A stretch of 63,008 bases of DNA, counting the filler, from Atractiella rhizophila (taxonomy: Eukaryota), in NCBI GenBank assembly GCA_021432655.1. It is 4 parts of 4 records of this genome, joined end to end, with 100 filler letters (N's around TTAATTAATTAA, not from the genome) between each part and the next. Parts side by side here need not be neighbours in the genome. Positions count along the whole stretch, not along the records: positions 25,784 to 51,376 come from MU271768.1; 3 more parts are not named here. One strand, 5' to 3'. The notes under the pieces are model-generated. The model saw nothing but the letters and a program-made list of their open reading frames with translations. It had not been told where the DNA came from and did not search any database. How positions within the stretch are numbered: the first letter of the stretch is position 1; every line of letters begins with the position of its first letter. Below, one piece after another: positions 1 to 63,008 of the stretch. A program made the translations under genes and the position numbers.

Positions 1-99
1 TTCATGATGCTTATGTTGTTCAAAAGCTTAATGTTATTTGAAGACTCCTGCAGGTCGCACGCATGTATGTCGGGAACATCATCCTGAACGCGGGTTATC

Positions 100-1290
100 T
101 TGATAGATCATTTGGGCACCATAGTGAAGAACAAACAAATGCTTCGATGCCAGAGAAGATATGGTACATCCCTATTTTCGCCCTTCGCCGGAAAAGGCCG
201 CGGTACCATGATATAAACGCCTTCACTTGCTGTGGCAAAGGCCCCTAGAGATTTGGTGGTAGAGATTTCAACAAAGAAATACCTAATCCATAATTTCGCG
301 AGGGCATAAAAATGGGCCTAATTCACTTTAGTTCATCTGTGGTGTATGTCCACCTAAACTGTCCCTATTGCCACCTGCGAAGTTCACTTGGTGCTGATAC
401 CCATGCAGTTACTCGAAGCCGCAAGAGCAGGATGGCAAAAAGAATGACGTTCTGATCAATAATCTGACAACAGACCAGTATAAATGGGCAGTGAGTTGAC
501 GGTGTTTCTTCTTACATCGTGCTGAAGCTTGCTCCTAGTGCAAATATTGTGCGTTCGAATTTTGAAAGCGATCACTTACCCAAAAAGAATAGGTGGCCAT
601 ACATACTTTACGGAACACCTGAAGAAACTCCACGAAGTAGACTGTCTCTCAAAGCCAGATCGAAATATCGGCGGATAGACTACTAGTAGCAGCCCAGAAA
701 CTCCAACTCCGCACTTCACTTCAAGTTTGTGTTAATAGGAGCATCTCAACCGTGCAGGTGTTTGGTACCAAGGCGGTTCATATAAACTTAGCTATGTTCT
801 TCGTAGACTACAGGTCCCGAGTAAATATTTTTGTCCATATTGTGCTCATGCTCTTTTTGTCAGCAATGTGTTTTACGACTAATATCATGCAATTCCCAAC
901 AGAAGCTCAGATAACACACGTCAAAGTTATCGTATTATGCCGAAGATTTCTGAGATCTAGATTGAACAAACCTTCTTCTCTGTAAACACGTACAGCCTAC
1001 AATTCCTGAAAGAACATTACAGGAGAGTCTTGACAACTCGCAACAGTTTATACAACATCTCAGGCAGTGAACAGTCCCATCCGAGAAATTCATGCCATAA
1101 AGTTCCTCCAAAAGCGCATAAAGTCATACAAGAGCGCCTCCTAGGTGATCAAAGCGGCATACTTCTTCTTGAACAGCAGCACCGGCAAGACTCAGATGCT
1201 TCCCAGAGCTGGAGAGCCAAATCTTTAAATATAATTGTAAAGTCCTCTCTGTTTGCAGTGTCCGCAAGATCTTCAACATCAGGGATATGA
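100..1290 (-). mobile_element. Possible highly degenerate transposase relic (MULE/SWIM-like)
   Basis: Stop-interrupted minus-strand fragments (LALQLWEAS, SWSFWAATSS..ISIWL*ETVYFVE, WTYTTDE, VFLC*NL) loosely recall basidiomycete MULE-like transposases. No intact ORF or terminal repeats seen. Confidence 0.25.
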
Positions 1291-1423
1291 CGGAGTAATG
1301 GTAGGGGGTAGATTATTACTCACGGGACATGGGGATCGAAATGGCCTTCCTGCCACATAAACCTAACGCCAAACTTGAAGCGATTGGAGTTTCCCGTCCA
1401 CAAATTCTCAAAGCAGCACCAAC

Positions 1424-3198
1424 ATGGCTTCTTCCTCGTCAGAATCAGACGCGTCTTTTGTGGCCTCGGACGACGATTTGCCTCAGATGGCTGGCGACAC
1501 GCGACGCTCAAACCGACGCAGAACGCAGACTGTGAGGGCTCAAGAGGCAGATGGTGCCAGTACTGAGAGGAAGAAGAGCAAGAAGGGGAAGGGGAAAGAG
1601 ACATTGCATGTTTGGGAGGAAGAATATCAGAGAAGTTGGGATGTAGTGCAGGAAGATGAGAGTGGGAGCTTACAGACAAGTGTCGACCAGTGGTTGGCTG
1701 GCAATCGACGAAGACGGTGCGAATTTTCTCCTTTCTCTCTACAATTTGGTTGGGTGATGATGTCCTTGTAATGACGTACTCTGTCTTGAAATAAACTAGA
1801 ATTTTACGAGACGCGACCGCAGTTCAGAGAGGCATCATTCGCCATCTCGTCCTTGTCATAGACTTGTCTTTGAGCATGATGGATCGCGACTTGCGACCTA
1901 CCAGACTCGAGTTGTCAATTCAGTACGCCAAGGAATTCATCAATGAATTCTTCGACCAAAATCCCATCTCTCAGCTCGCAATTGTCGGAACTCGAGATGG
2001 GCTGGCGGAAAGACTAAGCCCTCTAAGTGGTCAGCGTCGCGTTTCTTTCATAAACCAGGAGTTTTAGACTAAATTAGGCAACCCAATTGACCATGAAAAG
2101 GGTCTTGCCAACAAACGCAAACTTGATCCATCTGGTGAACCTTCCTTACAGAATGCCTTGGAAATGGCCAAGGGCCTACTCAGGTATGGCATCCGCCTGC
2201 GCCTCTACTCCATAAGACTAATTTCTTTCTAGCCATCTTCCTTCTCATGGCTCGAGAGAAATTGTTGTCATTTTTGGCTCCCTCACTACTTGTGATCCTG
2301 GGAACATACACACAACGATCGAATCTCTCGAAAAGTTGAGGATCCGCGTCTCGATAATTGGACTGGCCGCTGAGTTGCGTATATGTCGAGAAATTAGCGT
2401 CAGAACTCATGGTGCGCTTTGCCTTCTTCATGTGTTGCGCAAGAGAAGCTGAACATGTGGGAACGGAAATAAAGGCTCCTTCGGAGTGGTACTAAACGAG
2501 CAGCACTTCCGGGATCTTCTCATGGAATCGGTGCAACCTCCTCCACTGCCATCTTCTACGATGACCACAACAACACGCTCCTCCCTCCTGTCAGCCCTCA
2601 ATGCACCTCCTACTCCCGCAGCCCCGAAGCCTGCTCCGCCTTCTACAGCAGATTTAATACAGATGGGCTTTCCCCTCCTCGATTTCTGCAAATCGTCATC
2701 GTTTCCTACCTTATGCACCTGCCATTCTAAGCTTCGGTTGAAGGTATTCATCTGCCCTAGATGCAAAGCACAATATTGCGAGATCCCAGTAGATTGCGGG
2801 ATCTGTGGATTGATGATTGTTTCAAGTCCATTGCTCGCCAGAAGCTATAAACATTTGGTACCCGTCCTTAACTTCAAAGAGGTCAACCAGTGCGCATTTA
2901 TTCTAGTCCCACGACCTGTATCTGATCGTCGAACAGTCCAACTTCTCAAGAACAAGCCGATTCCTTCCCTTCTGCATGCCATGCTTGCTCGCTTCCTTTC
3001 TCTGCTCTCAAAATTATCTCAAAGGTTGCTTCGAATGAGGGGGCAAACTCGAATCCAAATACAAAGAGCGGGAGTGGATTAAGTCCGACTGGGAGATATG
3101 AATGTCCGAATTGTCATAATCACTTCTGTCTTGAGTGCGAGCTGATGATTCACGATTCATTGGGGATGTGTGTTGGATGCACAACTGGAGTACGATGA
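1424..3198 (+). CDS. SSL1: TFIIH subunit Ssl1/p44 (vWA + C4 + C-terminal zinc domain), multi-exon
   Basis: WEEEYQRSWDVVQEDESG, RGIIRHLVLVIDLSLSM, DLRPTR, EFFDQNPISQL, GEPSLQNALE, CPRCKAQYCEIPVDCGICGL, YECPNCHNHFCLECELMIHDSLGMCVGC. Confidence 0.95.
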
Positions 3199-3260
3199 TG
3201 GCACCATACTGCATTTGATTTGCTATTCAACAGTTGCTGTTACACGGCGATAGAACTGAA

Positions 3261-4174
3261 TTACAACTCTACAACTTTTGTAGCTTCTTCAGCGATCTTT
3301 TCAGGTTCATTATCGATGGACACGATCGCCACCCCCGCCTCATCATTCGGTTCTTCGAGTGTCGCGAGCTGGGATTTGAGCATTCCCTCCTTCATGAAGT
3401 GGCCCTGTCTCGCCGTCATTCTTTGAAGCAGTAATTCTGGCGAGCCCTTCACTATTTCACACAGCTTCAAAACGGAAGACTTGACATGAGAACAAAGGAA
3501 AACAAACAGTAGACGAATCTAGTCTCCAGTTCTGGCCGGGAAGTACGAAGGTAGGCCCGGTACGACTTTTTCAAAGCTGAGCTCGCGATCACGACTCCTG
3601 GTCGCCCACCACTGTCGCTGTGGACGCGTCCGCCAGACACGGTTGGGTCATGCAGCTCGTTCGCAACTGAACTGGCAGTCGCTTCCACAGCCCGTGAGAG
3701 GATGATATCGAACCAGGGCATTCGATCCTGTACGAAGAAAGCTTGTTAGCTGAACATCATTCCCATACAAATGACCACGCAAAACACTCCAAGACTTGAT
3801 GAAGTCTCAAAAGACATTGCGCCGCTCTTTTGGCGTCACAAACTTCTGACTGCCGCAATGACGTATACGTTTAGGAAAAGCTCACTTCATCTGTCAAAGG
3901 TTCTCCCCTTGTCTGTTTCGCGATGTTGGCAGCGGGATGAAGATCGTCGCCGTCAAGAAAAGGATATCTGAGCTTTGAAGCAAGGAGACGGCCGACAGTA
4001 GACTTTCTATATCAGCCAGTCGCGTCACAACAGATCATGCATGCTATCTCCTTCAACAGAGACGCACCCGCTCCCAGCTGAATTAAATAAGTGTTAGGAT
4101 ATAGAGTAGTAAGACGGAGGAGGAGGCGTACCCGTCCCCATCACAATTATCAAAAGAGCTTTCGGGTCTGACAT
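3261..4174 (-). CDS. Gluconokinase (GntK/IdnK-like)
   Basis: Spliced MSDPKALLIIVMGT|AGSG|KSTVG, FLDGDDLHPAANIAK, GEPLTDE, ASSALKKSYR, RQGHFMKEGMLKSQLATLEEP. Confidence 0.92.
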
Positions 4175-4629
4175 GGTTTGTCTCCTGCGCTCAGAGGGAA
4201 AGGCTCGCTCCGGTCAGCTTTTTAGTGCGCGTTTTGGCAAGTTTTTCAATGGCCGAGCAGAAAGGTTTCCTCAAGTTTCTTCTGACATTCAAATTTATTC
4301 AACCATCAATATCGCCAAGTGGGGGGACTTGGTGGGGAGGTTTATTGTTTGTGAGCAATTGTCTCCCCGAATAGGACTAATCTATCGGGTAGTCATCCCT
4401 GTTCAAACATTTTTTTGTTGTTCCCAACAATTGCCAAGTTGCTAAGTTTCCCGTTTACAGTCATTTGAGCTTTGGGATATCTTAGTTATCACCTACTGCA
4501 ATTTCTGTAGTTCTGGAGTTAACTGTCCTGGAAAGGCTGAAGAGAACTTGTCTGTCTCCTGTAAGCGCCTAAGTTCACGTCCACCCTTCTCACCCATTCT
4601 CCTGCGTAGGTCTAAATAAAATCGTTAGC

Positions 4630-5968
4630 ATGTCGATGGTTTTTAATGCTGCCGTTTTTGCTGGAGGGATAGCGGTAGGAGCAGCGAGTACAGTCTTGTT
4701 TTCGACGAGGAGAGAGAAGGAAATTGCTCCTCCAGCCCCTCCTCCAGTGCCTTCTCCGACGGTAGCTCCATTACCTAGCAGGGCCTCCCTTGCGCAAACT
4801 AGCGCGTTTGATGCTCTCACTACTTTTGGCGGTAATCCAGGTACTTTTCTCATTGACTTGGAGGGTGGCACTTCTCCAACTGCTTCGTCTAGGGCCGTTC
4901 CACGATCTCTTTGTCCGTCAAGCTTACATTACCTCCTACGACCGAGTACATCGACATCCAGCTTGGACGGCCGAGCATTTGACAGCTTCCTCGCTTCTCA
5001 GGACACCTGCCGTCTCCTCACCGGAGAATGTCTCTTCTTCCAGCGCCGCTGGAGACTTAATCGTTGGTACTGGTACACAACGTGCTGGAAGCCGTGAATC
5101 TAGTTTTTTTCGAGAGGATCCAGCTGTACCTGAGTTGTTCAGGGCAAAGTTGGCAGATTATGCCAAAAGTGGATATGATAGAGGACATATGGTACGCTCT
5201 CTGTCTTCGTTCTTTCAGGTCTTAAAAATTTTCTGATTTTCTGTGAGGTGTTTAGGTGCCTGCTGCAGACGCGAAACGCTCACAATCAGCAATGGACGAA
5301 ACATTTCTTCTCACCAACATCGCTCCTCAAGTCGGGGATGGGTTCAATCGCCACTACTGGGCTTGGGTGGAAGATTTCTGTCGTCGCCTGACGGGCAAGT
5401 TCTCGGACGTCTACGTCTTCACCATCCCTCTCTATCTCCCGCGCCGGGATCCAGACGGAAAGTTTCGGGTGACATACGAGGTGATAGCGAATTCGTCTAC
5501 CATGCCTCCCACGCCAAATGTCAGTGTACCGACCCACTTTGCGAAAGTCATTCTAGCAAATACTCCCTCAGTTGCTGGGGGAAAGGGGGGCGTTGCTCAA
5601 GTTGGACTCGGGTTAGCCAGCATTGGAGCTTTCGTGTTGCCAAACCAGCCTATTCCGGACCAGACACCGTTGAGAGCGTTTGAGGTGCCAGGTTCGTGTT
5701 TTTGCAGTCTCAATATTCCAGTTGATTAATCGTGAGAACGGATGACTAGTTGAAGCCGTAGAGAAAGCATCTGGTGTGCAGTTACCTTCTTCTGCTCGAT
5801 AACCCCTAACCATTGTCTTGGGACGCAGGCTTGACTTTGTTTTCGCCCCAAGTGAAAGCCCAAGCGAAAAAGCTTTGCGACACCACAGAATGCAACGTCG
5901 TTGTGCGACACTTCGACGATGCTGCTAAAAAGAACGATAGAAAGTCATTACCTCCGCCTTCACCATGA
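4630..5968 (+). CDS. NUC1: Mitochondrial DNA/RNA non-specific endonuclease (EndoG/Nuc1)
   Basis: YDRVHRHPAWTAEHLT, SGYDRGHM|VPAADAK, ETFLLTNIAPQVGDGFNRHYWA, VSVPTHFAKVIL. Confidence 0.95.
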
Positions 5969-6267
5969 GAGTTAGGGATGGACTATTTGCAGGATGTGAT
6001 TGTGGTAACACTGACATATCGTTTACTCGTTAATCTAACATTATTCTCACATATCCTTCACTTAACCGGAGCTCATATAATGTCTGAAGTCACCAAAGGT
6101 GTATCAACATTCATCCGCCAAATCACGTGCTTGTTTGTAATGCGCAAAGCAGCGCGAGGTTGTCATCCCTTGCGACCACCTTGCGCACCAGGAGTGTGGT
6201 ATTTCTTGACGCGACGCGACTCCCTGGTCCAAAATTCGATCAGAACCTGTGCTCTATTAGTTCACCA

Positions 6268-9200
6268 ATGTCTGACCTACACGGCACAGAGAGAAAACCG
6301 CGTGGAATAGAGGGGTTGGATGAAAGTGTGATATTGCCTGATAATTTGAGAAAGAGGAAAAGGGCGACGACGGAGAGCTCTGATGTGCGCTGTTCCTTGC
6401 TTCTTCAATTGTAAAGAATGGGATGGGACGTACATTCTCTGTAGGTGCCTAAAGAACCTGGGCAAGAAAACGCACTGGAGAACGAAGATCTGGCGACAGT
6501 GAACCAGTCTGCAATCGACTTTATTGACAGCGTTACATCGCTCATGGACGTGTCAGTGCTATGAAGCCTCAATGAGGAGTTCGAGCTGAAGAATGGATAG
6601 TGACGATGACGGGATTGAGAGATACACCGCAGACGTGTTTCTAAACCTCCCATCGAAGAGTACGCTATCTGTTGCGCTGCAGTTAGCAAGTTGACTAGAC
6701 ATGGTTGTGGGATAGAGGACTATGCCGATTACTATGAGACTATCAAAAAACCGATATCTTTCAACGAGATTACGGCATGTTATTTTCCAAATCCTAGAAT
6801 GTTATCCTCACGCTTGAGCAGAAAAAAGCAAATGCTAACAAGTATGGTTCGACCCAAGAAGTAAAAGGCGATTTCGATCTTGTATTCAACAAGCATGCCT
6901 TTCTCTGCCCCTCCCCCTGCTCTCTAATACCGAATTCTCCAGTGCGAAACGTTATAACCAGAGCGGATCAAGCGTTCATCGTTTCGCCAGCCGGCTTCAT
7001 GTATGTTCTGCTTCTTCTGTGGTACGAAGGACTGTGAGCTTAGGAGCTGTAGAAACTGGCGCGAAATTTTCCGGCCTTCGCAGCCAGGGGAAGCTCGCAA
7101 CCCTCAACGAAAGACCCAAAGAAGGAAATCAAGCTTATAGCACATAAAGTCGTAAATCATCTGAAGACGCTGACCGCCGAGTATTCACTCTTGCATCTTC
7201 CCAAAGCTAGCTGCTCACAGATTGCTTGGTAGTGATATGGTTGAAGACCAGCCTCGTCTTATTTACGACGTCTTTTTCACACTTCCTGACCGCAAGGAGT
7301 ATCCTGATTACTATCAAATAATTAAACGACCCACGAGCATCGAATCCATTCTTGTTCGTCCTCCGACTGTCTATGGTCTTTTGCTAAACCGCTAAACTTA
7401 CCTAGGCGAGAGCGAATAAAGGAGAAATATCCTCCGTTGAGCAATTACATGCTGAATTTGAACTGATATGGAAGAAGTAAGGAGCTCGTTGATGCAAACA
7501 GATGATGGCCACGTTAGGCTTAATTTAGATCGATAGTGCACAAACTTACAACGCAGATGAGTCAATTATCTTCCAGGACTCTCTTAAACTTCAGGTAAGC
7601 TTTATGACCTCAGCTCGGAGCATTCTCATTGTAATTTCTAGCAAGCAACCTCTTCCTTCATCTCAACCTTGACTGGAGCGGAACTTACAACCATGCCGAA
7701 GGTTGAGGAGGATGATGACGACGACGATGTTTACGAATCTGAAGATAACGAGGAAGGGAAGTCGAGGAAGCGAAAAAGAACTAAAGCTGAACCAGGGGAG
7801 AAGAGACTGGTATTCAAGACCTGGTTAACACAGAAGACACAAGAACTAGTGGGCTATAAGGACGAAAGGTACGCCTTTTCTAAGCCTTCACCACAAAAAC
7901 GGATGACTTTCTCTTAGTGGGAGAGAATATTCTGAAAATTTCATGGATTTACCAAACGAGAAAGAGTATCCAGAGTATTATAAAGTCATCCGAAAGCCCG
8001 TTTGCTTCTCCGGCATCTTCGTCTGTCATCATCATGAACCTATGTCCTCCATTCTGATTGGTTTTGACACAGGAGCGAATTGAAAAGCGACATTACCACA
8101 TTCCTGAAAACTGGTACAGAGATGTGGAAATTATGATTGCCAACGCTCTTAGCTACAATGAAGATGAGTCAAGGATTTGGAGGGATGCAAAAATGCTCCA
8201 AGTACGCCTATCCCACAGTCCTTGTATTGGAGTTGAATGCGATACAGAACAAGTTCAACGAAATCAAAGCAGGCGGTTACCCACCATTCCCTTTCTTGGC
8301 CAAACGAGCCGAGAGAATGGCACTGAAAGAAAAAGAAGCGCAGGAAAAAGCGAGACTAGAACAGGAAGCGCAGGAGAAAGCTAGGCAGGAGCACGAGCAG
8401 CGCCTTCTCGCAGAAGCTGCTCTTCAACGACCCGTCTCGCCTGCTTCACCTAGTCCAGGCATCCCTTCCCAAGCACTTACACCATCCTTCACCCCAGACT
8501 ATTCTAAACCCTCGACCCCAAGCGCAATGGATGTCGTCAGCGACGAGGTTTCACGACCTGACGAAGTCACTGGTTCGGTTATTCCAGCCCATTCGCAGGT
8601 CAATTCTCGTTCCTCCTCTCAGAATGTGGGAAACCTACAACGACATGTTCCCCAACCACTTCAATCTGCAGCGCAGAGCCACCAGTATCAAGCGCCTCGG
8701 CAGCAACAGCCAATGCCAATGACAAATCAGCAGATGATTCAAAACTACTTGAATGGCGCCGAGCGACCGCCAGGCACCAACACCGCCAGGCCAGCACGTT
8801 CACAACACGGTGGACTTCTTCAGCAACCGCAGACTCCTCAGCAACACGGTGGTTTGTACGCGAGAGGTTCCAATGTCGGTTACCCAGCGGCAAAACAAGT
8901 TCTTCCAAACCCAACCTCTGCTCCGCTAACCCCAATAAGGAGGAACTTCGTCAAGCTTCCTACCGAAATGGAACCATCATGTATGCATTTCTCCCCTCTT
9001 CTTCACAGCTGATGAATGTAGTAGTAATCGAAGAGTTCCATGTGGTGACTGATGCACTCACACCTGCTATTGTGCTCGAAAACGCAAAAGTTCGGCAGCA
9101 TTCCTTGGTCTTCCCGTCCAGCGTCCAAGTTGTCAACATTTACGCCATTCCAAGGACACATTTCCCAGCTCACGACCGGCCATCAGAGCATACACGTTCT

Positions 9201-9443
9201 GCTCAACGAGCCGCTGAGAAACCGCACACTCAAACGCCAGAAGTCCAAGTTTCAATTGCCTCACGTCCAATTGTGCATACGACGGCGACCGAACCGGAGA
9301 ATGAGTGGAAGCAGAAAGGAGTTTCTCGCAAGTTCATCATCTCACCGAGGACGGGATTGACCGTGCTGGAATTCAGAGCTCAGAAAGTTGGCAGCAAAGC
9401 CGAGCCTGAGCTGTTGAGACTTTATTTTACGAAAACAAGATAA
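6268..9443 (+). CDS. Triple-bromodomain chromatin protein (RSC/polybromo-like) with Q/P-rich C-terminal region
   Basis: Three spliced bromodomain units: [25 protein letters not shown]...[50 protein letters not shown]...[17 protein letters not shown]. Confidence 0.85.
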
Positions 9444-9506
9444 TTATGTACTCTGTCCATATTTTGGAGTAAATTAGTGTAATACAATGCATTCCTGTGG
9501 TGTCCC

Positions 9507-11843
9507 CTAACTGGCATCTCTGCCTGTGTACAATACGTCTTCAAGGGTTCGTGAGAAGTCTGAAACAGACGGAGAGCGACCTCGAGTGGGGTCACAATCC
9601 GGCGGCAGTTGCAGCTCGTCTTCTTGAACCTGTGAAGGAGAACTTTCTATGACAGTTGCAAACTGGTCTTCTACTTCTTTGGCCTAACTCCCAATAAGAC
9701 AAACCTCTTCGCGACTTTGTCCTTACCATGACACGCAGAGTGCACGCTTCCTGTAGCTGTTGCGCAGGTTCAGCAATATGTCGACCTCGGTACGCAAGGT
9801 GCTTCATTATACGCAGGAGCCTATCATAAAAACGCGGTCAGTACCAGGTGAAAACGCAAGGGAAATGTCAACCTCATGATGATGCCTTCACTCTCAGGAT
9901 ATCGATCCATAAAGCCACTAAGATAGCCCCAGCCGCCAGGAAGTTCGTTAAACGGTCGAAGGTTGAAGTGGAACTCGCCAGCAAAGCGGATTAAAACGAT
10001 GGGCTCTGTGTACCCTTCCCTCGTCCATCTGTCCAATGTCATTGAAGCCATGGTGAGAATAAGATGGATTTGAGCGTCGCATTGTTCATTCATTGACTTT
10101 GCAAGGTCGAGGAGCAATTTGCTATCGGGGAAGCGGCCTATAGAGTCGCTCACTAATTGTGCAACCAGAACGACATGACGCGAATTCAGTGCACGAAACA
10201 CACGGGCCACGCCAATGCTCCATGAAGCAGCGCTTCTGTCTGCCCACTCATGGTCAAATCGGAGCACTGAGTGGAGGTGCGAGCATCTTTTCTCCAATTC
10301 CTTCCGTGTCAGTTCATTGAATGCTACACCTACAATGTAACGTCAACGAGATCAAGTAGTGGTTGCTCACTAGCGTACGAATTTGGGCAATGACTCGCCG
10401 AACAGACATTAAATGCGCATAGAAGAAGTCGTCCATCATTTCCAGATCCATGATAGAAAGTGCGCGCTCAATAAAAACATCCGGGTTAATGAAAAAATCA
10501 GGAGACCATCTCTTAGACCGGGCAAACTTTCGCGCGTCTGCATCCGATCTATCCACTCCATTAGAATGCACATGAAAGTCGCGGCGCATTCACATTAAGA
10601 GTGGTTCTCCCAATTCCAGACTGTGCCTCACATCCACGCCCTATGGAAGGTTAGGCAAGCTGTGGTGAAAAGAAAGTGGCTTACATACAAATTACTGAAA
10701 TACGCATCAATTATACGAGTTCTCTCAGAGTCCGACGCTTTCTCGAAAAGTTTTGTGTAAGCTTGCCAACCTATCTGCAGTAATAACCGTCCAAGGCGAA
10801 TGGCTGGAAGGTCGTTGAATGAATTGAGAAGCACCAACAATAAGATCATTGCATCGTCTGTCGGTTCTGACAGTGGCGAGTCATGAACCGTTGCTATGGA
10901 GTAGAGATTGAAAAGCAATGTTCGGTGGGCATGGAACCGAGCCATGCCTTGTTGTGAGTAATCATAAAGTTCGTCGGACACGGATTGGCTTGGAATCGAT
11001 AGCAGAGCAGCTTTCCCAATAATTGCCTGATGATCGAAGCATGAGCCTCAGTGAGACAAGCCTGTGGACTCTTACAGAATGAAAAGAGATCTGAGCGGCA
11101 GTCGCAGCCACAAATGACATCCAGATCTTGATGAATGTTACATTAGCGCGACTCGGGAAGCGGCAGTGCAGAAAGGTTACATCGACAAATTTCCCTAGTG
11201 GTGCACGGTCAAGTTTCAGTTGCGCATAGGAAGTCCAAGTTTTAGGCACTATAGTCCTCGTATCAGGATGGGCATACTTCAAAGCTTCAGGTAGATCGGT
11301 CGAGGCAACTGGGGTCGCGAATCAGTACCTTTATGGTGCGTGAGAAGAACCACACGTCGCAGAAGGTGGTCGCCCAGCTGGAGCTGCAGATGGAAGCTTC
11401 CGATTCTTATGGCCAATTGAGCCAACTCATTTAAGAGTTACCAACATCAAACGACTTACCTCTGGCTCGTGCAAGAGCTCGCTATGTTGACTCGTTGCAG
11501 ATAACTCGATAAGGCTACAGACTGCTCCTTGTGAGGATCCAGACGAGAAATCTTGGAAGTTTGTTTCTGGGCATCATCTCTGCGCATAGAAGGAGCTTCA
11601 ATGATTGTTTGAAGAGACGAAAAACTAGCTTACGCATGAACCCGCTTTCGCTTCCTTGAGAGGAGTTGAGCGTTGAACTTGAAGGTGCAACTGTAGTCCA
11701 TCTTTAGAAGGAAATTATAACACACGGAGAGTCACGGACGATAGCTGAAGTAATTTACACCTCTCACACGGTACACGGGACCCTGAATGTGCTGGGATAC
11801 ATTCAACATCCAGCTTGCGGCATTCTTCACAACGACTCGACAT
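9507..11843 (-). CDS. Divergent Zn2Cys6 (GAL4-like) domain protein, multi-exon
   Basis: Spliced N-terminus MSSRCEECRKLDVECIPAHSGSRVPCERCKLLQLS|CTFKF..RKRKR followed by a chain of minus-strand ORF exons (10962-11282, 10628-10981, 10314-10589, 9824-10297). Last exon ends DVLYTGRDAS*. Confidence 0.65.
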
Positions 11844-12709
11844 TGTATTGGTCTTTCCCTATCGTCCACTGTTAAGATACCGGCGAACTTTTTTTCGTCG
11901 TCCTATCCTTCCTGCGACAGCATTAGCTCAGTACAAAGGTCTGCAACGCAGAGGCGATTTCTTGGAGATTGTGACATGGTCAGCTCACAACACTTGCAAT
12001 CTCTCGTAGACACTCTATACGTCCAATCGTCTACTATTAGATAGCTATCCACGACTCAAACAAAAATCCCCAAGCTCCAATAAATGGTATGTGCGACCTG
12101 CCTTACTAGATGGGGATGTGTGTCTCCTTCTGAGAATATGAGGTCCATTTTACTGTACATTCGCCCCAAGCCATTTAGCGGAGTTGCGCGTTGAACAGAA
12201 TAGGGAGAGTAATGCACTCCGTTCAAACTCTTGCACAAGTCTTGAGGTGGATGTGATCTCGGAAGCCTTTCTGAAGCGAGTCACCGCGTCGAAGAATTAT
12301 GACGAGGTCAAGATTGCCCTGGGACGGACGTGAAGGGAAATCTTTGGCCTTGTTCAGTCCGCAGATTTCTTTCAGAGAAGCATGGAGCATCTCTTCTTCA
12401 AACTTGGACTTGGAAAGGATCACCAATGCACTTTGAAAGGCAACAATGCATGGGCTTTTGCATGCTCGCAGACATTAACTAACATCTGCGGACGTTGCTC
12501 TGCTTTCTTGTCGTCATTTGTCGCGAGTTCACTCATCCATTCAGCTCTCCACTTCTTTCGAGATGTTCGACTTCATAGCTTCATGGATGCCGTCAACAAG
12601 CCTGATTCAGTGGAGCTTGCAGTACGTGACACGGCTCAGAAGCAGCCAAACTCGCATGCAGAGTCCCCAGAAGCTCTTGAACCAAGAACAGCTCACCTTG
12701 CTATTGTGC

Positions 12710-12745
12710 AAGCTGAATCAGTGGGCGAAGCTGAATCAGTGGGCG
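12710..12745. repeat. Perfect 18-bp tandem duplication (AAGCTGAATCAGTGGGCG x2)
   Basis: Direct reading. Confidence 0.9.
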
Positions 12746-13107
12746 TTGTTGTCCTTCCCGTCCCGTTTTGAGCCAGATTATGATCTCAACTCGACGGTCG
12801 ATTATAAGCCACGCTCTCCGCTCTCTGATATCGGTTTGGTGCTTGGTTGGGTTATCAATGGAGTAATGCTGGTTTCCAGGCGTTCATCCCGTGCGTTCGT
12901 GGTCGACATCCATTCGAATATTCGAATGATAATGAGTTGAGTTGCCCAGCGCAGCAAAAACGCGACCAAACACTTTGCCTTCTCAATCATTCCACCAAAC
13001 CACCAAGACCAACTTCACCTCCTCCAGCTACCCTTGCCAGCCCCTCTCTTGACTTCTGCACCCGTCCAACTAGCTGTATTTGAGTCCAACGCGTAGAATT
13101 TGCCACC

Positions 13108-13932
13108 ATGATCAAGGTCAGTCCGTTCGCACCAACGCTGGAGTCATGAGCTGATGTCGGTGGCCACAGATCTGGTCCATGAAAAAGACAGAGGAACAGG
13201 CTTCGAAGAAGAAGCCCAAGACCTCCGCCGCTCAATTGAGGGTCCAGAAAGGCGCGCTGATCCGGTCGTGCTTGGGTGGCGACATGCTGAAAGGGGAACA
13301 CAGATGTCACGGAGCTTGATTTACCTTCAACGATGGAGACGAATTGGCCAGATGCAGACGACCTCTTAAATTTCACGCTCACTATCAAGCCTGACGAAGG
13401 TCTGTCCTTTCCATCAGCTTCACGTACATGCGGGTGTCTGACAGGTTAATCGTGGATAGGCATGTATAAGGGTGGATCGTTCCTCTTCAACTTCGCTATC
13501 AATTCAAACTACCCCCACGATCCCCCCAAGGTCAAATGCGTACCCAAAGCATGTCTTTCCTCGACTTTCCAATGTTCACAGTGGCTAACTGTCACCTCAG
13601 ATTTACCATCCGAACGTCGACCTGGAAGGCAACGTCTGCCTCAACATTCTCCGGGAAGATTGGAAGCCGGTGCTCAATTTGAACAGCGTGATGGTCGGAT
13701 TGCAATACCTTTTCCTGGAGCCAAACGCTGACGATCCTTTGAACAAAGGTTCGTTTCTCTCATTTCTTCATTCTAGATAACACGAAGGAGAGACTAACCC
13801 GTGGTCGTGTGACCGAATGTAGAAGCGGCCAACGACCTTCGACGCGACAGGCAGACGTTCTCTATGAACGTGAAGAATTCATTGAGGGGAGGGAGCGTGA
13901 ACGGGATCGCGTACGATCGCGTCCTTGGCTGA
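13108..13932 (+). CDS. UBC12: NEDD8-conjugating enzyme Ubc12
   Basis: MIK|IWSMKK...[66 protein letters not shown]. Confidence 0.96.
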
Positions 13933-13969
13933 ACCCGTTTCTTCAGCTTTTGATCTTTTTCCTGTTCAG

Positions 13970-14103
13970 CCATTTGCATTTACAAGACGGATATCATCCG
14001 TCAACTTCCTGTCACTCTTGATCTGTGCCCTCCTGTCCAACCATTTGCATTTTACATGACGGATATTATCCCGTCAACTTCCTGTCACTTTTGGATCTGT
14101 GCC
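13970..14103. repeat. Imperfect ~70-bp-period tandem duplication with internal palindrome, downstream of UBC12
   Basis: Copies 13970-14029 and 14041-14103 (CCATTTGCATTT..GACGGATAT..ATCC(C)GTCAACTTCCTGTCACT..GATCTGTGCC). Confidence 0.9.
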
Positions 14104-14270
14104 GTAGATGTCCATATCCTTAATGTTGCCCAAAATCGAAAATTTGTACTCATGAGATTATTGAATCAGATTCGGTACAACCAGGTACAACATCCAAAGC
14201 TACACTTTACAAACACAAGGAAGCTTCTTTGCACCAAACTATCGTTTCGGTGACATGGTCAGAGACCCCT

Positions 14271-15613
14271 TTACGAACCGCGATAAGTCGAGTAAGCGTA
14301 TGGCGCCAGTAACAATGGGATATGATAATGCTCTTCCACGTTCTTGATTTCAAAAGGTATCTATTACAAGGCTGATCAGCATTCGCTGTGAGATCCGGAA
14401 AGTCACACACCTCAACGAACGGATAAAAGCTATGTATGCCTCGTTTGGCGAAATACTCGGCAGTGGAAAATGTAATCTTATAGATTCCAGCGTCGAGTCG
14501 ATGAGTGACAGGCAACAGATCGTTGCACCTTCCTTCCGTCCCAGTAGCACTATACCACATAAGATCCACATATGAATAAAGCGGTGGGAACAACCCACCC
14601 GTCGCCGATGTGGATGAAACCACGTTCTGTCAGTCTCTCCAATCGGATCGTGACTTCTGGAGCTGGAGATCCAGAGGTCGAATCGAGAACTAACAAGTCA
14701 AGTTAGTACTACAGTGTTCTGAAGGGGGAAGATGTACCATGAGCTGTTATTGGGCTCTTTGTCCTGGTCGAGACAGGTACAATGGAAGGCCTATTCACAA
14801 TTGGCGTCAACTACACTCTTTTCCCCCTGACTAACCTAGATTCAACTTTCCTCTTCTTCGCTTCTCGTTCCGCCAAACTCTCCCTCCTCCCGATCAAACC
14901 GCCAGCTAAAGCATCTCCACTCCCCTCTCCAGCATCAACAATACTGCCCCCACTGACACTATTCGCAAGCTGGATCTTCTCCAATTTCTCAAGCTTTCTA
15001 TGCTCGCTCTCGATCTCTTTCTCAGATTGACGGGCTAGGATCCTCTGTCTCTCCGCTTCCGAGATTTGTGGGCAAGAAATACAATGTGTTCGCATACGGA
15101 ACGCTTTAGGTTTATCGACTTGCCAACCACATCTGCTCTGAGAGTGAGGAGTGGGTCGCTGACAGGGAAGGCAGCATACGCTCGACAAGCGGCGTGATCT
15201 TTGTCTCCTTATCTATTGATGAGCAACTCTTCTTCTTATCATAAGAGGTGGTAGCGCACCATCGAAGTATGACCAAATGAAATCTTTGGGCCGTCCACCC
15301 TGCAATGCGACGTTGAACTCTCGTCTCGTCCAATTACATCACAAACAAAGCTCTACTCACGCCATGGGCGTTCTTTCTCGCGCTTGTGCTACCCTCAGCA
15401 GGACCAGGCAAAACATCTATTTCTCCTGGTGTATCCTGGCCATGAAGTTGAGTGTGAATCTGCCCAGCACTTGGGGGCGTTGGGACTTTGATACTGATGT
15501 CCTGGTCGGCTGGAGGAGGGTACGCGAAGGAGCCAAATTGCACTACTTGAACTTCCGATGGTCAGCCAGCATCCTGGACACCGGGAGAAACAAGATTTCG
15601 CACATCGATCCAT
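14271..15613 (-). CDS. BED-type zinc finger fused to transthyretin-like 5-hydroxyisourate hydrolase
   Basis: Spliced: ..NAHG|GGRPKDFIWSYFD|GDKDHAACR|ACGWQVDKPKAFRMRTHCISC..KKRKVESR|PSIVPVSTRTKSPITAH|VLDSTSGSPA..TEGRC..FYPFVE|..HYHIPLLLAPYAYSTYRGS*. The HIUase part is firm; the fusion and start codon are inferred. Confidence 0.75.
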
Positions 15614-16340
15614 AAAATATCCCCTTTCGAAAAGGTTCTAAACCTGGAGAGAGATGTTGCTTGTTTTGCAGACGTTTGGACTGCATTTTGCACGCCAAAA
15701 CACAGGGCAAAATCGGAGCCAGTTTTCCACATGACCTTTTAAAAATCAACGACGACGACTTCGTCCTCTGCCTCTGCGATGCTCGACGTTGTAACAACGT
15801 TGATATTCAACAGAAACAAAGTAGAGAGCAAAGCACAGAGGTTACTATGCTGTCTCCAAAGTGTCAATTTCAGATCAGACAAGGTGTGTTGCTATTCTGT
15901 ATTCTGTAGACCTTGACGGGGCTGTCAAAGTTGTTGAATCCATTCTGTCGACATAAACGCGTTCATAGAGCATGAAAACTGCATGAAAGCTTTGAGGATA
16001 TGAAGTGCTTCCCTTTTCAAAATGCTTTTGGACTTGCCACGTCCGAAGTCAAATTTTAAATCCACCGAGATCTTAAGGCACTTGAGCATGGGACGTTTCC
16101 CTCTTCTTTGGAGAGGAAGAAATGTTCCACCAGCCTTTCAAGCTGGTTGTTGCTCTTGTTCTGAGTCATAACCTCGGAATATCGTATACATCTTGATGCT
16201 CCACTCTGGGTCTTCTGCTGTCCTTTATCGAATTTGGTAGCAGGACTGCCAGTGTGAGATGTGACATCCTAACATGTATTTCATATTTTAGATAAAAGGA
16301 ATATAATGAAAACCGATGAATTCTTTCCTGTATTCCGTAC

Positions 16341-17877
16341 TTATTTAAGGTATCGCGCAAGCGCGACAGCGGATAGACAGGTGACTACAGCAGCCCAGAT
16401 GATTGGGGGACTAAAATTCATGAGACGCGCAAAGCTTTCCGCCGCCTGAGGTCCCATAACTCTCTTCAAATTGTCACTACTTTCTTGTGCCGCTGCCTTC
16501 GCTCTTTTCAGCATCTTCTTTTCGAATCCTCCGATGGCCTTCAGCAATACGGGAGCTAAATCTTCAGTGTCCCTTACGGTGTGAGTGGATATGGAGTCCA
16601 AACTATTCGCCAAGTCAAGAGCATCCGCCATGGCGAGGTTCACACCTTCTCCCGCGAAAGGACTCATGAGATGGGCACTGTCTCCTATGAGAGTTACCCC
16701 AGCTTGAGATTCCCATGTGGCGCCAATGGGGAGAGCGTAGATGCCGCGTTCGGAGAGCTCGTCTTCCGCCTCGTGAATCAGGCGAAGGGATTCTTCACAC
16801 CATCCTTCGTATTCTTTCAGAAGCTCTTCTTTATTGGCTGATTATACGGTTAGGTAAGAAGATGCAGGTCGCCGAGCTTACAAGATCTCTCTGCTCCTGG
16901 TTGGTATGACGGAACAATCGTCGCACAATATACCTTCGTGTAATTACTCATCTGTGATGCAATGAGTCCCTAGGCAATGTTAGCTTGTTGACGAAGAATA
17001 TCAGTCAACTGTTCACCTTTCCCTCCCCAAGGATGAAAGTCAGACCTGAGCTGACAAACGCCCGAGTCTGACTACTTGGTTTCGTGATGTTAACTTCTAC
17101 AAACTGTACAAGACATTAGACGAATGAAATCAGAAGGGGAGTGGAATGGATACCTTGACGCCACTGAAAATAGGCTGCAGGTCATTCCCCAACAAAGAGC
17201 GGACTCTGGACCAAGCTCCATCAGCGCCAATCAGAATGTCGACTTCCTCGCTTGTCCCATCTTTGAAATCCAGAATATGCCTAAGCTGTGATCCTTCTGC
17301 CCGACGAGCAGACAGGAGGGATTTGTTCCAAACGATAGTTCCTTCGTTTAAACTGCGCAGCAGAATATCTCTCAACTGTGGCCTGAACCGGTCATTCTCA
17401 ATAGAATGTTAATTGCAAACCGAATTGAACTGACCTATCAATTTCTGGGCGGCCAAAAAAGCGACCCAGTAGAGGCTGCTTTTCGTCGTAATGCACCTTC
17501 CCGTTCTTATCCACAATCTTCATGCCTTGATCTTCGTATCTCGCAAGTTGCTTGAACTCTTCGAACAAACCGCATGCCTTCAGCGCGGCCTGTCCAGAAT
17601 TGACGTGAAGGTCTAAGCTTCCGCCCTGCGTACGTGACGATGAAGAGATTTCTCGCTCGTATATTTTGACTGCGTCCAAGTTCAAGGATGACAACAACAA
17701 TGGGAGGAGAGAGTTCAACATACCATCCGTGAATCCTTTCAGCTGCAGTAGCCGCGCTAGGGTCGTACCTGTAATACTTTGTCAAATTGATATGGCACAG
17801 CCCTGCCTGCATGAAAGAAATCCACCAGCCGGACCAGCTCCCACAATTCGCACTCGCAAATCTCTGGCACTCAGCAT
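16341..17877 (-). CDS. FAD-dependent monooxygenase, TetX-like (group A flavoprotein)
   Basis: IVGAGPAG|TTLARLLQ, YERE..RTQGGSLDL, RPEIDR, DILIGADGAWSRVR, GDSAHLMSPFAGEGVNLAMADA; hydrophobic C-terminal tail. Confidence 0.9.
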
Positions 17878-18684
17878 CTCCAGTAAGTTAGTCCCTTGAA
17901 GTATTTACTATTGGTGGTATCGATTGTTGATGCCTGAGACTTCGTCCTTCCCTTTTGTTTGCCTTGCCCACAGGCAGGTGACTCGGAATCCGACTCGACG
18001 TGGACTGAAGGACTGAAGTCCTAGTAGCGGTGTCCAGCCTTTGGAAAGGGAGCAAATAGTCGACTTTGGCCGCGCGAATACCACATTCCCGCAGTCTGAA
18101 GTGCCTGTAAATAGCAACCGCGCAATCTGAAAGTTAAAGTGCGAAAGTCGAGCCAGACAGCCTCTGGGCTTTTCGTGGCACTTCGCACTTTTTCGACTTT
18201 TGAAAACACGCGTGAACAATGCAAATCTCAGGTCTACAATCCTAACTTAGCTCCAGACCTCCTCTCTTCCTCTCCTTTTCCACAGTCATGAGCACATCAG
18301 ATCTCTATTATCAACAAGTTCAGGGCGGGAAGAGCATGGCAGCTCTTTAGTTTACAGTGTCATCAACATGTCTGAGATCTTTATATGAACAGAAGGTTGT
18401 AAAAGAGTGCGAGTTGGGCTGTTAAATCACAAATTCCGTGGTCACCGCGTTTGTGCAACTCCTGGTACCATTGAGGTCCCTCCAGTGAGGCAGGAACCTC
18501 TTCGGACTATCCCAAGCACCATCCAATATCACGCTCTTTCGACTTTTCCATTTTCGAGATTCTCAAAGCCAGCGATATTTTGGACACCGCAAGTGAGGTG
18601 TAGAATAAGAAGACATCTTTGTCATTTCAGTCTGTACATGTGGCTCGTCGTGCATGAAATTCGAACTTGATTTTTGAAATACAA

Positions 18685-19403
18685 TTAACGGTTCAGAATC
18701 CACAGAGAGTAAGCTGAGAGAACCGCCCCAAGACCTCTGCATCAGGTGCGTCAATTCATCAACCATTCCCAAGGGGCAAAGAATGACATACCCAACAGCG
18801 GTAGCTATCTCCCTGGAAAGGCTGCCTTCGATAAAGCCAACACCAGCAGCAACGATATCAATGGCATCGGAAATCGCACAGATTTGTAACGCCCTCTGAA
18901 TGACAACCCTGTTGCGATGTAATTAACAACGATTGCTTTATACAGCTAACTAGACTTACGAAGAGCTATCCCTCAAGAGGAGACCCAGACCAATTTCTCT
19001 CGCTCCGAAGAGTCTGAGGGCGAGGGTCAACTCCTCCGCTGCCAATAAACTATGTCAGCTCTCGCTCTCATCCTCCCGCAAGACGTACGTGACCCAGCTT
19101 TAGGGGTAGTGGTAGCGGCGGTAGCCTGAGAAGCCGTAGTCGTACGTTGGGAAAAGCCAAAGAACCTTTGACTGAAGAAGGCGGGAGCGACACTGACGCA
19201 AGACGACGCAACATGACCATCCCACTTTCAACATGAAAATGATCACTCACAAGAAACCCAGCCCTGCACCGATCTTGGCCAATGACAGTACCTGAATCTG
19301 CGTGCTTGAAGCATGAACAGTGAGAAGCGCAGAGGGAGAAGCTACATTACACATTAGCTTGACAGATTTGGGGGTGACAAGTGAGAAACATACCAGCTGC
19401 CAT
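18685..19403 (-). CDS. Small multi-pass membrane protein (DUF4267-like), not shown in the ORF track
   Basis: Six exons with GT-AG introns give MAAASPSALL..LAKIGAGLGFFVAP..LALRLFGAREIGLGLLLRDSS..SDAIDIVAAGVGFIEG..YSLWILNR*. Confidence 0.75.
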
Positions 19404-19721
19404 TTCGTGGATTTATATTTCTTTTGAGACTATAAAAATGATTGAGAAAGTTGTTTCAACTCGTCGTTGTTGGAAAGAAAGACGAAGCGAAACGGCAGGC
19501 CTTTTATACTGTGGGAAGGGAATATGACGTCGACCAACCTTGTAATTCAGTCGTCACGCGCGTCATGAGTGGGGCAGACTAAAGTTTGTTTGCCGTGATC
19601 ATGATGTTTGATGTTCGTTCGGCTGCCTCCCGTGTCAAGTTGGACGAATCAGGCTGACCAAGGCGAACGAACACGTAGGCTTGAGAGCTCAAAGTCCAAG
19701 CGGCGCGGTTTAACAGTCAAC

Positions 19722-22452
19722 ATGAGTTCACTGACTGGTACTAGGAAGGTGATGGATAAAGCGGGAGGGAAAAAGAAACGAGTCTGTACGTTCTAGCTTG
19801 GTGAATTGCAACCAGCTTACTTCCTCCCAAATCCGCGCAGGTGGACCTTGTCGGTTGGTCATACGTGTCTTTAGAAGCAACATAAATAACAGGGTTGTGC
19901 CACAGGAAGAGGAAATCGCGCTGCGACTGCTTGCTACCATGTAATTGCTTGTTCGACACCTAGGCGTATAAGATGCTGACTGGTCGAACAGGTTCTACGT
20001 GCGTTTCTCGAGGAAAGGCCGCTGAGGACCAGTGCTACTATCCGGAAGATCCTTATGACCTGGAAAAACGAAGAAGAGAGGTTGTTACTCTTCGTAGTGA
20101 ACTCGATCGTCTGTCCGTTTTCCCTTTCGGAGTATGTGCAGTTCTGAGAGTTCGATACAGTGAGCGAATAATCGTGAAGATGAAGAGAAGCAAAGAGGAA
20201 CAAAGACGTTACTCCATGAGTGCTGCCGGGCCCTCTTCGTTCATGAATGGAACTGGCTGGGTCCGTTCTCAGTTGATCTTACGAACTTTCGCTCACGAGA
20301 CGAGCAGTATGATTACACGCAAACAAATGAAAGCAATGGGACATCTCTCGAAGACTTGGTAACAGAACTGCAGTCCCTCATCCCATCTTTCTCACAGTCT
20401 ACCCTATTGGTCAACGTTTTCCTGGAGAAGATCAACCCGACCCACCAGCCCGTCGATGGCGAAATCTTCCTGCAACAGCATTTGAACTTCTGGAAACTGG
20501 AGTGGACGGAAGATCCTTCGTCCCTCGATCCTCATTGGTTGGCAGTTTTCTTCGCCGTTCTTGGTCTCGCACTCTTCACGGGAAATTCGGAGGATTATAA
20601 GAGCAACAGGAGAAAGGAGAAGTCGGACGACAGCGACGATGAGTCCGATGACGACATGCCTCTCGCTGGCGTCTATGAAGGTTCGTTTCCACCACACTCT
20701 AGCTTCTTCGGTCTGACTGGGACCAGTCGCTCTCGGTTGGATGCACGCTGCACATAAATTCGTCTACCTGGGGCTAGATTGTTCGTAGTCTCGCGCACGT
20801 CACATACGTAGGAACCTAATTTAAATGGTTAGTAAATGCAAGGAAAGGAGAGAAACCGTCCCTAGACTGTGAGCACTCTCTCATCAACTAGACTACAGCT
20901 CTGACCTTTCTCCACAGCTATTCGCGCTTTACTCCTCATCTCCACCTATGGAGTCTTGATTGCGTCTACCTCAAATGGCTTAGCTGATCCTAACGTTGTC
21001 AAGAGTTATATGGAGCTCGCTATCAACATTGCGAATGACCTCCACTTGGTAAGTTGGCGGCGACCTGTTCAAGCCAGATTAATAGCGCTGTTTCAGAGTC
21101 GAGAGCTCGAGGACAAGGAAGACGTAAACTATTCCGAAATAGGCACTCCTATCGAGGATACGCGGGTACTTGAAGACCGTCGCCGTTTGTGGTGGTGTTT
21201 GATTCGTTTGTCGAGCGAAATGCAGTGGATGCTGAAGGGCTGGTCAACCCTGGGTCGGTTTCTGATAGGTGGACCGAGGCTTCCCACGGCGGGAAGTGAG
21301 ACGGATCGTTTCTGGGTTCAAGGTCTCCATTTTAGAACCAATTGCGCCTACCTTGTCAGCGCTTCGTTTATTCGTCTGGTATCATCTGAGTCGGGAGCAC
21401 AGCTACGAAAAGCCCAGACCATGTCTTCCACTCGCCCAAATCGAACGTGCACCCTTCAACAAACCTTGATACTTGCGCAAGAGCTGCAAGGTGCTCGAGA
21501 CGCTATACCCAACGCTCTTTTGCCATCTTGGGATGGTGTTGGTAAGGTCAACTACGGTTCGACGGACCCAGTCATGCTGGTTGAGATCCAACATAACGTT
21601 CGCTACCTTTGCTTAGCGGTTGCAAAGATACTTCGTCCTCACAGGAATGCGGAGCTTTCGATCCGTGAGAAAATTATCTACCATTGTCGTACGACACTTT
21701 GCATCTTTGCAGAACAATACTGAGAATAAATCTGATAGGACTACTCATGTCCTTCGACAGCCGCTGGAAACATCCTTATTCTTGGGCTAGCCCTTCGTAT
21801 TCCACTGTATGCGTTCATCTGTTGGGAAGTATTTGGTCACAATTTTTTCTAGCTTCACTGCATGTTGACGCTGGGAGTGATGGTCTTCGAAATGGAGGAT
21901 CAGAAATCAGCTTTGGCAATGCAACTGCGATCCGAGATTCGTTCAGCAGCTTCAAAACTTTCAAAACGTCTTACCACGGATCCACATGTCAAGAAAGCGT
22001 ACAAAATCCTCGAATTCCTGATCTCGTCAGAGCACAAAAATGCACCCGGTCAGCCCAAACCGCACATCCAATGGACGAGTGCCTTGGAAGAGCTCATACC
22101 GCCTGCTCTGGCGAATGTGAAGTTCATTCCTCCTGCTCCTGTCGCAATCGCAGCTCATGACAATGAACCTTTCATGTCGCATGATGAGGGAATGGATCAG
22201 CACAAGCCTTGGGAGGCCGATCTCGTTCATTCGTTGTTCGGAATGCAGGGCCTTGGTCCAGATTTTGCAGGATCATTCGACACCCTGTCTTCCGATTTTT
22301 CTACGCAGGTCCAAAGCTTCTCTAGCCTATCTAGCAGTCTGGATGATCAATTTCCAAGCAATAATCGCAACTTTTCCGACAATGACGAACTTCTTAATTT
22401 CTTGAATAGCCTCCAGACTGGCCAACAACTTCCTGAGGGCACAAGTGCTTAG
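19722..22452 (+). CDS. Zn2Cys6 transcription factor with fungal TF middle homology region
   Basis: Microexon-spliced KKRVCGPCRKRKSRCDCLLPCSTCVSRG..DQCYYP; FLEKIN..PHWLAVFFAVLGLAL; EDRRRLWWCL. Confidence 0.85.
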
Positions 22453-22808
22453 GCGCATTGAGCAGGATAGGATAGTTATCTAATGTAGCTTAATGTAGTA
22501 ATTCTCGTGATAATCTCATCAAAACCGTGTCCTTAATTCTGTGACTGAGTCTGGCGCCAAAAACACGATGAGTCTCACATGCGGGAGCCATCATAGAGTT
22601 TGCTAAAAAATGCTTGATTCGTTGATTTCTTAAATTTACACGTACTTGTTGAGATTGATCGACTAGAAGGTCCAGAAGAGTCGAAAACGGAACTCTCTCG
22701 ATATCGTCAGAGAAATCGGCCTACAGTTAGTTAAGACGGTAAGCGAGGTTTACACTGAGGTTGAAGAAAGGAAAACAACCTTGAAGCTTTGGGCAGAAAG
22801 GAATGCCT

Positions 22809-23141
22809 TCAACAACAGATCTAAGAAAGGTTGAGGACGACGAAACAGATCAGGGCAGAAGAGTTCGCCTACGAAACACCAACAACAGTCCCCGCTATTT
22901 CACAAAGGTTCAGAAGAATACGACAAAAACAACGGGAAACTTACGATCCACAATCTACAGACAACATAAATCAGAACAGAGAAAACTCTGAAGAGGATGG
23001 AGACGAACCACAAGAAGGAGGTCCACAAGTGTCACCTTGCCTCTTTGCCAACTCGAGAGCTTCCCTGTCCTCGACAAACATTGGCGTTGATGCCACGGAC
23101 ACAATGAGAAGTGCGAAGGCGAAGAAAGAGAATTTCTGCAT
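22809..23141 (-). CDS. Small secreted cysteine-rich peptide precursor A (58 aa, 4 exons)
   Basis: Exons 23141-23009, 22954-22945, 22894-22873, 22820-22809 with GT-AG introns of 54/50/52 nt: MQKFSFFAFALLIVSVASTPMFVEDREALELAKR-QGDTCGPPSCDCGSGDCCWCFICC*. TATA-like TATATATAAG about 55 bp upstream. Confidence 0.85.
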
Positions 23142-23555
23142 CCTGAATTCTGATCCCTTGATAGAAGCCTTGTCGTCTTGAGAAATATCTCTTATATATA
23201 GTCAAAATAGAAGACACACGTCGTGGGGTGAGCATATTCATATTCTAGGTGATCAAGGAGCCATAACCCTGTTGCGGTTTTTTCTCGCCGTTTGGATGAT
23301 ATTCCATGGATGAATGATTTTCTCCTCAATTTACTCCTCCCCACCAGTTGCGGGAGTGCTTGCTGGTTGACATGGTTAGGTTGTTACAACGTGCTCTCAA
23401 AATGCCGAAAGGTTAACATTGTAGTTTGTATCTCTGCTACATAGATGCCTAGGACATAGTCCCTCGATTTCCTGGCGTAAATCGGACTGCAGCGCACGCC
23501 TGAGAATGTTTCCATGTAGAAGTTAAAGGAAAAGTGCACTTTGTGGCTTAACTTC

Positions 23556-23786
23556 TTAACAGCAGACGCCGCACCAACAACAGTTGCCATTGCAGTCTAC
23601 AGCGAAGGTACAAATCAGGATCATTATTGTCAAGTGCCGACGAAAAAACGAACCGCAAGGAGGGATACCGCAGGTGTCACCCTGCCTTTTAGCCAACTCT
23701 ACAGCTTCCCTGTCTTCAACGAACATAGGGGTCGCCACCACCGCAGCGAAGAGGAACGCGAAAGTGAAGATGGAGAACTTCTGCAT
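23556..23786 (-). CDS. Small secreted cysteine-rich peptide precursor B (57 aa, 2 exons), paralog of A
   Basis: Exons 23786-23654 and 23596-23556: MQKFSIFTFAFLFAAVVATPMFVEDREAVELAKR-QGDTCGIPPCDCNGNCCWCGVCC*. Confidence 0.88.
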   Translation of the reverse strand: MQKFSIFTFAFLFAAVVATPMFVEDREAVELAKRQGDTCGIPPCGSFFRRHLTIMILICTFAVDCNGNCCWCGVCC

Positions 23787-24562
23787 ATTGTTTAGATCTA
23801 ATGCTTGACTTGTGTCTGAAGAAGTCGATAGAGCGAGACGCCACTTGACAATAGCTTGCGCACACATCCTTTTATATCTTCGCTCTCGGCAGGACGGGAT
23901 GAGGACTGCTCCATCACTGGCCTGAACTACCGCTAGCAGTGGGGGATCTACTCCTATCTTGCCATCCAATCGAGAGACAGAACGTCATCTCCTCTCTGCT
24001 TTCGCTCCGACTCCTGGTTTGATCGATGCAATGACAGAATATTCGGATATTGATCATGTCTCCCATTCACATCCCCCACTCGACTTTGGAGGCGGGGGAA
24101 ACAAACGTGAAATTCACAGTAACGATCTTCCCGCTTCGAGTGTGATGCAACGGGTGTAACGGAGCTGAGAAATCATTGACAGTTCAAACGTGCACTCAAG
24201 CTCAGAGCAAACGCAAATGGACTGGAAAAGGTAGTGAAGTTTACTCGAAAAAAGAAAGGAGGGGATGCCAAACTTCTTGACCCGAGTCCCCATTAAAGCG
24301 TAAATCAACTTATCTATATTTCCAACTCCAGCCTGCAGGCCTGAATCCTGTCAACGGGGAACCCAAGTTCGAGTTTTGAATTACCACAATCTCATAAAAG
24401 AATTGTTAGGACAACAATGCTGCGTAGAAACAAGGGTTAAATATTATTATGGTTCGGATCGATCTTCGCATCTTTTGCCCCGACAAAATTTTCAGCTGGT
24501 TTTGTCAACTTCATTTCAGTGCTGACCTTTCGTGTCCTCGGCAGGCTTTTGGGGATATTAAC

Positions 24563-25683
24563 ATGAAGAAGTCAAATTCTCTCCAATGGAAGCCCGTAAC
24601 AGTTGCCTTTGACGACTCTGATCCCAATTTTACCTTCGACTTCGATGAGATCTCTGATGTCGAAGTGGAGTGGGAGACCTTCGACAGCGGAGCAAAAAGA
24701 GCCAAGCTGAAGCCAAAAGGGAGTCGCACTATCAGCGGGGATTTAAAACCATCAGAGCATGTCTCGGGAACTGCTGAAATCGGCGAGGATGAGGCAGGAG
24801 CTAGCAAGAAGGGGAAGAAGAGGAAGCGGGTCAAGAACAAGGATGGAGAGGAGGGTCCTGGTGGGAAGAGCAAGAAGCAGAAGGTTGATAAAAGCACAAG
24901 TGAGCCCTCAATATCACCCACAGAGGAAATTCCATTGGGTTCTCTCTCTCCTCTCGAATCATGGCCTGAACTCCCGACACATCTCCACTCTGCCATCTCC
25001 AAGCTCTCGTTCACGCAACCGACGCTCATTCAATCATCACTCGTCTCCCATCTCCCTCTCAAGCACGATGTGATTGCTACGTCTCCAACTGGAAGTGGAA
25101 AGACTTTCGCATACATGCTTCCCATCCTCTTTCACCTGTTCTCCTCGGAACCTGAAGCCCCTGAACGATCTCTCGCTCTCATCATTACTCCTACCCGCGA
25201 ACTCGCCATACAAGTTGCGGATTCTATGCAGCGAGTTCTCGACGCTTGTACTCCTTCATCCAAAGGCCACAAGAAAATCGTCACCGTAACCGGTGGATTA
25301 GCCATTCAGAAACAGAGTCGGTTGATCAATGCTCAACTGCTCGGAAAGAAGGAAGGAATACTTGTTGCCACGCCTGGAAGGTTATCAGAGATGCTGGAAG
25401 AGTTAGATGGGCTCGAAGAAAGATTGCAGAGGACGAGATTTCTAGTACTTGACGAAGCGGACAAATTGGTTGAGAAGGGCAAATTTGAGGAGCTAGAGAG
25501 GATATTGCGAATCTTTCAGAGAAAAGAGGATGAGGAGGATGAAGAGGCAATTGGAAGAGAGGATGACGGTTTAAGAACCCTGGTTTTAAGCGCCACAATG
25601 GAGAAAGGTCTAATGGGCAAGTTGGGGAAGAAGAAGTTCAAGCGATCGACTGGCTCCACAACCTTAGGTTTGTATTTCCGTTA
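24563..25683 (+). CDS. DEAD-box RNA helicase, Mak5/DDX24-like (3' truncated at contig end)
   Basis: LQWKPV N-terminus, FTQPTLIQ, PTGSGKT, PTRELAIQV, GGLAIQKQ, ATPGRL, LVLDEAD, SAT. Confidence 0.85.
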
Positions 25684-25783
25684 NNNNNNNNNNNNNNNNN
25701 NNNNNNNNNNNNNNNNNNNNNNNNNNNTTAATTAATTAANNNNNNNNNNNNNNNNNNNNNNNNNNNNNNNNNNNNNNNNNNNN
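25684..25783. other. Artificial contig linker N44-TTAATTAATTAA-N44
   Basis: 100 nt with a six-frame stop cassette; genes on both sides are truncated. Confidence 0.97.
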
Positions 25784-26106
25784 TGTGCCCCACGAGCTTT
25801 CCAAATGGTCAGCAACAGTGTCGATGAGTAAATAGGTGGCGTACCCGATGGGCCTGAGAGGTAACTCACAAGAGAGGAACTTTCAGCAACGAGGCTTTCT
25901 CTCATTTCCTCAGCCATTTCATGGTCTTCTAGCAAACGGGAAATCAGTAGGGTGAGCCAGTCTAAGGTGTATTTTCGTTCGAAGTCATCTAATCCGCATT
26001 GGATACTGGTATTCAACTGCTTCAACGTCCTCGAGATGTCAAAGCTGAGCTCGTTTTGAAGAGCTGGAAGGAAAACACTTGGTGCGGTCTTGAACGTAGA
26101 AGTCAT
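25784..26106 (-). CDS. N-terminal fragment of putative SAM-dependent protein methyltransferase (Efm2-like), cut by the contig end
   Basis: APSVFLPAL..DDFERKYTLDWLTLLISR..LVSYLSGPSG resembles the N-terminus of basidiomycete Methyltransf_16 proteins; catalytic domain not in window. Confidence 0.5.
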
Positions 26107-26519
26107 CGAGCTTCGAGTAACATGAGCATTTTTTCCAGGTTACTGGGCTCCTACCTGGGGTCACAACCAATAAATTAGACGACGATATGGATCGAACTTG
26201 GAAAAGCGTTCTTGAGTGGGCACGTGATATAAAACGACGAAAATTTTCAGTGCTGGTCCAGTGCTGGCTGTTCACAACGTTCACATCTCACATTGACCTG
26301 GTCCCCCATCTCCTCCACGAGACGTTGCCTCAAATTGCTCATGACCAATTCCTGGGTAACATTTGAATGCCAGCTACTGTGCGAATGGGCGGGGTTGGGA
26401 CGTCGAAGTGTTCTGTACGGAAATTGGAATGTTCAAGGTTGACGATCACGAACTCAGTGGCGGGTAGATCATAAGTGGGCAGTCTTTTGTGAGTATTGTG
26501 CTCCATTGCTTAGTTTGGA

Positions 26520-27294
26520 AGTTGTTATATCTAGAGTGCGAGTGTTGCGACCTCGATGACCACAAGACAGTTCTTGCAACACGACTGCTCCTGTTCGATC
26601 TGTTATTACTTTGCATGAACTACCAAGATGACAAGGCATTAACTGGCAGTAAAGAGAGTTTGACGAGAGTGAAACCTAGGAATTGATTGCAGTTCTCTTG
26701 CATCCGAGTCTACCTTGCGTATTTTCTGAGATTCTGAGGAAGCTGTCGCCGCTCGCCTGTTTAGGGCCGCTTCATAGTCAATGAAGAGCTGTGACTGGAA
26801 TGCCGTTGTTTCCTCTCCGCCGGATAAATTGTAGGAAAAGATGCAGATTTGCTCGATTGCCGGTTAGAGATTCTCTCAAGTCGAGTTGTCTTCATGAGGG
26901 TATATTTGGTCTACGCCTGATGTGGGAGTAAGATTCATACCGCGGAAAAATACTCTTTGTTGAAATCTGCGAGTGACTTCATTGCTGAAATTAATGGAAG
27001 CCCAACGGAGAAGCTTCAAGCCCTGATCGGGTCGGCCAAAGCCGGTTCGAGTGGTGGCAGAAAGGTTGCACCTCGGAGTACTCTGGTCTTTCGAATCAGT
27101 GACAGTCGGGCATCCACAGGGGCTTTGCTCGCTAGACTTTGTTCGGGACGCAGAGAAGGTGATTTCAGCAACCGTATCACCTCATGAGCCGAAATCAGTT
27201 CTTCGGAGTATGGAGGATGTGAGAAATGGTTCTTGCGGTCCGTTAATGATTCTTTTCGTCCTTCCCGACGCTCTCACTTGAGTCTCTTTGCATT
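26520..27294. CDS. Hidden multi-exon hypothetical gene, readable only as the plain complement left-to-right
   Basis: Complement gives LTLTTLELLVFCQERCADEDKLDNNETYLMVLLFRNLT|intron with ACTAAC..TAG|AQMERIKDSK..IPAKYQLLLDTD..EYSALVKK..ELRET*; exon joins not fully resolved. Confidence 0.55.
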
Positions 27295-27368
27295 TGCATG
27301 ACTGGTGATTGTAGAGTCGTGTATATGTGTTACGCTTTCAAATTCTGTTAACTGTTACATTGATGCAT

Positions 27369-28175
27369 AATCCCTACAGGCAAATTCACTGGGTACTCGC
27401 GGACGTCAACTCCTCCCAGCAAAGGACATAGGTTTTCCGTTCTCCTGCCCTTCGCAAGGTACTCGTTGACTTTGCAATGGAGGAGGTAGACTATACCACT
27501 TCGGTTTAGTGTTCTGCCGTACGAGCCGCCGACGCAAACGCAGTACTTCCAACCGCTCCGTCCCCTGACTTCGCCACTGTACTAACCTCTACCGCGCCGC
27601 TCACGGGGACCTTCCAATTCTTTAACACTACTTCTCCCTCTTCACAGCGACGACACATGACTTCTTAAACTTCCCGAACCACCTCGCTTCTCTATAACAC
27701 TGGGCTGACCTTGATCACCGTACGCTATTCTGCCCTATCTTCCATACCCTATCCTCCCTGTTGTCGCCCCTGCACCCCCTTGCTCCCTCAGTTGTTGACC
27801 TAGCCGTACTGTCACAAGGTAGGTCGATCCGTTTGTTTGTAGTCTAGGTACCAACTCCAGTAAATCGAAGGTGGAGCGCTTGACTGGTAGTAGAAGCGAC
27901 CAACCTCTTTAAAAGACTCCTTGGAACGTTTGGAACCAACTGAAACCACCTCCCTTCTGCGTCAACTAAAGACGGTGTGACACTGGAGCAACACGGCTCA
28001 TAGCTTACGTCCTATTCGTCTGGATATGGTGCTTCAACTGTGTCCTTCCTATAACTGCTCGTGCTCGTCCTAGCGAGTGACCAAACGGTTGCGTGAACTA
28101 AAAGACCGTACCGTACTCGTCAACTCTGACCAAAGTTGTTCACGAATGAGAAAGAAACGTCTTCATTGTCCGGTA
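27369..28175. CDS. Hidden Zn2Cys6 transcription factor, readable only right-to-left without complementing
   Basis: From 28175 backwards: MACYFCKER|gtaagc..cag|KIKCVGKP|gtgagc..tag|VCLSCIRYSAQRGHSVAEINCVFP..Ser/Pro-rich..GHLNGHP*. TATATAA about 75 nt upstream in the same reading. Confidence 0.85.
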
Positions 28176-28805
28176 GGATTGGGTGTTGCTGAATACCTTA
28201 ACTAGGAGACTCGTTATCATTCCTCGCCTACACTAAGGCCTCGTTAGGAATATATTGCTGCTCGTCCGTCGAGCCTGATGAATTGAAAATCTTCTTCGTG
28301 TCCAATGTTATTCCAGGGGAATACGTTTCAACTAACTCAACGTCGGCGCTGTTAGACTAGCTTCAGCGCTCCTCCAACGCGAACGCGTGGAAGCTCCACC
28401 CCCTTTTGTGCAACCACCTGTCTTGTTAGATGCCTACATCGGGCGAAGATGACAGAAATGATATCGGTGGTGTTGGTCAAGACTCTACGGTACTTTCGCA
28501 GGTGTCGCGGTTTAGGGTCTTAGGGTCCTCTATCGTTGTAAGTGGAACGAGTCGAGCTTATAACACGTGATCAGAGTCGTCATCAGCGTCGGGGGTTTGG
28601 TTGAACTGGATTATTGGCGGGCCTATACCTCTGTGCAGCGTAGAGGTTCTGGTACCAATTAGTGCGTTTAGCGCTCGTGCGCAAAATAGTCGAACCTCCT
28701 CCTTTCGGAACGGTCATTTAGGTACCTGTCCTGACACAGCCTTCATGCAGGAGCATGCGACCGAATCGCGGACTGTTGGTTCTTCAAGCTCCTAGGAGTC
28801 TTTCG

Positions 28806-29061
28806 NNNNNNNNNNNNNNNNNNNNNNNNNNNNNNNNNNNNNNNNNNNNNNNNNNNNNNNNNNNNNNNNNNNNNNNNNNNNNNNNNNNNNNNNNNNNNNN
28901 NNNNNNNNNNNNNNNNNNNNNNNNNNNNNNNNNNNNNNNNNNNNNNNNNNNNNNNNNNNNNNNNNNNNNNNNNNNNNNNNNNNNNNNNNNNNNNNNNNNN
29001 NNNNNNNNNNNNNNNNNNNNNNNNNNNNNNNNNNNNNNNNNNNNNNNNNNNNNNNNNNNNN
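28806..29061. other. 256-N gap lacking the linker cassette
   Basis: Counted Ns; separates the two reversed blocks. Confidence 0.97.
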
Positions 29062-30349
29062 GTCTAGGCCACTGTACTCACTACTCTCCGCCAAAAAGTT
29101 TCTCTGCTCACTGCCACTGTACAGCTCCTAGAGAACTAGCTAAACGAAGAACACCTACATTCCTGCCTACAGCTCGCTAAGTAGTCACGCCTAATCATAG
29201 AACGGCTAGACACACACATTTGAACGTACTCAGATGGTGAAGCGTCTTTCCTCTCGTTGCCCCTGTTTGTACATTCAATAGCTACTGGCGAACTTGTCGT
29301 AGAGGCAATGAGGGGCCTCAGCGCGAGTTTCGGTCGTGAGACTTGAAAGGCGGTAAGGGTACGTAGTTGGAGGAGTGATAAGGCCACATTCGTATCAAAG
29401 GACATCGAAATACTCGGAGTAGCTGCTGGTTTGTCTGTTGCAAAGACCCTAGATTTTAAGGCAGGAACTCTAGTAAGAGATACCAGACGCCACAGCGCTT
29501 TTCTTGAGAGAACTTTAACAATCTTCAACCTAGCATTGTGCAGGAAGACTCTACTCGCCGGCAGAAGGGGCAATCGAGGGGTGTCACAACTCCTCCCTAT
29601 GGGCGCTACCTGTCTGTTCGAAGCTAAACAACTCGTTGCTCTCCTGCCCATCCACGTCACTTCTACTGCTAACGCCAACCTTTGGTCGCTATCATCAAGT
29701 CGTACTCTCGTCGTCGATGCTTACAGAAAGGCTCCGGTCAGCCCTCCCTCTGTTCCCACAACAACTCCTAACGCCGCCGGTGCTAACAGAAAACTATCAG
29801 CGCCTGGACCATAAAGCCCACGCACCCCATCTGGTCTCAGAACTAGCGAAGAAGTAGACCTCTCACAAACTCTCAGTACCTGCCTAGTTTACCTCCCTCG
29901 CACTACAGGAACAGACCACCAGGTGCCACATTCCGAGGTAGGAGTAGGAGACTACTAGGTCGTCTGGTAAGGCCTCCCAGCCTCTTTCGGTATCGGAAGG
30001 GGAAGGGAAAGACAGAGGGGCAGGTAAAAGGGAAGGGGAAGACGCAGGGTGAGGGTGGGTATGAAGGAGGTTTGCTGAGTGAGCGTAAGACTCTTCGTCG
30101 TTGGAGTCGTCGAACTCTCCGCGAGCCCAAGGTAGAAAACAAGTGGTGGTGTAACTGTAAGAGGAAAAGAAAGGGTGGTAGTAAGTGGACACGGGCGCGG
30201 GCTCGAACTCCCTCATCTCAGACAGCACTCCATGAGCGCCAGCCGACACCTCGGACAAACCGAAATGCTTACCGGAGGGAGAGGTTCCGAAGGTCCAGAA
30301 GCAAACGTTTTAGTTGCAGCAGACTCTTTAGTATCAGACTTCTAGGGTA
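29062..30349. CDS. MPH1: 5' half of Mph1/FANCM helicase, readable right-to-left from ATG at 30349
   Basis: MGSSDYDFSDD..VRDYQ..NTLVSLPTGLGKTF..NYYRWFP..APTRPLVAQQ..TPQTIENDL..LVVDEAHKATGNYAY..LALSATPG..VIDNLH|61-nt GT-AG intron|IGKILIRTDESLDI..SSLMSPDL. Confidence 0.97.
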
Positions 30350-30920
30350 GAGTCGCGCCTCCAGCCACCGCAGTTGCAGTTCCAAAACACCACCAAAGGA
30401 ACTCCTGTTGTGTATGGTGCGCATGCTGCATTCTTGTTACTGAGCTGGTACTTGGAAGCTCTCGGGTCGTCTTCCTCCTTTACTCCAAAGATATTTCATT
30501 CAAGACAACCCGACAACCTCCGTTGTTCCGCAATATGTAGACACTCAGAAACGTCATGACATAGAAGTTCAGTTCAACCCTGTAGTACTAAACGGTCACG
30601 TATTACAGATCTTCTTAATGTTACAAGACTTGCAGTCAACGCAGTGCCACAACAAAACCCTCTGCTCTTACATCCTCCTTCAAGTCTTCCATCTAAGTTC
30701 GTAAGAGTAATTGAAGGCGGAAAGGTACAACTAGTAGTAATGTTGACCTCCGAGACTCTTTGAAGGTCGTCCGAGTTCTACGTTGCACTAAGGAGCAATA
30801 CGTATCACTATGTGAGCGGGGAGCAAGGGGCATGGACGAGTTCCGCATAACTGTTGCTGCTCGTCTTCCGGCACCTCTCAGCTCCGACACAGAGGACCAC
30901 AACTTTTCCACGCTTTATTA
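29062..30920. other. Reversed (non-complemented) sequence block B; right edge 30920-30923
   Basis: Right-to-left reading encodes MPH1 motifs and joins in frame to forward sequence at 30921/30924. Confidence 0.97.
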
Positions 30921-33900
30921 GTGAACACACTCCTTGGTCGCGGTATCCTCCATTGCTCAAGCGATCCTGAACGTCTCGCACCATTCACGGTTCAACAAGC
31001 CCAAAGCGGCTGCTTCGGTCGTGGCGCTAACCCAGCCAAGAAAGCAGCCATTCGACCGCTCCAAAACCTTGGAGCCATGGCGAGAGCGATGGGGTATTTA
31101 TGCGATGAGAGTGTGAAGATGTCGTTAGCGACTTTGAAGGGACATTTTCTGGAGGGGAAGAATAGTGACCAGAAGCAGATGAAGGAAACGGCGGGGAAGA
31201 AGGAGTTTAAAGAGCTTATTTCTGATATGGAGGAATACGTGAAGGATCCTAATTATGCGGGTCACCCAAAGATGGAGAAACTTGTCGCGCTGGTACTGGA
31301 CCATCTCGCAAACTCGACAGAGGAGACCAAGATCATCGTCTTCGCCCAATTCCGGGATTGTGTCGATGAAATTGTTGACCTTCTCGAGAAGCAAAAGCCA
31401 TTGGTGAAACCGGCGAGATTCGTCGGACAGGGAACTGATAAGTCTGGGAAGGAGGGTATCAAGCAGAAGGATCAGAAGGAGGTGATTAAGAGGTTTAGGA
31501 GGGGTGAATTCAATACTCTTGTCGCCACGTCCATTGGAGAGGAAGGCCTCGATATTGGGGAAGTCGACCTCATTATCATCTATGAAGCGCAGAAGTCACC
31601 TGTGAGGATGGTGTGTTCCTCATTCCAATGAGTCTTATCACTCTAGCAAAGTTGACTGATGGATGAGTAGCTTCAAAGGATCGGACGAACCGGTCGTGCG
31701 CGTGATGGGCGAATTGTGGTGCTCATGACGAAGGGACGGGATGAAAGTAACTGGGCGAAAGCACAGGACAACTATCAGCATGTCCAAAATGCCATCACGT
31801 CAGGCAAACTCTTTGAACTCTATGGGGATGTTGCGCGTCTCATACCAGACAAAGTCAAGCCCGAACTCAAGGAGGAAGTTATTGTTGCCAGCGAATTTGA
31901 TCCGGCCATGGTAACGGTCACAGCGAAGAGCATGAAGGCTCCTAAGGGGGCAGTCGGGGCGAAGAAGAGCAGTAAGAGATCAGTACCACAGGGAACCATA
32001 ACTGGGTTTATGAGCGCGAAGGGGTTGTTAGAAGAGATGGAGGGGAGGTCAGGAGGGAAGAAGAGAAAGAGAGCTGAGATGGAGGACGACCCGAGGCTGA
32101 ATGGAGAGCACATGAAGGAGTTCGAGAAATGGTACATGCCTCTAAAGGGCAAAAAGCCGCCACCTTCCGATCGTGTCTCGAGAACGTTCGATGTGTCCAT
32201 GGACGCATCCAATCGAACATTCGTCATTTCTAACCATTCGAGGAGCTTTGAAGCCATACGCCGCATTTTTGGGGAGAGTGGACCAGGAACAAAAGCGGAG
32301 AGCTGGAAAGCGGCTTTGGCCGGACATTGGGATGCAGCTGAACCTTTTGTAGAGTATGTGGAGGAGAGGGAGGAGGAGGAAGAGGAGAGGAAGGGGAGGC
32401 TAGAGAGGAGGAGGAAGCATAATAGAGTGGAAGGGAGAAGATGGAAATACGTAAGACCTTATCTCGGAGAGAAGAAGAAGAAGGAAATCACCTCAGATGC
32501 GGATGCGGACAAGGATGGAATGGGCATTTTGGATGACGAGGAGGAGGAGCCAGCGGGGTGTATGGACAGAGGCAAAAGTAGTTCTGGGTTTGGAAAACAC
32601 GCTGGCAAGCAATATGTCAATCCGTTCAAGATGCCTGCAATTCAGGAGAAAGACGAGTCGACGGATTGCGAACTACCCGATTTTGGCGGATCAAAATCCA
32701 TGCTTTCTATCTCAGTTTCTCCTCCAGGACGTCGAACTCCCAGTGAACAGCGTAACAACACCAGGCGGAATGACATTATCGTCCTTGACTCCCCTCCTCC
32801 AACTCCCGAAGCAATCAAAGGTCTCACAATGGATCTTGACCCCGACGGAGACGAAGAGGATGGGGAAGACCAATTTCGCGACCAAATGACTGGGATTCAC
32901 CCCTTTGGCCATTTCGATTCTTCCCCAATGCCTAGGGGAGCCGACGAACTCTCCCGACCAGTCAGCCCTACACAGTCCGTGTACCTTTCTCCTGTTTCAA
33001 AAGCAGGAAAGCGCTCGCGATCGCTACAGAACTCTGCAGAAAGCAGGAAAAAGCGAAAGCTGCCAGAGTCAATGGATATCGAGGAAGTATTCCTGGCGCA
33101 AGGTTCGGCCATCCGACCTGCTGACGCTGAACAAATTGCATCAGTGGATCCTTTGATACCTGCAGACACGATCCCGATTGAAGTTGATAAAGGCTCCCCC
33201 CCACCAGTATTCAAGGTCCCTTCCGTCCCTAGATCTGTCAAGACACCAAATCACGGCAAATATATGACATTCTCGCAAGGGTCGATGGGCTTTGATGACG
33301 ATTTCGACGTGGATGATCTCGGCGATTCAATCCTGCAACAGCTAGATCGCAGTGACACTCGACTGGCGGCGACATCGACCTCTGGCAGCAGAAAACTGAT
33401 GAGGACACCACTTTCCGCAGTTGATGGACGAGGGCAACAACCACTCTCCGTTAAATCCATTAATTCTCCTCTCGATTTCTCACAACCTGTCATTTCCCTT
33501 CGCCGGACATCGATACACTCTCTCCAAACGCAGTCACCATCCTTCGAACTCTCTCAGCCTGTTATTACACATAGGAGGCAGAGGATTCCGCTTCAAGAAG
33601 AAGTGGAGGGAGCAGACTCCTCACCTGGAACATCCCATCAGGAGGCAGTGAAAGTGTTCCGCCTGAGGAAAGCTCGCAGTAATTCTCCCTCCTCTTCGGC
33701 TGCAGTTTCTGTCATCGAAAAGGGGAAGGGGAGGCAGCGGCAGAAGCCGAAGCGCACGAGGGAGGAGAAGGAGAGGTTGAGAAGGAAGCTAGAGAGAGCA
33801 ATGATGGATATGGAAGCAGTGGATTCAGACGTGGACGCTGGAATTCTCCATAGCTCAGACGATGACGATGCAGCAGACGTCAATGAAGGTTCCTCAGATA

Positions 33901-34217
33901 TGGAGTTCATCGATAGGTCACTCGTAACTGACGGTTCGATGAGCATCTATCGTAAGTCGACTTGTTTTCACTAAGGACATAGAGCTGATGCTGCTAAAGG
34001 GAGAAGTCTTGCAACCCAAGTGCCTGGTTTCCAGCCCATGTTTCGCGGGCGAGCCTTCGCTCACGGTGATATTGCGGCTCATTTAGCGAGAAGACCTGTT
34101 CCCGTTACACCGGGGGATAAAGATGCGAGCACTGATCAATATTCGGTTGGATCTTTCGTTGTAGACGATGACGAGGACCTCCAGTTTGAGAGCTCAAGTC
34201 CATCAAGACGACGATAG
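30921..34217 (+). CDS. MPH1: 3' half of Mph1/FANCM DEAH DNA helicase
   Basis: GHPKMEKL, IIVFAQFRDCV, FVGQG, NTLVATSIGEEGLDIGEVDLII, SPVRM|LQRIGRTGRARDG; long disordered C-terminus ending YSVGSFVVDDDE. Confidence 0.95.
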
Positions 34218-34757
34218 CTATCTCGAAGCCCGACAGTATCCCGTCTGCTGTATTTCTTCTCGTTCGTCATATATGTTGCTACTATTTGTTACAATCTGCT
34301 TCCACAATCCTCGCTCAATCTCGTTATATCATTGGTGAACAAAACAATGATGCTCCGAACCATATTTTCATCTTTATTTATTCGGCCCGAACGTAAACTC
34401 TACAATTCCCCTTCCCGTTTTATCACGGTTCCAGTGGTTTGCTTGCCCAGAGACTTTCGAAGCATCAATGCATCAAGTAACCAATTCCATGCTTCGGGGT
34501 GGACTCGTCCGCTTTACGGAATCTTCACATCATCGATGAAGCGCAGCCTGCTGGAGTTGATTAAGATTGTGTTCGAATATTCGAGCTCCGAAGGTCCTGC
34601 ATATTGTCTTGTCTTGGGCGACGAAGATGAACGTGGGGCTTTCATCTTAGTTACCTCATTTGGAGCTTGCGTTGGCATATAAAAGGGGTCCCGGTCATCG
34701 TCGACACCATTGTTCAGACACAATAGTTCAGCCCTATCATAACACTGTACAGGAATC

Positions 34758-36609
34758 ATGACACCATATTGGGTGAGTGATGTGTTGCTCTTGAAGACAA
34801 GCGTGGTGCGGATGAGATGCTGGATGTTCTCTCCTCAATCAGATCTGGAGGCATCACGGTCGATCTGACCATCCATCGATATGATGTGTTTGAAAGCACG
34901 GACAGCATAGAGGAGAGGTAACCCGCCAACCCGCCAATATGACCATGACCTGCCATTATAATCACTGCTCTATTCAGGTTCTTGTCCTGAAACCCTTTTG
35001 ATCTGCCCCTTGATCATGCACGGCATCCCATCAGACTATCTAGACCCATTGATCACGTCTGCAAACAGGAACCAGGAACTCAGTACAACTATGGCGACGT
35101 AGTCGAATATGAGGGACATCGATACAAGATCATCCAACCCCATCGGTCTCAAGGAGACTGGACACCTCCTGGTTCGCATTCGCTGTTTTGTTTTGTTTCG
35201 TCCCCTCCCATCTGACATGACTGTGCCTCAGTGACACCGGCACTTTGGGGAAGATTGCAGGAAGGTGATCATGGTGCGTCCTTCCTTCAATTGTCATGAG
35301 GCAGTTAGATACTTACGTTCTACAACTAAAAGGAGAAGGAGGCGGAGGGCACCACGGCGGCGATCAACATCATGGTGGAGAGCAGCGTCCCCCAGCATAT
35401 GGTGGCGGAGGTCAATATGGAAGCCACGGGCCGCCGCAGGGTCAAGGTGGACAGCATCCCTTCCAAGGTGGAGAGAAGCCTCATGATCAGCCTCACGACG
35501 ACAAGAAGGATGAAGGTTTCTGGACGGATGAGAGGAAGAAGCAGTTTGGAATTGCCGGTTCGTTACCTCCTTTTGACAGATAATGCTGCACTGGATTCGG
35601 GCTGATCTTGGGTGGAACAGGGGGCATATTGGCCGGCGCTGCTGTTATCGGTGTGTTTATTTCGATTCACTGCGTGAACCAGAATCTAACCAAGATCATG
35701 TACAGGTGGAGGAGTGTGGGCTTATTCCCATCACAAGAACGAGGAAGAAGAACGCGCGAAAGCTGAGGTGACTGTTCTTATTCCTCTTTCCGTTCATTCC
35801 ACGGTTTAACTGTATTCATCTGCAGGAATGGAGAAAATCTGCTTCAGAAGATGCCTATCATCAGAATATGCAAGCCCGTTGTGGAGAACTCAAGAAGGAT
35901 AACAGGGGAATGGAAGTCTATTGGATCATGGCTGAGCACGGAGAAATTCCGCATAACGCGTCCGTCACCATCTCACCTCTCTTCCAACAATCATGATGAA
36001 CACTGGGGCATAGCATCCCGATCGGAAGGGAGCGAGATGGAAAACCATTGTTCGCTGCCAGGGGATATTACAAAGGAGGGGTACATCCCGGTACGTCTGC
36101 TTGTTTACGTCTCTCGCCATCATCTGACTGAAGGTGCGTATGATGCAGGCAAGTGCGGAAGACACTTGAGAAAAGGAGCCAACATCTCGTACGGCGGAGA
36201 CGAAGTCGTGAGTCCCCTTCTCCCAGCTGTCCTTTCTTCGACTCTCTCTGACTGTCTGCGTGAAGCACCTTGAGAATTACGAAGTCTTGGTCGGGAACGA
36301 ACACAAGATTCGATGGCAGTCTGAAGAAGGCCGAATCACGGTGAACGACTGGGAACAGGGATTGCAACCTGTTGAAGGGGGCAGGGAGAGCGATGGACGG
36401 TTCCTCTTCCTCTGTATCTGCGGTTCGTCTTCCTTTCCTCGTTCCTGGAATGATGTTGAGGACCGTCGGGTTTGTTGTGGTGTGATGCAGAACATGAGGG
36501 AGGCATTCACCCGGGAAAGATCGACAAACAATCCGACCATGCCAATTTCGCTTATGATGGTAAGGAAAGGCAGTGCAAGAGGTACAGAGTCGCCACTTAC
36601 GCTCCATGA
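34758..36609 (+). CDS. CBM12 carbohydrate-binding module + Gly-rich linker + TM helix + DM9/DUF3421 repeats
   Basis: MTPYW|EPGTQYNYGDVVEYEGHRYKIIQPHRSQGDWTPP|VTPALWGRL; IPIGRERDGKPLFAARGYYKGGVHP|GK; VEGGRESDG..GGIHPGK; TATAAAA at ~34678. Confidence 0.88.
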
Positions 36610-36906
36610 TCTTGCCGTCAACTTAACTGTTCGAGGATGGAAAAGAAAGCATGCTGGCAACTAAAACTGAAAGAAAGCAAAGCAAAGTGTACCTTCCATA
36701 CCCAAATGTTGAATAAATAAAGGACCATCATCGATGGTCGATTCATGCTGAGATGGAACTCTTGTGATTTAAGAATGCATAGCAAAATAAAGTACATGAA
36801 ACTGGAGAATAAGACTCAAGAAGCGATACTCAAGACGGTATAATTCAAGCAAGAGAAGCAACTCCTTCACTCACCCATAGAAGCTCTGCTCTCAGAAGAA
36901 AGATTT

Positions 36907-37893
36907 TTAAAGCCCCCATTCCTCCTCACATCCCTCGACAGAACACATGACGACGATCCCGTCGTGTTCATCAGCAATCCACTCTGGCTCCCCAACCTGC
37001 ACGCCCTCATGCTCATGTGACCGAGCGTGTTGCCGCCAACTGTCCACGAACGGTCCCCATACTCCGGGATCGAGAGAGAAAGGACACGCCGGGGAGGAAC
37101 AGACGAGAGATTGGGAGAGGTCGTGGAGCGTGAGACGAGGAGAGAGGCAGATGGGGCAGACGGAGGGAAGGGGTGATGGGAGCGGAAGGGGGTGTGAATG
37201 TGAGTGGAGAGAGGGAGAGGGAGGCTCTTCGAACGAATAGTCTAGTTCGAGGTCTGGCGGTGGTTGCTCCTCTGTATCCATCAATGTGTTGGCACTTCTT
37301 CCTCAAGAAATGATTGGGGAAAGGGGCGCACCATCGACATCCATTCCCTCTTCCTCCACGCCAGCCTCATTAGAGAAAGCAGGCGCCGATCGTTCCAAGT
37401 CTCTCCTAATCTGCCACTCTCTCGCTCGATCTCTCATCCTCTGCTCCTCCACTTCTCCCACCCCCATTCCCTCAAAAGGTCCCCGTGCATCCTCAAACCC
37501 TCTCTGTTTGTAAATGAGTTTCCTCTCCTCTTCCTTCTTCTGCCGCCGCGACGCCCTGCTAGCCTCTAACGACTGACGGCGGAAGCGGTCTGACCACTCA
37601 ACCGTGTCTTTCGCGGCGCTGCCACTGCCGATGGAGAAAGAGAAGACACCGAAATCGCCACTCCCACCGCCGTTCTCAGACAAACTCGCCGGAGAGCGTG
37701 AGAGGGACTGTTGAATGGCTGACTCGCCGAACAGCTGAGACGACGAGCGGCGGGAGAGGTGGTTTGCGTGGCGGAGGGAGAGTTTTGGGTCTTTGCGCGT
37801 GGAAGTGGAGCCTGCGTGGGTCGCGAGCGGCGAGGAGAAGAAGGAGGTGGCGCTGGTGGGCGATGAGAAGGGAGACGATGAGAGTGTCGACAT
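36907..37893 (-). CDS. Hypothetical protein with C-terminal zinc-binding domain (RPA-interacting protein-like)
   Basis: Two exons; CPICLSP..LVCSSPAC..H..VVMCSVEGC C-terminus. Confidence 0.6.
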
Positions 37894-38109
37894 TCCCTTT
37901 TCTTCTCAGTTTCAGTTCCAGTGTTTGTGTGGTGATTGTTGTGGTGAAAGGAGGATGGGAAGCGCGTTCGTGTTGTTGGATGGAAGGCGCGAAATGCCAA
38001 CTCTGTCGCAGCAAACGACAAAACGACGAATTATTTATCCGGCACATTGTTAGCTGCAACCTGTATGTCACTCCTCCACTCTGCCTGTCTCTCACTAATA
38101 CTACTACAG

Positions 38110-40020
38110 ATGTCACTGTCTCCCCACGAGCCGCCGACTGCGACCGTCGACTCCTCCCCACCCATCACCTTCTCCCCCGCCGCCTCCAAGGAGCACGACG
38201 ACTGGTTCTCCGCCCGGCAGGAGCGCATCCTATCAGGCGAGCGGGAGCGCCTAGGCCGCGCGCTGAGTGCCGTCGTCCAGTCTAACCTCGACGAGCGTTA
38301 CAACCTGTCCTCCATCCGCTTCCTCGGACTGGAGAAGACGCGCGCGTCGTTCTTGCAGAAGGCATTGGAGGATGCGCTCCGGAAACATCGGGAAATTGGG
38401 GACCAGGGACGGTTGCGCGACGTGCTTAAGACGGTGAAGGACGTCACGAGCAAGTTGGAGGGGTTTGGCATCTTTGAACAGATTGCGCCGTCGGTGGAAC
38501 ATGCTGAGGCGGGGTTGGGTGGTGCGAGGGACTTGGATGTGGTGTTTCATGTGAAGGAGGCGGCGAGGAAGTATCTCAAGACGTCGACTGACGTCGGCGA
38601 TGGAGAGGGAAGTGTGCAGGCTTTGGGAAGGGTGAGGAATGTGTTTGGAGGCGCGGAGACGGTGGAGGGTGCAATGACTTTTGGTTCTCGCACGAGGAGT
38701 GCATTCCAGGTGCGTTTCCATCTTATTTCGTGTTGGGATTTAGAAGGAAGAGAGATTGATAAAATTTGCGTGTGGAATAGTTGCGCTTCGACTCTCCCGT
38801 TTTTGCCGATCCTGACAAGAGAATTGATACCACCCTGTACGCGAGCGATACGGACCTGTCTCACTTTGCGAGCTGCACAGAGAGGTTGCACGGCTTCCAG
38901 GGCAGATTTAGGGTGCGTCTCTGCAAATCTCTATAGAGGATCAGAAAGAGTGATGAGGGAGAAGACAGTGTCTCCGCTAGGATATCACGAACTTTCATAT
39001 GATGCCGTCCTGAGGAGAATTTGCGATTTGGGACCCAGAGCGAGCATGAGGTTTGTTTGCTTTCTCCTGTCATCTCTGAAAAGGCACATAAAATAATGCT
39101 CCATAGTATGCGTGAATCTGCGGGTACAACAACCAAGTCGGCGGTTTCGCATACTGTCACCTCAGATACTAGGGAGGACGTCTTTGAGCCCTCAAAAGGT
39201 GGAATGTATTACAAGCTTACCCAGGCACGTCCTTCCTTCCTGTTTTTGCTCTCTTCGCCCTGTTAAAACTTATCCTTAAACGACTGTAGGAACTTGCTGG
39301 TCTCGGAGGAGACGCGAAACACATAAAAGGGACGGTAGACGTCCAAAAGTCACTCCCACTCTCATCCGCCGCTGTGAGCCTCTCCGTCTCCTTCTTTAGA
39401 TTTGAAAAATACCGATCTGAAAACAACAGACGCTTTCGCTAGGCTTCCGCTCAGGACTCCTCTATACCCTCTCCCCCTCACCCTCCCTCTTCTCTGACCG
39501 CTTCCACCTCGGCGGCCCTTCAAGCGTACGGATGTTTAAGCTCAACACCTTAGGGCCGAAAGACTATGGTACGTTCCCTTTCCCCTTCGATGGGCCGGCG
39601 ATAGGGCACTCAGGTTGTTGGGTCGGTCGGTTGTAGAGGACTGGGTTGGAGGAGACGCCTTCTGGGCAGCCGGCGCGAGCTTATACGCCCCCATTCCGAA
39701 AAGGACGCACTGGCCCCTCCTCCTCCACGGCTTCGTGAACGCAGGTCGCTTGGTAGCTGTCGATCGGAGTGCGTATCTCTTTCTCCTCCTCTTTCCGCGA
39801 CTACGTGTTTTGACATCTACATTGGAATGTAGAAGCGCCGCTCAGCGACTCTTTAAGAGACCTCCTCAACCCACCATCGACCTCTGTCGGCCTCGGATTA
39901 CTCTATCGCTTCTCCATTGTTCGTCTGGAGGTCAATTTGGGAGTGCCATTGGTCGCAAGTAGAGGGGATGGTACGAGGAAAGGCCTGCAATTGGGAGTGG
40001 GGATGAGCTTCCTTTCTTGA
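38110..40020 (+). CDS. SAM50: Mitochondrial outer-membrane SAM complex beta-barrel Sam50
   Basis: POTRA GLEKTRASFL..LEGFGIF, STDVGDGEGS..RNVFGGAET, ELAGLGGD, SDRFHLGGPSSVRMF, GGDAFWAAG, RLEVNLGVPL..GLQLGVGMSFLS*. Confidence 0.93.
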
Positions 40021-40534
40021 TTACATTAGAACAATAACCAATTCCCTCAATTCCCTGTCGTATTGGCTGTCGCATCGTCTTGACCATTGAGCGGGTATCA
40101 CAGTTGAAGCAGAGCCATACCAGTTGAGCAAAAGCATTATGACAAAAATGAGGCTGACCCTTTGATAATGGATAAACAGGGAAGCAAGCTCCGAGTTCTT
40201 GAATCCATTATTTATAAACTGTGAGCTACAGGGTCTACTGGGAAGGAGACATTTCAAAGCAATGGAGCAAGTTTGGGCATTGGCCATACTCCATACAGGA
40301 AATGCAACAGAACTCGATGGGTACCTCTTGTACTGGTAGGTGTCAACGACAAACACTTGAATAGAGTCATGTCACAAAGCTTTCCGATCAGTTCAGATAC
40401 TGATAGTATCATACCTCCTCCACAGGGATACTCCGACCAAGAGTGCGAATATGGGAAGACATAGCATTGGCAGCATAATTTTCGATGTTGACATAAACGA
40501 AACCTTCTGTCCCACCCACTGAGGCAACAACAAA

Positions 40535-41685
40535 TTAAAGCGTCTTGCTAACGGACGCCACGCTTTGTCCAGCGGCCTTTGCCCTCTTCGCAAGTTTGGC
40601 AACACCTGTTTCGCCATTTGATCAGTCCAAGGTCGGCAAAACCCAGAGGGATATATACTCTTGTTACCACGAACTCCACCTCCCCAGTGCCTTCTGGCAT
40701 CTTCGTACTTCTCGAGATAGTTCGATTTGGCAGCAGAAACGAGTTTCGAGAGTTCGCTCTGGTCTTCTGAGCGGACCTCTGACACGACGGCAATGGCGGC
40801 AGTCTTCTTGTGAACCAGTGTACCGAGACGCGCTTTACCTACTCGCGTCCATCAGACTAATGTTCATCACCAAGATGTGCACAAACCCTTGACGATAACA
40901 TAGGGGACACCCATCTTTCGGCAGAGAGCAGGGACGAAAATAACGAGCTCGATGGGGTCGACATCGTCGGCAATGACCACAAGCTGGGCTTTCTTGGCTT
41001 CAATGAGAGCGACGCAGTGGTTAAGACCGTATTTAACGTAGATGGGCCTGCAAATCGCTGACTCAGAACCTACAGCCAGATAAAGGAACAGAGAAACATT
41101 ACTTCTTAGTCTCCTCAGGCTTTTTGCCCTCAGCAACGGCAGCAGCCTGATCCGCAAGCCTCTTCTTCTTCTCTTGGACGGTCTCGGGCTTGTACTTGTT
41201 GAGGAGTCTGAAGAGTTGGGTAGCAGTGTTCTTGTCGAGCGTGTTGGAGAATTGGGCGATGGCGGGAGGAACCTTCAGACGCTGGCGAAGAATGACCTTC
41301 TGCCTCTGCAGGCGAACGTACTCGGGCCATTTGACGAATCGAGTGAGGTCCCGAGTGGGCTGGATGGATTGACCTGAGCACCAACGCCAAATCTCGAGTC
41401 AGCGGACTGCACTGTGGAACGGCACACTGAGGGAAGAAGAGAAGATAGCAAGGGAGGAACGATACCCACCGATTCCGAAATTCTTAGGCCTCTTTTCAAG
41501 AAGAGGGTTCTTCTCAGACCTAGACTGCTTCTTCTTCGCTCCACCGAGGGGAGCGGGAGCAGGCTTCTTGGATTTTCCTTTGGGAGGCTAATGGGGTCAT
41601 TGAGAAAGAATCAGTATTCTATTCTCTAAGGCACATCCTTTGACGGATGGCCACCCATGTACTGAAAAGTCGTGCCACGCACCAT
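40535..41685 (-). CDS. RPL8: 60S ribosomal protein eL8 (L7a/L8)
   Basis: [80 protein letters not shown]. Confidence 0.97.
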
Positions 41686-42695
41686 TGTTCACTGCGACGT
41701 TAGTAAACCGAAGGGAAGAGTGAAAGGTCGTTGAGAACAAAAGTGAACGAAAATCGAATCAACTTTGAAAAACAGATAGCCACCATCTTCAATCATCATC
41801 AACGCTAACTTTAATGGACCATATATATACCACCATACATTGCTGCATTGCACTTGTTTGAGCTAGCTGGCATGATGCAGATACAGATACGTGAGGGTTG
41901 TGCTGAGAGTTCTGGTCGGCATTCTGGTGTGCAATCTGTATTGTTCCGTGCGAGCTTGAAGGATACACACATTCCAATATTACTAGTGACACGCTGGCAG
42001 TTCGATGGGTGCTCTTGGGAACTGTAACTCGAGTAGATAACTGAGTAGATACACCCGTAATGCCAGGCAAGTGCAAGCTTTAAACCACAGACGCGGTTCC
42101 TCTCTCACCCGCGATCTCTTGTTCACGCCTCAGAGTTAAAGGGAGGGCAGCAGGATCCAAATACGCAGGACAACACTTCCCTATTCTCCCAGACCCAAGC
42201 GCCTTCCCCCGCGCCTGTCATGGCCATGGCCTTCAACATCATCTACGGAGGCAATGGCATAGTTCGCCGACCGAAGAATTTGGCGGGAACCCATCCAGTC
42301 GCGATACTTCCCGAGTCTATTCGACTCAATGTGTTGTTTTGAGAAGCCCAGGAATCAGGCTGGCGGAAGTCGCGCATTCTACAATCGCTCGCCTGAGACA
42401 GGCTGCAATATACTCAGGGCATTACTTAAGGCTACTTCAAGTTAAGGCAAGGCAGGAGTTCTGGAACTCAAAATTTTCATCCAACACTATCCTCAGCCAC
42501 CCAAAGAAAGAAAGCAGGAAGGAAAGAAAGCAGGAGTTAAGTGGACATAAAAAAGTACGTTCGGGTTATGGTGGCGAACATTAAAAAATAAGATTTGTAT
42601 GTGTGGCGGGAAGGAACTACGGAAGCGGAGAGCGAGGGCGAAAGAGTGACAAAAACTCGACATTCTCCCTTTTCGTATCATTTCCCTTGACGACC

Positions 42696-45306
42696 ATGAC
42701 GGAGACTCTCTTGCCCAGCCCCAGCGTCACAGAGCCGAGGGCATCCACCTCAGGGGCAGCCTCAGGAGTCGCGGGAGTAGCAGTGGGTGAGGCGAAACGC
42801 AAGACCCGAGCTGCGTGCGACGCTTGTCATGTTCGTGTCTTATCCACGCTTAGCCTCACTTTCTGACCTTGGATCACATTGCCGATGTCAACAGCTGAGG
42901 AGAGTGAAATGCGAATACAGAAATCCGGGCCAGCCAGTGTGCATCAAATGCGAGAAGAAGGGCATCAGGTAAGCCCCTTTTATATCCCAACGACGCAATA
43001 TTCGCTCCCGTCGAACGCTCCGTGCTCGCTGCTTACCTCGCCGTCCTATCCTCCTTTTGACACGTTTCTGACACCCTGCCGGCCTTTGTTTCGCTCGTCC
43101 AGGTGCACTAGCAGCTTCATTAAGCCGTACAAACCACGAACGGGGAAGAGAATCGAACAGGCTCGCTCCGTCTATGGCATCCTCACTCCCGCCATCGACT
43201 CGAATGGCAACGAGCTCCCATCGGATTCTAGACTTATCGCCTTCAGCTCGGCCCTCACCATTGCAGACCAGCTCTTCTACGCCGACAATGCCAACGCCAC
43301 AGGGCAACATCTAATCGAGAGTGCGTTTATTTCTTCATTCCCCGGCATCAAGACCTTATCCAGTGATTGGGGACAGGCCAAATGGAAATCATGCCATACT
43401 CCCTCTCGAACCTGGTGTGGCCGAACGTGCTAGGTCTCATCCAGCAAGTGAACATGCGATTCGAAGATCTCGAAGACGAACTGCAAGTGGTCATCGCCTG
43501 TCTACTCGCAACTGGTGCACGAGCATCCAATCACGCTGTTTGTCCCTCCTCTTTCCTCCCCTCCCTTTGCTCATTACAGCATGAAGGCAATTCTGGGAGA
43601 CTCATCTCAAAAGATCGATGACCTGTGGGGCAAGGACCTGACTGCGTATGGCAAGACAAGAGGTCCTATGGTTCACTCCCTTATCAACCGCGCTGTCCGA
43701 CTAGCCGATCGCGCAGGTCTCATGCGTCGAGCGACTCTCAAATCCATCGTCGCCTTGCTCATGCTCGAACAACTGCTTAACCGTGAGAATTCCATCTTTG
43801 TCGCCCCCTTTATCGGCTAACCGCCTCGTGTGCATCCAGAAGCAGACCCATCCTGCCGCTCCGGATACTCTTATCTCTCGGGCGCTTGTGATCACCTTCG
43901 CACTCTCCTCGGAGCGGAAGAGACACCTCCTGAGGTCCGAAACCAACTTTTACATCACGTCGCACCCTTCCTCTTTGTACGCCGCCTTTCCTTCCTCAGC
44001 TCACAACACTCATATCATACTGACAGAGTCGCGACGCGTTGGCCGCGGCCGCTTCAGAGCGGTTTCCAAATTTGTATGTTGCTTCACATGTCTCGCAAAG
44101 GAGCATGACTGAGAAATCGGTTGGGCCGAAGGACGAATTGGGATCTGCGCGCCTTTTTCGCCGATTCTCCTTTCGGGTTGGACGCCTTCCTGGGTTCCGA
44201 AGACATTCAGAATCGCGAGCATTGGTCGAAGGAGACGAGGATCATTGGGCTCAATATTCGAATAGCGGCTCTGGCGAGGGCATTCTTGGAAACCGCTTCG
44301 TCGCGTTCGTCCCTCATATTTTCAACCCCGCTTCTTCTCTGACACGTTAATGTCGATAGCCCTCGCAAAGAAAATAGCGACCGTTACTCCTGATGTCGTA
44401 GAACGATTATGGTCTGAACTCGACCTCGTCAGGAAGGAGATTGCGAAGCTGCAAATGGGCCCAATGGAAACCTTGCCGGAATATTACGTTCCCATGTGTG
44501 CCTCGCTAGCCCGTCTGCTGTTTCAATGTCATCGACAACTCCACCTTCGACTGCAAAGAACGTTCAGCCCATCGTCAGTGCAAGAAATCGACGGTCTGGC
44601 TGAGATGGATGGATTGTCGCAAATATGGCCGATCAGCAATAATAAGGTGGACAAAGAGATTGCGTTTCTGTCCGAACTTTTTCAAAGGGTTCTTACTGTC
44701 CGTTTTCCCGTCTCTCCATCCCGTACCTCGTATATTGATTGTTGCGGATCGTAGGATCCCGTACGGAGAAAAGCACCTTCCCTCCTCACCATCCGTCATC
44801 TCGTGAACGCCCTCCTCCAACTCCCCGACGGCGTGGAACGACTCTCCCGTCTCCTCCTCCTCGATCCAGGCTTGCGCATCCAGGTGTTGCAAACCCTCAA
44901 AACTTTCGCGTTTGCCTTCCCCGACGTTGTCGACGTCATCACAAAACTGGAAGGCCCGCCAGCCCCCATGTCGAACCTGTCGATGTCTCCTGCTCCCCCT
45001 CCTCCGACCGCGCTTCCAATGCCCCACCAGACGAGCCCGACTCCCGCACCGCCGGAAATGCTGCATTTTTTTGGAGCAATGCAGGATAGGAATATCTTTG
45101 CGGGAAACCCTCCGAGCGCTGTAGTCGTCTCCTCCCCACCTAACTTTCTTCCTGGGAGCCCCACCCTCAGATCGCTTCATGGAATGTCGATACATGGCCT
45201 TCAGCCGCCGATGACACCGGATCCATTCGCGGCGCAACAGTTGCCCGTGGACGGAACAGGTGGCTGGTATCAGAACTACTTCTTCGACAATAATCTGAGA
45301 GGGTAA
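42696..45306 (+). CDS. Zn2Cys6 transcription factor
   Basis: RAACDACH|LRRVKCEYRNPGQPVCIKCEKKGIR|CT..PRTGKRIEQAR. Confidence 0.9.
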
Positions 45307-45628
45307 CAACCCCCTCACGTTTCTTGGGATGGACATTATATTATGTGGTCTTTGGTGTCCTAAACCCGTTGTATGAATAGCAGAAGTGGTCTTTCTTTTG
45401 AAGTTGCTTGTATTTGCTCCCCTGTTGCTTTCCCAAAGTGATCGTCTCTACTCTTCCTCTCGTTATTTGGTCCAAGGACCTACTGCTTGCCTCGGATGTG
45501 AGGATTGGTTTGTTCTCATTAGCTAGCTATATATACATGAGTCGCTCGTCGTACGGAACATATAAGCCACATAATGCATACTGCACTGTCGGTCAAAACA
45601 GCGTATGCACCAGTTATGCCTACCTTCC

Positions 45629-47869
45629 TTAGCTCTTCGGAAGCTCACTGGTAGAAATGTTAATGTCACGAAAGGAAAATGGGAGGCACCGGACCTTTCC
45701 TCGATAATTCCTTGTCCTGGAAACCAAACCATCCATCCAAACTCACTGTCATCTGACCGCCGCCCAAAGAAGCTGCCAGGATTAAAAACATGACATCCCT
45801 CTCGCGGTGGCTCTGCTGCCTGATCTTGATTATAGATGATTTTATAAGGAGGATGGCGGTCTGCCAATGCGAGCTAGAGACAAGTTGTTTCAAAGATCTT
45901 CGTTATTGAGAAGGAAAAGCCTACCGCCGTAGGTGCGGGATATAATCGAAGTGCATGATCGTAATCCCACAATACAGGGCGGACGTGAAGAGGCAAAGGA
46001 GAGAGGTGACCTTGATCTAATATCGTCTGCACCAGCTAATGATCATTGAATCAGATGCAGCTTGGAGGAAGTGACATGACCTACATGGCGTCTCATATCC
46101 TCCCTCTCTAGCCGCTCACCCTTCACACAATTCCTGACCATCTTCCCCATCAGATCATCTCTGAACACAACCAACTCTTTACTTCCCCATTGAATCCGGC
46201 ACGGGTTGCTCGCCATCGTGAACCTCGCATTGACAGAGCTGAGCCGCGAGGTGAGCGGCTTGGTCAGCATTTTTGGGAGAGCAGGGCGTGGAAGCAATGG
46301 CGTGACGTAGGGATCATGTGGGCCTGGAACGAAGACCAGGTGCGTGGAGGAGAGAAAACTGCGATAGGTGACAAGGATTTTTGCGAGAGCATCCATGTTC
46401 TCTGTGCAGCAGATCATGTAAATCGGGTCTAGTAAGTTATGAACAGCGTACCTTGGAATTGAACAATGTCTTGAGCTCCACCCTTCCATTCTTTCGAACA
46501 AAAGCTACCACAAAGAACGAGCACGGCAGGCCGTTGCGACGCCTCCATGGAATCGTAAACTTCCAGCATCCGCGCGAAGTTGGGGAGAACCTTAGGATGG
46601 TCCAGCATTAGATCGGAGATGATGACGAAATGTGCTTTGTGTAGAGAAAGTGAGCGGTTCAAAGCTTTCTATATCCCTTTCAGCATTGCGCACACAACAG
46701 AAGAAGCCTTTACCTCCTCAGAAAGAGATATCGCGCCGACTCCGAGGAAATCGACATGCCCAAAGACACCGCTTGCAGACATAGGTTTTTATGCTTTCTC
46801 TCAGCATGAGTGAGGAGAGGGACCAACCGAGAAATCTCGCGATGCTCACTAGGCGGATGACCCATTTCAATGACTTTGAGCGTTCCTTCGATCGTATAAT
46901 CCCCATCGACGAGCACGAAAGAGCCTTCCGTAAATATTCCTTCTGCCGGCGTCTATTTACAAAGGGCATCAAAAGTGAGAGAGGAAGAGAAGGATGGGCT
47001 AACAGCATCTTCAAGGTCTAATTCAACCCGGTCATTAAGGTCCTCAAGATAGAACGAGCCATCTTCTCCACGCGTCAAAAGCCCAAAGATCAGGAACCGA
47101 GACCCTGAACGTCCTAGTAGGTTCTTTATTGAAGTGAGCTGCACACAATCATTAACATTGTTCGAACTTGCGGTTAATAAGCTTACCTTCATGTAACTCT
47201 CCCGCTCCTTCTCTCCTGCTTGTAAAATAGAAGGCGGGGAGAAGTGCTCGTTCCTCAGAATCACTTGCTTGAGGATACTGAAACGTGTGCGCATGTACTG
47301 AGACTTAGAAAGTGCTCCTGGCACGAGAGATGGTTTGTGTGAGGACCTGGCAATGGGTTATTTGTAATGTTGTGACAATAGAAGCTGGGACGACCTACTT
47401 TACAAATCCAACTCGTGCCTCATCCCAATCCAATTTAGGCATATCGAACGCGTTGACAACCCTCAAAAAAGACGAAGGGTCGCGAACAGTCCCTGACATT
47501 AGGTCATCTTCGTCTTCCTCCACTGACGGCGCAGATTGCAACTTTTTGCAAACAGCATCGATTTGCTCGACAGAAACAATGGGCAATACCTCTGCATTCG
47601 TGTCTCAGCTTCAGCAATCGAAGGGCTGTAAAAGTACACACCATCAAAGTCGGCAGATGCGTATTCTTTGGCAATTGTCTCTATAGTCCTCTCAACATCA
47701 TCGGGACTGATGTTGTACTCTTCGATCAAGTTTTCAAGATAACGCGTCGCTTCCACCGACAAAGAGAGTGAATATCGACGCGTAAATACCTGTACATTAT
47801 CCGCTAAATAAAGATGGAGCCCCGAGACACGATACCTACCTTCTTGATAGCTGCTCTAGTGGTGGCCAT
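45629..47869 (-). CDS. DPB2: DNA polymerase epsilon subunit B
   Basis: [74 protein letters not shown]. Confidence 0.95.
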
Positions 47870-48012
47870 GTTGAGTTACTGTCCTGCACATGGCAAGCCC
47901 CTCAGACTACTCACTAAGAGCCCCCAAACCAGGCAGCCCAAACCGAGTTTCCAAAAAATCCAGTGCCACTCACCCTTTTCGACTTTGCAGCCAAATCTTC
48001 CCTCTGCTCAAA

Positions 48013-48757
48013 ATGGTGGATCAGGGTGTGTCTTGTCGGCTACTTTTTAGGCAAATACATTGCTGATCGGTGCGGAATTGGAACAGAGAAACTAAAGAAG
48101 CTACAAGCCCAAGCTGCAGCTCTCCGAATCGGAGGAAAAGGTACACCACGACGGAAAGTGGTCAAAAAGCCAAAGGCATCCTCTGCGGCAGACGATAAGA
48201 AACTTCAATCTACTCTGAAGAAGCTTGGGACTCAGCCCATCAGTGGAATTGAGGAGGTAAACATGTTCAAGGAGGACGGACAAGTGTTGCACTTCACCGC
48301 TCCGAAAGGTTTGTAACTTCATCCTTTGACCTGGAGCTGGGTTTTAAGATTTCGGTATCTGCGAAATAGTCAATGCGGCCGTCAGCGCAAACACTTTCGT
48401 TGTTTACGGCAATGGACAGAACAAGGATTTAACGGAACTAGTTCCCGGAATTCTCAATCAATTGGGCCCCGATTCTCTCGCCAATCTTAGGAAGCTAGCA
48501 GAGAGTTATCAGGCGATGCAGGGTAGCGGAGTTGGATTGGGAGGTGCGGATGGGAAGGAGGATGACGATGAGGAAGTTCCCGTGAGTTGATCAGTACGGC
48601 AGTAACGTACGTGGAGCTGATGGCATGTGAAAGGATCTGGTGGAGAGCTTCGATGTTAGCGAGAATGCCAACACTGGCAGCAAGGTTGAGGAAGTTGTGG
48701 GTATTCATTGTCTCCGATGGATGGAAGGGACGTGACTGAGTGGGAAAGCAGAACTAA
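48013..48757 (+). CDS. EGD1: Nascent polypeptide-associated complex beta subunit
   Basis: [61 protein letters not shown]. Confidence 0.96.
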
Positions 48758-49168
48758 ATCACGTCGGAGACGACGAATCAAAAGTAGCAGATACCCTCCT
48801 ACTGATCCACCCAAATCGTATCTTCTGGCTCGCAACGTCGTATTCACCAGTGCTACTCATATCCTACCCCATTATCTGGACTTCACTTGAACCTCCCTTC
48901 GCATGCTTGAAAGCTTGTGTATTTTTCCAAAGAAATGTCTGTTTGCACTTGATCAATGATTCAATCGGTGCCGCAGACCTCGTTCACATCTTCCTTTGAG
49001 GAGATTGGATGGCTTTGAGCACACACGAGAGTCGTAAGCCCCATATTGTGACTCCCAAGATTTTGGGTTTAGCACGTGAACGCTACCCCTATCTAAAAGC
49101 GCGTAACAACACAACGACCTGGCTGAGCGTGCCACTTCTTATGAGACCACAAGCACAGGAGAGTTAAC

Positions 49169-51376
49169 ATGGATTCTCTCCCGCGCTCGCGATCACTGCG
49201 ACGACTGTACTCCTCTTCAGACGCAGAAACGACTTCGAAACTTCTCCAAAGGACAGGTAAACGACCTGGGCAGAACTTAGCGGATGCTGCAGCACAAGCG
49301 GAATGGAATGAGAAGAGATGGGTTTGGGTACCTGATGAGAAGGAGGGCTATATCGCGGGTTGGATAATACAAGAGGAAACGGTGGAGAACGAGAGAGGGG
49401 AGATGGAAGAGGTGTGCACTGTGGGAATGGTTAATGATCAGGTCTGTACTTCTTTAGTAATATCCTAGATAGGTGTAGAAGGGTTGGTAGACTATTGTGT
49501 TGCCTACAAACGCTCTGAGCAAGGCGAATCCCCCCAAATTCGACAAAGCAGAAGACATAGCGGACTTGACGTTCTTGAATGAAGCCAGCGTTGTTCATAA
49601 TCTCAGAAGACGCGCTGAGGGTGGAATGATTTATGTGCGTTTTACCTTCTACTCTGGCCACCATGTGCAGTTCTGATCAAATATGCAGACGTATTCTGGA
49701 CTTTTCTTGGTCGCTGTGAATCCATACCATGCTTTGCCCATTTACACAACCCCTGTTGTGCAACGTGAGCAATACTTTGAACTTGATTTCCCTTCATGTT
49801 AATTCCTTTATGTAGAATACAAGAGTCGCCGACGAGACGAGAACCCGCCTCACATCTTCGCGATCGCAGAACGAGCATGGCAGAACATGGTGGGCGAGCG
49901 CGAAGGGCAATCTATTCTCATCACCGGCGAGTCTGGTGCTGGAAAGACTGAGAACACGAAACGCTGTATTCAATACCTAGCGGCCATCGCATCTGACTCG
50001 TTACCCACGTCGGGTTCAGCCAATTCCATTGGAGACCGCTCGAGACCTACAACTCCCACACACAGTCGGCCCGACTACGGTGCTAAACGCCTCGGCTTGC
50101 TAGAACGGCAGATCCTGCAGGCTAATCCCATCCTCGAAAGCTTTGGAAATGCTCAAACTGTTCGAAATAACAACTCATCGCGATTCGGAAAGTTCATTCG
50201 AATATTTTTTACGAGTTCGGGCAGTATTGCTGGTGCCAATATCGACTGGTACCTGCTGGAGAAGAGTAGAGTGACGAGCAGACCCGAATCAGAGAGGTGT
50301 TTTCACATCTTCTACCAACTTTTACGAGGCGCCAAACCAGAGCTCAGGAAGCAGCTTTTATTGGACGGAGATGTTGGAGACTATGGCTATTTGAAGGGGA
50401 GCAGGAGGGATGTGGACGGAGTGGATGATGAAGTAGAATGGAGACTCCTCCAAGATGGACTTGATACGGTCGGTTTTTCCGAATCCGAGCAGATGGACAT
50501 GTTCCGGGTAATCGCTGCCATCCTGCACATGTCAAACATCGACGTCTCTTCGGATCGTTCGGACCAGGCACTTATCAAGGACAATTCTCACGTTGAGAAA
50601 GTCTGTCATCTGCTTGGTTTGAGAGTGGAGGAGCTCAGTAAAGGACTGCTCCGGCCGAAGGTCAAGGCTGGAAGAGAATGGGTTACGCAAGCCAGGTCTA
50701 GGAGCCAGGTCATGGACGAAATGGCAAGTTTATGCAGGACACTTTACGAGAAGAACTTTGGCCATCTGGTGGAGCGGATTAATAAAGCCCTTGATCGGCC
50801 CAATTCGAAAAGCACCTTTATTGGCGTTTTGGATATTGCTGGTTTTGAAATTTTTCAGACCAATGGTAAGATAACCTGTCCGTGTGCTTCCGTATCAACT
50901 AATGGATGATCTAGGTTTTGAGCAGTTGTGCATCAACTTCACAAACGAAAAGCTCCAGCAATTCTTCAATCACCACATGTTCGTTCTTGAGCAAGAGGAG
51001 TATGCACGTGAATCTATTGAATGGGATTTCGTCAACTTTGGCCTTGATCTTCAACCAACTATCGACCTCATCGAATCCACCCACCCCGTTATAGGGATCC
51101 TTAGTTGTCTTGATGAAGAATGCATCATGCCAAAGGCAACTGACAAAACGTTTGTTCAGAAACTGCACGACTTAGTCAAATCTCATGGAGAGCCGATCTC
51201 TACCAAGTACGCTCCTGCAAGATTTGACCAGGGATTCTCGGTCAAACACTATGCGGGGACGGTGGAGTATCGCACGGATGGATGGCTAGAGAAGAATAAG
51301 GATCCTCTCAACGACAACCTGACATCTCTTCTCGCCAATTCCTCCGACCGCTACGTGGCGACTCTTTTTGCTGAAT
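49169..51376 (+). CDS. Myosin type II heavy chain, motor domain (3' truncated)
   Basis: [76 protein letters not shown]. Confidence 0.95.
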
Positions 51377-51476
51377 NNNNNNNNNNNNNNNNNNNNNNNN
51401 NNNNNNNNNNNNNNNNNNNNTTAATTAATTAANNNNNNNNNNNNNNNNNNNNNNNNNNNNNNNNNNNNNNNNNNNN
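51377..51476. other. Artificial contig linker N44-TTAATTAATTAA-N44
   Basis: Same cassette as 25684. Confidence 0.97.
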
Positions 51477-54400
51477 CAGATTGAGATCTTGTCGGATAGA
51501 AGTAATATCTTATTGGCTATTGCTGGAAGGAACGATCACATTCGAGGTGCGTCATCCTTCACTCATCTTTTATGTTGTGAAGTTAGTAATGGTTTTGGTG
51601 TCGAATAGTGTACAGCTTGGACGTGATCAGATTTCAGATTGCAAAACGCATGCGCAATTTGGAGGAGAAAACGGGATTCAATTTCGAGGCGGACCTGAAC
51701 AACCTCCCAGGTTCTCAGGCCAGTAAAGGAAAAGGGAAAGCCTCCGCATCCCCATCTATCTTGACAACGACACCATACTCTCCCACCCGGTCGAACGTCG
51801 CGTCCAAATCGACCTCCCTCGATATGGCAAGCACGGCATTCATGTCCTCCTCCCAGATGCAAGCCTCAGCTTCAACCAGTTCAGCGATGACTGCCCCCGT
51901 AGGCCAGTATACTACACCTCCTCCTGTCCCTAGGGTACCTCTGCAATCTGGTCCGCGACCGAAATCTACTATCGAGACCACTCCACTTTCGGCTGTGGCA
52001 GCTGGGAAGAGAAGAGCGGATCGCAGACTCAGCGCTTCGTTTTCAGGGACGGAAATGACTATGACCAATACCGTTGGGACAGTCCCTGTTGGAGGAGGGA
52101 CGGTGTTGAGTCCTCCACCCCCGTTCTTGCAAACTCCGAAAGCGATGAAGAGGAATTCGCTTTCGATGCTTCCCGGTAGGAAAAGGAAGGTAGGCCTGGG
52201 TTTGGGAGACAGTTTGATGGATGATGATTGGGAGAATATCGAGGATGCCAGCATTATTCCGTCAGTTGAGGGTGGGGTGGCGGAAGGGAGAAGGGAGACA
52301 AGGAGGTTAGAACCTAGGCAGGCGGCTAGCGACAACGACCCTCTTGCCAATCTCAGAGCTGTGGCGGAGTTGGTCGGTACGCCACCTCAAACGTTAGGGA
52401 GAGGCAGCTCCAAATTGCAGAACATGGGGATGGGAGATGCTGTCGGCGTGCCCCCACCTCCCCAGAGGTTGCATGCCAGGGAGGCGTCTACGAGATCGCG
52501 CGAGGGCAGCTCAGATCTAATCGATTTCTTACGGGGCGGTCCGACCATCAATGGTCATGGCAATGGCCTCGTATCTCGAAATAGACCTTCGACAGGTAGT
52601 TTGAGCAACACTCCTACTACCCCAGAATTTGCACCGTCCGCCTCAATGCCGAATATTGTTCGCCGACCTAGCAACTCGAATACCCTCCAACCTCCTCCCG
52701 CTTCTTTACCACCAACCAGCTATCCCCTTCCCCCCTCTCCTCGTCCATCGACTTCTCAAGGTCTTCCTCCTTCTCCTTCATCGAGTCAAGCGAACATCAA
52801 TGGTGTGGGCACACCGATGCGGCGGAAAACGCTAGAAAGCCGCTCTGCTGCAGTGACAAGGGAGAGGGATGACGGTTTGTTGGATCTGGCGAAAATGCTT
52901 CGAGAAACTGGACCTCCCACAAGACCGTTACCTGCTACCCCGTCCTCCCTGCACCACAGTCCGTCGATTATTTCTAAACTCAGGAAGAAACGAAAGTCAG
53001 ATGCCTCCCAGTCAAGCTTCTCCAGCTCCACCTCGCCCCTTCCTCAACCTGGACGCCTCCCACCGAAATCTCCTCTCAAACGTGAAACTCCTTTGAACGA
53101 TCATCCCCTACCTTCTGAAAAGCATGAGCGTGAAGTAGATGAAAAGGAAAAGGCGAGGAGCTCAAACGAGGCGGAGGAAATGAAGGAGGTGAAGAGGGAG
53201 GGAAAACCAACAGAAATCACACCTTCATCGAGTCCAATGCTTCGCGAAACCACAGCAAGGAGTTCAGCTACTGCCGAAACAGTCAGGAGCAATGGAGCAG
53301 CTGCGTCCTCCAACCCGGTTCTCAGTCGAAGAAACTCGTTGGTGCCAAGGGGAGCGTCGATGGAGGGGCAGACTCATGCTTCACTGAGGGAGATTGCTAA
53401 CTTCCTGAAGGAGGAAACTCCAGAAGGTACCCCTCCACCTCGGCGAGGCGACACGTCCGCACCTGGTTCCCTTCGCATACGAAGAGAACCGAGAGAACCG
53501 ACTTCGAAACACAACAGTTATGGGTCTGGGGATGGTCCTTCGTCCGCCATGTCCCTTGCGGAGATCATCAGAGAAGGACCAGAGGAACTAGAGAACCCGC
53601 CAACTTCTCGTCCACAATCGATAGAAGGTTTACAGGAAAGGGAGGAAGGTGTCACTCCCCGTCAACGCAAACGTTGGTCCATGCTAGAATCCGTCTTTCG
53701 GACCACACCGAACTCGTCGAATCAAATCGGCCCGTCCAATGCGCCAGCACTCGAAGGCCCTCAAATTCCCACCAACGAATCCGATCTCACCCTCGATACC
53801 GCCACCCAACGACTGAACGAACCAGTCACGTCCATCCCCGTTCCCCCATATCTTGCTACAGATGAAGATACACCGAACACAAAACCTCGTCCTTACGAAT
53901 CCGAACCTGCAGGCGTCCAAGATGAACCAGCCCTTCCAAATCCGCCTGAGCTCGATCCTCTCATAGCGAGTACGACTCTCACTCAATACGTGAAGTTAAC
54001 ACGGACAAAAGGTGCTCGGTTGATTCGCGCCGTCGAAACCAAAAAGCGGACGTAGGTATCGAATCGTGCCGTTGCTTCTCACTAACGAGTAATATAGATA
54101 TTTGGCCGTATTGTGCGGTGATAATGGAGAAAGGGTAGAGCTGTTCACGGTTTGCCCTTTGATTTTATTAACTTGGACGCCACACTCAAGGAATTAAATA
54201 GGGATCCAAAAACGTCTCTCTTTCGCTAAATAGGACGTTCGTGCTTCCAGAAACGCCGAGAACGTAAGTCATGATCCCAATCAGACTGCTGAAATCTGAG
54301 TCGTGACATAGAATCGAGTTCCAACTACAGGGAGATGACTTGATCGACATCTATCTTCTCTATGAGGAGAGTATCTTTGCATTGGAACCCGCCACCATCC

Positions 54401-55580
54401 GAGTTCGAGAGGTGGGAGTCGGCCGGAACGAAAGAAGGGCAGCAAGGAGGGAACGGGAGCGGGAAGCGAGGGAGGCAGCGTCGATGTCTGGGCAACATCC
54501 AGCGGATATGCCCTTGGATACCTCCGAGCCACACTTCAACTTTGCTTCACCAATGTCTCCCGATACCAATCATCATCATCGAAGACAGCGATCTACAGCG
54601 ACAGCTGAGATGGCACAGAATCCTCCTCCAGGCTCATCCAATGTAGGTGGGACAACCGCCACCGGAAACGCGAACGGAGGGACGAATGCGAATACAACGG
54701 CCGCACCGAACGGGACTGGGAATGCTCCTACTACAGGTCGCACATCGAACGTTGAAGCTGGGCCGCCGGGGAATCATCGACCGATGACACCAGCGGCGCA
54801 GGAGGAACAAAACCTTTTGGCCGTGAAATCACTCAATCCTTATACGACCTTTCAGCAGTTGGCTTTTCTCCCTCCAGTCCCTTCGTCCATCCTAGCTTCC
54901 TCATATGTCATTCCGCCGCGCTACGAGTCCGTCGTCGATTCAACACCAGCTCCTCCGCCGAAAGATGTCGCTGTCGCTCCCGAGACACCGATCACTCCTA
55001 CCACTCCGGGTTTGGATGGGAGATCCTCCTTGCTTTCGCCCATTTCCTTACTTAGTAATCCCACGGCTCAAGCGCACGGTCCGCCAGGTCTGTTTTTCGT
55101 CACGAAGGCGAAACAGATCACTGGAATCGTGGACGCGGAAGGGAGGAGCATCATTCGGAAACCCGTGTTTTGGCAGGGAGAGCCAGTGGATCCGGCGAGG
55201 TTCGAAATGAGGTCGTCTGATGTTATTAGCAGGGTGGAGATGCTGGTTTCTGACTCCCAGAAGACAATATTGATCGGCGTAAGTCCCTTTCTGCTCTCTG
55301 GGGTCAACAACCTGAGCTTGTCTAACTTTACCTGTAGGTCGGGCCGAATGACATCCAAGCTGTGCCTGTGTTGGGTTCTTCGATTGACTTCCCCTTCGGA
55401 AGCGCTGTCTCCATCCTGCCGCCGCTTTTGACAAAGCGTGGATTCAAGCATACTGACAACTTTGATGGTCTAAGAGATGTCGTCTTCCTTGGGAAGGCGA
55501 ATGCTACGAATCAAGTGTTTTGGGCGGAAAGGAAGAATAATACTACCTGCCTCTACGCCGTGGCGACGACTCACTATTGA
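51477..55580 (+). CDS. Large hypothetical protein (5' truncated): long disordered S/P-rich region, C-terminal CNH-like segments
   Basis: 815-aa ORF plus spliced YVKLTRTKGARLIRAVETKKRT|YLAVLCGDNGERVELFT|GSKNVSLSLNRTFVLPETPR..IEFQLQGDDLIDIYLL. Confidence 0.75.
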
Positions 55581-56129
55581 CCTATTCCTCAACTTATCAG
55601 TGACTTCTTTATCATTCACTTTCTCGCCGTGGCAGTTTATACATGATATTTGCTCCCTCTCTATTTCAACCAATCAAAATACCCAGGACATATACTTGTG
55701 CCTCGACTCTCCTACACTCTTGTTATTTGCAATGTATAACCTCGCATACTCCCTCAATTTCTCGCTTGTCTAAATTCAGAGGGAACGCTACAAAAGCAGC
55801 CATCTTCGAGTCCAAAATTGTCGATTCCACCAACACGGAAGGGCATAAAGGAATCAAAGTAAAGAGGTTTTCTGTATGTATCCTATAACGTATCCAATGA
55901 TATTAAAGAAATACCATATGCGCTACCACCTATTCTCGATGGGGTCGTGGGTCAGCGCGCGGCGACGCAGAGTCGCGTGAACTCGGGAGGAACCGACAAA
56001 ACCCGGTCGACGAATCACTCTCCTCCCATTCCAGCGACGTCAACTGTTCCTCGACTTCCTCCCAGACACCTGCAGCCAGGACAGGACGACGCCACACACG
56101 TCAAGACAAGTCAGGAGGGAACCGCCGAG

Positions 56130-58347
56130 ATGTCTGGAATCGACGATCTCTTCCGCGCACTCGAGCAGCAGCTGCACTCCGCCTGGGAGTCTCTTCCCCC
56201 GTTCATAACGCCGGAGGAGCTCAACGCGCACCTGCACGCCCTGTGGCACTCTCTGCCCTCTCCGCCGTCTCTCCCCTCCGTCGGATCATCCAACAACTCC
56301 AAAAAAGTCGAAATCTTGTTCGCTGAGCCATCCACCGCTTTTCGTCGTCCTCCCGCCGCTGCGGAGAAGGGATGGAGCTGGAAGAGCATCGCATTGCTCA
56401 CATTTGGAGTGGGAGTCTCGGCTTCAATCTCTTTCTATGCTCTCTATCCCCATCTGAAATACCATCTGCGAGAAAAACCGGCTCGTCCGCTTCGGGATCC
56501 GTCCGGCGATGTCCGAGAGACGATGTTGATCGTGGGGGTGGAGAAGGGGAGTGTGGGAGAAGAACTCGCGAGGTGGTTTGAGAAGAGGGGATGGGTCACC
56601 ATTTGTGCGACTGCGAAAGTGGGAGAGGTGGAGGAGTTGGAGAGGAGGGGAAATGGGAAGAGGAAGGTTATAGTGCTTGAGGCGGCCGATGTGAGTTGAT
56701 TCCTTCTTATGCGATAAGAATTGGTTGAAGCTCCCCGTCTCTGTTTTAAGTGTCTTTTTCACCTCCAATTCTTCTTCACTTCAATTCTTTGTTGTCAACC
56801 ATGACCCTGATGTGATGCTGCTAAATGCAGTGTGTGACTGTTTGGAGAGGATGATGGTTCCCTTCTATTCACTCTGCTTTCTCAATTCCAGTCGAAATGC
56901 AGAGGGGAAACGAAGGGATATATCGATGGTGGAATCAATAGAAGGTTCTTTTCTTCCTCGTGAACTGATCCTCCAGCGATTTCTACATTTCTTCTTCTTT
57001 CGGAAGAAAATACGCGCGTGTATTCCACAGAGCAATACTGACAGAAGGATTGCTGAATGGGAATAGCCCACCTCGATCCCTCCCTTCCTTCGCTCGCTCA
57101 CCTCCGCCCTCACCCTTCGGTTCCCACTCCACGCCAATTCGACCTCCTCATCGACCTACTCTTCCACTCCACTCCTCCTCACGTGTGCCATCAACTGTCT
57201 CCCCCTCCTACACTCTTCGCCTAACGGTCTCTATCCCCTCGAATCCGTGACGGAGGACCGTCTAGCTCCATACACCACGGCGTTAACGACCAACATCCTG
57301 CTGACAAAGTCCCTGTTACCCTTCCTTCGTCGACCTGGGACATCACAGGTCGACGCCGAAGTAAACAGGAGTCTGATCACGTTGATGAACAGTTCCACGG
57401 CCGCGTTGGAACTTCCCTTCCTGTCCCTTCAAACGGGAATGGACCATGCTCTCCTCTCCGTCATCTCTTCCCTTCGTCGTGAACTCTCCACCATCCCTTC
57501 CTCCCTCAACCACCCTCCGATCAAACTCCAGACCATGTACGTCGGGCTGACGAAACCGCTTCGTTGTTCTCCTCCCCCGTCTCCGGGATCGAGGTCGCTC
57601 TCCCCATCCACTGTTGGATTAGCTTTGGGAGGGATGAATGCGGGTTTGGAGGCTATGTATGCCCCGGGATTGATGAGGAGGATGGGAGGAGGGAGGAGGA
57701 GAAGAAGTGAGATGAGGGAGGTGGTGTTTGAGTTGGCGGAGGTTGTGTTGGGAAAAAGGGGGAGGGGAAAGAGTTATTCGATCGGAGAGGGAGGTGGGTC
57801 CTTCCTTTTTTACTAACTTATGACGGAACATGCTGATGTAACCTTCTGTGTGCTTGATGCCTCTTCATCTGTTCTTTGGATACACTTTCGATTGCCAATC
57901 ACAGCAACGAGTCATAGACTGGCTGGATGTCTTCCATCCTCCGTCCTCGACGCTTTCATCCGTCTTCAAGACCAATCCTCCTCCCTCCTCTCCAATCCCT
58001 CTCTAAACTTCCGAGAACAACCAACGCCCCGACCAACGCGAAAGAACATCAAAGCGTCGCGCACGCTGAACGCATTAGGTCTAAAGAGGGGACGAAAAGC
58101 GGGGCCGGAGTCGATGCGTCTCCAATCCGCGAGCAACTCGTCCTCGAACATCTCGCCCGTGGACTCGAGCGAGCTGGACGCGATCTCGAGCGGAGAGTCC
58201 GCCGAGGAGTTGGGGAATTCGATCGCAGAGGAGAGGAGGAAGCGGGAACACGAGGCTGAGGGAGAGGGTGATGGGGGACTCGGTAGTTTTGTGAGTGAGG
58301 CGGGATGGAGGGATGAGAGCGTGTTGTTGCAGAGGGAGAGGGCGTGA
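56130..58347 (+). CDS. Fungal DUF1776-like protein (TM helix + degenerate SDR/Rossmann-like fold)
   Basis: RETMLIVGVE..LARWFEKRGWVTI..VIVLEAAD|PTSIPPFLRSLTSALTLRFP..SLRREL. Confidence 0.7.
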
Positions 58348-58441
58348 GCGGAGAAGGGGGGATATTATTTAAGAGTTCGTTGTTTGGTCCGCTCTGTCTT
58401 CTCTTCTATGCAGGAGTCACTGTTGCTAGCTCTCCTGGAGC

Positions 58442-58541
58442 NNNNNNNNNNNNNNNNNNNNNNNNNNNNNNNNNNNNNNNNNNNNTTAATTAATTAANNN
58501 NNNNNNNNNNNNNNNNNNNNNNNNNNNNNNNNNNNNNNNNN
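58442..58541. other. Artificial contig linker N44-TTAATTAATTAA-N44
   Basis: Same cassette. Confidence 0.97.
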
Positions 58542-59181
58542 GGGCATTTCACCACGAGGTAGGACGGTAGATTGCTGACTTTAAGTGGTGAATTCCCGCT
58601 ACTGCATTCACAGGTTGGTACCTATCTACAGTCGACATGTTAGGATGGATAATGGGGGACTCTTTAACTTACCGCATCTAAGCGCAAATGTCCAACAGCA
58701 CGCTGCGCGACGCTGCTGTGTTTCCTGAATTTACCGTCCGGCCCCTGCATGTTGAAGGAATACAGTGGTCAAAGAGGATCGCAAAACATGGGCTGCACTA
58801 AGCCACACTGTAAGCTATGTAAAGCATACGTTTGCAAGAGCTCAGCTAAATATAATCACGCTCGTACTTAAGTCGCTTGCAGCCACGTCGAGACGACAAG
58901 GTTGGTCTGCTTCAAGTTTTCCGCATTGAAGACCTCAATCAATTCTTCTTCACCTGGAATGTCCTCTTGCGCCAGCTGCCAAGGATCAAGTTGGCACAAG
59001 CGTCGAACATTTAATAGGGGAGTCATCACTGCCCATCGGTTGATTTGCTCATCATGAGGAAGAAAATGTTCGTGAAGTTCGTGACATTGCCCTCAGACCC
59101 ATAAGCAACAAATATATTCCGACGACATGAGAAATCCTAGCAACATAGAACCCGAACGTCTACTGTTCTATCTATTCACTT

Positions 59182-61398
59182 TTATGCCACATCCCTCCTA
59201 CCAGATTCAACGCTCCCAACGTCATCACCATTCTCCTTAGAATCTTCATCTCCATACTTCTCCAAGTCGTGGCTATTCAGCTCCTTGACCCTTTCAGGTG
59301 TCGGAGGATGCATAACTCCCAATTCGTCCCGTGCATCATCGCCGAAGATCTGATTGATTTCTTCGAGAGATTTTCCTTTTGTTTCAGGGTAGAAGAAGGT
59401 GAATACGAGGGCACAGAGAAAGTTGACCACTGCAAAGATCACGTAGTACTTCCACCTTTCAGAATACGCAATGTTAGCCCTCGTTGGCATGAAAGAGCCT
59501 TCAGAGATGAAAGCAAGGTCCGCTTACCCAATGTGCTCCAGAGCGATCGGCGACACTTCAGTCAACAATGTCGAGAAAAGGTATCCTGATGCTTGTGCCA
59601 CACCATGGGCTTTCGCTCTCATTTGGACCGTGAAGACTTCTGGAGGGTAGACCCAGGAGACGGGTCCCGAGAATAGGGAATGGAAGACTGAGACTGAGAA
59701 GACACCTAGGTTTCGTCCAAAGATCGGAAACATTACCATTGAAATCAGGAGAATGACGCACAGGCAACACTGAAACGTTGGGCTACAACGTTGACGTGTC
59801 TTTACGGCGCATTGGATTAGGGATGCCGCGAGGAGTGAGAGTCAAATAAATACTCACTCGGCTGTCGGTGGGTAACTCGCTGAGCTGCAGGATCAAGCAC
59901 ATTAGGCTCCAGATTACTGCGTGCAATAGAGAGGATGGACTTACAGCGCCGCGATGACGGCGAATGCTGTACAATACCCATATGAAGTGATTGCTGGTCA
60001 TCATGGCCAAAGGTCAAGCCAGTCTATCCGTGAATCGAGAGTGGACCTACCCAAGAGCGGGACACGCCCAACCTTTTCTACGAAAGTTAGAGCGATAAGT
60101 ACGCAAATAGGCGATAGACAACCGTAGAGACCTAATTATGCGTTCGATCGGTATCTGCACATGCCGAACGTATCTCAGTGAAAAACACACCAGTCACGAG
60201 GAGTTGGGTATCAGCATTAAACTTCAAAGCCCTGTAGATGAATGGCTGGTAATACTGCACGAAGCTGAGCCCAGAAATAATGGTCGCAGTCCACACGAAA
60301 GTGCCGAGGAAGAGACGGCGCAGAAGGCTTTTCGTCGTTAGGATTGTGTACCATGATGTGCCATTCTTCATGTAAATGAGATCGGCGCGAACAGAATCCC
60401 TGATGTGCGAAAATATAGCTGTCAGCATGACAAACGTTTCGACGAGCAGAGGCAGAGTTTTAGAGGGACAAAGATTGCTTACCTTATCTCGATAAACTCT
60501 GCAGTCACCGCGTCAGGATCGTCTTTGTGCCTGTACCAACGCAGGGACATTTCTGCTTCCTCCTCTCTACCTTTGAGACATAACCATCGTGCTGCCCAGT
60601 ACCCGTCAGAATTCAGCGTCTGAAGGAAATGGGAGAAAAGCGAACGCGATTCGGGAATGAACATTACCCCAGCACCAAGAATGATTGCTGGGATGGCTGT
60701 AAGAGCAAAGCAGATCCTCCATGATCCCGCATTCTCCACGAACTTGAATCCATAACCCGTCCAAAAGGCAGTGAAGAAGCCCATGGCGACGAAGAATTGG
60801 GTAAGACCATTAGTTCGCGCTCGCTCAGCCTTCTTCGAAATCTCGGCTGAAAAAATGGGAGAAGCTGAGGTGATGGTTCTGTTGCCCCAGGTCAATTGCC
60901 GGCTTCCCACAAATCAGGCAAAACCCCATACGCTACACATCCGCCTTCGAATGCTCGCCCAACAAGCAGCATTCCAAGGTGTGCCGAACCGGCCATGAAT
61001 CTTTGTTCCCCACAATGAGAAGAGAAAGGGACGGTAGAATGTTGATCGCCTACCCAGCGCCGATGACTCCCAACACACATCCGAGGAGCACAGTCTTCCT
61101 CCTCCCCAATCGATTCCCCACCAGTCCCGAAAGCAGACCACCAAAGAAACCTCCTGCCTGATACACGGACACGACAGCTCCCGTCACAGCTGACGAGGGG
61201 TGATGGAAATACGTGACAAAGTTGGGTTGCACCAGAACGGGAGTGGTGATACCGCTGTCGAATCCATACAGGAAACCGCCTATTCCTTCTTCAACCAAAG
61301 GAAAAAGCAATATGAGGAGTTGACGTACCAATGGCCAAATAGAGAGAAATGAGAAACGGCCTCGTCAGGACAGTACGCTCCAGAAGAGAGGGAGCCAT
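59182..61398 (-). CDS. MFS sugar porter
   Basis: GGFLYGFDSG, NRLGRRK, PIFSAEIS, IPES..RWL, GPVSWVYPPEVF..MRAK, FYPETKGKSLEEI. Confidence 0.93.
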
Positions 61399-62787
61399 CG
61401 CGTTCGCTATTAATATGAGGCGCTAAGCTCAAAGCAGCTTAGATATCGCGATGAAGAGATTGGCTCTTTGGCGTGTTTTTGAACGCTCAAGCTGCAGGAG
61501 CAGGATAAACAGAGGACGCTGCCTATTTTATGGGGTCGCGTTGCGGCAAGATGTGTGTGGAGGAGGCACTAAGGATTAGTTTGGACAATGCTCCGATCCG
61601 TCCATAACCACGTTCAAACCCTGAACAGGTTCAATGGTTGCAAAATCCTGCACATCCATCGTTCTTTCGTCTGCTTCTGTAACGGATCAAGAGGAATCGT
61701 GAGCCGACACGCAAAGATCGCAGCAGCAGAGGGATGAATTGCTGGTTTGGTAAGGTTTGCAAAATGACAACGTAACAATAAAATGCTTATCTAATGATCG
61801 ACACGGATCTCAGACTGAACTGCACGGATTCGAGATTAACAAACTTAACTTTGCCTGTCCCCTTGCATCGGAACATCAAGACCCCTGGAGCTGCAGAACA
61901 TCATGTCCGACAAACCAGCAAAGTCATGAGCAACGGAGGGATGCGTTCAATTCCCATTCCCCACCAACGTCCGTGTCGCGATTGCAAACCAAACAACCAG
62001 GGAGCAACAGATTGATTCTGGTTTCCCCTCATCAGCGATACAACACTGGAGGAATATTTGTCCCTCTTTCCGAAAGCGAAAACGAAAAGGAAGTGTTCTG
62101 AATATCACGGCGGCGGAGACTTCAACACAGCATTGCAGACTTCTTTCGTCACAGCAACAGGTGCCAACCGTGCCGGGAGCAGAGATGGTGAGGGACATAC
62201 TGCAAAAAATGAATCAGGCACGGATGGATGTAGGCAGGTTGAAGCTTTGCAGCGTGTAAAAGAAAATGAAAATGTTCAAGTTGCTTGAGCCGAACCAGTC
62301 CATTTGGGAGAAACTTCCCGTCATTGACGAAAATGAATCGTCGCACTTCTCGGGAGATTCCTTGCAGCAGGCATACTGTATCCGCGTTGCACCATCTTGA
62401 ACTTTCGAACACTTTCATCGCTGCTCAAAATCGGCACAGACCCGAAAATTATCGTAAACTCAATGCTCTTCCAATAGTTCCGAGTCGCACACATCAGTCA
62501 AAAAGAGAGATCAACATCACAGGTACAGTGCGCTTGTACCCTCAGGAACACAACAAAGCTCTACAAATATTGTGACTGTGATGTCGCGTCATAGAAGAGA
62601 GCCACATATTGGCGGGATAATATCATCTCTCCTGTGTCTTTCACAGAAGGCAAGCCTCGAAGTCTCTCATCTTTGATAAACCTCCAATCTTCCTACTACA
62701 GCCTTCCCAGCAAGCGAGACGTCCATTCATGGATGTTCATCACACTACTTTCCTAAACATTCTTGCAACACAACTCGCTCTTTCTTA

Positions 62788-62811
62788 GCTTCAGCTTCAG
62801 CTTCAGCTTCA
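62788..62811. repeat. (AGCTTC)4 microsatellite directly before an ATG
   Basis: Direct reading. Confidence 0.8.
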
Positions 62812-63008
62812 TGACCTCAAGCCTCGACCTGGCCACTCTAGGGTTCTATAACAAACACCATTCATTGCTTACACTGCCGTTGTATCGTAACCTTCTCCAT
62901 TACTTGTAAACTCCAACCACACCTAAGATAGAAGAATCAGGCGACGAGCTTCTTGAGCTGGCCAGTCTGGGCGAGTATCTGGAGCTTGTCGTTACCTATA
63001 CCCCAACA
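62811..63008 (+). CDS. Possible start of a hypothetical gene running off the window
   Basis: MTSSLDLATLGFYNKHHSLLTLPLY|RDELLELASLGEY.. using a putative 54-nt GT-AG intron. Confidence 0.3.

Follow-up and report, generated by a model that had tools for sequence, protein, structure and literature searches.

A predicted two-module protein joining a BED-like zinc finger to a 5-hydroxyisourate hydrolase in Atractiella rhizophila

Introduction

Proteins with the 5-hydroxyisourate hydrolase (HIUase) fold are tetramers, and the structure papers on PucM and on the zebrafish enzyme are said to identify an N-terminal His, an Arg and a second His as the catalytic residues. Among the fungal enzymes, Cryptococcus neoformans Uro2 (122 aa) and Aspergillus nidulans UaX stand alone and take part in the route from urate to allantoin, and a C-terminal YRGS tetrapeptide sets HIUases apart from transthyretins (PMC3646786). 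In plants, allantoin synthase carries an OHCU decarboxylase N-terminal to the HIUase and one gene gives rise to isoforms (PMC3646786, PMC13691922). Databases also hold proteins of Rhodotorula toruloides (342 aa), R. paludigena (316 aa), Puccinia and Phakopsora, annotated as 'hypothetical protein' or 'hydroxyisourate hydrolase', that are orthologues of the gene described here.

This gene lies in a stretch of 63,008 nt, filler included (the window), joined from four parts of the Atractiella rhizophila assembly GCA_021432655.1. An earlier note made from the sequence alone had read it as a BED-type zinc finger fused to an intact HIUase. We think it probable that this is one real gene coding for a two-module protein, with an N-terminal BED-like finger and a C-terminal HIUase that are spliced together. 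It belongs to the same enzyme family as Uro2 and UaX and shares with them the C-terminal YRGS and the conserved substrate-binding residues (PMC3646786), but whereas those are single-domain proteins of ~120 aa, it has ~200 extra N-terminal residues, with a predicted folded finger and helix, and its enzyme lacks a start codon of its own. Like the plant allantoin synthase, it has the HIUase at the C-terminus of a fusion and more than one isoform per gene; the partner is a zinc finger, while that of the plant protein is the next enzyme of the pathway. OHCU decarboxylase was absent from the 15 families reported for 30 relatives and from the exon ORFs of the window. With the database orthologues it has in common the order of disordered N-terminus, GGRP[KR]D, C2HC finger with PKAFRM[RK], charged helix, KK.K[RK] and HIUase; unlike them, it has no Met ahead of the HIUase part, and the intron that links the two halves is only 45 nt long. 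We found no paper on this finger-HIUase architecture in a literature search that left subscription journals outside its coverage.

Results

Gene structure and transcripts

Exon joints from RNA-derived contigs of four of the runs X1-X19 (X18, X19, X2 and X1) outline a single multi-exon gene on the minus strand, at 14271-15551 (Table 1). Each of the seven introns predicted from the sequence is seen as a CT..AC joint (GT-AG on the minus strand) in one or more of the runs X18, X19, X2 and X1. Upstream of the finger exons, the RNA contigs show an intron at 15360-15300. The coding sequence of the finger itself crosses two introns, 15259-15208 and 15179-15133, both of them joined in X18, X19 and X2.

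Table 1. Features of the finger-HIUase gene, from its 3' to its 5' end, in window coordinates.
Feature	Position	Strand	Evidence
3' untranslated region	13971..14270	-	X18 contig extends 14360 down to 13971
Last HIUase exon, ends ...HYHIPLLLAPYAYSTYRGS, TAA at 14273-14271	14271..14360	-	PF00576 E 1.4e-10, 42.2 bits, profile positions 83-109/109; joint 14360/14411 in X18, X19 and X1 contigs
HIUase exon containing the arginine motif DGR(C)	14411..14549	-	PF00576 E 1e-9, 39.4 bits; joints 14360/14411, 14549/14599
HIUase exon VLDSTSGSPAPEV...	14599..14689	-	PF00576 15.6 bits scored alone (below cut-off); joints 14549/14599, 14689/14738
First HIUase exon RPSIVPVSTRTKSPITAH, without Met	14738..14790	-	spliced translation
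Link intron, 45 nt, alternatively retained	14791..14835	-	spliced and unspliced RNA contigs
Exon with second half of finger CGWQVDKPKAFRMRTHCISC (15131-15072), long charged helix, low-complexity linker and KKRK (14858-14847)	14836..15132	-	translation, homologues
Micro-exon GDKDHAACRA, first zinc-ligand Cys	15180..15207	-	joints 15132/15180 and 15207/15260 in X18, X19, X2
Exon GGRPKDFIWSYFD, basic GRP motif and aromatic W..F motif	15260..15299	-	joints 15207/15260 (X18, X19, X2), 15299/15361 (X18, X19)
Upstream exon, finger frame open, low-complexity N-terminal region, no in-frame ATG	15361..15551	-	X18 contig 15360-15551 joined to 15299
Hypothetical first coding exon, ATG 15686 in CAAAATG context	15644..15686	-	inference only: phase, splice sites, length

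The intron between the two halves (the link intron, 14835-14791) has GTTAGT...AATAG ends and a TTGAC branch-like site. A junction from 14835 to 14790 had been predicted there, and the corresponding joint was found, in frame, in contigs of three of the four runs, its shorter side measuring 52 (X19), 26 (X18) and 27 (X2) letters, so that HIUase exons are spliced to finger exons in one transcript. In X19 a single contig spans exons 14599-14687 and 14738-14790 and continues into the exon of the finger and helix. Unspliced contigs over the same intron were also assembled in three of the four runs (X18, 14764-14864; X1, 14750-15154; X2, 14783-14879); in X19 the link was seen spliced alone, and in X1 unspliced alone. 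Contig depth in X18 was 475 where the intron is kept and 202 at the link joint, figures that cannot rank the two forms and from which we claim no ratio. When the link intron is retained, translation meets an in-frame TAG at 14813-14811 and ends after KKRK, giving a finger-only product (207 aa, with the hypothetical first exon counted in), and the locus has therefore two outputs. A finger-only isoform of this kind, with its stop at 14811, was part of the original proposal, and its transcript is present in X18, X1 and X2.

The hydrolase half

Three separate exon ORFs matched PF00576 in the Pfam profile search, two of them above the curated cut-off of 25.3 bits (Table 1), and the same family was matched by 25 of 30 relatives (best E 1.3e-37). 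The spliced translation carries the active-site signature (...ITAHVLD, DG..GRC, EHYHIP) and the protein ends in ...STYRGS, directly before the stop. One orthologue (P0019) aligns end to end with the solved HIUases 2igl, 2g2n, 2h1x and 2gpz at E values of ~1e-23 to 1e-22, and with transthyretins at only ~1e-12; the H, DGR, EHYH.P and YRGS columns common to P0019 and the solved HIUases hold the same residues in the A. rhizophila protein. The enzyme had been called intact, and the PF00576 match, the His/Arg/His motifs and the YRGS end are indeed all there. Judged by these motifs, which include every signature residue found in active enzymes, the C-terminal half amounts to a full-length 5-hydroxyisourate hydrolase of the HIUase branch of PF00576, and the domain is very probably a working enzyme of urate breakdown and a tetramer.

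No Met occurs in any of the four HIUase exons, which bears out the earlier observation that they have no ATG of their own; in the spliced translation there is no Met at all downstream of ATG 15095, which lies inside the finger. The enzyme can therefore be translated only as a fusion in A. rhizophila. Removal of the 45-nt intron joins the finger half to the HIUase half, and the HIUase tetramer would then carry four fingers.

Conservation in relatives

A profile search with the finger gave 44 database relatives, 27 of which carry PF00576, and every named one among these belongs to the Pucciniomycotina (Rhodotorula, Sporobolomyces, Puccinia, Phakopsora). The PKAFRMR finger and the C-terminal YRGS occur together in 26 database proteins. 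Eleven metagenome loci extend 700 nt or more past the finger; eight of them have HIUase exons there, on the same strand, and the metagenome relatives share with the A. rhizophila gene the position of the intron after ...SPITxH. The architecture, which the earlier note proposed to look for in related basidiomycetes, is found in at least 26 database proteins and eight metagenome loci. The fusion is an old and conserved family that spans red yeasts, rust fungi and the separate lineage of A. rhizophila. The A. rhizophila protein sits by itself on a long branch, apart from the two named clades, and its identity, taken over 194 columns, does not exceed 56%. As regards selection, comparison of strains gave 22 differences in the exons, 17 of them synonymous. 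All five replacements fall in the low-complexity linker. Another five differences are spread over the upstream exon, the finger and the helix, and every one of these is synonymous, including, in the frame of the finger, both of those in the upstream exon (15361-15551). The finger family is without existing annotation, and a large number of gene models break it up or cut it short. In a search for the annotated protein of this gene or close relatives of it, exon C as the query gave no match among 679 candidates (longer proteins), and an all-against-all search gave only five matches, one of them spurious (P0002, a PYRIN-repeat protein).

Finger and HIUase could also be two neighbouring genes, still separate or recently so, with the fused mRNA arising by read-through splicing; the functional products would then be the finger-only protein and, in relatives, an HIUase started from its own Met. 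In metagenome relatives the link intron measures ~112-188 nt (splice sites read by eye), two to three times the adjacent introns, its GTGAGT donor leads immediately to an in-frame TGA, and an ATG follows 1-3 codons past the acceptor. The yeast relatives have a conserved Met 1-3 codons past the link acceptor, so that the enzyme might there also be made alone, and Microbotryomycetes have a conserved Met located 7-11 residues ahead of SPITCH. Four named species have gene models with the finger alone, there is a finger-only subfamily with its own conserved C-terminus, and in A. rhizophila the link was assembled unspliced in three of the four runs, as described above. However, the link intron of A. 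rhizophila, at 45 nt, has no space for a terminator and a promoter, the absence of Met makes the enzyme untranslatable here without the fusion, the link is found spliced in three runs, and the reading frame is kept over the junction in the 26 database proteins, which come from two classes, and in A. rhizophila. We consider conjoined neighbours unlikely and prefer a single gene for a two-module protein.

The zinc finger half

In the spliced translation the finger reads GGRPKDFIWSYFD / GDKDHAACRA / CGWQ..., with the pattern C-x2-C-x14-H-x3-C after W..F. This pattern, the charged helix and the NLS-like KKRK are all present as first described. GRP[KR]D..W..F and the C/H ligand positions are invariant in 25 relatives, the family signature is GGRP[KR]D...C..C.W...PKAFRM[RK].H...C, and the residues invariant throughout the family (G, R, P, D, W, F, A, C, C, W, PKAFRMR, H and C) are intact in A. 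rhizophila. Of the 27 fused proteins, nearly all have a basic run of the KK.K[RK] type in the linker. A peroxisomal PTS2 pattern was matched by none of these 27, a weak negative obtained with a regular expression. The N-terminal half is ordered as a disordered region, the basic GGRPKD, a C2HC finger with the BED signature, a long charged helix and a low-complexity linker with KKRK. In an AF2 model of the orthologous finger module alone (pLDDT 83.5), a short helix is followed by three strands, a helix and a long helix, and in a full-length orthologue model the scores are 91-97 over residues 91-168 and 87-96 over residues 201-310, the stretches before and between these being disordered.

BED fingers were reportedly first described by Cx2C...Hx3-5[H/C] after conserved aromatic positions. 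Like those of PF02892, ZBED1 (2ct5), ZBED2 (2djr), ZBED3 (9l4j) and the Hermes transposase (8eb5), the finger has W..F, CxxC and H-x3-C on a helix, and the model suggests a like beta-beta-alpha core with an N-terminal extension. The four best PDB matches in Foldseek were ZBED1/2/3 (E 0.3-0.5), and 23 of the 30 named feature neighbours in the Atlas, a language-model search, were zf-BED or zf-BED_2 clusters. As for Pfam, 10 of 30 family members scored 12-13 bits for zf-BED (PF02892), with E 0.07 at best and over positions 1-24 of the 44 in the profile only, none of the 30 reaching the curated cut-off of 20.6 bits, and the unspliced exon pieces of the window gave no match to this profile. Searched against PDB sequences, finger profile A1 had no matches and profile A3 found no BED chain, its sole match being the unrelated bL32m (E 0.19). 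The assignment to the BED type thus stands on the motif and on the structural and feature neighbours, which rank BED first, but not on the Pfam score or on matches to PDB sequences. Because the score falls below the cut-off, we call the zinc module BED-like, a weakly supported label, and do not count it as a member of PF02892.

The finger also differs from BED fingers in having no transposase, hATC or other usual partner. A domesticated transposon finger had been raised as a possible origin in the earlier note; neither a transposase nor a hAT dimerisation domain stands beside it in any of the 30 relatives, going by their Pfam families. The PKAFRM[RK] helix motif is specific to the present family. 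AT-hooks have an R-G-R-P core with basic residues on both sides. The corresponding stretch is H-G-G-G-R-P-K-D in the window and K-K-G-G-R-P-R-D in relatives, a GRP without the first Arg of that core, and no AT-hook family appears among the Pfam matches of the 30 relatives at E up to 1.

We lean, if only slightly, towards a finger that binds nucleic acid, probably DNA, in the nucleus. The zinc module could instead be one that binds protein or RNA or serves for targeting, which would make of the protein a localised or scaffolded HIUase. The subthreshold Pfam score and the lack of a sequence-profile link to solved BED domains agree with this, and two of the four top Foldseek matches are ZBED3 in entries of the oocyte SCMC and the cytoplasmic lattice, protein assemblies by their titles. 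Nevertheless W..F, CxxC, Hx3C, the basic GRP flank and the modelled order of the fold match those of BED fingers, and BED domains come first among both structures and feature clusters. We regard this alternative as unlikely.

The start codon

Ahead of the finger, the RNA-supported exons lack an ATG in its frame; not until ATG 15095, inside the finger, is there one. Five ATGs precede it, four of them out of frame (15443, 15416, 15365 and 15132), plus 15262 in the frame of 15416. The earlier note had set the upper boundary of the gene, and by implication its start, at 15613, which has to be abandoned, that ATG being in a frame other than that of the finger. ATG 15365 and ATG 15416 were rejected as well, as past the 15361/15299 joint they are in another frame and yield a non-finger peptide of ~70 aa. 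A hypothetical 92-nt intron (15643-15552), with fitting phase, a GT..AG pair and a CTGAC branch-like site, would connect the upstream exon to the hypothetical first coding exon of Table 1 and give a protein of 323 aa, comparable to the yeast orthologues of 316-342 aa. The RNA contigs of the four runs have a gap over 15552-15795 and speak neither for nor against this exon. An X18 contig ends exactly after the AG at 15553-15552, which we note as a hint only.

It is very unlikely that the finger exons are a long 5' leader and the finger a relic, with a start at ATG 15095 and an HIUase extended by helix and KKRK, since, although this is the sole in-frame ATG of the RNA-supported exons and gene predictors picked the equivalent Met in several relatives (P0008, P0044-P0047), the finger frame is open across four exons, all the family-invariant finger residues are intact, none of the five strain differences that lie before codon 131 changes an amino acid in the finger frame, a scanning ribosome would need to pass five ATGs, and a plausible upstream exon with ATG 15686 in good context is predicted.

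Discussion

Bacterial trigger enzymes such as PutA and BirA combine enzyme and DNA-binding module in a single chain. The A. rhizophila protein shares with them a concept and no homology, and this concept is the basis on which a coupling of metabolism and transcription can be proposed. By analogy, the protein might be a trigger enzyme that ties gene expression to the flux of urate breakdown, and the finger-only isoform, itself no enzyme, might compete or partner with it; we consider this proposal rather unlikely. Still more doubtful is a metabolite-coupled switch in several basidiomycete lineages, in which regulated retention of the one small intron would choose between a nuclear BED-like DNA-binding protein and the same protein fused to a tetrameric HIUase that would sense 5-hydroxyisourate or urate and so control purine or nitrogen catabolic genes. 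No further purine-catabolic gene or cluster was found among the 65 ORFs scanned in the window (those of at least 110 aa plus those near the gene). If the switch were real, it would amount to a trigger enzyme in eukaryotes, one that red yeasts and rust fungi alike have conserved.

The correct annotation of the A. rhizophila gene depends on its start codon. The regulators of purine catabolism in basidiomycetes are, to our knowledge, largely unknown. HIU hydrolase is normally a bare enzyme of ~120 aa, and here it appears in a conserved fusion to a BED-like finger that is predicted to fold, and the junction of the two holds an isoform switch. Were the finger to bind DNA, the protein would be a candidate regulator of purine catabolism and a rare eukaryotic case of an enzyme fused to a DNA-binding module.

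Gene structure and RNA support

The gene lies on the minus strand and is divided by short introns of 45-61 nt, with splice sites placed from the sequence. The ORFs of the last three exons scored 42.2, 39.4 and 15.6 bits against PF00576 (HIUase/transthyretin) in Pfam, so that two pass the cut-off of 25.3 bits singly, and the unspliced finger pieces of the window matched no Pfam family. We compared these predictions with assembled RNA contigs from four sequencing runs (X1, X2, X18 and X19), those of largest share among the 19 runs containing part of the stretch. All seven predicted introns appeared as joints with CT..AC on the plus strand, i.e., GT..AG on the strand of the gene.

Exons of the finger-HIUase gene and intron joints found in RNA contigs, in the 5' to 3' order of the gene
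Feature	Coordinates	Strand	Content or match	Runs
Exon, most 5' of the RNA-supported set	15551-15361	minus		
Joint	15299/15361			X18, X19
Exon	15299-15260	minus	GGRPKDFIWSYFD	
Joint	15207/15260			X18, X19, X2
Exon	15207-15180	minus	GDKDHAACRA	
Joint	15132/15180			X18, X19, X2
Exon	15132-14836	minus	CGWQVDKPKAFRMRTHCISC, long charged helix, Gly/Ser/Ala-rich linker, KKRKVES	
Joint (link intron)	14790/14836			X18, X19, X2
Exon	14790-14738	minus	RPSIVPVSTRTKSPITAH	
Joint	14689/14738			X18, X2; equivalent joint with two extra letters in X19
Exon	14689-14599	minus	PF00576 match below cut-off	
Joint	14549/14599			all four
Exon	14549-14411	minus	PF00576 match	
Joint	14360/14411			X18, X19, X1
Last exon	14360-14271	minus	PF00576 match; ends YRGS, then stop	

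The joint between finger and enzyme, the key prediction of the earlier note, was borne out by three runs: its shorter side measured 52, 26 and 27 letters in X19, X18 and X2, respectively, and the X19 contig also spans the HIUase exons 14599-14687 and 14738-14790. One spliced mRNA encodes finger, helix, linker and HIUase. The link intron was also found unspliced, in contigs of X18 (14764-14864), X1 (14750-15154) and X2 (14783-14879). Its retention leads to an in-frame TAG at 14813-14811, eight codons past the exon boundary, and this second mRNA form encodes the finger part only, the isoform that had been anticipated. In X18 unspliced contigs were listed for none of the other six introns; a contig of X1 (15191-15332) retains upstream introns too. 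Contig depths give no ratio of spliced to retained forms, and therefore our claim is limited to the existence of both. A contig of X2 (depth 2.96) joins 14789 to 14850, skipping 60 nt with ends CC..TT, so that 15 nt of exon are lost along with the link intron. This joint is in frame and non-canonical, and may be the allele of another strain or an assembly artefact.

Translation start and selection

After the ATG at 15095, within the finger (AFRMRTH), the spliced translation contains no Met in the helix, the linker or the four HIUase exons, and the earlier note had already described the HIUase exons as lacking an ATG of their own. Therefore, the enzyme is translated only as part of a longer protein in this organism. 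The finger frame runs open through exon 15551-15361, where it encodes a low-complexity stretch ending ...ARKNAHG ahead of GGRPKD, similar to the basic run that precedes GGRP[KR]D in relatives. This exon contains no ATG in that frame, and a TGA (15564-15562) stands immediately upstream. None of the ATGs of this RNA-supported 5' exon (15443, 15416 and 15365) shares the frame of the finger, and all have poor contexts, with T, T and C at -3, respectively; the first opens an ORF of 8 codons and the others ORFs of ~70 codons ending within the helix exon. A start at ATG 15613, the boundary proposed in the earlier note, is discarded, its frame being different from that of the finger.

Either the contigs miss a first exon or initiation is unusual. 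The best conventional solution would be a first exon with ATG 15686 (context CAAAATG), a donor at 15644/15643 and a 92-nt intron with a CTGAC branch-like site, whose acceptor AG (15553-15552) coincides with the exact end of the X18 contig. The phase fits, and the product of 323 aa would start MQ, as do many yeast orthologues of 316-342 aa. We keep this exon as hypothetical because it is covered by no contig of the four runs; the alternatives are non-AUG initiation or a leader model.

Mapped onto the predicted reading frame, 17 of the 22 exonic letter differences found in the four runs were synonymous, and the five replacements were confined to codons 139-164, within the low-complexity linker. 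None of the five differences located in the upstream exon, the finger or the helix changes an amino acid, which speaks for translation of the finger frame, under constraint, in this species group. The differences at 15466 and 15433, both in exon 15551-15361, are synonymous in the finger frame, which suggests that this exon is translated in it.

Conservation of the fusion

A search with the finger/helix exon among 1.84 billion representative proteins gave only five matches, one of them a 425-aa protein from Microbotryomycetes with the same finger followed by PF00576. A profile built from six finger sequences recovered 44 proteins at E <=0.01, 27 of them with PF00576. All named matches were Pucciniomycotina (lineage checked for two genera): Rhodotorula, Rhodosporidiobolus, Sporobolomyces, Pseudohyphozyma and unnamed Microbotryomycetes, together with Puccinia triticina, P. 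graminis, P. striiformis, Austropuccinia and Phakopsora. The finger PKAFRM[RK] and a C-terminal YRGS occur together in 26 database proteins, always in the same order: a disordered N-terminus of ~85-270 aa, a basic run, GGRP[KR]D.VW..F, the finger (C..C.W....PKAFRM[RK].H...C), a charged helix, a linker carrying KK.K[RK], and the HIUase (...SPITCHVLD...YRGS). The architecture is thus shared by related basidiomycetes, where the earlier note had proposed to look for it, and is old and conserved. In a tree of 24 proteins (finger and HIUase segments) the window protein, at most 56% identical to its relatives, sits on a long branch (1.58) outside the rust and Microbotryomycetes clades, a placement that is unsure.

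The 17 profile matches without PF00576 comprise short models with unconserved tails from four named species, pieces from short contigs, and a subfamily that has the finger alone and a conserved C-terminal motif of its own. This subfamily (proteins P0004, P0009 and P0044-P0047) has the PKAFRMR finger, helix and a KKKRKK run, no HIUase and a C-terminal ...SNWNLSSFLG, a layout resembling the intron-retained isoform of the window. Two P. striiformis models (P0035 and P0037, 625 and 825 aa) carry PF16575 upstream of the finger, one also PF06807, probably by annotation merge with a neighbouring gene.

Scanning metagenome contigs, we found the finger in 15 loci, four of which end within 314 nt past it. 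Same-strand HIUase exons lie downstream in eight of the other 11 (L001, L002, L004, L005, L006, L008, L009 and L011), whereas L013-L015, which diverge most, showed none within 780-1090 nt downstream. Because several loci are near-duplicates, they amount to some five or six lineages. The intron after ...SPITCH is at the identical position to 14737-14690 in the window. With splice sites read by eye, L004, L005/L006, L008 and L009 also have the link intron after KK.K[RK], ~112-188 nt long (2-3 times its neighbours), with a donor GTGAGT that gives an immediate in-frame TGA when retained and an ATG within one to three codons of the acceptor. A Met 7-11 residues ahead of SPITCH is conserved in these loci and in Sporidiobolales proteins. 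Taken with the long link intron, this Met resembles a start codon left over from a HIUase gene that once stood alone, and the intron resembles the footprint of an old two-gene junction. The Met after the acceptor leaves room for an enzyme-only product in those yeasts; in the window, where the intron is down to 45 nt and that Met has been lost, the enzyme can be made only as the fusion.

Nature of the two halves

The BED signature combines an aromatic W..F with a CxxC..Hx3C-type finger pattern. The window finger fits it (W..F and C-x2-C-x14-H-x3-C), with these positions invariant in 25 relatives. AlphaFold2 on the alignment of those relatives modelled the finger module at pLDDT 83.5: W..F is covered by a short helix, both Cys lie on a set of three short strands, and PKAFRMR.H...C forms a helix that is followed by another of 27 residues. 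The top four PDB matches in Foldseek were all BED (ZBED2 2djr, ZBED3 9l4j_E, ZBED1 2ct5 and ZBED3 12dl_KA), although at E values of 0.31-0.54, with the Hermes transposase BED domain at rank 47. Among named language-model neighbours, 23 of 30 were zf-BED/zf-BED_2 clusters (top score 0.92, 179 of 256 features shared). Against this, 10 of 30 members scored no more than 12-13 bits with Pfam zf-BED, below its cut-off of 20.6 and with only the first half of the profile covered, and finger profiles found no BED chain among PDB sequences. For the BED type claimed in the earlier note, a divergent BED finger is the likely reading, and given this mixed evidence we call it BED-like, with no PF02892 membership. 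The full AT-hook consensus is RGRP; GGRP[KR]D has the GRP core and lacks the full consensus.

The last 111 residues of the R. paludigena orthologue align to HIUases of known structure from E. coli, zebrafish and Salmonella (E 5e-23 to 3e-22), and to transthyretins at ~1e-12. This orthologue keeps the His, DGR, EHYH.P and YRGS positions, all of which are likewise present in the window protein, confirming that the signature is intact. The full-length orthologue model (AlphaFold2) has two confident modules, residues 91-168 and 201-310, with low-confidence stretches before and between. Ordinary fungal HIUases are single-domain; Cryptococcus neoformans Uro2 has 122 aa and its deletion slows growth on uric acid (PMC3646786).

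Neighbourhood and implications

A gene for a ubiquitin-conjugating enzyme (PF00179, plus strand, 13589-13780) converges on the fusion gene and ends near the 3' UTR of the latter, and the contigs of both meet at ~13903-14141 (within 13450-14270). The upstream neighbour (15796-17900, minus) is an FAD-dependent monooxygenase with PF01494 on 16341-16841 and 17130-17408; contigs at 15796-16100 resemble its 3' end, leaving ~250-280 nt for the promoter of the fusion gene. Other genes of the window (4766-5729, 24428-31631 and 49803-51432) are housekeeping genes of ordinary fungal type, interrupted by short introns: NS-type endonuclease, DEAD-box helicase, myosin head, L7Ae, NAC, DNA polymerase subunit B and sugar transporter. 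No other purine-catabolic gene was found among the 65 window ORFs scanned.

Public databases already contain the fusion proteins, under the names 'hypothetical protein' or 'hydroxyisourate hydrolase', and in the full-text literature outside subscription journals we found no paper describing the fusion or the finger family. Judging from the families involved, the HIUase domain would be active and tetrameric, the finger would bind DNA and KKRK would be a putative nuclear localisation signal. The fusion would then be an enzyme that binds DNA as a tetravalent protein, and the finger-only isoform its monovalent counterpart. The role of urate- or HIU-responsive regulator proposed in the earlier note is a speculative possibility. 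The fusion is moderately interesting as it stands, and would be highly so if this regulatory reading were true.

Follow-up and report, generated by a model that had tools for sequence, protein, structure and literature searches.

RESULTS

Two spliced genes in tandem

Genes A and B of Atractiella rhizophila, a tandem pair of paralogues arranged head to tail on the minus strand, are real, transcribed, and spliced genes, and each encodes a precursor made up of an 18-aa signal, a 16-aa pro-peptide ending in LAKR, and a single Gln-initiated mature peptide of 23 to 24 aa. The peptides are probably secreted, cut by Kex2, and held together by four intramolecular disulfides. The window, by which we mean the whole 63,008-nt stretch of DNA that was analyzed, is a single contig (G000:C588) from position 1 to 25683, and the remainder lies past runs of N (25684-25783, 28806-29061, 51377-51476, and 58442-58541).

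Sequencing runs were picked because they hold the stretch. Part of it was present in 16 runs from 13 studies, and the contigs of four of these runs (X1 to X4, from four studies) were examined. The runs were labeled as RNA by guess, and their contigs, which carry neither strand nor level, show splicing and not abundance; they argue for transcripts (mRNA) because they hold the intron-less form of the genes. The gene A joints 22820/22873 and 22894/23009, the latter enclosing the 10 letters of exon 2, were present in all four runs, and the joints were exact in each, which bears out the 10- and 22-nt exons that had been proposed for gene A from a sequence-only reading. That reading also gave gene A a 12-nt exon; the 12 coding nucleotides were correct, but they form only the translated portion of a 41-nt exon (22820-22780), as shown by an intron found in the 3' untranslated region (3'UTR). 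The gene B joint 23596/23654 was present in two of the four runs (the X3 contig holds gene B exon 1 only, and X1 stops short of gene B). In these runs the junctions agreed with the predicted introns of both genes and left the Cys framework intact. The features of the two genes, all on the minus strand (-), are as follows.

23871-23876 (-): TATA-like box of gene B, a motif match that precedes the ATG by 90 nt
23733-23786 (-): gene B putative signal peptide, 18 aa, hydropathy up to 3.1, small residues at -3/-1
23685-23732 (-): gene B pro-peptide of 16 aa with the LAKR Kex2 site at its end, 15 of 16 residues as in gene A
23654-23684 (-): first part of the gene B mature peptide (Gln start, Cys 1-2) and end of exon 1, from sequence and run contigs
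23597-23653 (-): gene B intron 1, 57 nt, phase 1, spliced out in two of four runs
23540-23596 (-): gene B exon 2, with mature Cys 3-8, the stop (23558-23556), and the start of the 3'UTR, from sequence and run contigs
23487-23539 (-): gene B 3'UTR intron, 53 nt, GT..AG, joint in one of four runs (X4)
23395-23486 (-): gene B last untranslated exon, extent covered by the X4 contig
23195-23200 (-): TATA-like box of gene A, a motif match that precedes the ATG by 59 nt
23088-23141 (-): gene A putative signal peptide, 18 aa, hydropathy up to 3.2
23040-23087 (-): gene A pro-peptide of 16 aa with the LAKR Kex2 site at its end, from sequence comparison with gene B
23009-23039 (-): first part of the gene A mature peptide (Gln start, Cys 1-2) and end of exon 1, from sequence and run contigs
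22955-23008 (-): gene A intron 1, 54 nt, phase 1, at the position of gene B intron 1, from sequence and run contigs
22945-22954 (-): gene A exon 2, a 10-nt microexon (Cys 3), its 10 letters between the joint sides in four of four runs
22895-22944 (-): gene A intron 2, 50 nt, phase 2, none in gene B, from sequence and run contigs
22873-22894 (-): gene A exon 3, a 22-nt microexon (Cys 4-6 and Trp), four of four runs
22821-22872 (-): gene A intron 3, 52 nt, phase 0, none in gene B, four of four runs
22780-22820 (-): gene A exon 4, 41 nt, with Cys 7-8, the stop (22811-22809), and the start of the 3'UTR, from sequence and contigs
22721-22779 (-): gene A 3'UTR intron, 59 nt, GT..AG, joint in two of four runs (X3 and X4), with a matching loose end in X1
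22621-22720 (-): gene A last untranslated exon, extent covered by the X2, X3, and X4 contigs

The gene B coding sequence is 174 nt and encodes 57 aa (coding exons 23786-23654 and 23596-23556, minus strand), and that of gene A is 177 nt and encodes 58 aa (coding exons 23141-23009, 22954-22945, 22894-22873, and 22820-22809, minus strand). All coding-region introns are GT..AG, with lengths of 57 nt in gene B and 54, 50, and 52 nt in gene A. Intron 1 has the same phase-1 position in the two genes and can still be aligned between them, and each gene has a 3'UTR intron that begins 16 to 29 nt past the stop. The two extra introns in the mature-peptide region of gene A, without counterparts in gene B, were either gained by A or lost by B, over a span of 40 coding bases. 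Gene B intron 1 is in frame and free of stops, and the unspliced reading is therefore an open 76-aa frame; retention of this intron (23597-23653) was seen in none of the examined run contigs, and translation through it would yield 76 aa, with a hydrophobic insert and two additional residues in the Cys region.

Contigs covering gene B started at 23824 to 23829 in X2 and X3, and those covering gene A started at 23148 in X3, 23155 in X2, and 23256 in X1. The X1 contig thus reached beyond those of X2 and X3 (23156-23256), to approximately 55 nt upstream of the TATA-like box, as might result from an upstream start or from read-through of gene B. In X2, 66 nt with noncanonical ends were skipped in the gene A 3'UTR (22721-22786) in place of the 59-nt intron, which may reflect an alternative donor, a strain difference, or an assembly artefact.

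The mature peptides and their likely processing

Both mature peptides carry 8 Cys in the order C-C-C-CC-C-CC (8 of 23 and 8 of 24 residues, or 33 to 35% Cys), as had been claimed for the two precursors. They are without Lys, Arg, His, and Met, have two or three Asp, four Gly, and an invariant Trp, and are net negative, with a mass of approximately 2.3 to 2.4 kDa as estimated by hand from composition. An even number of Cys with a terminal CC, preceded by a signal peptide, together with aromatic residues, suits disulfides. Because the mature peptides contain no Lys, Arg, or His, their composition makes a cationic membrane-lytic antimicrobial unlikely. AlphaFold2 modeling of the unspliced 42-aa reading of gene B gave a pLDDT of 62.8 and a pTM of 0.33, and Foldseek returned 0 matches to this model at E<=10.

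By hydropathy, both precursors begin with a secretion-signal-like N terminus, in agreement with the signal peptides assigned to both genes earlier; its hydrophobic core reaches a hydropathy of 2.9 to 3.2 and it contains no acidic residue. The pro-region, described as acidic in the sequence-only reading, has four acidic and three basic residues, and that description had to be dropped. It also contains V-x-x-R followed by EA, which could be another cleavage site. LAKR occupies residues 31 to 34 in both precursors and fits the extended Kex2 motif, which has an aliphatic residue at P4, Lys at P2, and Arg at P1 (PMC8528282; the papers cited here by PMC number are drawn on as excerpts, and statements about them hold for those excerpts). 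The assignment of KR as a Kex2 site is further upheld by a kexin-like gene in the genome, which was recognized from four P-domain matches and had yeast kexin as its best solved match (E 1.4e-8). The P-domain matches fell at two loci (C155/C992 and C68; L179-L181), and the genome may therefore carry two kexin-like genes; fungi usually have one (PMC8528282). The sequence criteria for K2PPs are an N-terminal signal and a pro-domain ending in KR, RR, or LxxR, and the A and B precursors show both, the signal being judged by hydropathy.

Pro-domains of Kex2-processed precursors can act as intramolecular folding chaperones (PMC8528282). Cleavage at LAKR is not to be assumed, because the pro-region of native cylindracin is inferred not to be removed (PMC11532979). 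Many Kex2-released peptides of Coprinopsis are pyroglutamated at an N-terminal Gln, a modification that is spontaneous in Pichia (PMC9769878). That the Gln start of the A and B peptides could likewise cyclize, as suggested earlier, is in keeping with a glutaminyl-cyclase-like gene on contig C32 (E 2e-5 to 1e-3 versus solved chains that include glutaminyl-cyclase-like proteins). Since the glutaminyl cyclases of Neurospora are localized in the ER, upstream of Kex2 (PMC5241404), such a cap may be spontaneous or partial. Three M28 pieces (L173, L175, and L178) were rejected as cyclases, their solved-structure matches being none, an aminopeptidase, and an aminopeptidase, respectively; a first frame of L174 gave no match.

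Constraint on the pair, haplotypes, and copy number

Exon 1 of genes A and B differs by 24 synonymous changes in 29.8 sites and 12 nonsynonymous changes in 102.2 sites (Fisher p 2.7e-12). At a pS of 0.80 the synonymous sites are saturated, and the duplication is therefore old. The pN/pS was 0.24 for the signal, 0.03 for the pro-peptide, and 0.17 for the first ten mature codons in exon 1 (Fisher p 9e-4 to 1e-6), values that come from small samples (16 codons for the pro-peptide and 10 for the mature part of exon 1). Amino acid differences followed the same course, with 8 of 18 residues in the signal, 1 of 16 in the pro-peptide, and 2 of 10 in the mature part of exon 1. The tail retains all five Cys as well as the Trp, and A and B have different residues at the two positions that precede the last CC. 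These results show that the pair is under purifying selection, with the signal the most and the pro-peptide the least variable part. Together with the splicing evidence, purifying selection between the paralogues excludes a chance origin of the genes.

The sequence-only reading had held that Cys is conserved while the residues between vary, as in toxin families. Conservation of the tail Cys was confirmed, but the variation was not: mature B has 15 non-Cys residues, of which at least 8 are identical in A (including the Asp codon split by intron 1), and pN/pS is well below 1. The toxin-family comparison is contradicted because in conotoxin superfamilies a shared, conserved signal precedes a hypervariable mature part on which diversifying selection acts (PMC4278219), the reverse of the A/B pair, in which pN/pS is below 1 throughout. 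The near-invariant pro-peptide is the most striking unexplained feature of the pair.

A second copy of the pair is present on contig C24, with 97.8% identity to the C588 copy (68 of 3142 columns differ), and is read as the other haplotype. The two coding sequences contain four differences between the copies, three synonymous and one an E-to-D change in the gene A pro-region, and three of the four recur in the runs. The mature part of gene A was invariant in all four runs and both haplotigs. No third paralogue was found in the genome (G000), which yielded only genes A and B, on two haplotigs, in a screen that, L007 aside, took in three ERQADTC look-alikes and 26 of 48 weaker matches; none of these had the signal, pro-peptide, and Cys layout. 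A filter for short frames with a signal, a dibasic site, and Cys, composed after genes A and B had been seen, returned only A and B in the 63,008 nt and nothing in 20,000 nt of C24 flanks. Two other observations were made in the genome. L168 1500-1530 (G000:C65), L169 (C135), and L170 (C1116) are a near-identical repeated element with a chance match to the KRQ pattern and are not peptide genes. L014 1100-2100 (G000:C109), possibly a degenerate or mutated rDNA copy, departs from L012 chiefly through transitions, some of them in the 5.8S.

Searches of sequence libraries and literature

All homologue searches were made with unspliced or exon-1 readings, and Cys-rich peptides of 23 residues are hard to detect. 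In a set of 5.8 billion sequences, the P0001 reading gave one candidate, with none at E<=1, and alignment A1 gave no candidate. An exact look-up found 0 of 3 partial readings, which were not expected there. The single match at E<=0.001 among 1.84 billion representatives was a 1632-aa LRR/B-repeat protein, which was rejected because it aligned largely over intron translation and kept no Cys. A pattern search of metagenomes gave 148 stretches with 0 confirmed, a search of the same kind for CCWCxxCC followed by a stop gave at least 119 stretches, crowded by simple repeats and none with a precursor by eye, and the best 40 rows of a metagenome tblastn search held only Cys-rich low-complexity sequence. 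The best ESM Atlas match, at 0.83, was automatically named "pathogenicity protein family" (Ascomycota; 129 of 256 features) and counts as no more than a lead; the P0002 reading had no match there. The P0001 and P0002 readings matched no Pfam family at E<=1, and solved structures gave 0, 0, and 1 matches, the last at E 5.5; peptides this short can escape both kinds of search. With such queries, the framework that the sequence-only reading did not recognize has remained without a match to any characterized family.

No homologue outside A. rhizophila was found in the sequence libraries searched, in which the lineage is barely sampled: the DEAD-box helicase encoded next to the pair is 98% identical to an A. 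rhizophila protein, and the other 119 of its 120 listed matches are only 31 to 43% identical. The presence of this helicase in the protein library and the absence of the A and B products suggest that the latter were unannotated or fell below a length filter.

Literature searches, which covered few subscription journals and in which frameworks are not always written as strings, returned no description of the peptide family. Among the listed papers naming A. rhizophila, none was on peptides by its title, and none on secreted fungal metallothioneins dealt with such a peptide by title or the start of its abstract. In the literature searched, the string C-C-C-CC-C-CC occurred only inside the 14-Cys array of mussel mytimycin.

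Genomic surroundings

The pair sits between a fungal transcription-factor-like gene, which ends at 22452 and has a weak Pfam match (E 0.016), and the DEAD-box helicase gene, which starts at 24563. Other upstream neighbors are Ssl1-like, nonspecific endonuclease, bromodomain, HIUase, and FAD-monooxygenase genes, and EMG1, DUF6534, and CCDC90 genes lie downstream on the second haplotig. The neighbors are mostly housekeeping genes, with no biosynthetic cluster evident. Because the N runs join several contigs, frames past 25683 (a helicase C-terminal domain, a myosin motor, and others) are not neighbors of the peptide genes. The FAD-dependent monooxygenase gene (16341-16841, minus strand) and the transcription-factor-like gene (approximately 19900-22452, plus strand) are divergent and lie just upstream of the pair. 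Together with an HIUase/transthyretin gene (14207-14629), they may form a catabolic unit unrelated to the peptides.

DISCUSSION

Resemblance to known peptides

The precursor plan of genes A and B is a known one, and the framework and Cys density appear to be new for fungi. K2PPs such as SnTox3 and SIX1/4/6 (PMC8528282) and copsin (PMC9769878), a Kex2-cleaved antimicrobial as cited in the latter source, have the same signal, short pro-domain, aliphatic-x-Lys-Arg, and single Cys-rich product, and the pyroglutamated Kex2 products of Coprinopsis share the Gln start (PMC9769878). They differ from the A and B peptides in that the latter are only 23 to 24 aa with 8 Cys and no basic residue, come from an endophyte, and have no sequence similarity found to these proteins. 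Cylindracin/PRI3 of Cyclocybe, also from a basidiomycete, has a signal, a 16-aa pro-region ending in Arg, and a Gly-rich mature part with 8 Cys in four disulfides, which are needed for its antifungal activity (PMC11532979). Compared by description, its mature part is 59 aa and basic (pI 8.07), whereas those of A and B are 23 to 24 aa and acidic, and cylindracin was returned by none of the database searches with A and B readings. KEPs also combine a signal with Kex2 release of peptides in the 9- to 24-aa class, but they have internal repeats between Kex2 sites (PMC6339444), whereas A and B have one Cys-rich core per gene and are therefore not KEPs.

Outside the fungi, hepcidin is nearest in size and Cys count, with 8 Cys in about 25 aa behind a signal, a pro-region, and a dibasic convertase site, and a Gln start in the fish form (PMC10663414). 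Unlike A and B, however, it is an animal peptide, cationic (+4), and different in Cys order (PMC10663414), and the readings had no sequence match to solved chains. The beta-ginkgotides share a Cys content above 30%, a mass of about 2 kDa, a prepropeptide, and the order C-CC-C-CC, which is that of the last six Cys of A and B (PMC5522442). They are gymnosperm specific and have six Cys in a 16-aa core and a C-terminal tail (PMC5522442), with six residues in loop 2 (PMC6651024), whereas A and B have two extra N-terminal Cys, no tail, and a single Trp at the place of that loop. The density that defines hyperdisulfide-constrained peptides, Cys above 30% of the cystine core (PMC5522442), is reached over the whole mature A and B peptides. 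Conotoxin frameworks XVII (C-C-CC-C-CC-C) and XIII (C-C-C-CC-C-C-C) have 8 Cys, a prepropeptide, and nearly but not exactly the A/B order; in the excerpted 2014 review the string CC-C-CC occurs once, in framework XVII, and C-C-C-CC-C-CC is not among the frameworks (PMC4278219), later ones having been checked by string search only.

Defensins have C-x3-C before a terminal C-x-C, an arrangement absent from A and B. The Cys order and loops of the CS-alpha-beta defensin, inhibitor cystine knot, hevein, and hydrophobin patterns likewise differ from those of A and B, which had no Pfam or solved-chain match to any of them in searches that such short peptides can evade. Metallothioneins are cytosolic, have no signal peptide, and have few aromatics, whereas A and B have a signal-like N terminus and Trp and Phe. 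Basidiomycete lipopeptide pheromones carry a C-terminal CaaX and no signal; the fourth-last residue of A and B is not Cys, and their N terminus is signal-like.

Possible roles of the peptides

A. rhizophila (Pucciniomycotina, Atractiellomycetes) is a facultative root endophyte (PMC6450171). We propose that its two old tandem paralogues produce single-copy prepropeptides, that the 18-aa signal would direct each precursor into the ER, and that the 8 Cys would form four disulfides there, with the conserved 16-aa pro-peptide aiding folding or export. Kex2 would then cut after LAKR in the late Golgi, and, by precedent, the exposed Gln may become pyroglutamate. The product would be rigid, protease resistant, and anionic, with a small hydrophobic surface (the invariant Trp, Pro, and Phe/Ile or Ile/Val), and its most likely action would be to bind specifically to, or inhibit, an extracellular protein or a wall component of some other root-niche organism, either a competing microbe or the plant at its apoplast, and not to lyse membranes. 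Taken as a whole, the proposal of a Kex2-matured, four-disulfide anionic mini-ligand for a target in another root-niche organism is one that we consider evenly poised between right and wrong. Against it, there is no diversifying selection and only two paralogues were found, unlike the case for toxins and effectors in an arms race.

The same low copy number and purifying selection would suit a ligand tied to the fungus's own receptor, and the disulfide-locked peptides could accordingly be developmental or cell-to-cell signals; Kex2-released signaling peptides have been proposed for Basidiomycota (PMC6339444). Such self-signaling nevertheless seems unlikely, as there is no repeat, no XA/XP after KR, and no C-terminal CaaX box, and no receptor gene was recognized among the neighboring frames scanned. 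Four disulfides are also more than the known pheromones of fungi have.

We regard it as quite unlikely that the peptides serve as secreted metal chelators, in which CxC, CC, and CxxC thiolates and Asp would bind Cu, Zn, or Cd extracellularly in the manner of a metallothionein. The 33 to 35% Cys, small residues, and net negative charge would suit this role; however, the secretory route oxidizes Cys, Trp and Phe are atypical of metallothioneins, and the peptides have no His or Met and no metallothionein family match.

The very high Cys density might instead serve intermolecular disulfide cross-linking into a wall, spore, or hyphal-surface layer, since the two CC pairs and terminal CC would strain a purely intramolecular fold. 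Hepcidin, with 8 Cys in 26 aa (PMC10663414), and the beta-ginkgotides, with 6 in 16 (PMC5522442), nevertheless fold as monomers, and the Cys order is unlike that of hydrophobins, with no Pfam match, which leaves a structural role improbable and, in our judgment, behind metal chelation.

Least probable of all is that the pro-region does more than aid folding, as a RiPP-like leader for a modifying enzyme or as a released active peptide, for although it is the most constrained part (one of 16 residues differs), contains the second possible cleavage site, and lies approximately 6 kb from the FAD monooxygenase gene, the neighbors are mostly housekeeping genes, the gene A pro-region carries the E-to-D polymorphism, and 16 and 10 codons are small samples. 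DUF3328/UstYa, of the dikaritin-type RiPPs, had no match in G000, where the control likewise had none, and was not seen among the neighboring frames scanned.

Meaning of the finding

A 23-residue peptide from a fungus whose 8 Cys follow a new order would offer a small, synthetically accessible scaffold and a candidate molecule for the dealings of a widespread root endophyte with plants or competitors. In excerpt, the paper that defines hyperdisulfide-constrained peptides gives animal and plant examples only (PMC5522442). We raise, tentatively and as somewhat doubtful, the possibility that A and B are the first such peptides from fungi, with a new four-disulfide fold, the unlisted order C-C-C-CC-C-CC, and a dedicated, near-invariant 16-residue leader, and that they stand for a class of ultra-short secreted root-endophyte peptides whose size and microexons cause them to be overlooked by gene callers. 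Because A and B are expressed yet absent from protein libraries that hold their helicase neighbor, other intron-dense basidiomycetes may conceal similar peptides.

Follow-up and report, generated by a model that had tools for sequence, protein, structure and literature searches.

Two stretches on either side of one scaffold gap in Atractiella rhizophila, block A (27298-28805) and block B (29062-30923), have very probably each been reversed without being complemented, an artefact of the sequence record that hides two genes. Both lie in the 63,008-nt stretch of DNA analysed here, hereafter the window. The flip is truly present in the record but does not exist in nature, and the content that it hides is ordinary. 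Once corrected, the plus strand would carry a small three-exon gene for a 234-residue protein, which combines a probable, divergent Zn2Cys6-type cluster with a tail rich in Ser, Pro and Thr. After the gap there would follow a full-length gene for a DEAH helicase of the Mph1/FANCM type, with its exon 2 crossing the 29062|30924 junction in frame. The first-pass annotation had placed here a flipped block hiding a Zn2Cys6 gene and a convergent gene; the mirror-written block is real, but the left edge, the gene read from the plain complement and the convergent layout are not supported.

Edges and direction of the mirrored blocks

A linker composed of 44 N, TTAATTAATTAA and another 44 N (25684-25783) artificially joins two scaffolds, and linkers of the same type at 51377-51476 and 58442-58541 bring the artificial joins in the window to three. 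The scaffold of this basidiomycete assembly that carries the blocks, close to its start, spans 25,593 nt between two linkers (25784-51376). The left flank of the blocks (25784-27297) is correctly written, with a 5-mer mirror score of +41.4 per 500 nt and run contigs that match 26200-27297 as displayed. Blocks A (1508 nt) and B (1862 nt), both read as reversed in place and uncomplemented, are separated by a plain scaffold gap of 256 N (28806-29061). Block A is delimited by the loose ends of run contigs and by the mirror score, and block B by these two and by orthologue alignments. The corrected order thus runs up to 27297, from 28805 down to 27298, through the gap, from 30923 down to 29062, and from 30924 onward. 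A check of the inner ends of the two blocks for an overlap that would close the gap gave chance 11-12-mers only.

We compared the contigs of three public runs over 26200-32199, namely X1 and X2, which come from one sample, and X6, which comes from another; a fourth run, X5, contributed no contig. Contigs of all three match 26200-27297 as displayed; the agreement with the displayed text ends at 27297 and resumes at 30924, and at both points the contigs continue with letters that differ from it. Behind 27297, X1, X2 and X6 share the same 30-letter loose end, which is 28776-28805 exactly reversed (30/30 letters). Since the true DNA after 27297 opens with the mirror of the text from 28805 downward, block A is reversed in place. 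Before 30924, the loose end matches 29062-29091 read backwards in 29/30 letters, with the mismatch at the last letter, and two further X2 contigs equal the reverse of the block B end before 30924 in 23/23 letters. As these two contigs carry the letter of the window, the odd letter is read as an allele. In its true order, the 29062 end of block B adjoins 30924.

Past 27297, the run contigs extend for another 1300, 1658 and 1967 nt, and on the other side they reach back 1133 nt from 30924. Read support here means the first 30 letters at each edge, and the inner 1.4-1.8 kb of the blocks are assigned by word statistics and protein homology. Because X1 and X2 represent one sample, the independent read evidence amounts to two samples rather than three, and X1 and X2 may stem from the assembly's own source sample. 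A spliced GT..AG joint in an X6 contig (31609>31670) identifies X6 as RNA-derived. The stretch 27400-30799 is free of any X1, X2 or X6 contig, and this missing cover was not counted as evidence. A search of metagenome contigs for the true locus, with the unchanged 27260-27297 as the query, gave 0 matches.

The direction of the text can also be read from its words. In real DNA, a word is as frequent as its reverse complement, but not as its mirror image. With strand-symmetric tables of 4-, 5- and 6-mers, trained on sequence from elsewhere in the window, every word was scored relative to its mirror image. Across 112 ordinary out-of-sample segments of 500 nt, the score was 42.1 +/- 23.0, and 2 of the 112 were negative. 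With the final edges, the 5-mer score is -35.4 per 500 nt for block A and -43.9 for block B, which is more than chance and equals the mirror image of the normal value. A single continuous negative interval spans the gap; its change points, at about 27391 and 30944, are within 94 nt (left) and 21 nt (right) of the true edges. Two other negative stretches were rejected as candidates: 4501-5000 is the start of an Endonuclease_NS gene with a normal N-terminus rich in proline, and 39120-39870 is CT-rich and lies inside the tail of the ordinary segments.

The left edge, previously set at 26110, is moved to 27298 by the run contigs, and 26110-27297 has a plainly normal score of +46.3 per 500 nt. For block A, reversal and complementation in place had been held to be indistinguishable, and the loose end behind 27297 resolves this in favour of reversal. 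The earlier proposal that the two blocks were flipped separately is borne out by the loose ends at both edges and by six of six orthologues, which align in one piece across the junction only then, and the proposed return of block B to the right flank agrees with the adjacency of its 29062 end to 30924. Reads backing the displayed text had been named as the observation that would speak against a flip; the run contigs instead leave that text at 27297 and 30924.

The helicase gene across block B and the right flank

Read from right to left, and only in this reversed reading, block B contains a frame of 460 codons with the helicase motifs I (PTGLGKT), II (DEAH) and III (SAT). Exon 1 of the predicted gene (29270-30349, read from 30349 to 29270) starts with an ATG at 30349 and encodes motif I, DEAH and SAT. 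A proposed intron, likely of 61 nt (displayed 29269-29209), precedes the first part of exon 2 (29062-29208, read from 29208 to 29062), which continues in frame into 30924. The remainder of exon 2 is correctly written on the plus strand (30924-31609) and encodes Helicase_C, found by Pfam on 30945-31628 (PF00271, 3.3e-18). It is followed on the same strand by a 60-nt GT..AG intron (31610-31669), confirmed by the spliced joint of X6, and by the C-terminal exon or exons (31670 to ~33974), which contain a long tail of low complexity as well as motif VI (QRIGRTGR).

A tblastn search with seven full-length Mph1-type orthologues matched mirrored block B in 7/7 cases, with E-values of 1e-57 to 1e-64, and gave no match of the same seven to block A or B as displayed. 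Full-length relatives of 1035-1490 residues carry PF00270, PF04851 and PF00271, and several among the best 120 of 2076 are named mph1/MPH1 ATP-dependent DNA helicase or 3'-5' DNA helicase by their sources. By sequence and homology, block B is the DEAH half of a helicase of the Mph1/FANCM type, with the DEAH core and Helicase_C predicted to be colinear in one protein. Similar to the DEAH 3'-5' helicases Mph1, FANCM and Fml1, it possesses motifs I, II, III and VI in addition to Helicase_C. Compared to basidiomycete orthologues, it is 39-52% identical over ~630 residues, colinear from the N-terminus. With the text turned round, the gene shows nothing unusual, and its split is confined to the record.

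The public protein P0001 of Atractiella rhizophila (99% identical), named P-loop NTPase by its source, has 560 residues and Helicase_C only. It lies on a contig of 25,593 nt, the same length as the segment between the linkers, and starts at 31077, the first in-frame ATG past the junction, 153 nt downstream. We also sought a bogus public model of the mirrored text, and the longest ORF of block B in the displayed orientation (29136-29720 on the minus strand, 194 residues) had no homologue.

The probable zinc-cluster gene of block A and the left flank

The right-to-left reading of 28175 to 27369, without complementing, yields a three-exon gene model with a 234-residue product. Exon 1 (28149-28175, read from 28175 to 28149) has 27 nt and 9 codons, encoding MACYFCKER with the first and second Cys, and is followed by a 45-nt intron (28148-28104, GTAAGC..AG). 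Exon 2 (28080-28103, read from 28103 to 28080) has 24 nt and 8 codons, encoding KIKCVGKP with the third Cys, and is followed by a 57-nt intron (28079-28023, GTGAGC..AG). Exon 3 (27369-28022, read from 28022 to 27369; 654 nt) starts with VCLSC, contains the fourth to sixth Cys and the tail rich in Ser, Pro and Thr, and comprises 217 codons, then a TAA at 27371-27369. The elements that the first-pass annotation had read from right to left, namely both exon peptides, both donors and VCLSC, are present. The TATATAA that it placed within 28175 to 27369 is also found in this reading, but outside that range, at 28255-28249, 80 nt upstream of the ATG. The Ser/Pro-rich tail that it described is confirmed, with 40% Ser, Pro and Thr from residue 101 onward. 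Once the order is corrected, the 256-N gap is intergenic, lying 71 nt past the stop codon of the zinc-cluster gene, with 574 nt between it and the helicase ATG.

The six Cys of the product are spaced by 2, 6, 5, 2 and 15 residues. The PROSITE-style pattern of the Zn2Cys6 cluster is C-x2-C-x6-C-x5-12-C-x2-C-x6-8-C; the product conforms to it in its first five Cys and its basic residues, and the sixth Cys lies 7 residues too far away, so that the full pattern is missed. We searched with a profile of our own. A degenerate motif gave 116 metagenome loci, of which 88 had open 60-residue peptides and 80 of these six Cys; the 78 distinct peptides that were kept as seeds are all PF00172 by Pfam (78/78). 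This profile was run against 2,946 sequences, consisting of the candidate, 2,745 ORFs drawn from the window in its 12 readings, and 200 shuffles. The candidate ranks first of the 2,946 (16.8 bits, E = 9e-4); its alignment includes every one of the six Cys and a 9-residue insert in the last loop. The runner-up, an as-displayed ORF at 11718-11858 on the minus strand that is not Zn_clus by Pfam, scores 12.3 bits; the margin is small, since the candidate stands only 4.5 bits above this best control.

Compared to the Gal4-type Zn(2)-Cys(6) family (PF00172), the candidate has a similar N-terminal cluster right after the start codon, the same C-x2-C-x6-C-x5-C-x2-C arrangement, basic residues between the second and third Cys, and a Pro before the fourth. 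It differs in the sixth Cys, which comes after 15 residues rather than 6-8, in its short length of 234 residues, in a modest score of 16.8 bits and in the missing fungal transcription-factor middle homology domain, which is absent after the cluster. Altogether, its sequence features make the product a probable, divergent Zn2Cys6 protein. The cluster named by the first-pass annotation is thus Zn2Cys6-like, but weaker than was implied, as the spacing of the last Cys is off. No full six-Cys pattern occurs in the window in the as-displayed or mirrored readings. A scan for further genes with the first half of the motif gave none as displayed and none in the 12 readings, and none of 34 long ORFs of the window compared with Pfam was a fungal transcription factor. 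One X6 contig reaches 1300 nt past 27297, which is compatible with transcription of the block A region.

To the left of block A, a spliced gene had been claimed in the plain complement of 26520-27294. Its longest ORF there is at most 61 residues, each frame has 11-13 stops, and the reading is no better in ORFs or stops than the other three. Because the DNA of this region is written correctly, as judged by the contigs and the word score, its plain complement is meaningless, and the claim is not supported. Ten ORFs of the left flank gave no Pfam family, and the best-scoring one on the minus strand (26639-26863) had no homologue. X6 contigs cover 26279-26890 and show no spliced joint. Codon usage, scanned across the left flank and block A after training on just 10 ORFs, was too weak a signal for exon calls.

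The short frame MDRTVSE followed by GTACGT, reported from the complement as a possible further start, is present in the plain complement at 28723-28743 (to 28749 with GTACGT). After correction, this frame lies on the minus strand at 27380-27360 and points toward the left flank, 548 nt upstream of the zinc-cluster ATG and away from it. If the frame is a gene, the two are arranged head to head, and the convergent layout proposed earlier is thereby replaced; no support for the putative frame as a gene was found.

Alternative readings, origin and consequences of the fault

Could the displayed text be real DNA, a true inversion or an unusual locus in which the right-to-left readings are coincidental? 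A truly inverted segment would be reverse-complemented and hence read normally on the other strand, whereas neither strand of the displayed blocks does. In addition, the 460-codon helicase frame matches the orthologues, at the E-values given above, in the mirror reading only, and the run contigs depart from the displayed text exactly at both edges; we regard this explanation as having next to no chance of being right. Equally negligible is the view that 27298-30923 was flipped as one unit, or complemented in place, instead of by two separate reversals. The word statistic taken by itself is compatible with it, showing one continuous mirror-like interval and being blind to reversal versus complement. 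The loose ends, on the other hand, put 28805 beside 27297 and 29062 beside 30924. When four rebuilds of the locus were compared (as is, whole-unit reversal, complement and separate reversal), an unbroken alignment over the 30923|30924 junction was obtained with 6/6 orthologues in the separate reversal only, and the other three rebuilds broke the alignment at the junction in 6/6.

A further explanation accepts the mirrored blocks but denies them to the deposited assembly, holding that they were introduced when the window was built or planted as a control. The window is indeed a concatenation with artificial linkers and hence has been processed. Against this stands the truncated public helicase model P0001, with its start only past the junction, and we consider a later introduction improbable. 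Two separate reversals, uncomplemented, are the preferred reading, and the deposited assembly is the most likely seat of the fault, as the public helicase model starts only past the block, which is what a gene caller would produce on mirrored text.

As to the cause, a software slip in gap filling or contig orienting would account for the two blocks. A contig end might have been extended base by base outward into the gap and the string never turned round; for the left contig, the routine would work on the reverse complement, so that each side of the gap would be left with a block reversed in place. Alternatively, a piece oriented as minus might have been complemented but not reversed. Both slips give the same picture on both sides of the gap and are not distinguishable here. 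Similar to a contig misoriented as a reverse complement, the blocks sit at joins of gap and contig, gene models at their edges are broken, and reads diverge at the breakpoints. Misoriented DNA, however, is still valid and keeps its genes on the other strand, whereas blocks A and B are valid on neither strand, so that neither BLAST nor six-frame translation nor a gene caller can see them.

Through the fault, the annotation loses one gene and retains only the C-terminal part of a DNA-repair helicase, so that in comparative work this fungus would be counted as being without one zinc-cluster regulator and an intact helicase of the Mph1/FANCM type. The flip itself brings no new biology, and its value lies in curation and assembly screening. 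A strand-symmetric word test locates such blocks to ~100 nt and the loose ends of reads fix their edges to the base, so whole assemblies could be screened and corrected in this way. More tentatively, the fault may be systematic, the pipeline having mirror-written many gap flanks, hiding genes and truncating models, perhaps in other assemblies too, with the 234-residue protein being a stand-alone Zn2Cys6 cluster with a long third loop; we hold this possible, though somewhat doubtful. If systematic, a public fungal reference would hide a noticeable number of genes from standard searches, and its proteome would include truncated models. In the excerpts reached by a thin literature search, no printed report of a reversed but uncomplemented assembly fault was found, and the portions concerning the Atractiella rhizophila genome contained nothing on the assembly. 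Among the matches listed, the excerpts on reversed but not complemented sequence concern synthetic or regulatory DNA.

Word scores outside the mirrored blocks

The strand-symmetric k-mer score, which compares each word with its mirror per 500 nt, averages 42.1 ± 23.0 over normal windows (n = 112). Outside the two mirror-written blocks (27298-28805 and 29062-30923), the lowest value anywhere in the window is -30.1, at 4501-5000. We rejected mirrored DNA as the explanation of this segment, which is written in the normal order and codes for the N-terminal, proline-rich part of an Endonuclease_NS protein; the PF01223 match of this gene lies at 5256-5729. That a normally written segment scores -30.1 shows the false-positive level of the test. 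The segment at 39120-39870 is weakly mirror-like, with a 5-mer drop of ~44 units, and lies inside the tail of the normal windows. It is a CT-rich stretch directly following a 382-codon open reading frame (37948-39096), and may be either promoter DNA of low complexity or another short mirror-written segment, which would be the third.

Scaffold joins and gene models

The four scaffolds are joined by three linkers, each composed of 44 N + TTAATTAATTAA + 44 N, at positions 25684-25783, 51377-51476 and 58442-58541. The first linker truncates a DEAD-box helicase gene, the open reading frame of which spans 24428-25681 (PF00270, Pfam E-value of 3.8e-32). On the minus strand, a frame at 25786-26106 extends past the scaffold start and has an ATG near 26106, at the left edge given by the first-pass annotation; a Pfam search of this frame returned no family. 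Also on the minus strand, a cysteine-rich frame of 47 residues at 11718-11858, with the spacing C-x2-C-x6-C-x11-C-x2-C, scored 12.3 bits on our own Zn_clus profile, built from 78 Pfam-verified PF00172 peptides. Its assignment to Zn_clus was rejected by Pfam, the best E-values of 0.25-0.27 all being to unrelated families.

The public Mph1/FANCM-type helicase model P0001 (560 aa; 31077-33000, plus strand) aligns at 96% over 549 residues, followed by a short unrelated tail. Its end differs from the long open frame at 31671-33974, and the 3' end of the model may be mis-modelled as well.

Variation among public-run contigs

The contigs of the public runs exist in two versions at several places, for example at 31568-31736 with 0 versus 12 differences. 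Within 26200-27297 they also differ by short insertions or deletions, at positions 26734, 26909 and 27160. The paired versions together with the indels suggest two haplotypes, of a dikaryon or a heterozygous strain, or else a strain mixture. In addition, one contig of the public run X2 skips 69 nt at 26465-26535, with ends AG..AG. An intron was rejected for this skip, as the joint is not intron-like; it is probably an allelic indel.

Follow-up and report, generated by a model that had tools for sequence, protein, structure and literature searches.

Orientation errors are familiar from genome assemblies in the form of misoriented contigs and wrongly oriented gap fills, and the locus described here resembles them in lying at a gap edge, in being absent from the organism's reads and in breaking a gene model. 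In the usual misorientation, the affected sequence is written as its reverse complement and the gene remains readable on the other strand. By contrast, the letters are here reversed without being complemented, and because of this neither strand codes and similarity searches are blind to the content, such blocks evading BLAST-type checks on both strands. Errors of the reversed, uncomplemented kind are occasionally met in databases, and a literature search for them found no description. PMC2569925, considered as a candidate account of such errors, was set aside as irrelevant, since the passage in question concerns genetic complementation; searches of the available literature for the assembly method of this genome gave no account of it.

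The gene affected has its closest relatives in the Mph1/FANCM/Hef family of SF2 helicases, with which it shares motifs I, Ia, II (DEAH) and III in the turned-back reading, Helicase_C in the forward part, and a continuous alignment to full-length fungal proteins at 37-52% identity. The turned-back gene showed no unusual traits within this family, and conservation is poor in its long C-terminal tail, as it is in the homologues. For some of the full-length fungal homologues, the source gives the name ATP-dependent DNA helicase mph1.

The window, by which we mean the whole stretch of Atractiella rhizophila DNA that was analysed (63,008 nt), contains two blocks in which the letters run backwards, one on either side of a scaffold gap. 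The explanation that we consider highly probable is a software artefact in the scaffold, consisting of two reversed blocks at the gap edges and an intact gene; the DNA of the organism itself would not have this property.

The right block and the helicase gene

The right block (29062-30923, 1862 nt) belongs to neither strand as written, its letters running from right to left, uncomplemented; it is bordered to the left by the gap and to the right by sequence that is correctly written. It is the block for which coding content was shown to be legible in reversed order and on neither normal strand. Reversed without complementing, it encodes, in 409 codons, the motor part of a helicase of the Mph1/FANCM type, namely its N-terminal half, in agreement with the first-pass annotation, which had described a backwards, uncomplemented stretch with about 400 codons from 30349, five sequence motifs and a GT-AG intron, all of which were located. 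In the translation of the reversed block, the ATG at 30349→30347 serves as start codon, and upstream of it an in-frame stop ends at 30566, with no further Met in between. The 574 nt at 30350-30923, on neither strand as written, form the 5' flank of the gene, and in true order they lie between the gap and this ATG.

Exon 1 (29270-30349, read 30349→29270; 360 codons) holds, in the reversed reading, PTGLGKT (29743→29723), APTRPLVAQQ (29656→29627), TPQT (29494→29483), DEAH (29422→29411) and SAT (29326→29318). The first, second, fourth and fifth of these correspond to motifs I, Ia, II and III of the helicases, respectively, and the Walker A (motif I), DEAH (II) and SAT (III) sequences are ordered as in the N-terminal RecA-like lobe. 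Intron 1 (29209-29269, read 29269→29209; 61 nt, GT..AG) takes the reading from frame 1 to frame 2, and the homologue alignments are interrupted there. The first 49 codons of exon 2 (29062-29208, read 29208→29062) are in frame with 30924, the last codon ending on 29062 and the frame resuming at 30924 (N-T-L-L-G-R-G).

From this joint onward the gene is correctly written. The remainder of exon 2 (30924-31609, + strand) contains the start of Helicase_C (PF00271), which was detected by Pfam at residues 117-228 of the translated 30924-31631 (66.3 bits, the cut-off being 23.5; E 3.6e-18) and is the sole domain in the forward reading from 30924. Intron 2 (31610-31669, + strand; 60 nt, GT..AG) is missing both from the public gene model and from a 1054-nt contig of sequencing run X3. 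The remaining coding part (31670-34190, + strand) has an open frame to a stop at 33972-33974; a further intron is likely within it, because the C-terminal ends of the homologues align further on, at 33885-34190. Of the poorly conserved tail, only the last 60-140 residues of the homologues align, at 33741-34190.

Comparison with homologues gave the same division of the gene. In the window as written, on both strands, all 40 full-length homologues match only at 30831-34190 (+ strand), and the N-terminal motor halves of these 40 proteins have no match anywhere. This bears out the earlier observation that the forward reading starts mid-helicase and that motifs I-III are absent from both strands. 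When the whole window is letter-reversed, all 72 HSPs of the 40 homologues fall inside 29065-30010, and the reversed right block aligns with homologues at 45-52% identity, the matches covering ~200-260 residues and their linked E-values running from 1e-133 to 5e-148; the check put forward with the first-pass annotation, a search of the reversed translation for Mph1/FANCM similarity, was thus answered positively. With the block turned back, an N-terminal match was gained in 7/7 full-length homologues tested (for P0002, at residues 238-435), and single HSPs span 30923/30924 (e.g. residues 431-867 of P0002), so that the in-frame join claimed earlier from 29062 to 30924 also holds at the level of alignments. 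The two lobes are collinear in each of the seven, which align from about residue 1-332 through about 602-936. The precomputed Pfam domains of the full-length homologues are PF00270, PF04851 and PF00271. An independent protein that crosses the joint was also sought: the 62 residues encoded at 30924-31109 were used as query, and none of 55 candidates at E <= 1e-5 was a longer protein.

Judged by its sequence, the gene product is an Mph1/FANCM/Hef-type SF2 helicase, with a predicted helicase activity. In the turned-back sequence, the gene is very probably intact and an ordinary member of this type, a judgement that we make jointly with that on the artefact explanation as a whole.

The left block, the gap and sequence polarity

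The scaffold gap (28806-29061, 256 N, no strand) lies between the two reversed blocks. The window has no other true gap, and both edges of this one (2/2) carry reversed blocks. The left block (27298-28805, 1508 nt), whose right end adjoins the gap, likewise belongs to neither strand as written and runs from right to left, uncomplemented. It was missed in the first-pass annotation, and it is reversed in the same manner as the right block. Its reversed reading contains a 217-codon open frame at 27372-28022; a search for tRNA in this block, both as written and turned back, found none.

Both blocks were also examined by a composition test that is independent of coding, in which a 5-mer polarity score was trained on the rest of the window and block means were compared with those of random blocks. 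The left block has a mean polarity of -0.101; random blocks average +0.141 (sd 0.042), and 0/1650 of them score at or below zero; the mean of the right block is -0.126, against about +0.14 (sd 0.04), with 0/1584 random blocks at or below zero. The sign of the score flips over exactly the span of the blocks, whose limits the test thereby recovers, with change points at 27389 and 30942, and in the scan z lies between -2.7 and -4.8 in every window starting from 27251 to 30501.

Outside the two blocks, six scan windows were flagged, namely 4501-5000 (z -3.0), 39251-39750 (z -3.3), and 4751-5250, 19751-20250, 20751-21250 and 39001-39500 (all z -2.2 to -2.3), and a codon-usage scan gave weak flags at 4351-4950, 39151-39450 and 40951-41250. 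The two regions with the strongest flags were considered as additional reversed blocks, and parts of them proved to code normally in the forward direction. Near 4501-5250, this holds for 4892-5191 (Endonuclease_NS, E 2e-11), and near 39001-39750, for 39421-39633, which gives a forward Omp85 match (E 4e-5; with 23.7 bits it falls slightly short of the 24-bit cut-off); 4351-4891 and 39151-39420 were judged by inspection of the sequence.

The public gene model and contigs from sequencing runs

The best database protein (P0001; source name Atractiella rhizophila) is 99% identical and carries Helicase_C only, with 560 aa against the roughly 1,400 or more encoded by the gene. It maps from 31077 onward, that is, from 153 nt inside the correctly written part, and the motor half is missing. 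The protein lies on a 25593-nt contig, which has the same nucleotide count as the window part 25784-51376. Because a gene model on a contig of equal size starts only at 31077, without the motor half, the error is most likely located in the deposited scaffold.

The window itself has been processed, at least four contigs having been concatenated with artificial linkers (44 N + TTAATTAATTAA + 44 N, at 25684-25783, 51377-51476 and 58442-58541) that are unlike the 256-N gap, and the reversal might have been introduced at this stage, after deposit, by concatenation, masking or as a deliberate control, in which case the public scaffold would be correct. We regard this as improbable, since P0001 begins as if the N-terminal half had already been unreadable in the deposit, and since the position of the blocks, exactly on both edges of the only real gap, fits an assembler better than a random manipulation.

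The DNA of the organism can be compared with the scaffold through three public sequencing runs (X1, X2 and X3, representing at most three samples), which were examined as contigs, with 30 loose letters per end. The contigs of all three runs align up to 27297 and from 30924 (X2 also at 30922) and then diverge from the window. At the left limit, the loose letters are those of the reversed string of 27298-28805, i.e. from 28805 backwards (30/30 identical); at the right limit, 29/30 agree with 29062-30923 read backwards, and X2 also shows a second form, for which the agreement is 23/23. The one mismatch among the 30 letters before 30924 fits a second haplotype that is present all along the stretch. 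Read-based confirmation thus covers 30 letters per block end, out of 1508 and 1862 nt. Because the contigs that leave the window continue with the reversed neighbouring blocks, the left block is reversed too, and each block is reversed in place. These contigs support the earlier proposal that assembly or data processing produced an artefact and that the native gene is intact. Depth is zero in X1-X3 in 19/19 bins wholly within 27387-30752; this was not counted as evidence, since a part without cover proves nothing, and the loose ends serve as the evidence instead. No contig of a further run, X4, was placed on the window.

Run X3 looks RNA-derived, because its 1054-nt contig lacks intron 31610-31669, and a separate X3 contig extends 1133 letters ahead of 30924; if the run is indeed RNA-derived, the gene appears to be transcribed across the joint.

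The contigs also bear on the rival view that the genome was truly rearranged, by an inversion or by breakage of the gene, and that the organism was left with a truncated helicase gene. Such a change would agree with the forward frame as written, which starts mid-helicase, and with the truncated public model. Yet a genomic inversion gives a reverse complement, and the N-terminal homologue halves match neither strand as written; DNA has chemical polarity, and we know of no process that writes a strand backwards. With the correct order present at both limits in contigs of three runs, and with one X3 contig lacking the intron and another reaching upstream of the joint, a rearrangement is very unlikely indeed. 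A mere chance likeness of the reversed reading to a helicase has a negligible probability: open frames of 150-230 codons do arise in reversed and complement-only readings of normal sequence in this G+C-rich window (7 others in the reversed and 7 in the complement-only reading), but the reading found here has linked E-values of 1e-133 or below at 45-52% identity, with the canonical motifs all in order, 72/72 HSPs in one interval and an in-frame join at 30924.

Proposed origin of the reversed blocks and its consequences

The software artefact would consist in 27298-28805 and 29062-30923 each having been written in place in reversed letter order, uncomplemented. The true order would be 27297, the reverse of 27298-28805, the gap, the reverse of 29062-30923, and 30924. 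A string of this kind equals the one obtained when the opposite strand is complemented and left unreversed, and the latter is the likelier programming slip. The most likely origin is a gap-closing step, since both reversed blocks touch the window's only true gap while their outer limits are unmarked. In such a scheme, a gap-closing or contig-extension step would have grown sequence from both sides into an original gap of ~3.6 kb, left 256 N in its middle and dealt wrongly with the orientation of the pieces it had added. The fault may be systematic, with many partly closed gaps in this assembly flanked by backwards blocks, and possibly gaps in other assemblies made with the same software; we lean slightly against this broader reading. 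If it were systematic, gene models would be silently truncated or deleted, unseen by ordinary similarity searches.

The reversed blocks have no biological significance, and the practical value of recognizing them is modest but real. The public scaffold most likely holds ~3.4 kb of backwards sequence, and analyses that trust the region inherit the error, including gene-family counts, statements on the presence or absence of DNA-repair genes, and language-model training. The 5-mer polarity score detected both blocks from composition alone, and it could serve to screen the gap edges of whole assemblies.

The helicase locus with its 5' block turned back

The helicase locus and the reversed blocks lie in the contig at 25784-51376 (25593 nt), one of at least four contigs chained by three identical artificial linkers (25684-25783, 51377-51476 and 58442-58541; each 44 N, TTAATTAATTAA and 44 N), so that genes on either side of a linker need not adjoin in the genome. 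The sole true gap of the whole window, 256 N at 28806-29061, is found inside this contig, with the left block (27298-28805, 1508 nt) ending at one edge and the right block (29062-30923, 1862 nt) starting on the base directly after the other. As written, translation from 30924 on the + strand contains Helicase_C only (PF00271, E 3.6e-18), in a frame that passes a short intron and then stays open to 33974; the forward MPH1 frame does begin mid-helicase. When the letter order of the right block is turned back without complementing, an ATG at 30349 to 30347 opens 360 codons that include PTGLGKT, APTRPLVAQQ, TPQT, DEAH and SAT, followed by a 61-nt GT..AG intron (29269 to 29209) and 49 further codons, the last ending exactly on 29062 and in frame with 30924. 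The right-to-left reading proposed in the first-pass annotation, including its junction with the forward frame, was thereby recovered in full. The longest open frame obtained from reversed or complement-only reading of normal window sequence is 230 codons, versus 460 here.

The corrected gene model comprises exon 1 (30349 to 29270, turned back), intron 1, exon 2 (29208 to 29062 turned back, then 30924-31609 on the + strand), intron 2 (31610-31669, + strand, GT..AG) and the remainder from 31670, with the C-terminal ends of homologues aligning at 33885-34190. It is predicted to encode an ordinary Mph1/FANCM/Hef-type SF2 helicase, and no unusual features were seen in it.

Homology supports this model on both sides of the joint. 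Of 120 proteins retrieved with the forward portion of the helicase as query, 40 full-length sequences (>1000 aa) were used for tblastn. All 40 match the window as written, exclusively on the + strand at 30831-34190 (49 HSPs; both strands searched), and all 40 match the letter-reversed window, exclusively at 29065-30010 (72 HSPs), bearing out the predicted similarity of the reversed translation to Mph1/FANCM. In a copy of the contig with the right block turned back, each of seven full-length homologues gained an N-terminal match at 45-52% identity (residues 238-435 for P0002, a full-length fungal homologue), single HSPs span 30923/30924 (e.g. P0002 residues 431-867), and linked E-values are 1e-133 to 5e-148. 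The native MPH1 is intact in this order, in line with the original proposal.

Sequencing-run contigs at the block limits

Six public sequencing runs contain some of the forward sequence, and four (X1 to X4) were compared with 27200-32785, yielding contigs from X1, X2 and X3 and none from X4. X1, X2 and X3 each have a contig that matches through 27297 and continues in letters unlike the window, and a contig that matches from 30924 with unlike letters ahead of it. Behind 27297, all 30 of the loose letters shown are those of the reversed 27298-28805; ahead of 30924, 29 of the 30 agree with the end of the reversed 29062-30923, the single mismatch being consistent with a second haplotype visible throughout the forward part. 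A second form in X2 ahead of the right joint, where the alignment reaches two letters further, matches the reversed right block at 23/23 places. Contig cover is absent between the two limits on the window as written, which carries no weight as evidence.

Since the loose letters on both sides are those of the reversed neighbouring blocks, there are two reversed blocks, one per gap edge, each reversed in place and separately rather than the two together. Read correctly, the sequence passes from 27297 through reverse(27298-28805), the gap and reverse(29062-30923) to 30924. The reversed blocks are no real feature of the genome; the original observation is confirmed, its artefact interpretation is supported by the departure of the run contigs at both limits, and the second block extends it.

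X3 may be RNA-derived, because one of its contigs skips 31610-31669, with GT..AG ends. A different X3 contig carries 1133 letters ahead of 30924, and together these contigs weakly suggest transcription of the helicase gene across the 30923/30924 joint. On the left, an X3 contig runs 1300 letters past 27297, into sequence misrepresented by the left block. Turned back, the left block contains an open frame of 217 codons, rich in Pro and Ser (27372-28022, right to left), at most a candidate gene. Within 30960-32785, X1 and X2 each show two forms. One is identical to the window; the other departs from it at some 3-7% of positions (over 169 nt, for example, the two have 0 and 12 differences) and has a 3-nt insertion after 32627. 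The pattern resembles that of two haplotypes or two nuclei, or of a second strain.

Origin of the reversal

The best database match, P0001 (99% identical, 560 aa), is the public gene model of this locus in Atractiella rhizophila, located on a public contig of 25593 nt, equal in size to the window contig. It maps from 31077 onward and contains Helicase_C only; the N-terminal half would have been open to an annotator working from correct sequence, so the deposited scaffold most likely already contains the reversed block, and an origin of the reversal after deposit is improbable. P0001 is also short at its C-terminal end, where it leaves the long frame at about 32783 and stops 11 residues later.

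Because both blocks touch the sole gap, their outer limits are unmarked and P0001 is truncated, the error most likely arose in a gap-closing or extension step, which may have filled an original gap of some 3.6 kb with 1508 and 1862 nt and put both added pieces in with the wrong orientation. One missing operation would suffice, since reversing a strand gives the same string as complementing its partner and leaving that unreversed. The added sequence is of consensus quality, as the reversed reading holds frame over 360 and 49 codons. Literature searches turned up no account of such an error, nor of how the assembly was made. The value of the finding is low and practical, namely that a public scaffold is probably defective and a public protein at this locus is truncated.

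A 5-mer polarity score

A polarity score that uses neither genes nor reads offers a cheap screen for the same fault elsewhere. It compares how often each 5-mer and its letter-reversed form occur, summing the log ratios of the two counts, and its training set was the remainder of the window, both strands counted together. Outside the blocks it is +70 (sd 33; 235 windows of 500 nt), while all 500-nt windows starting from 27251 to 30501 are negative (z -2.7 to -4.8). With the test region excluded from training, per-base means are -0.101 (left) and -0.126 (right) versus +0.14 (sd 0.04), and all 1650 and all 1584 random blocks of equal sizes score above zero. Turning points of the cumulative score, 27389 and 30942, lie 91 and 19 nt from the limits set by the read-derived contigs.

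No sustained run of negative windows was found elsewhere in the window, where six windows score low. In the strongest two low-scoring regions, parts encode recognisable domains in the normal forward direction (Endonuclease_NS at 4892-5191, E 2e-11; Omp85 at 39421-39633, E 4e-5, 23.7 bits, slightly below cut-off), and weaker ones lie at 19751-21250. The first belongs to a forward gene at 4630-5191 for a DNA/RNA non-specific endonuclease with a DRGH-type stretch, whose CT-rich coding sequence makes its score falsely low. The second lies in a forward gene at 37948-39636 with an Omp85-superfamily match and several short introns, which looks like a mitochondrial SAM50-type protein, the SAM50 name being our own reading of the sequence.
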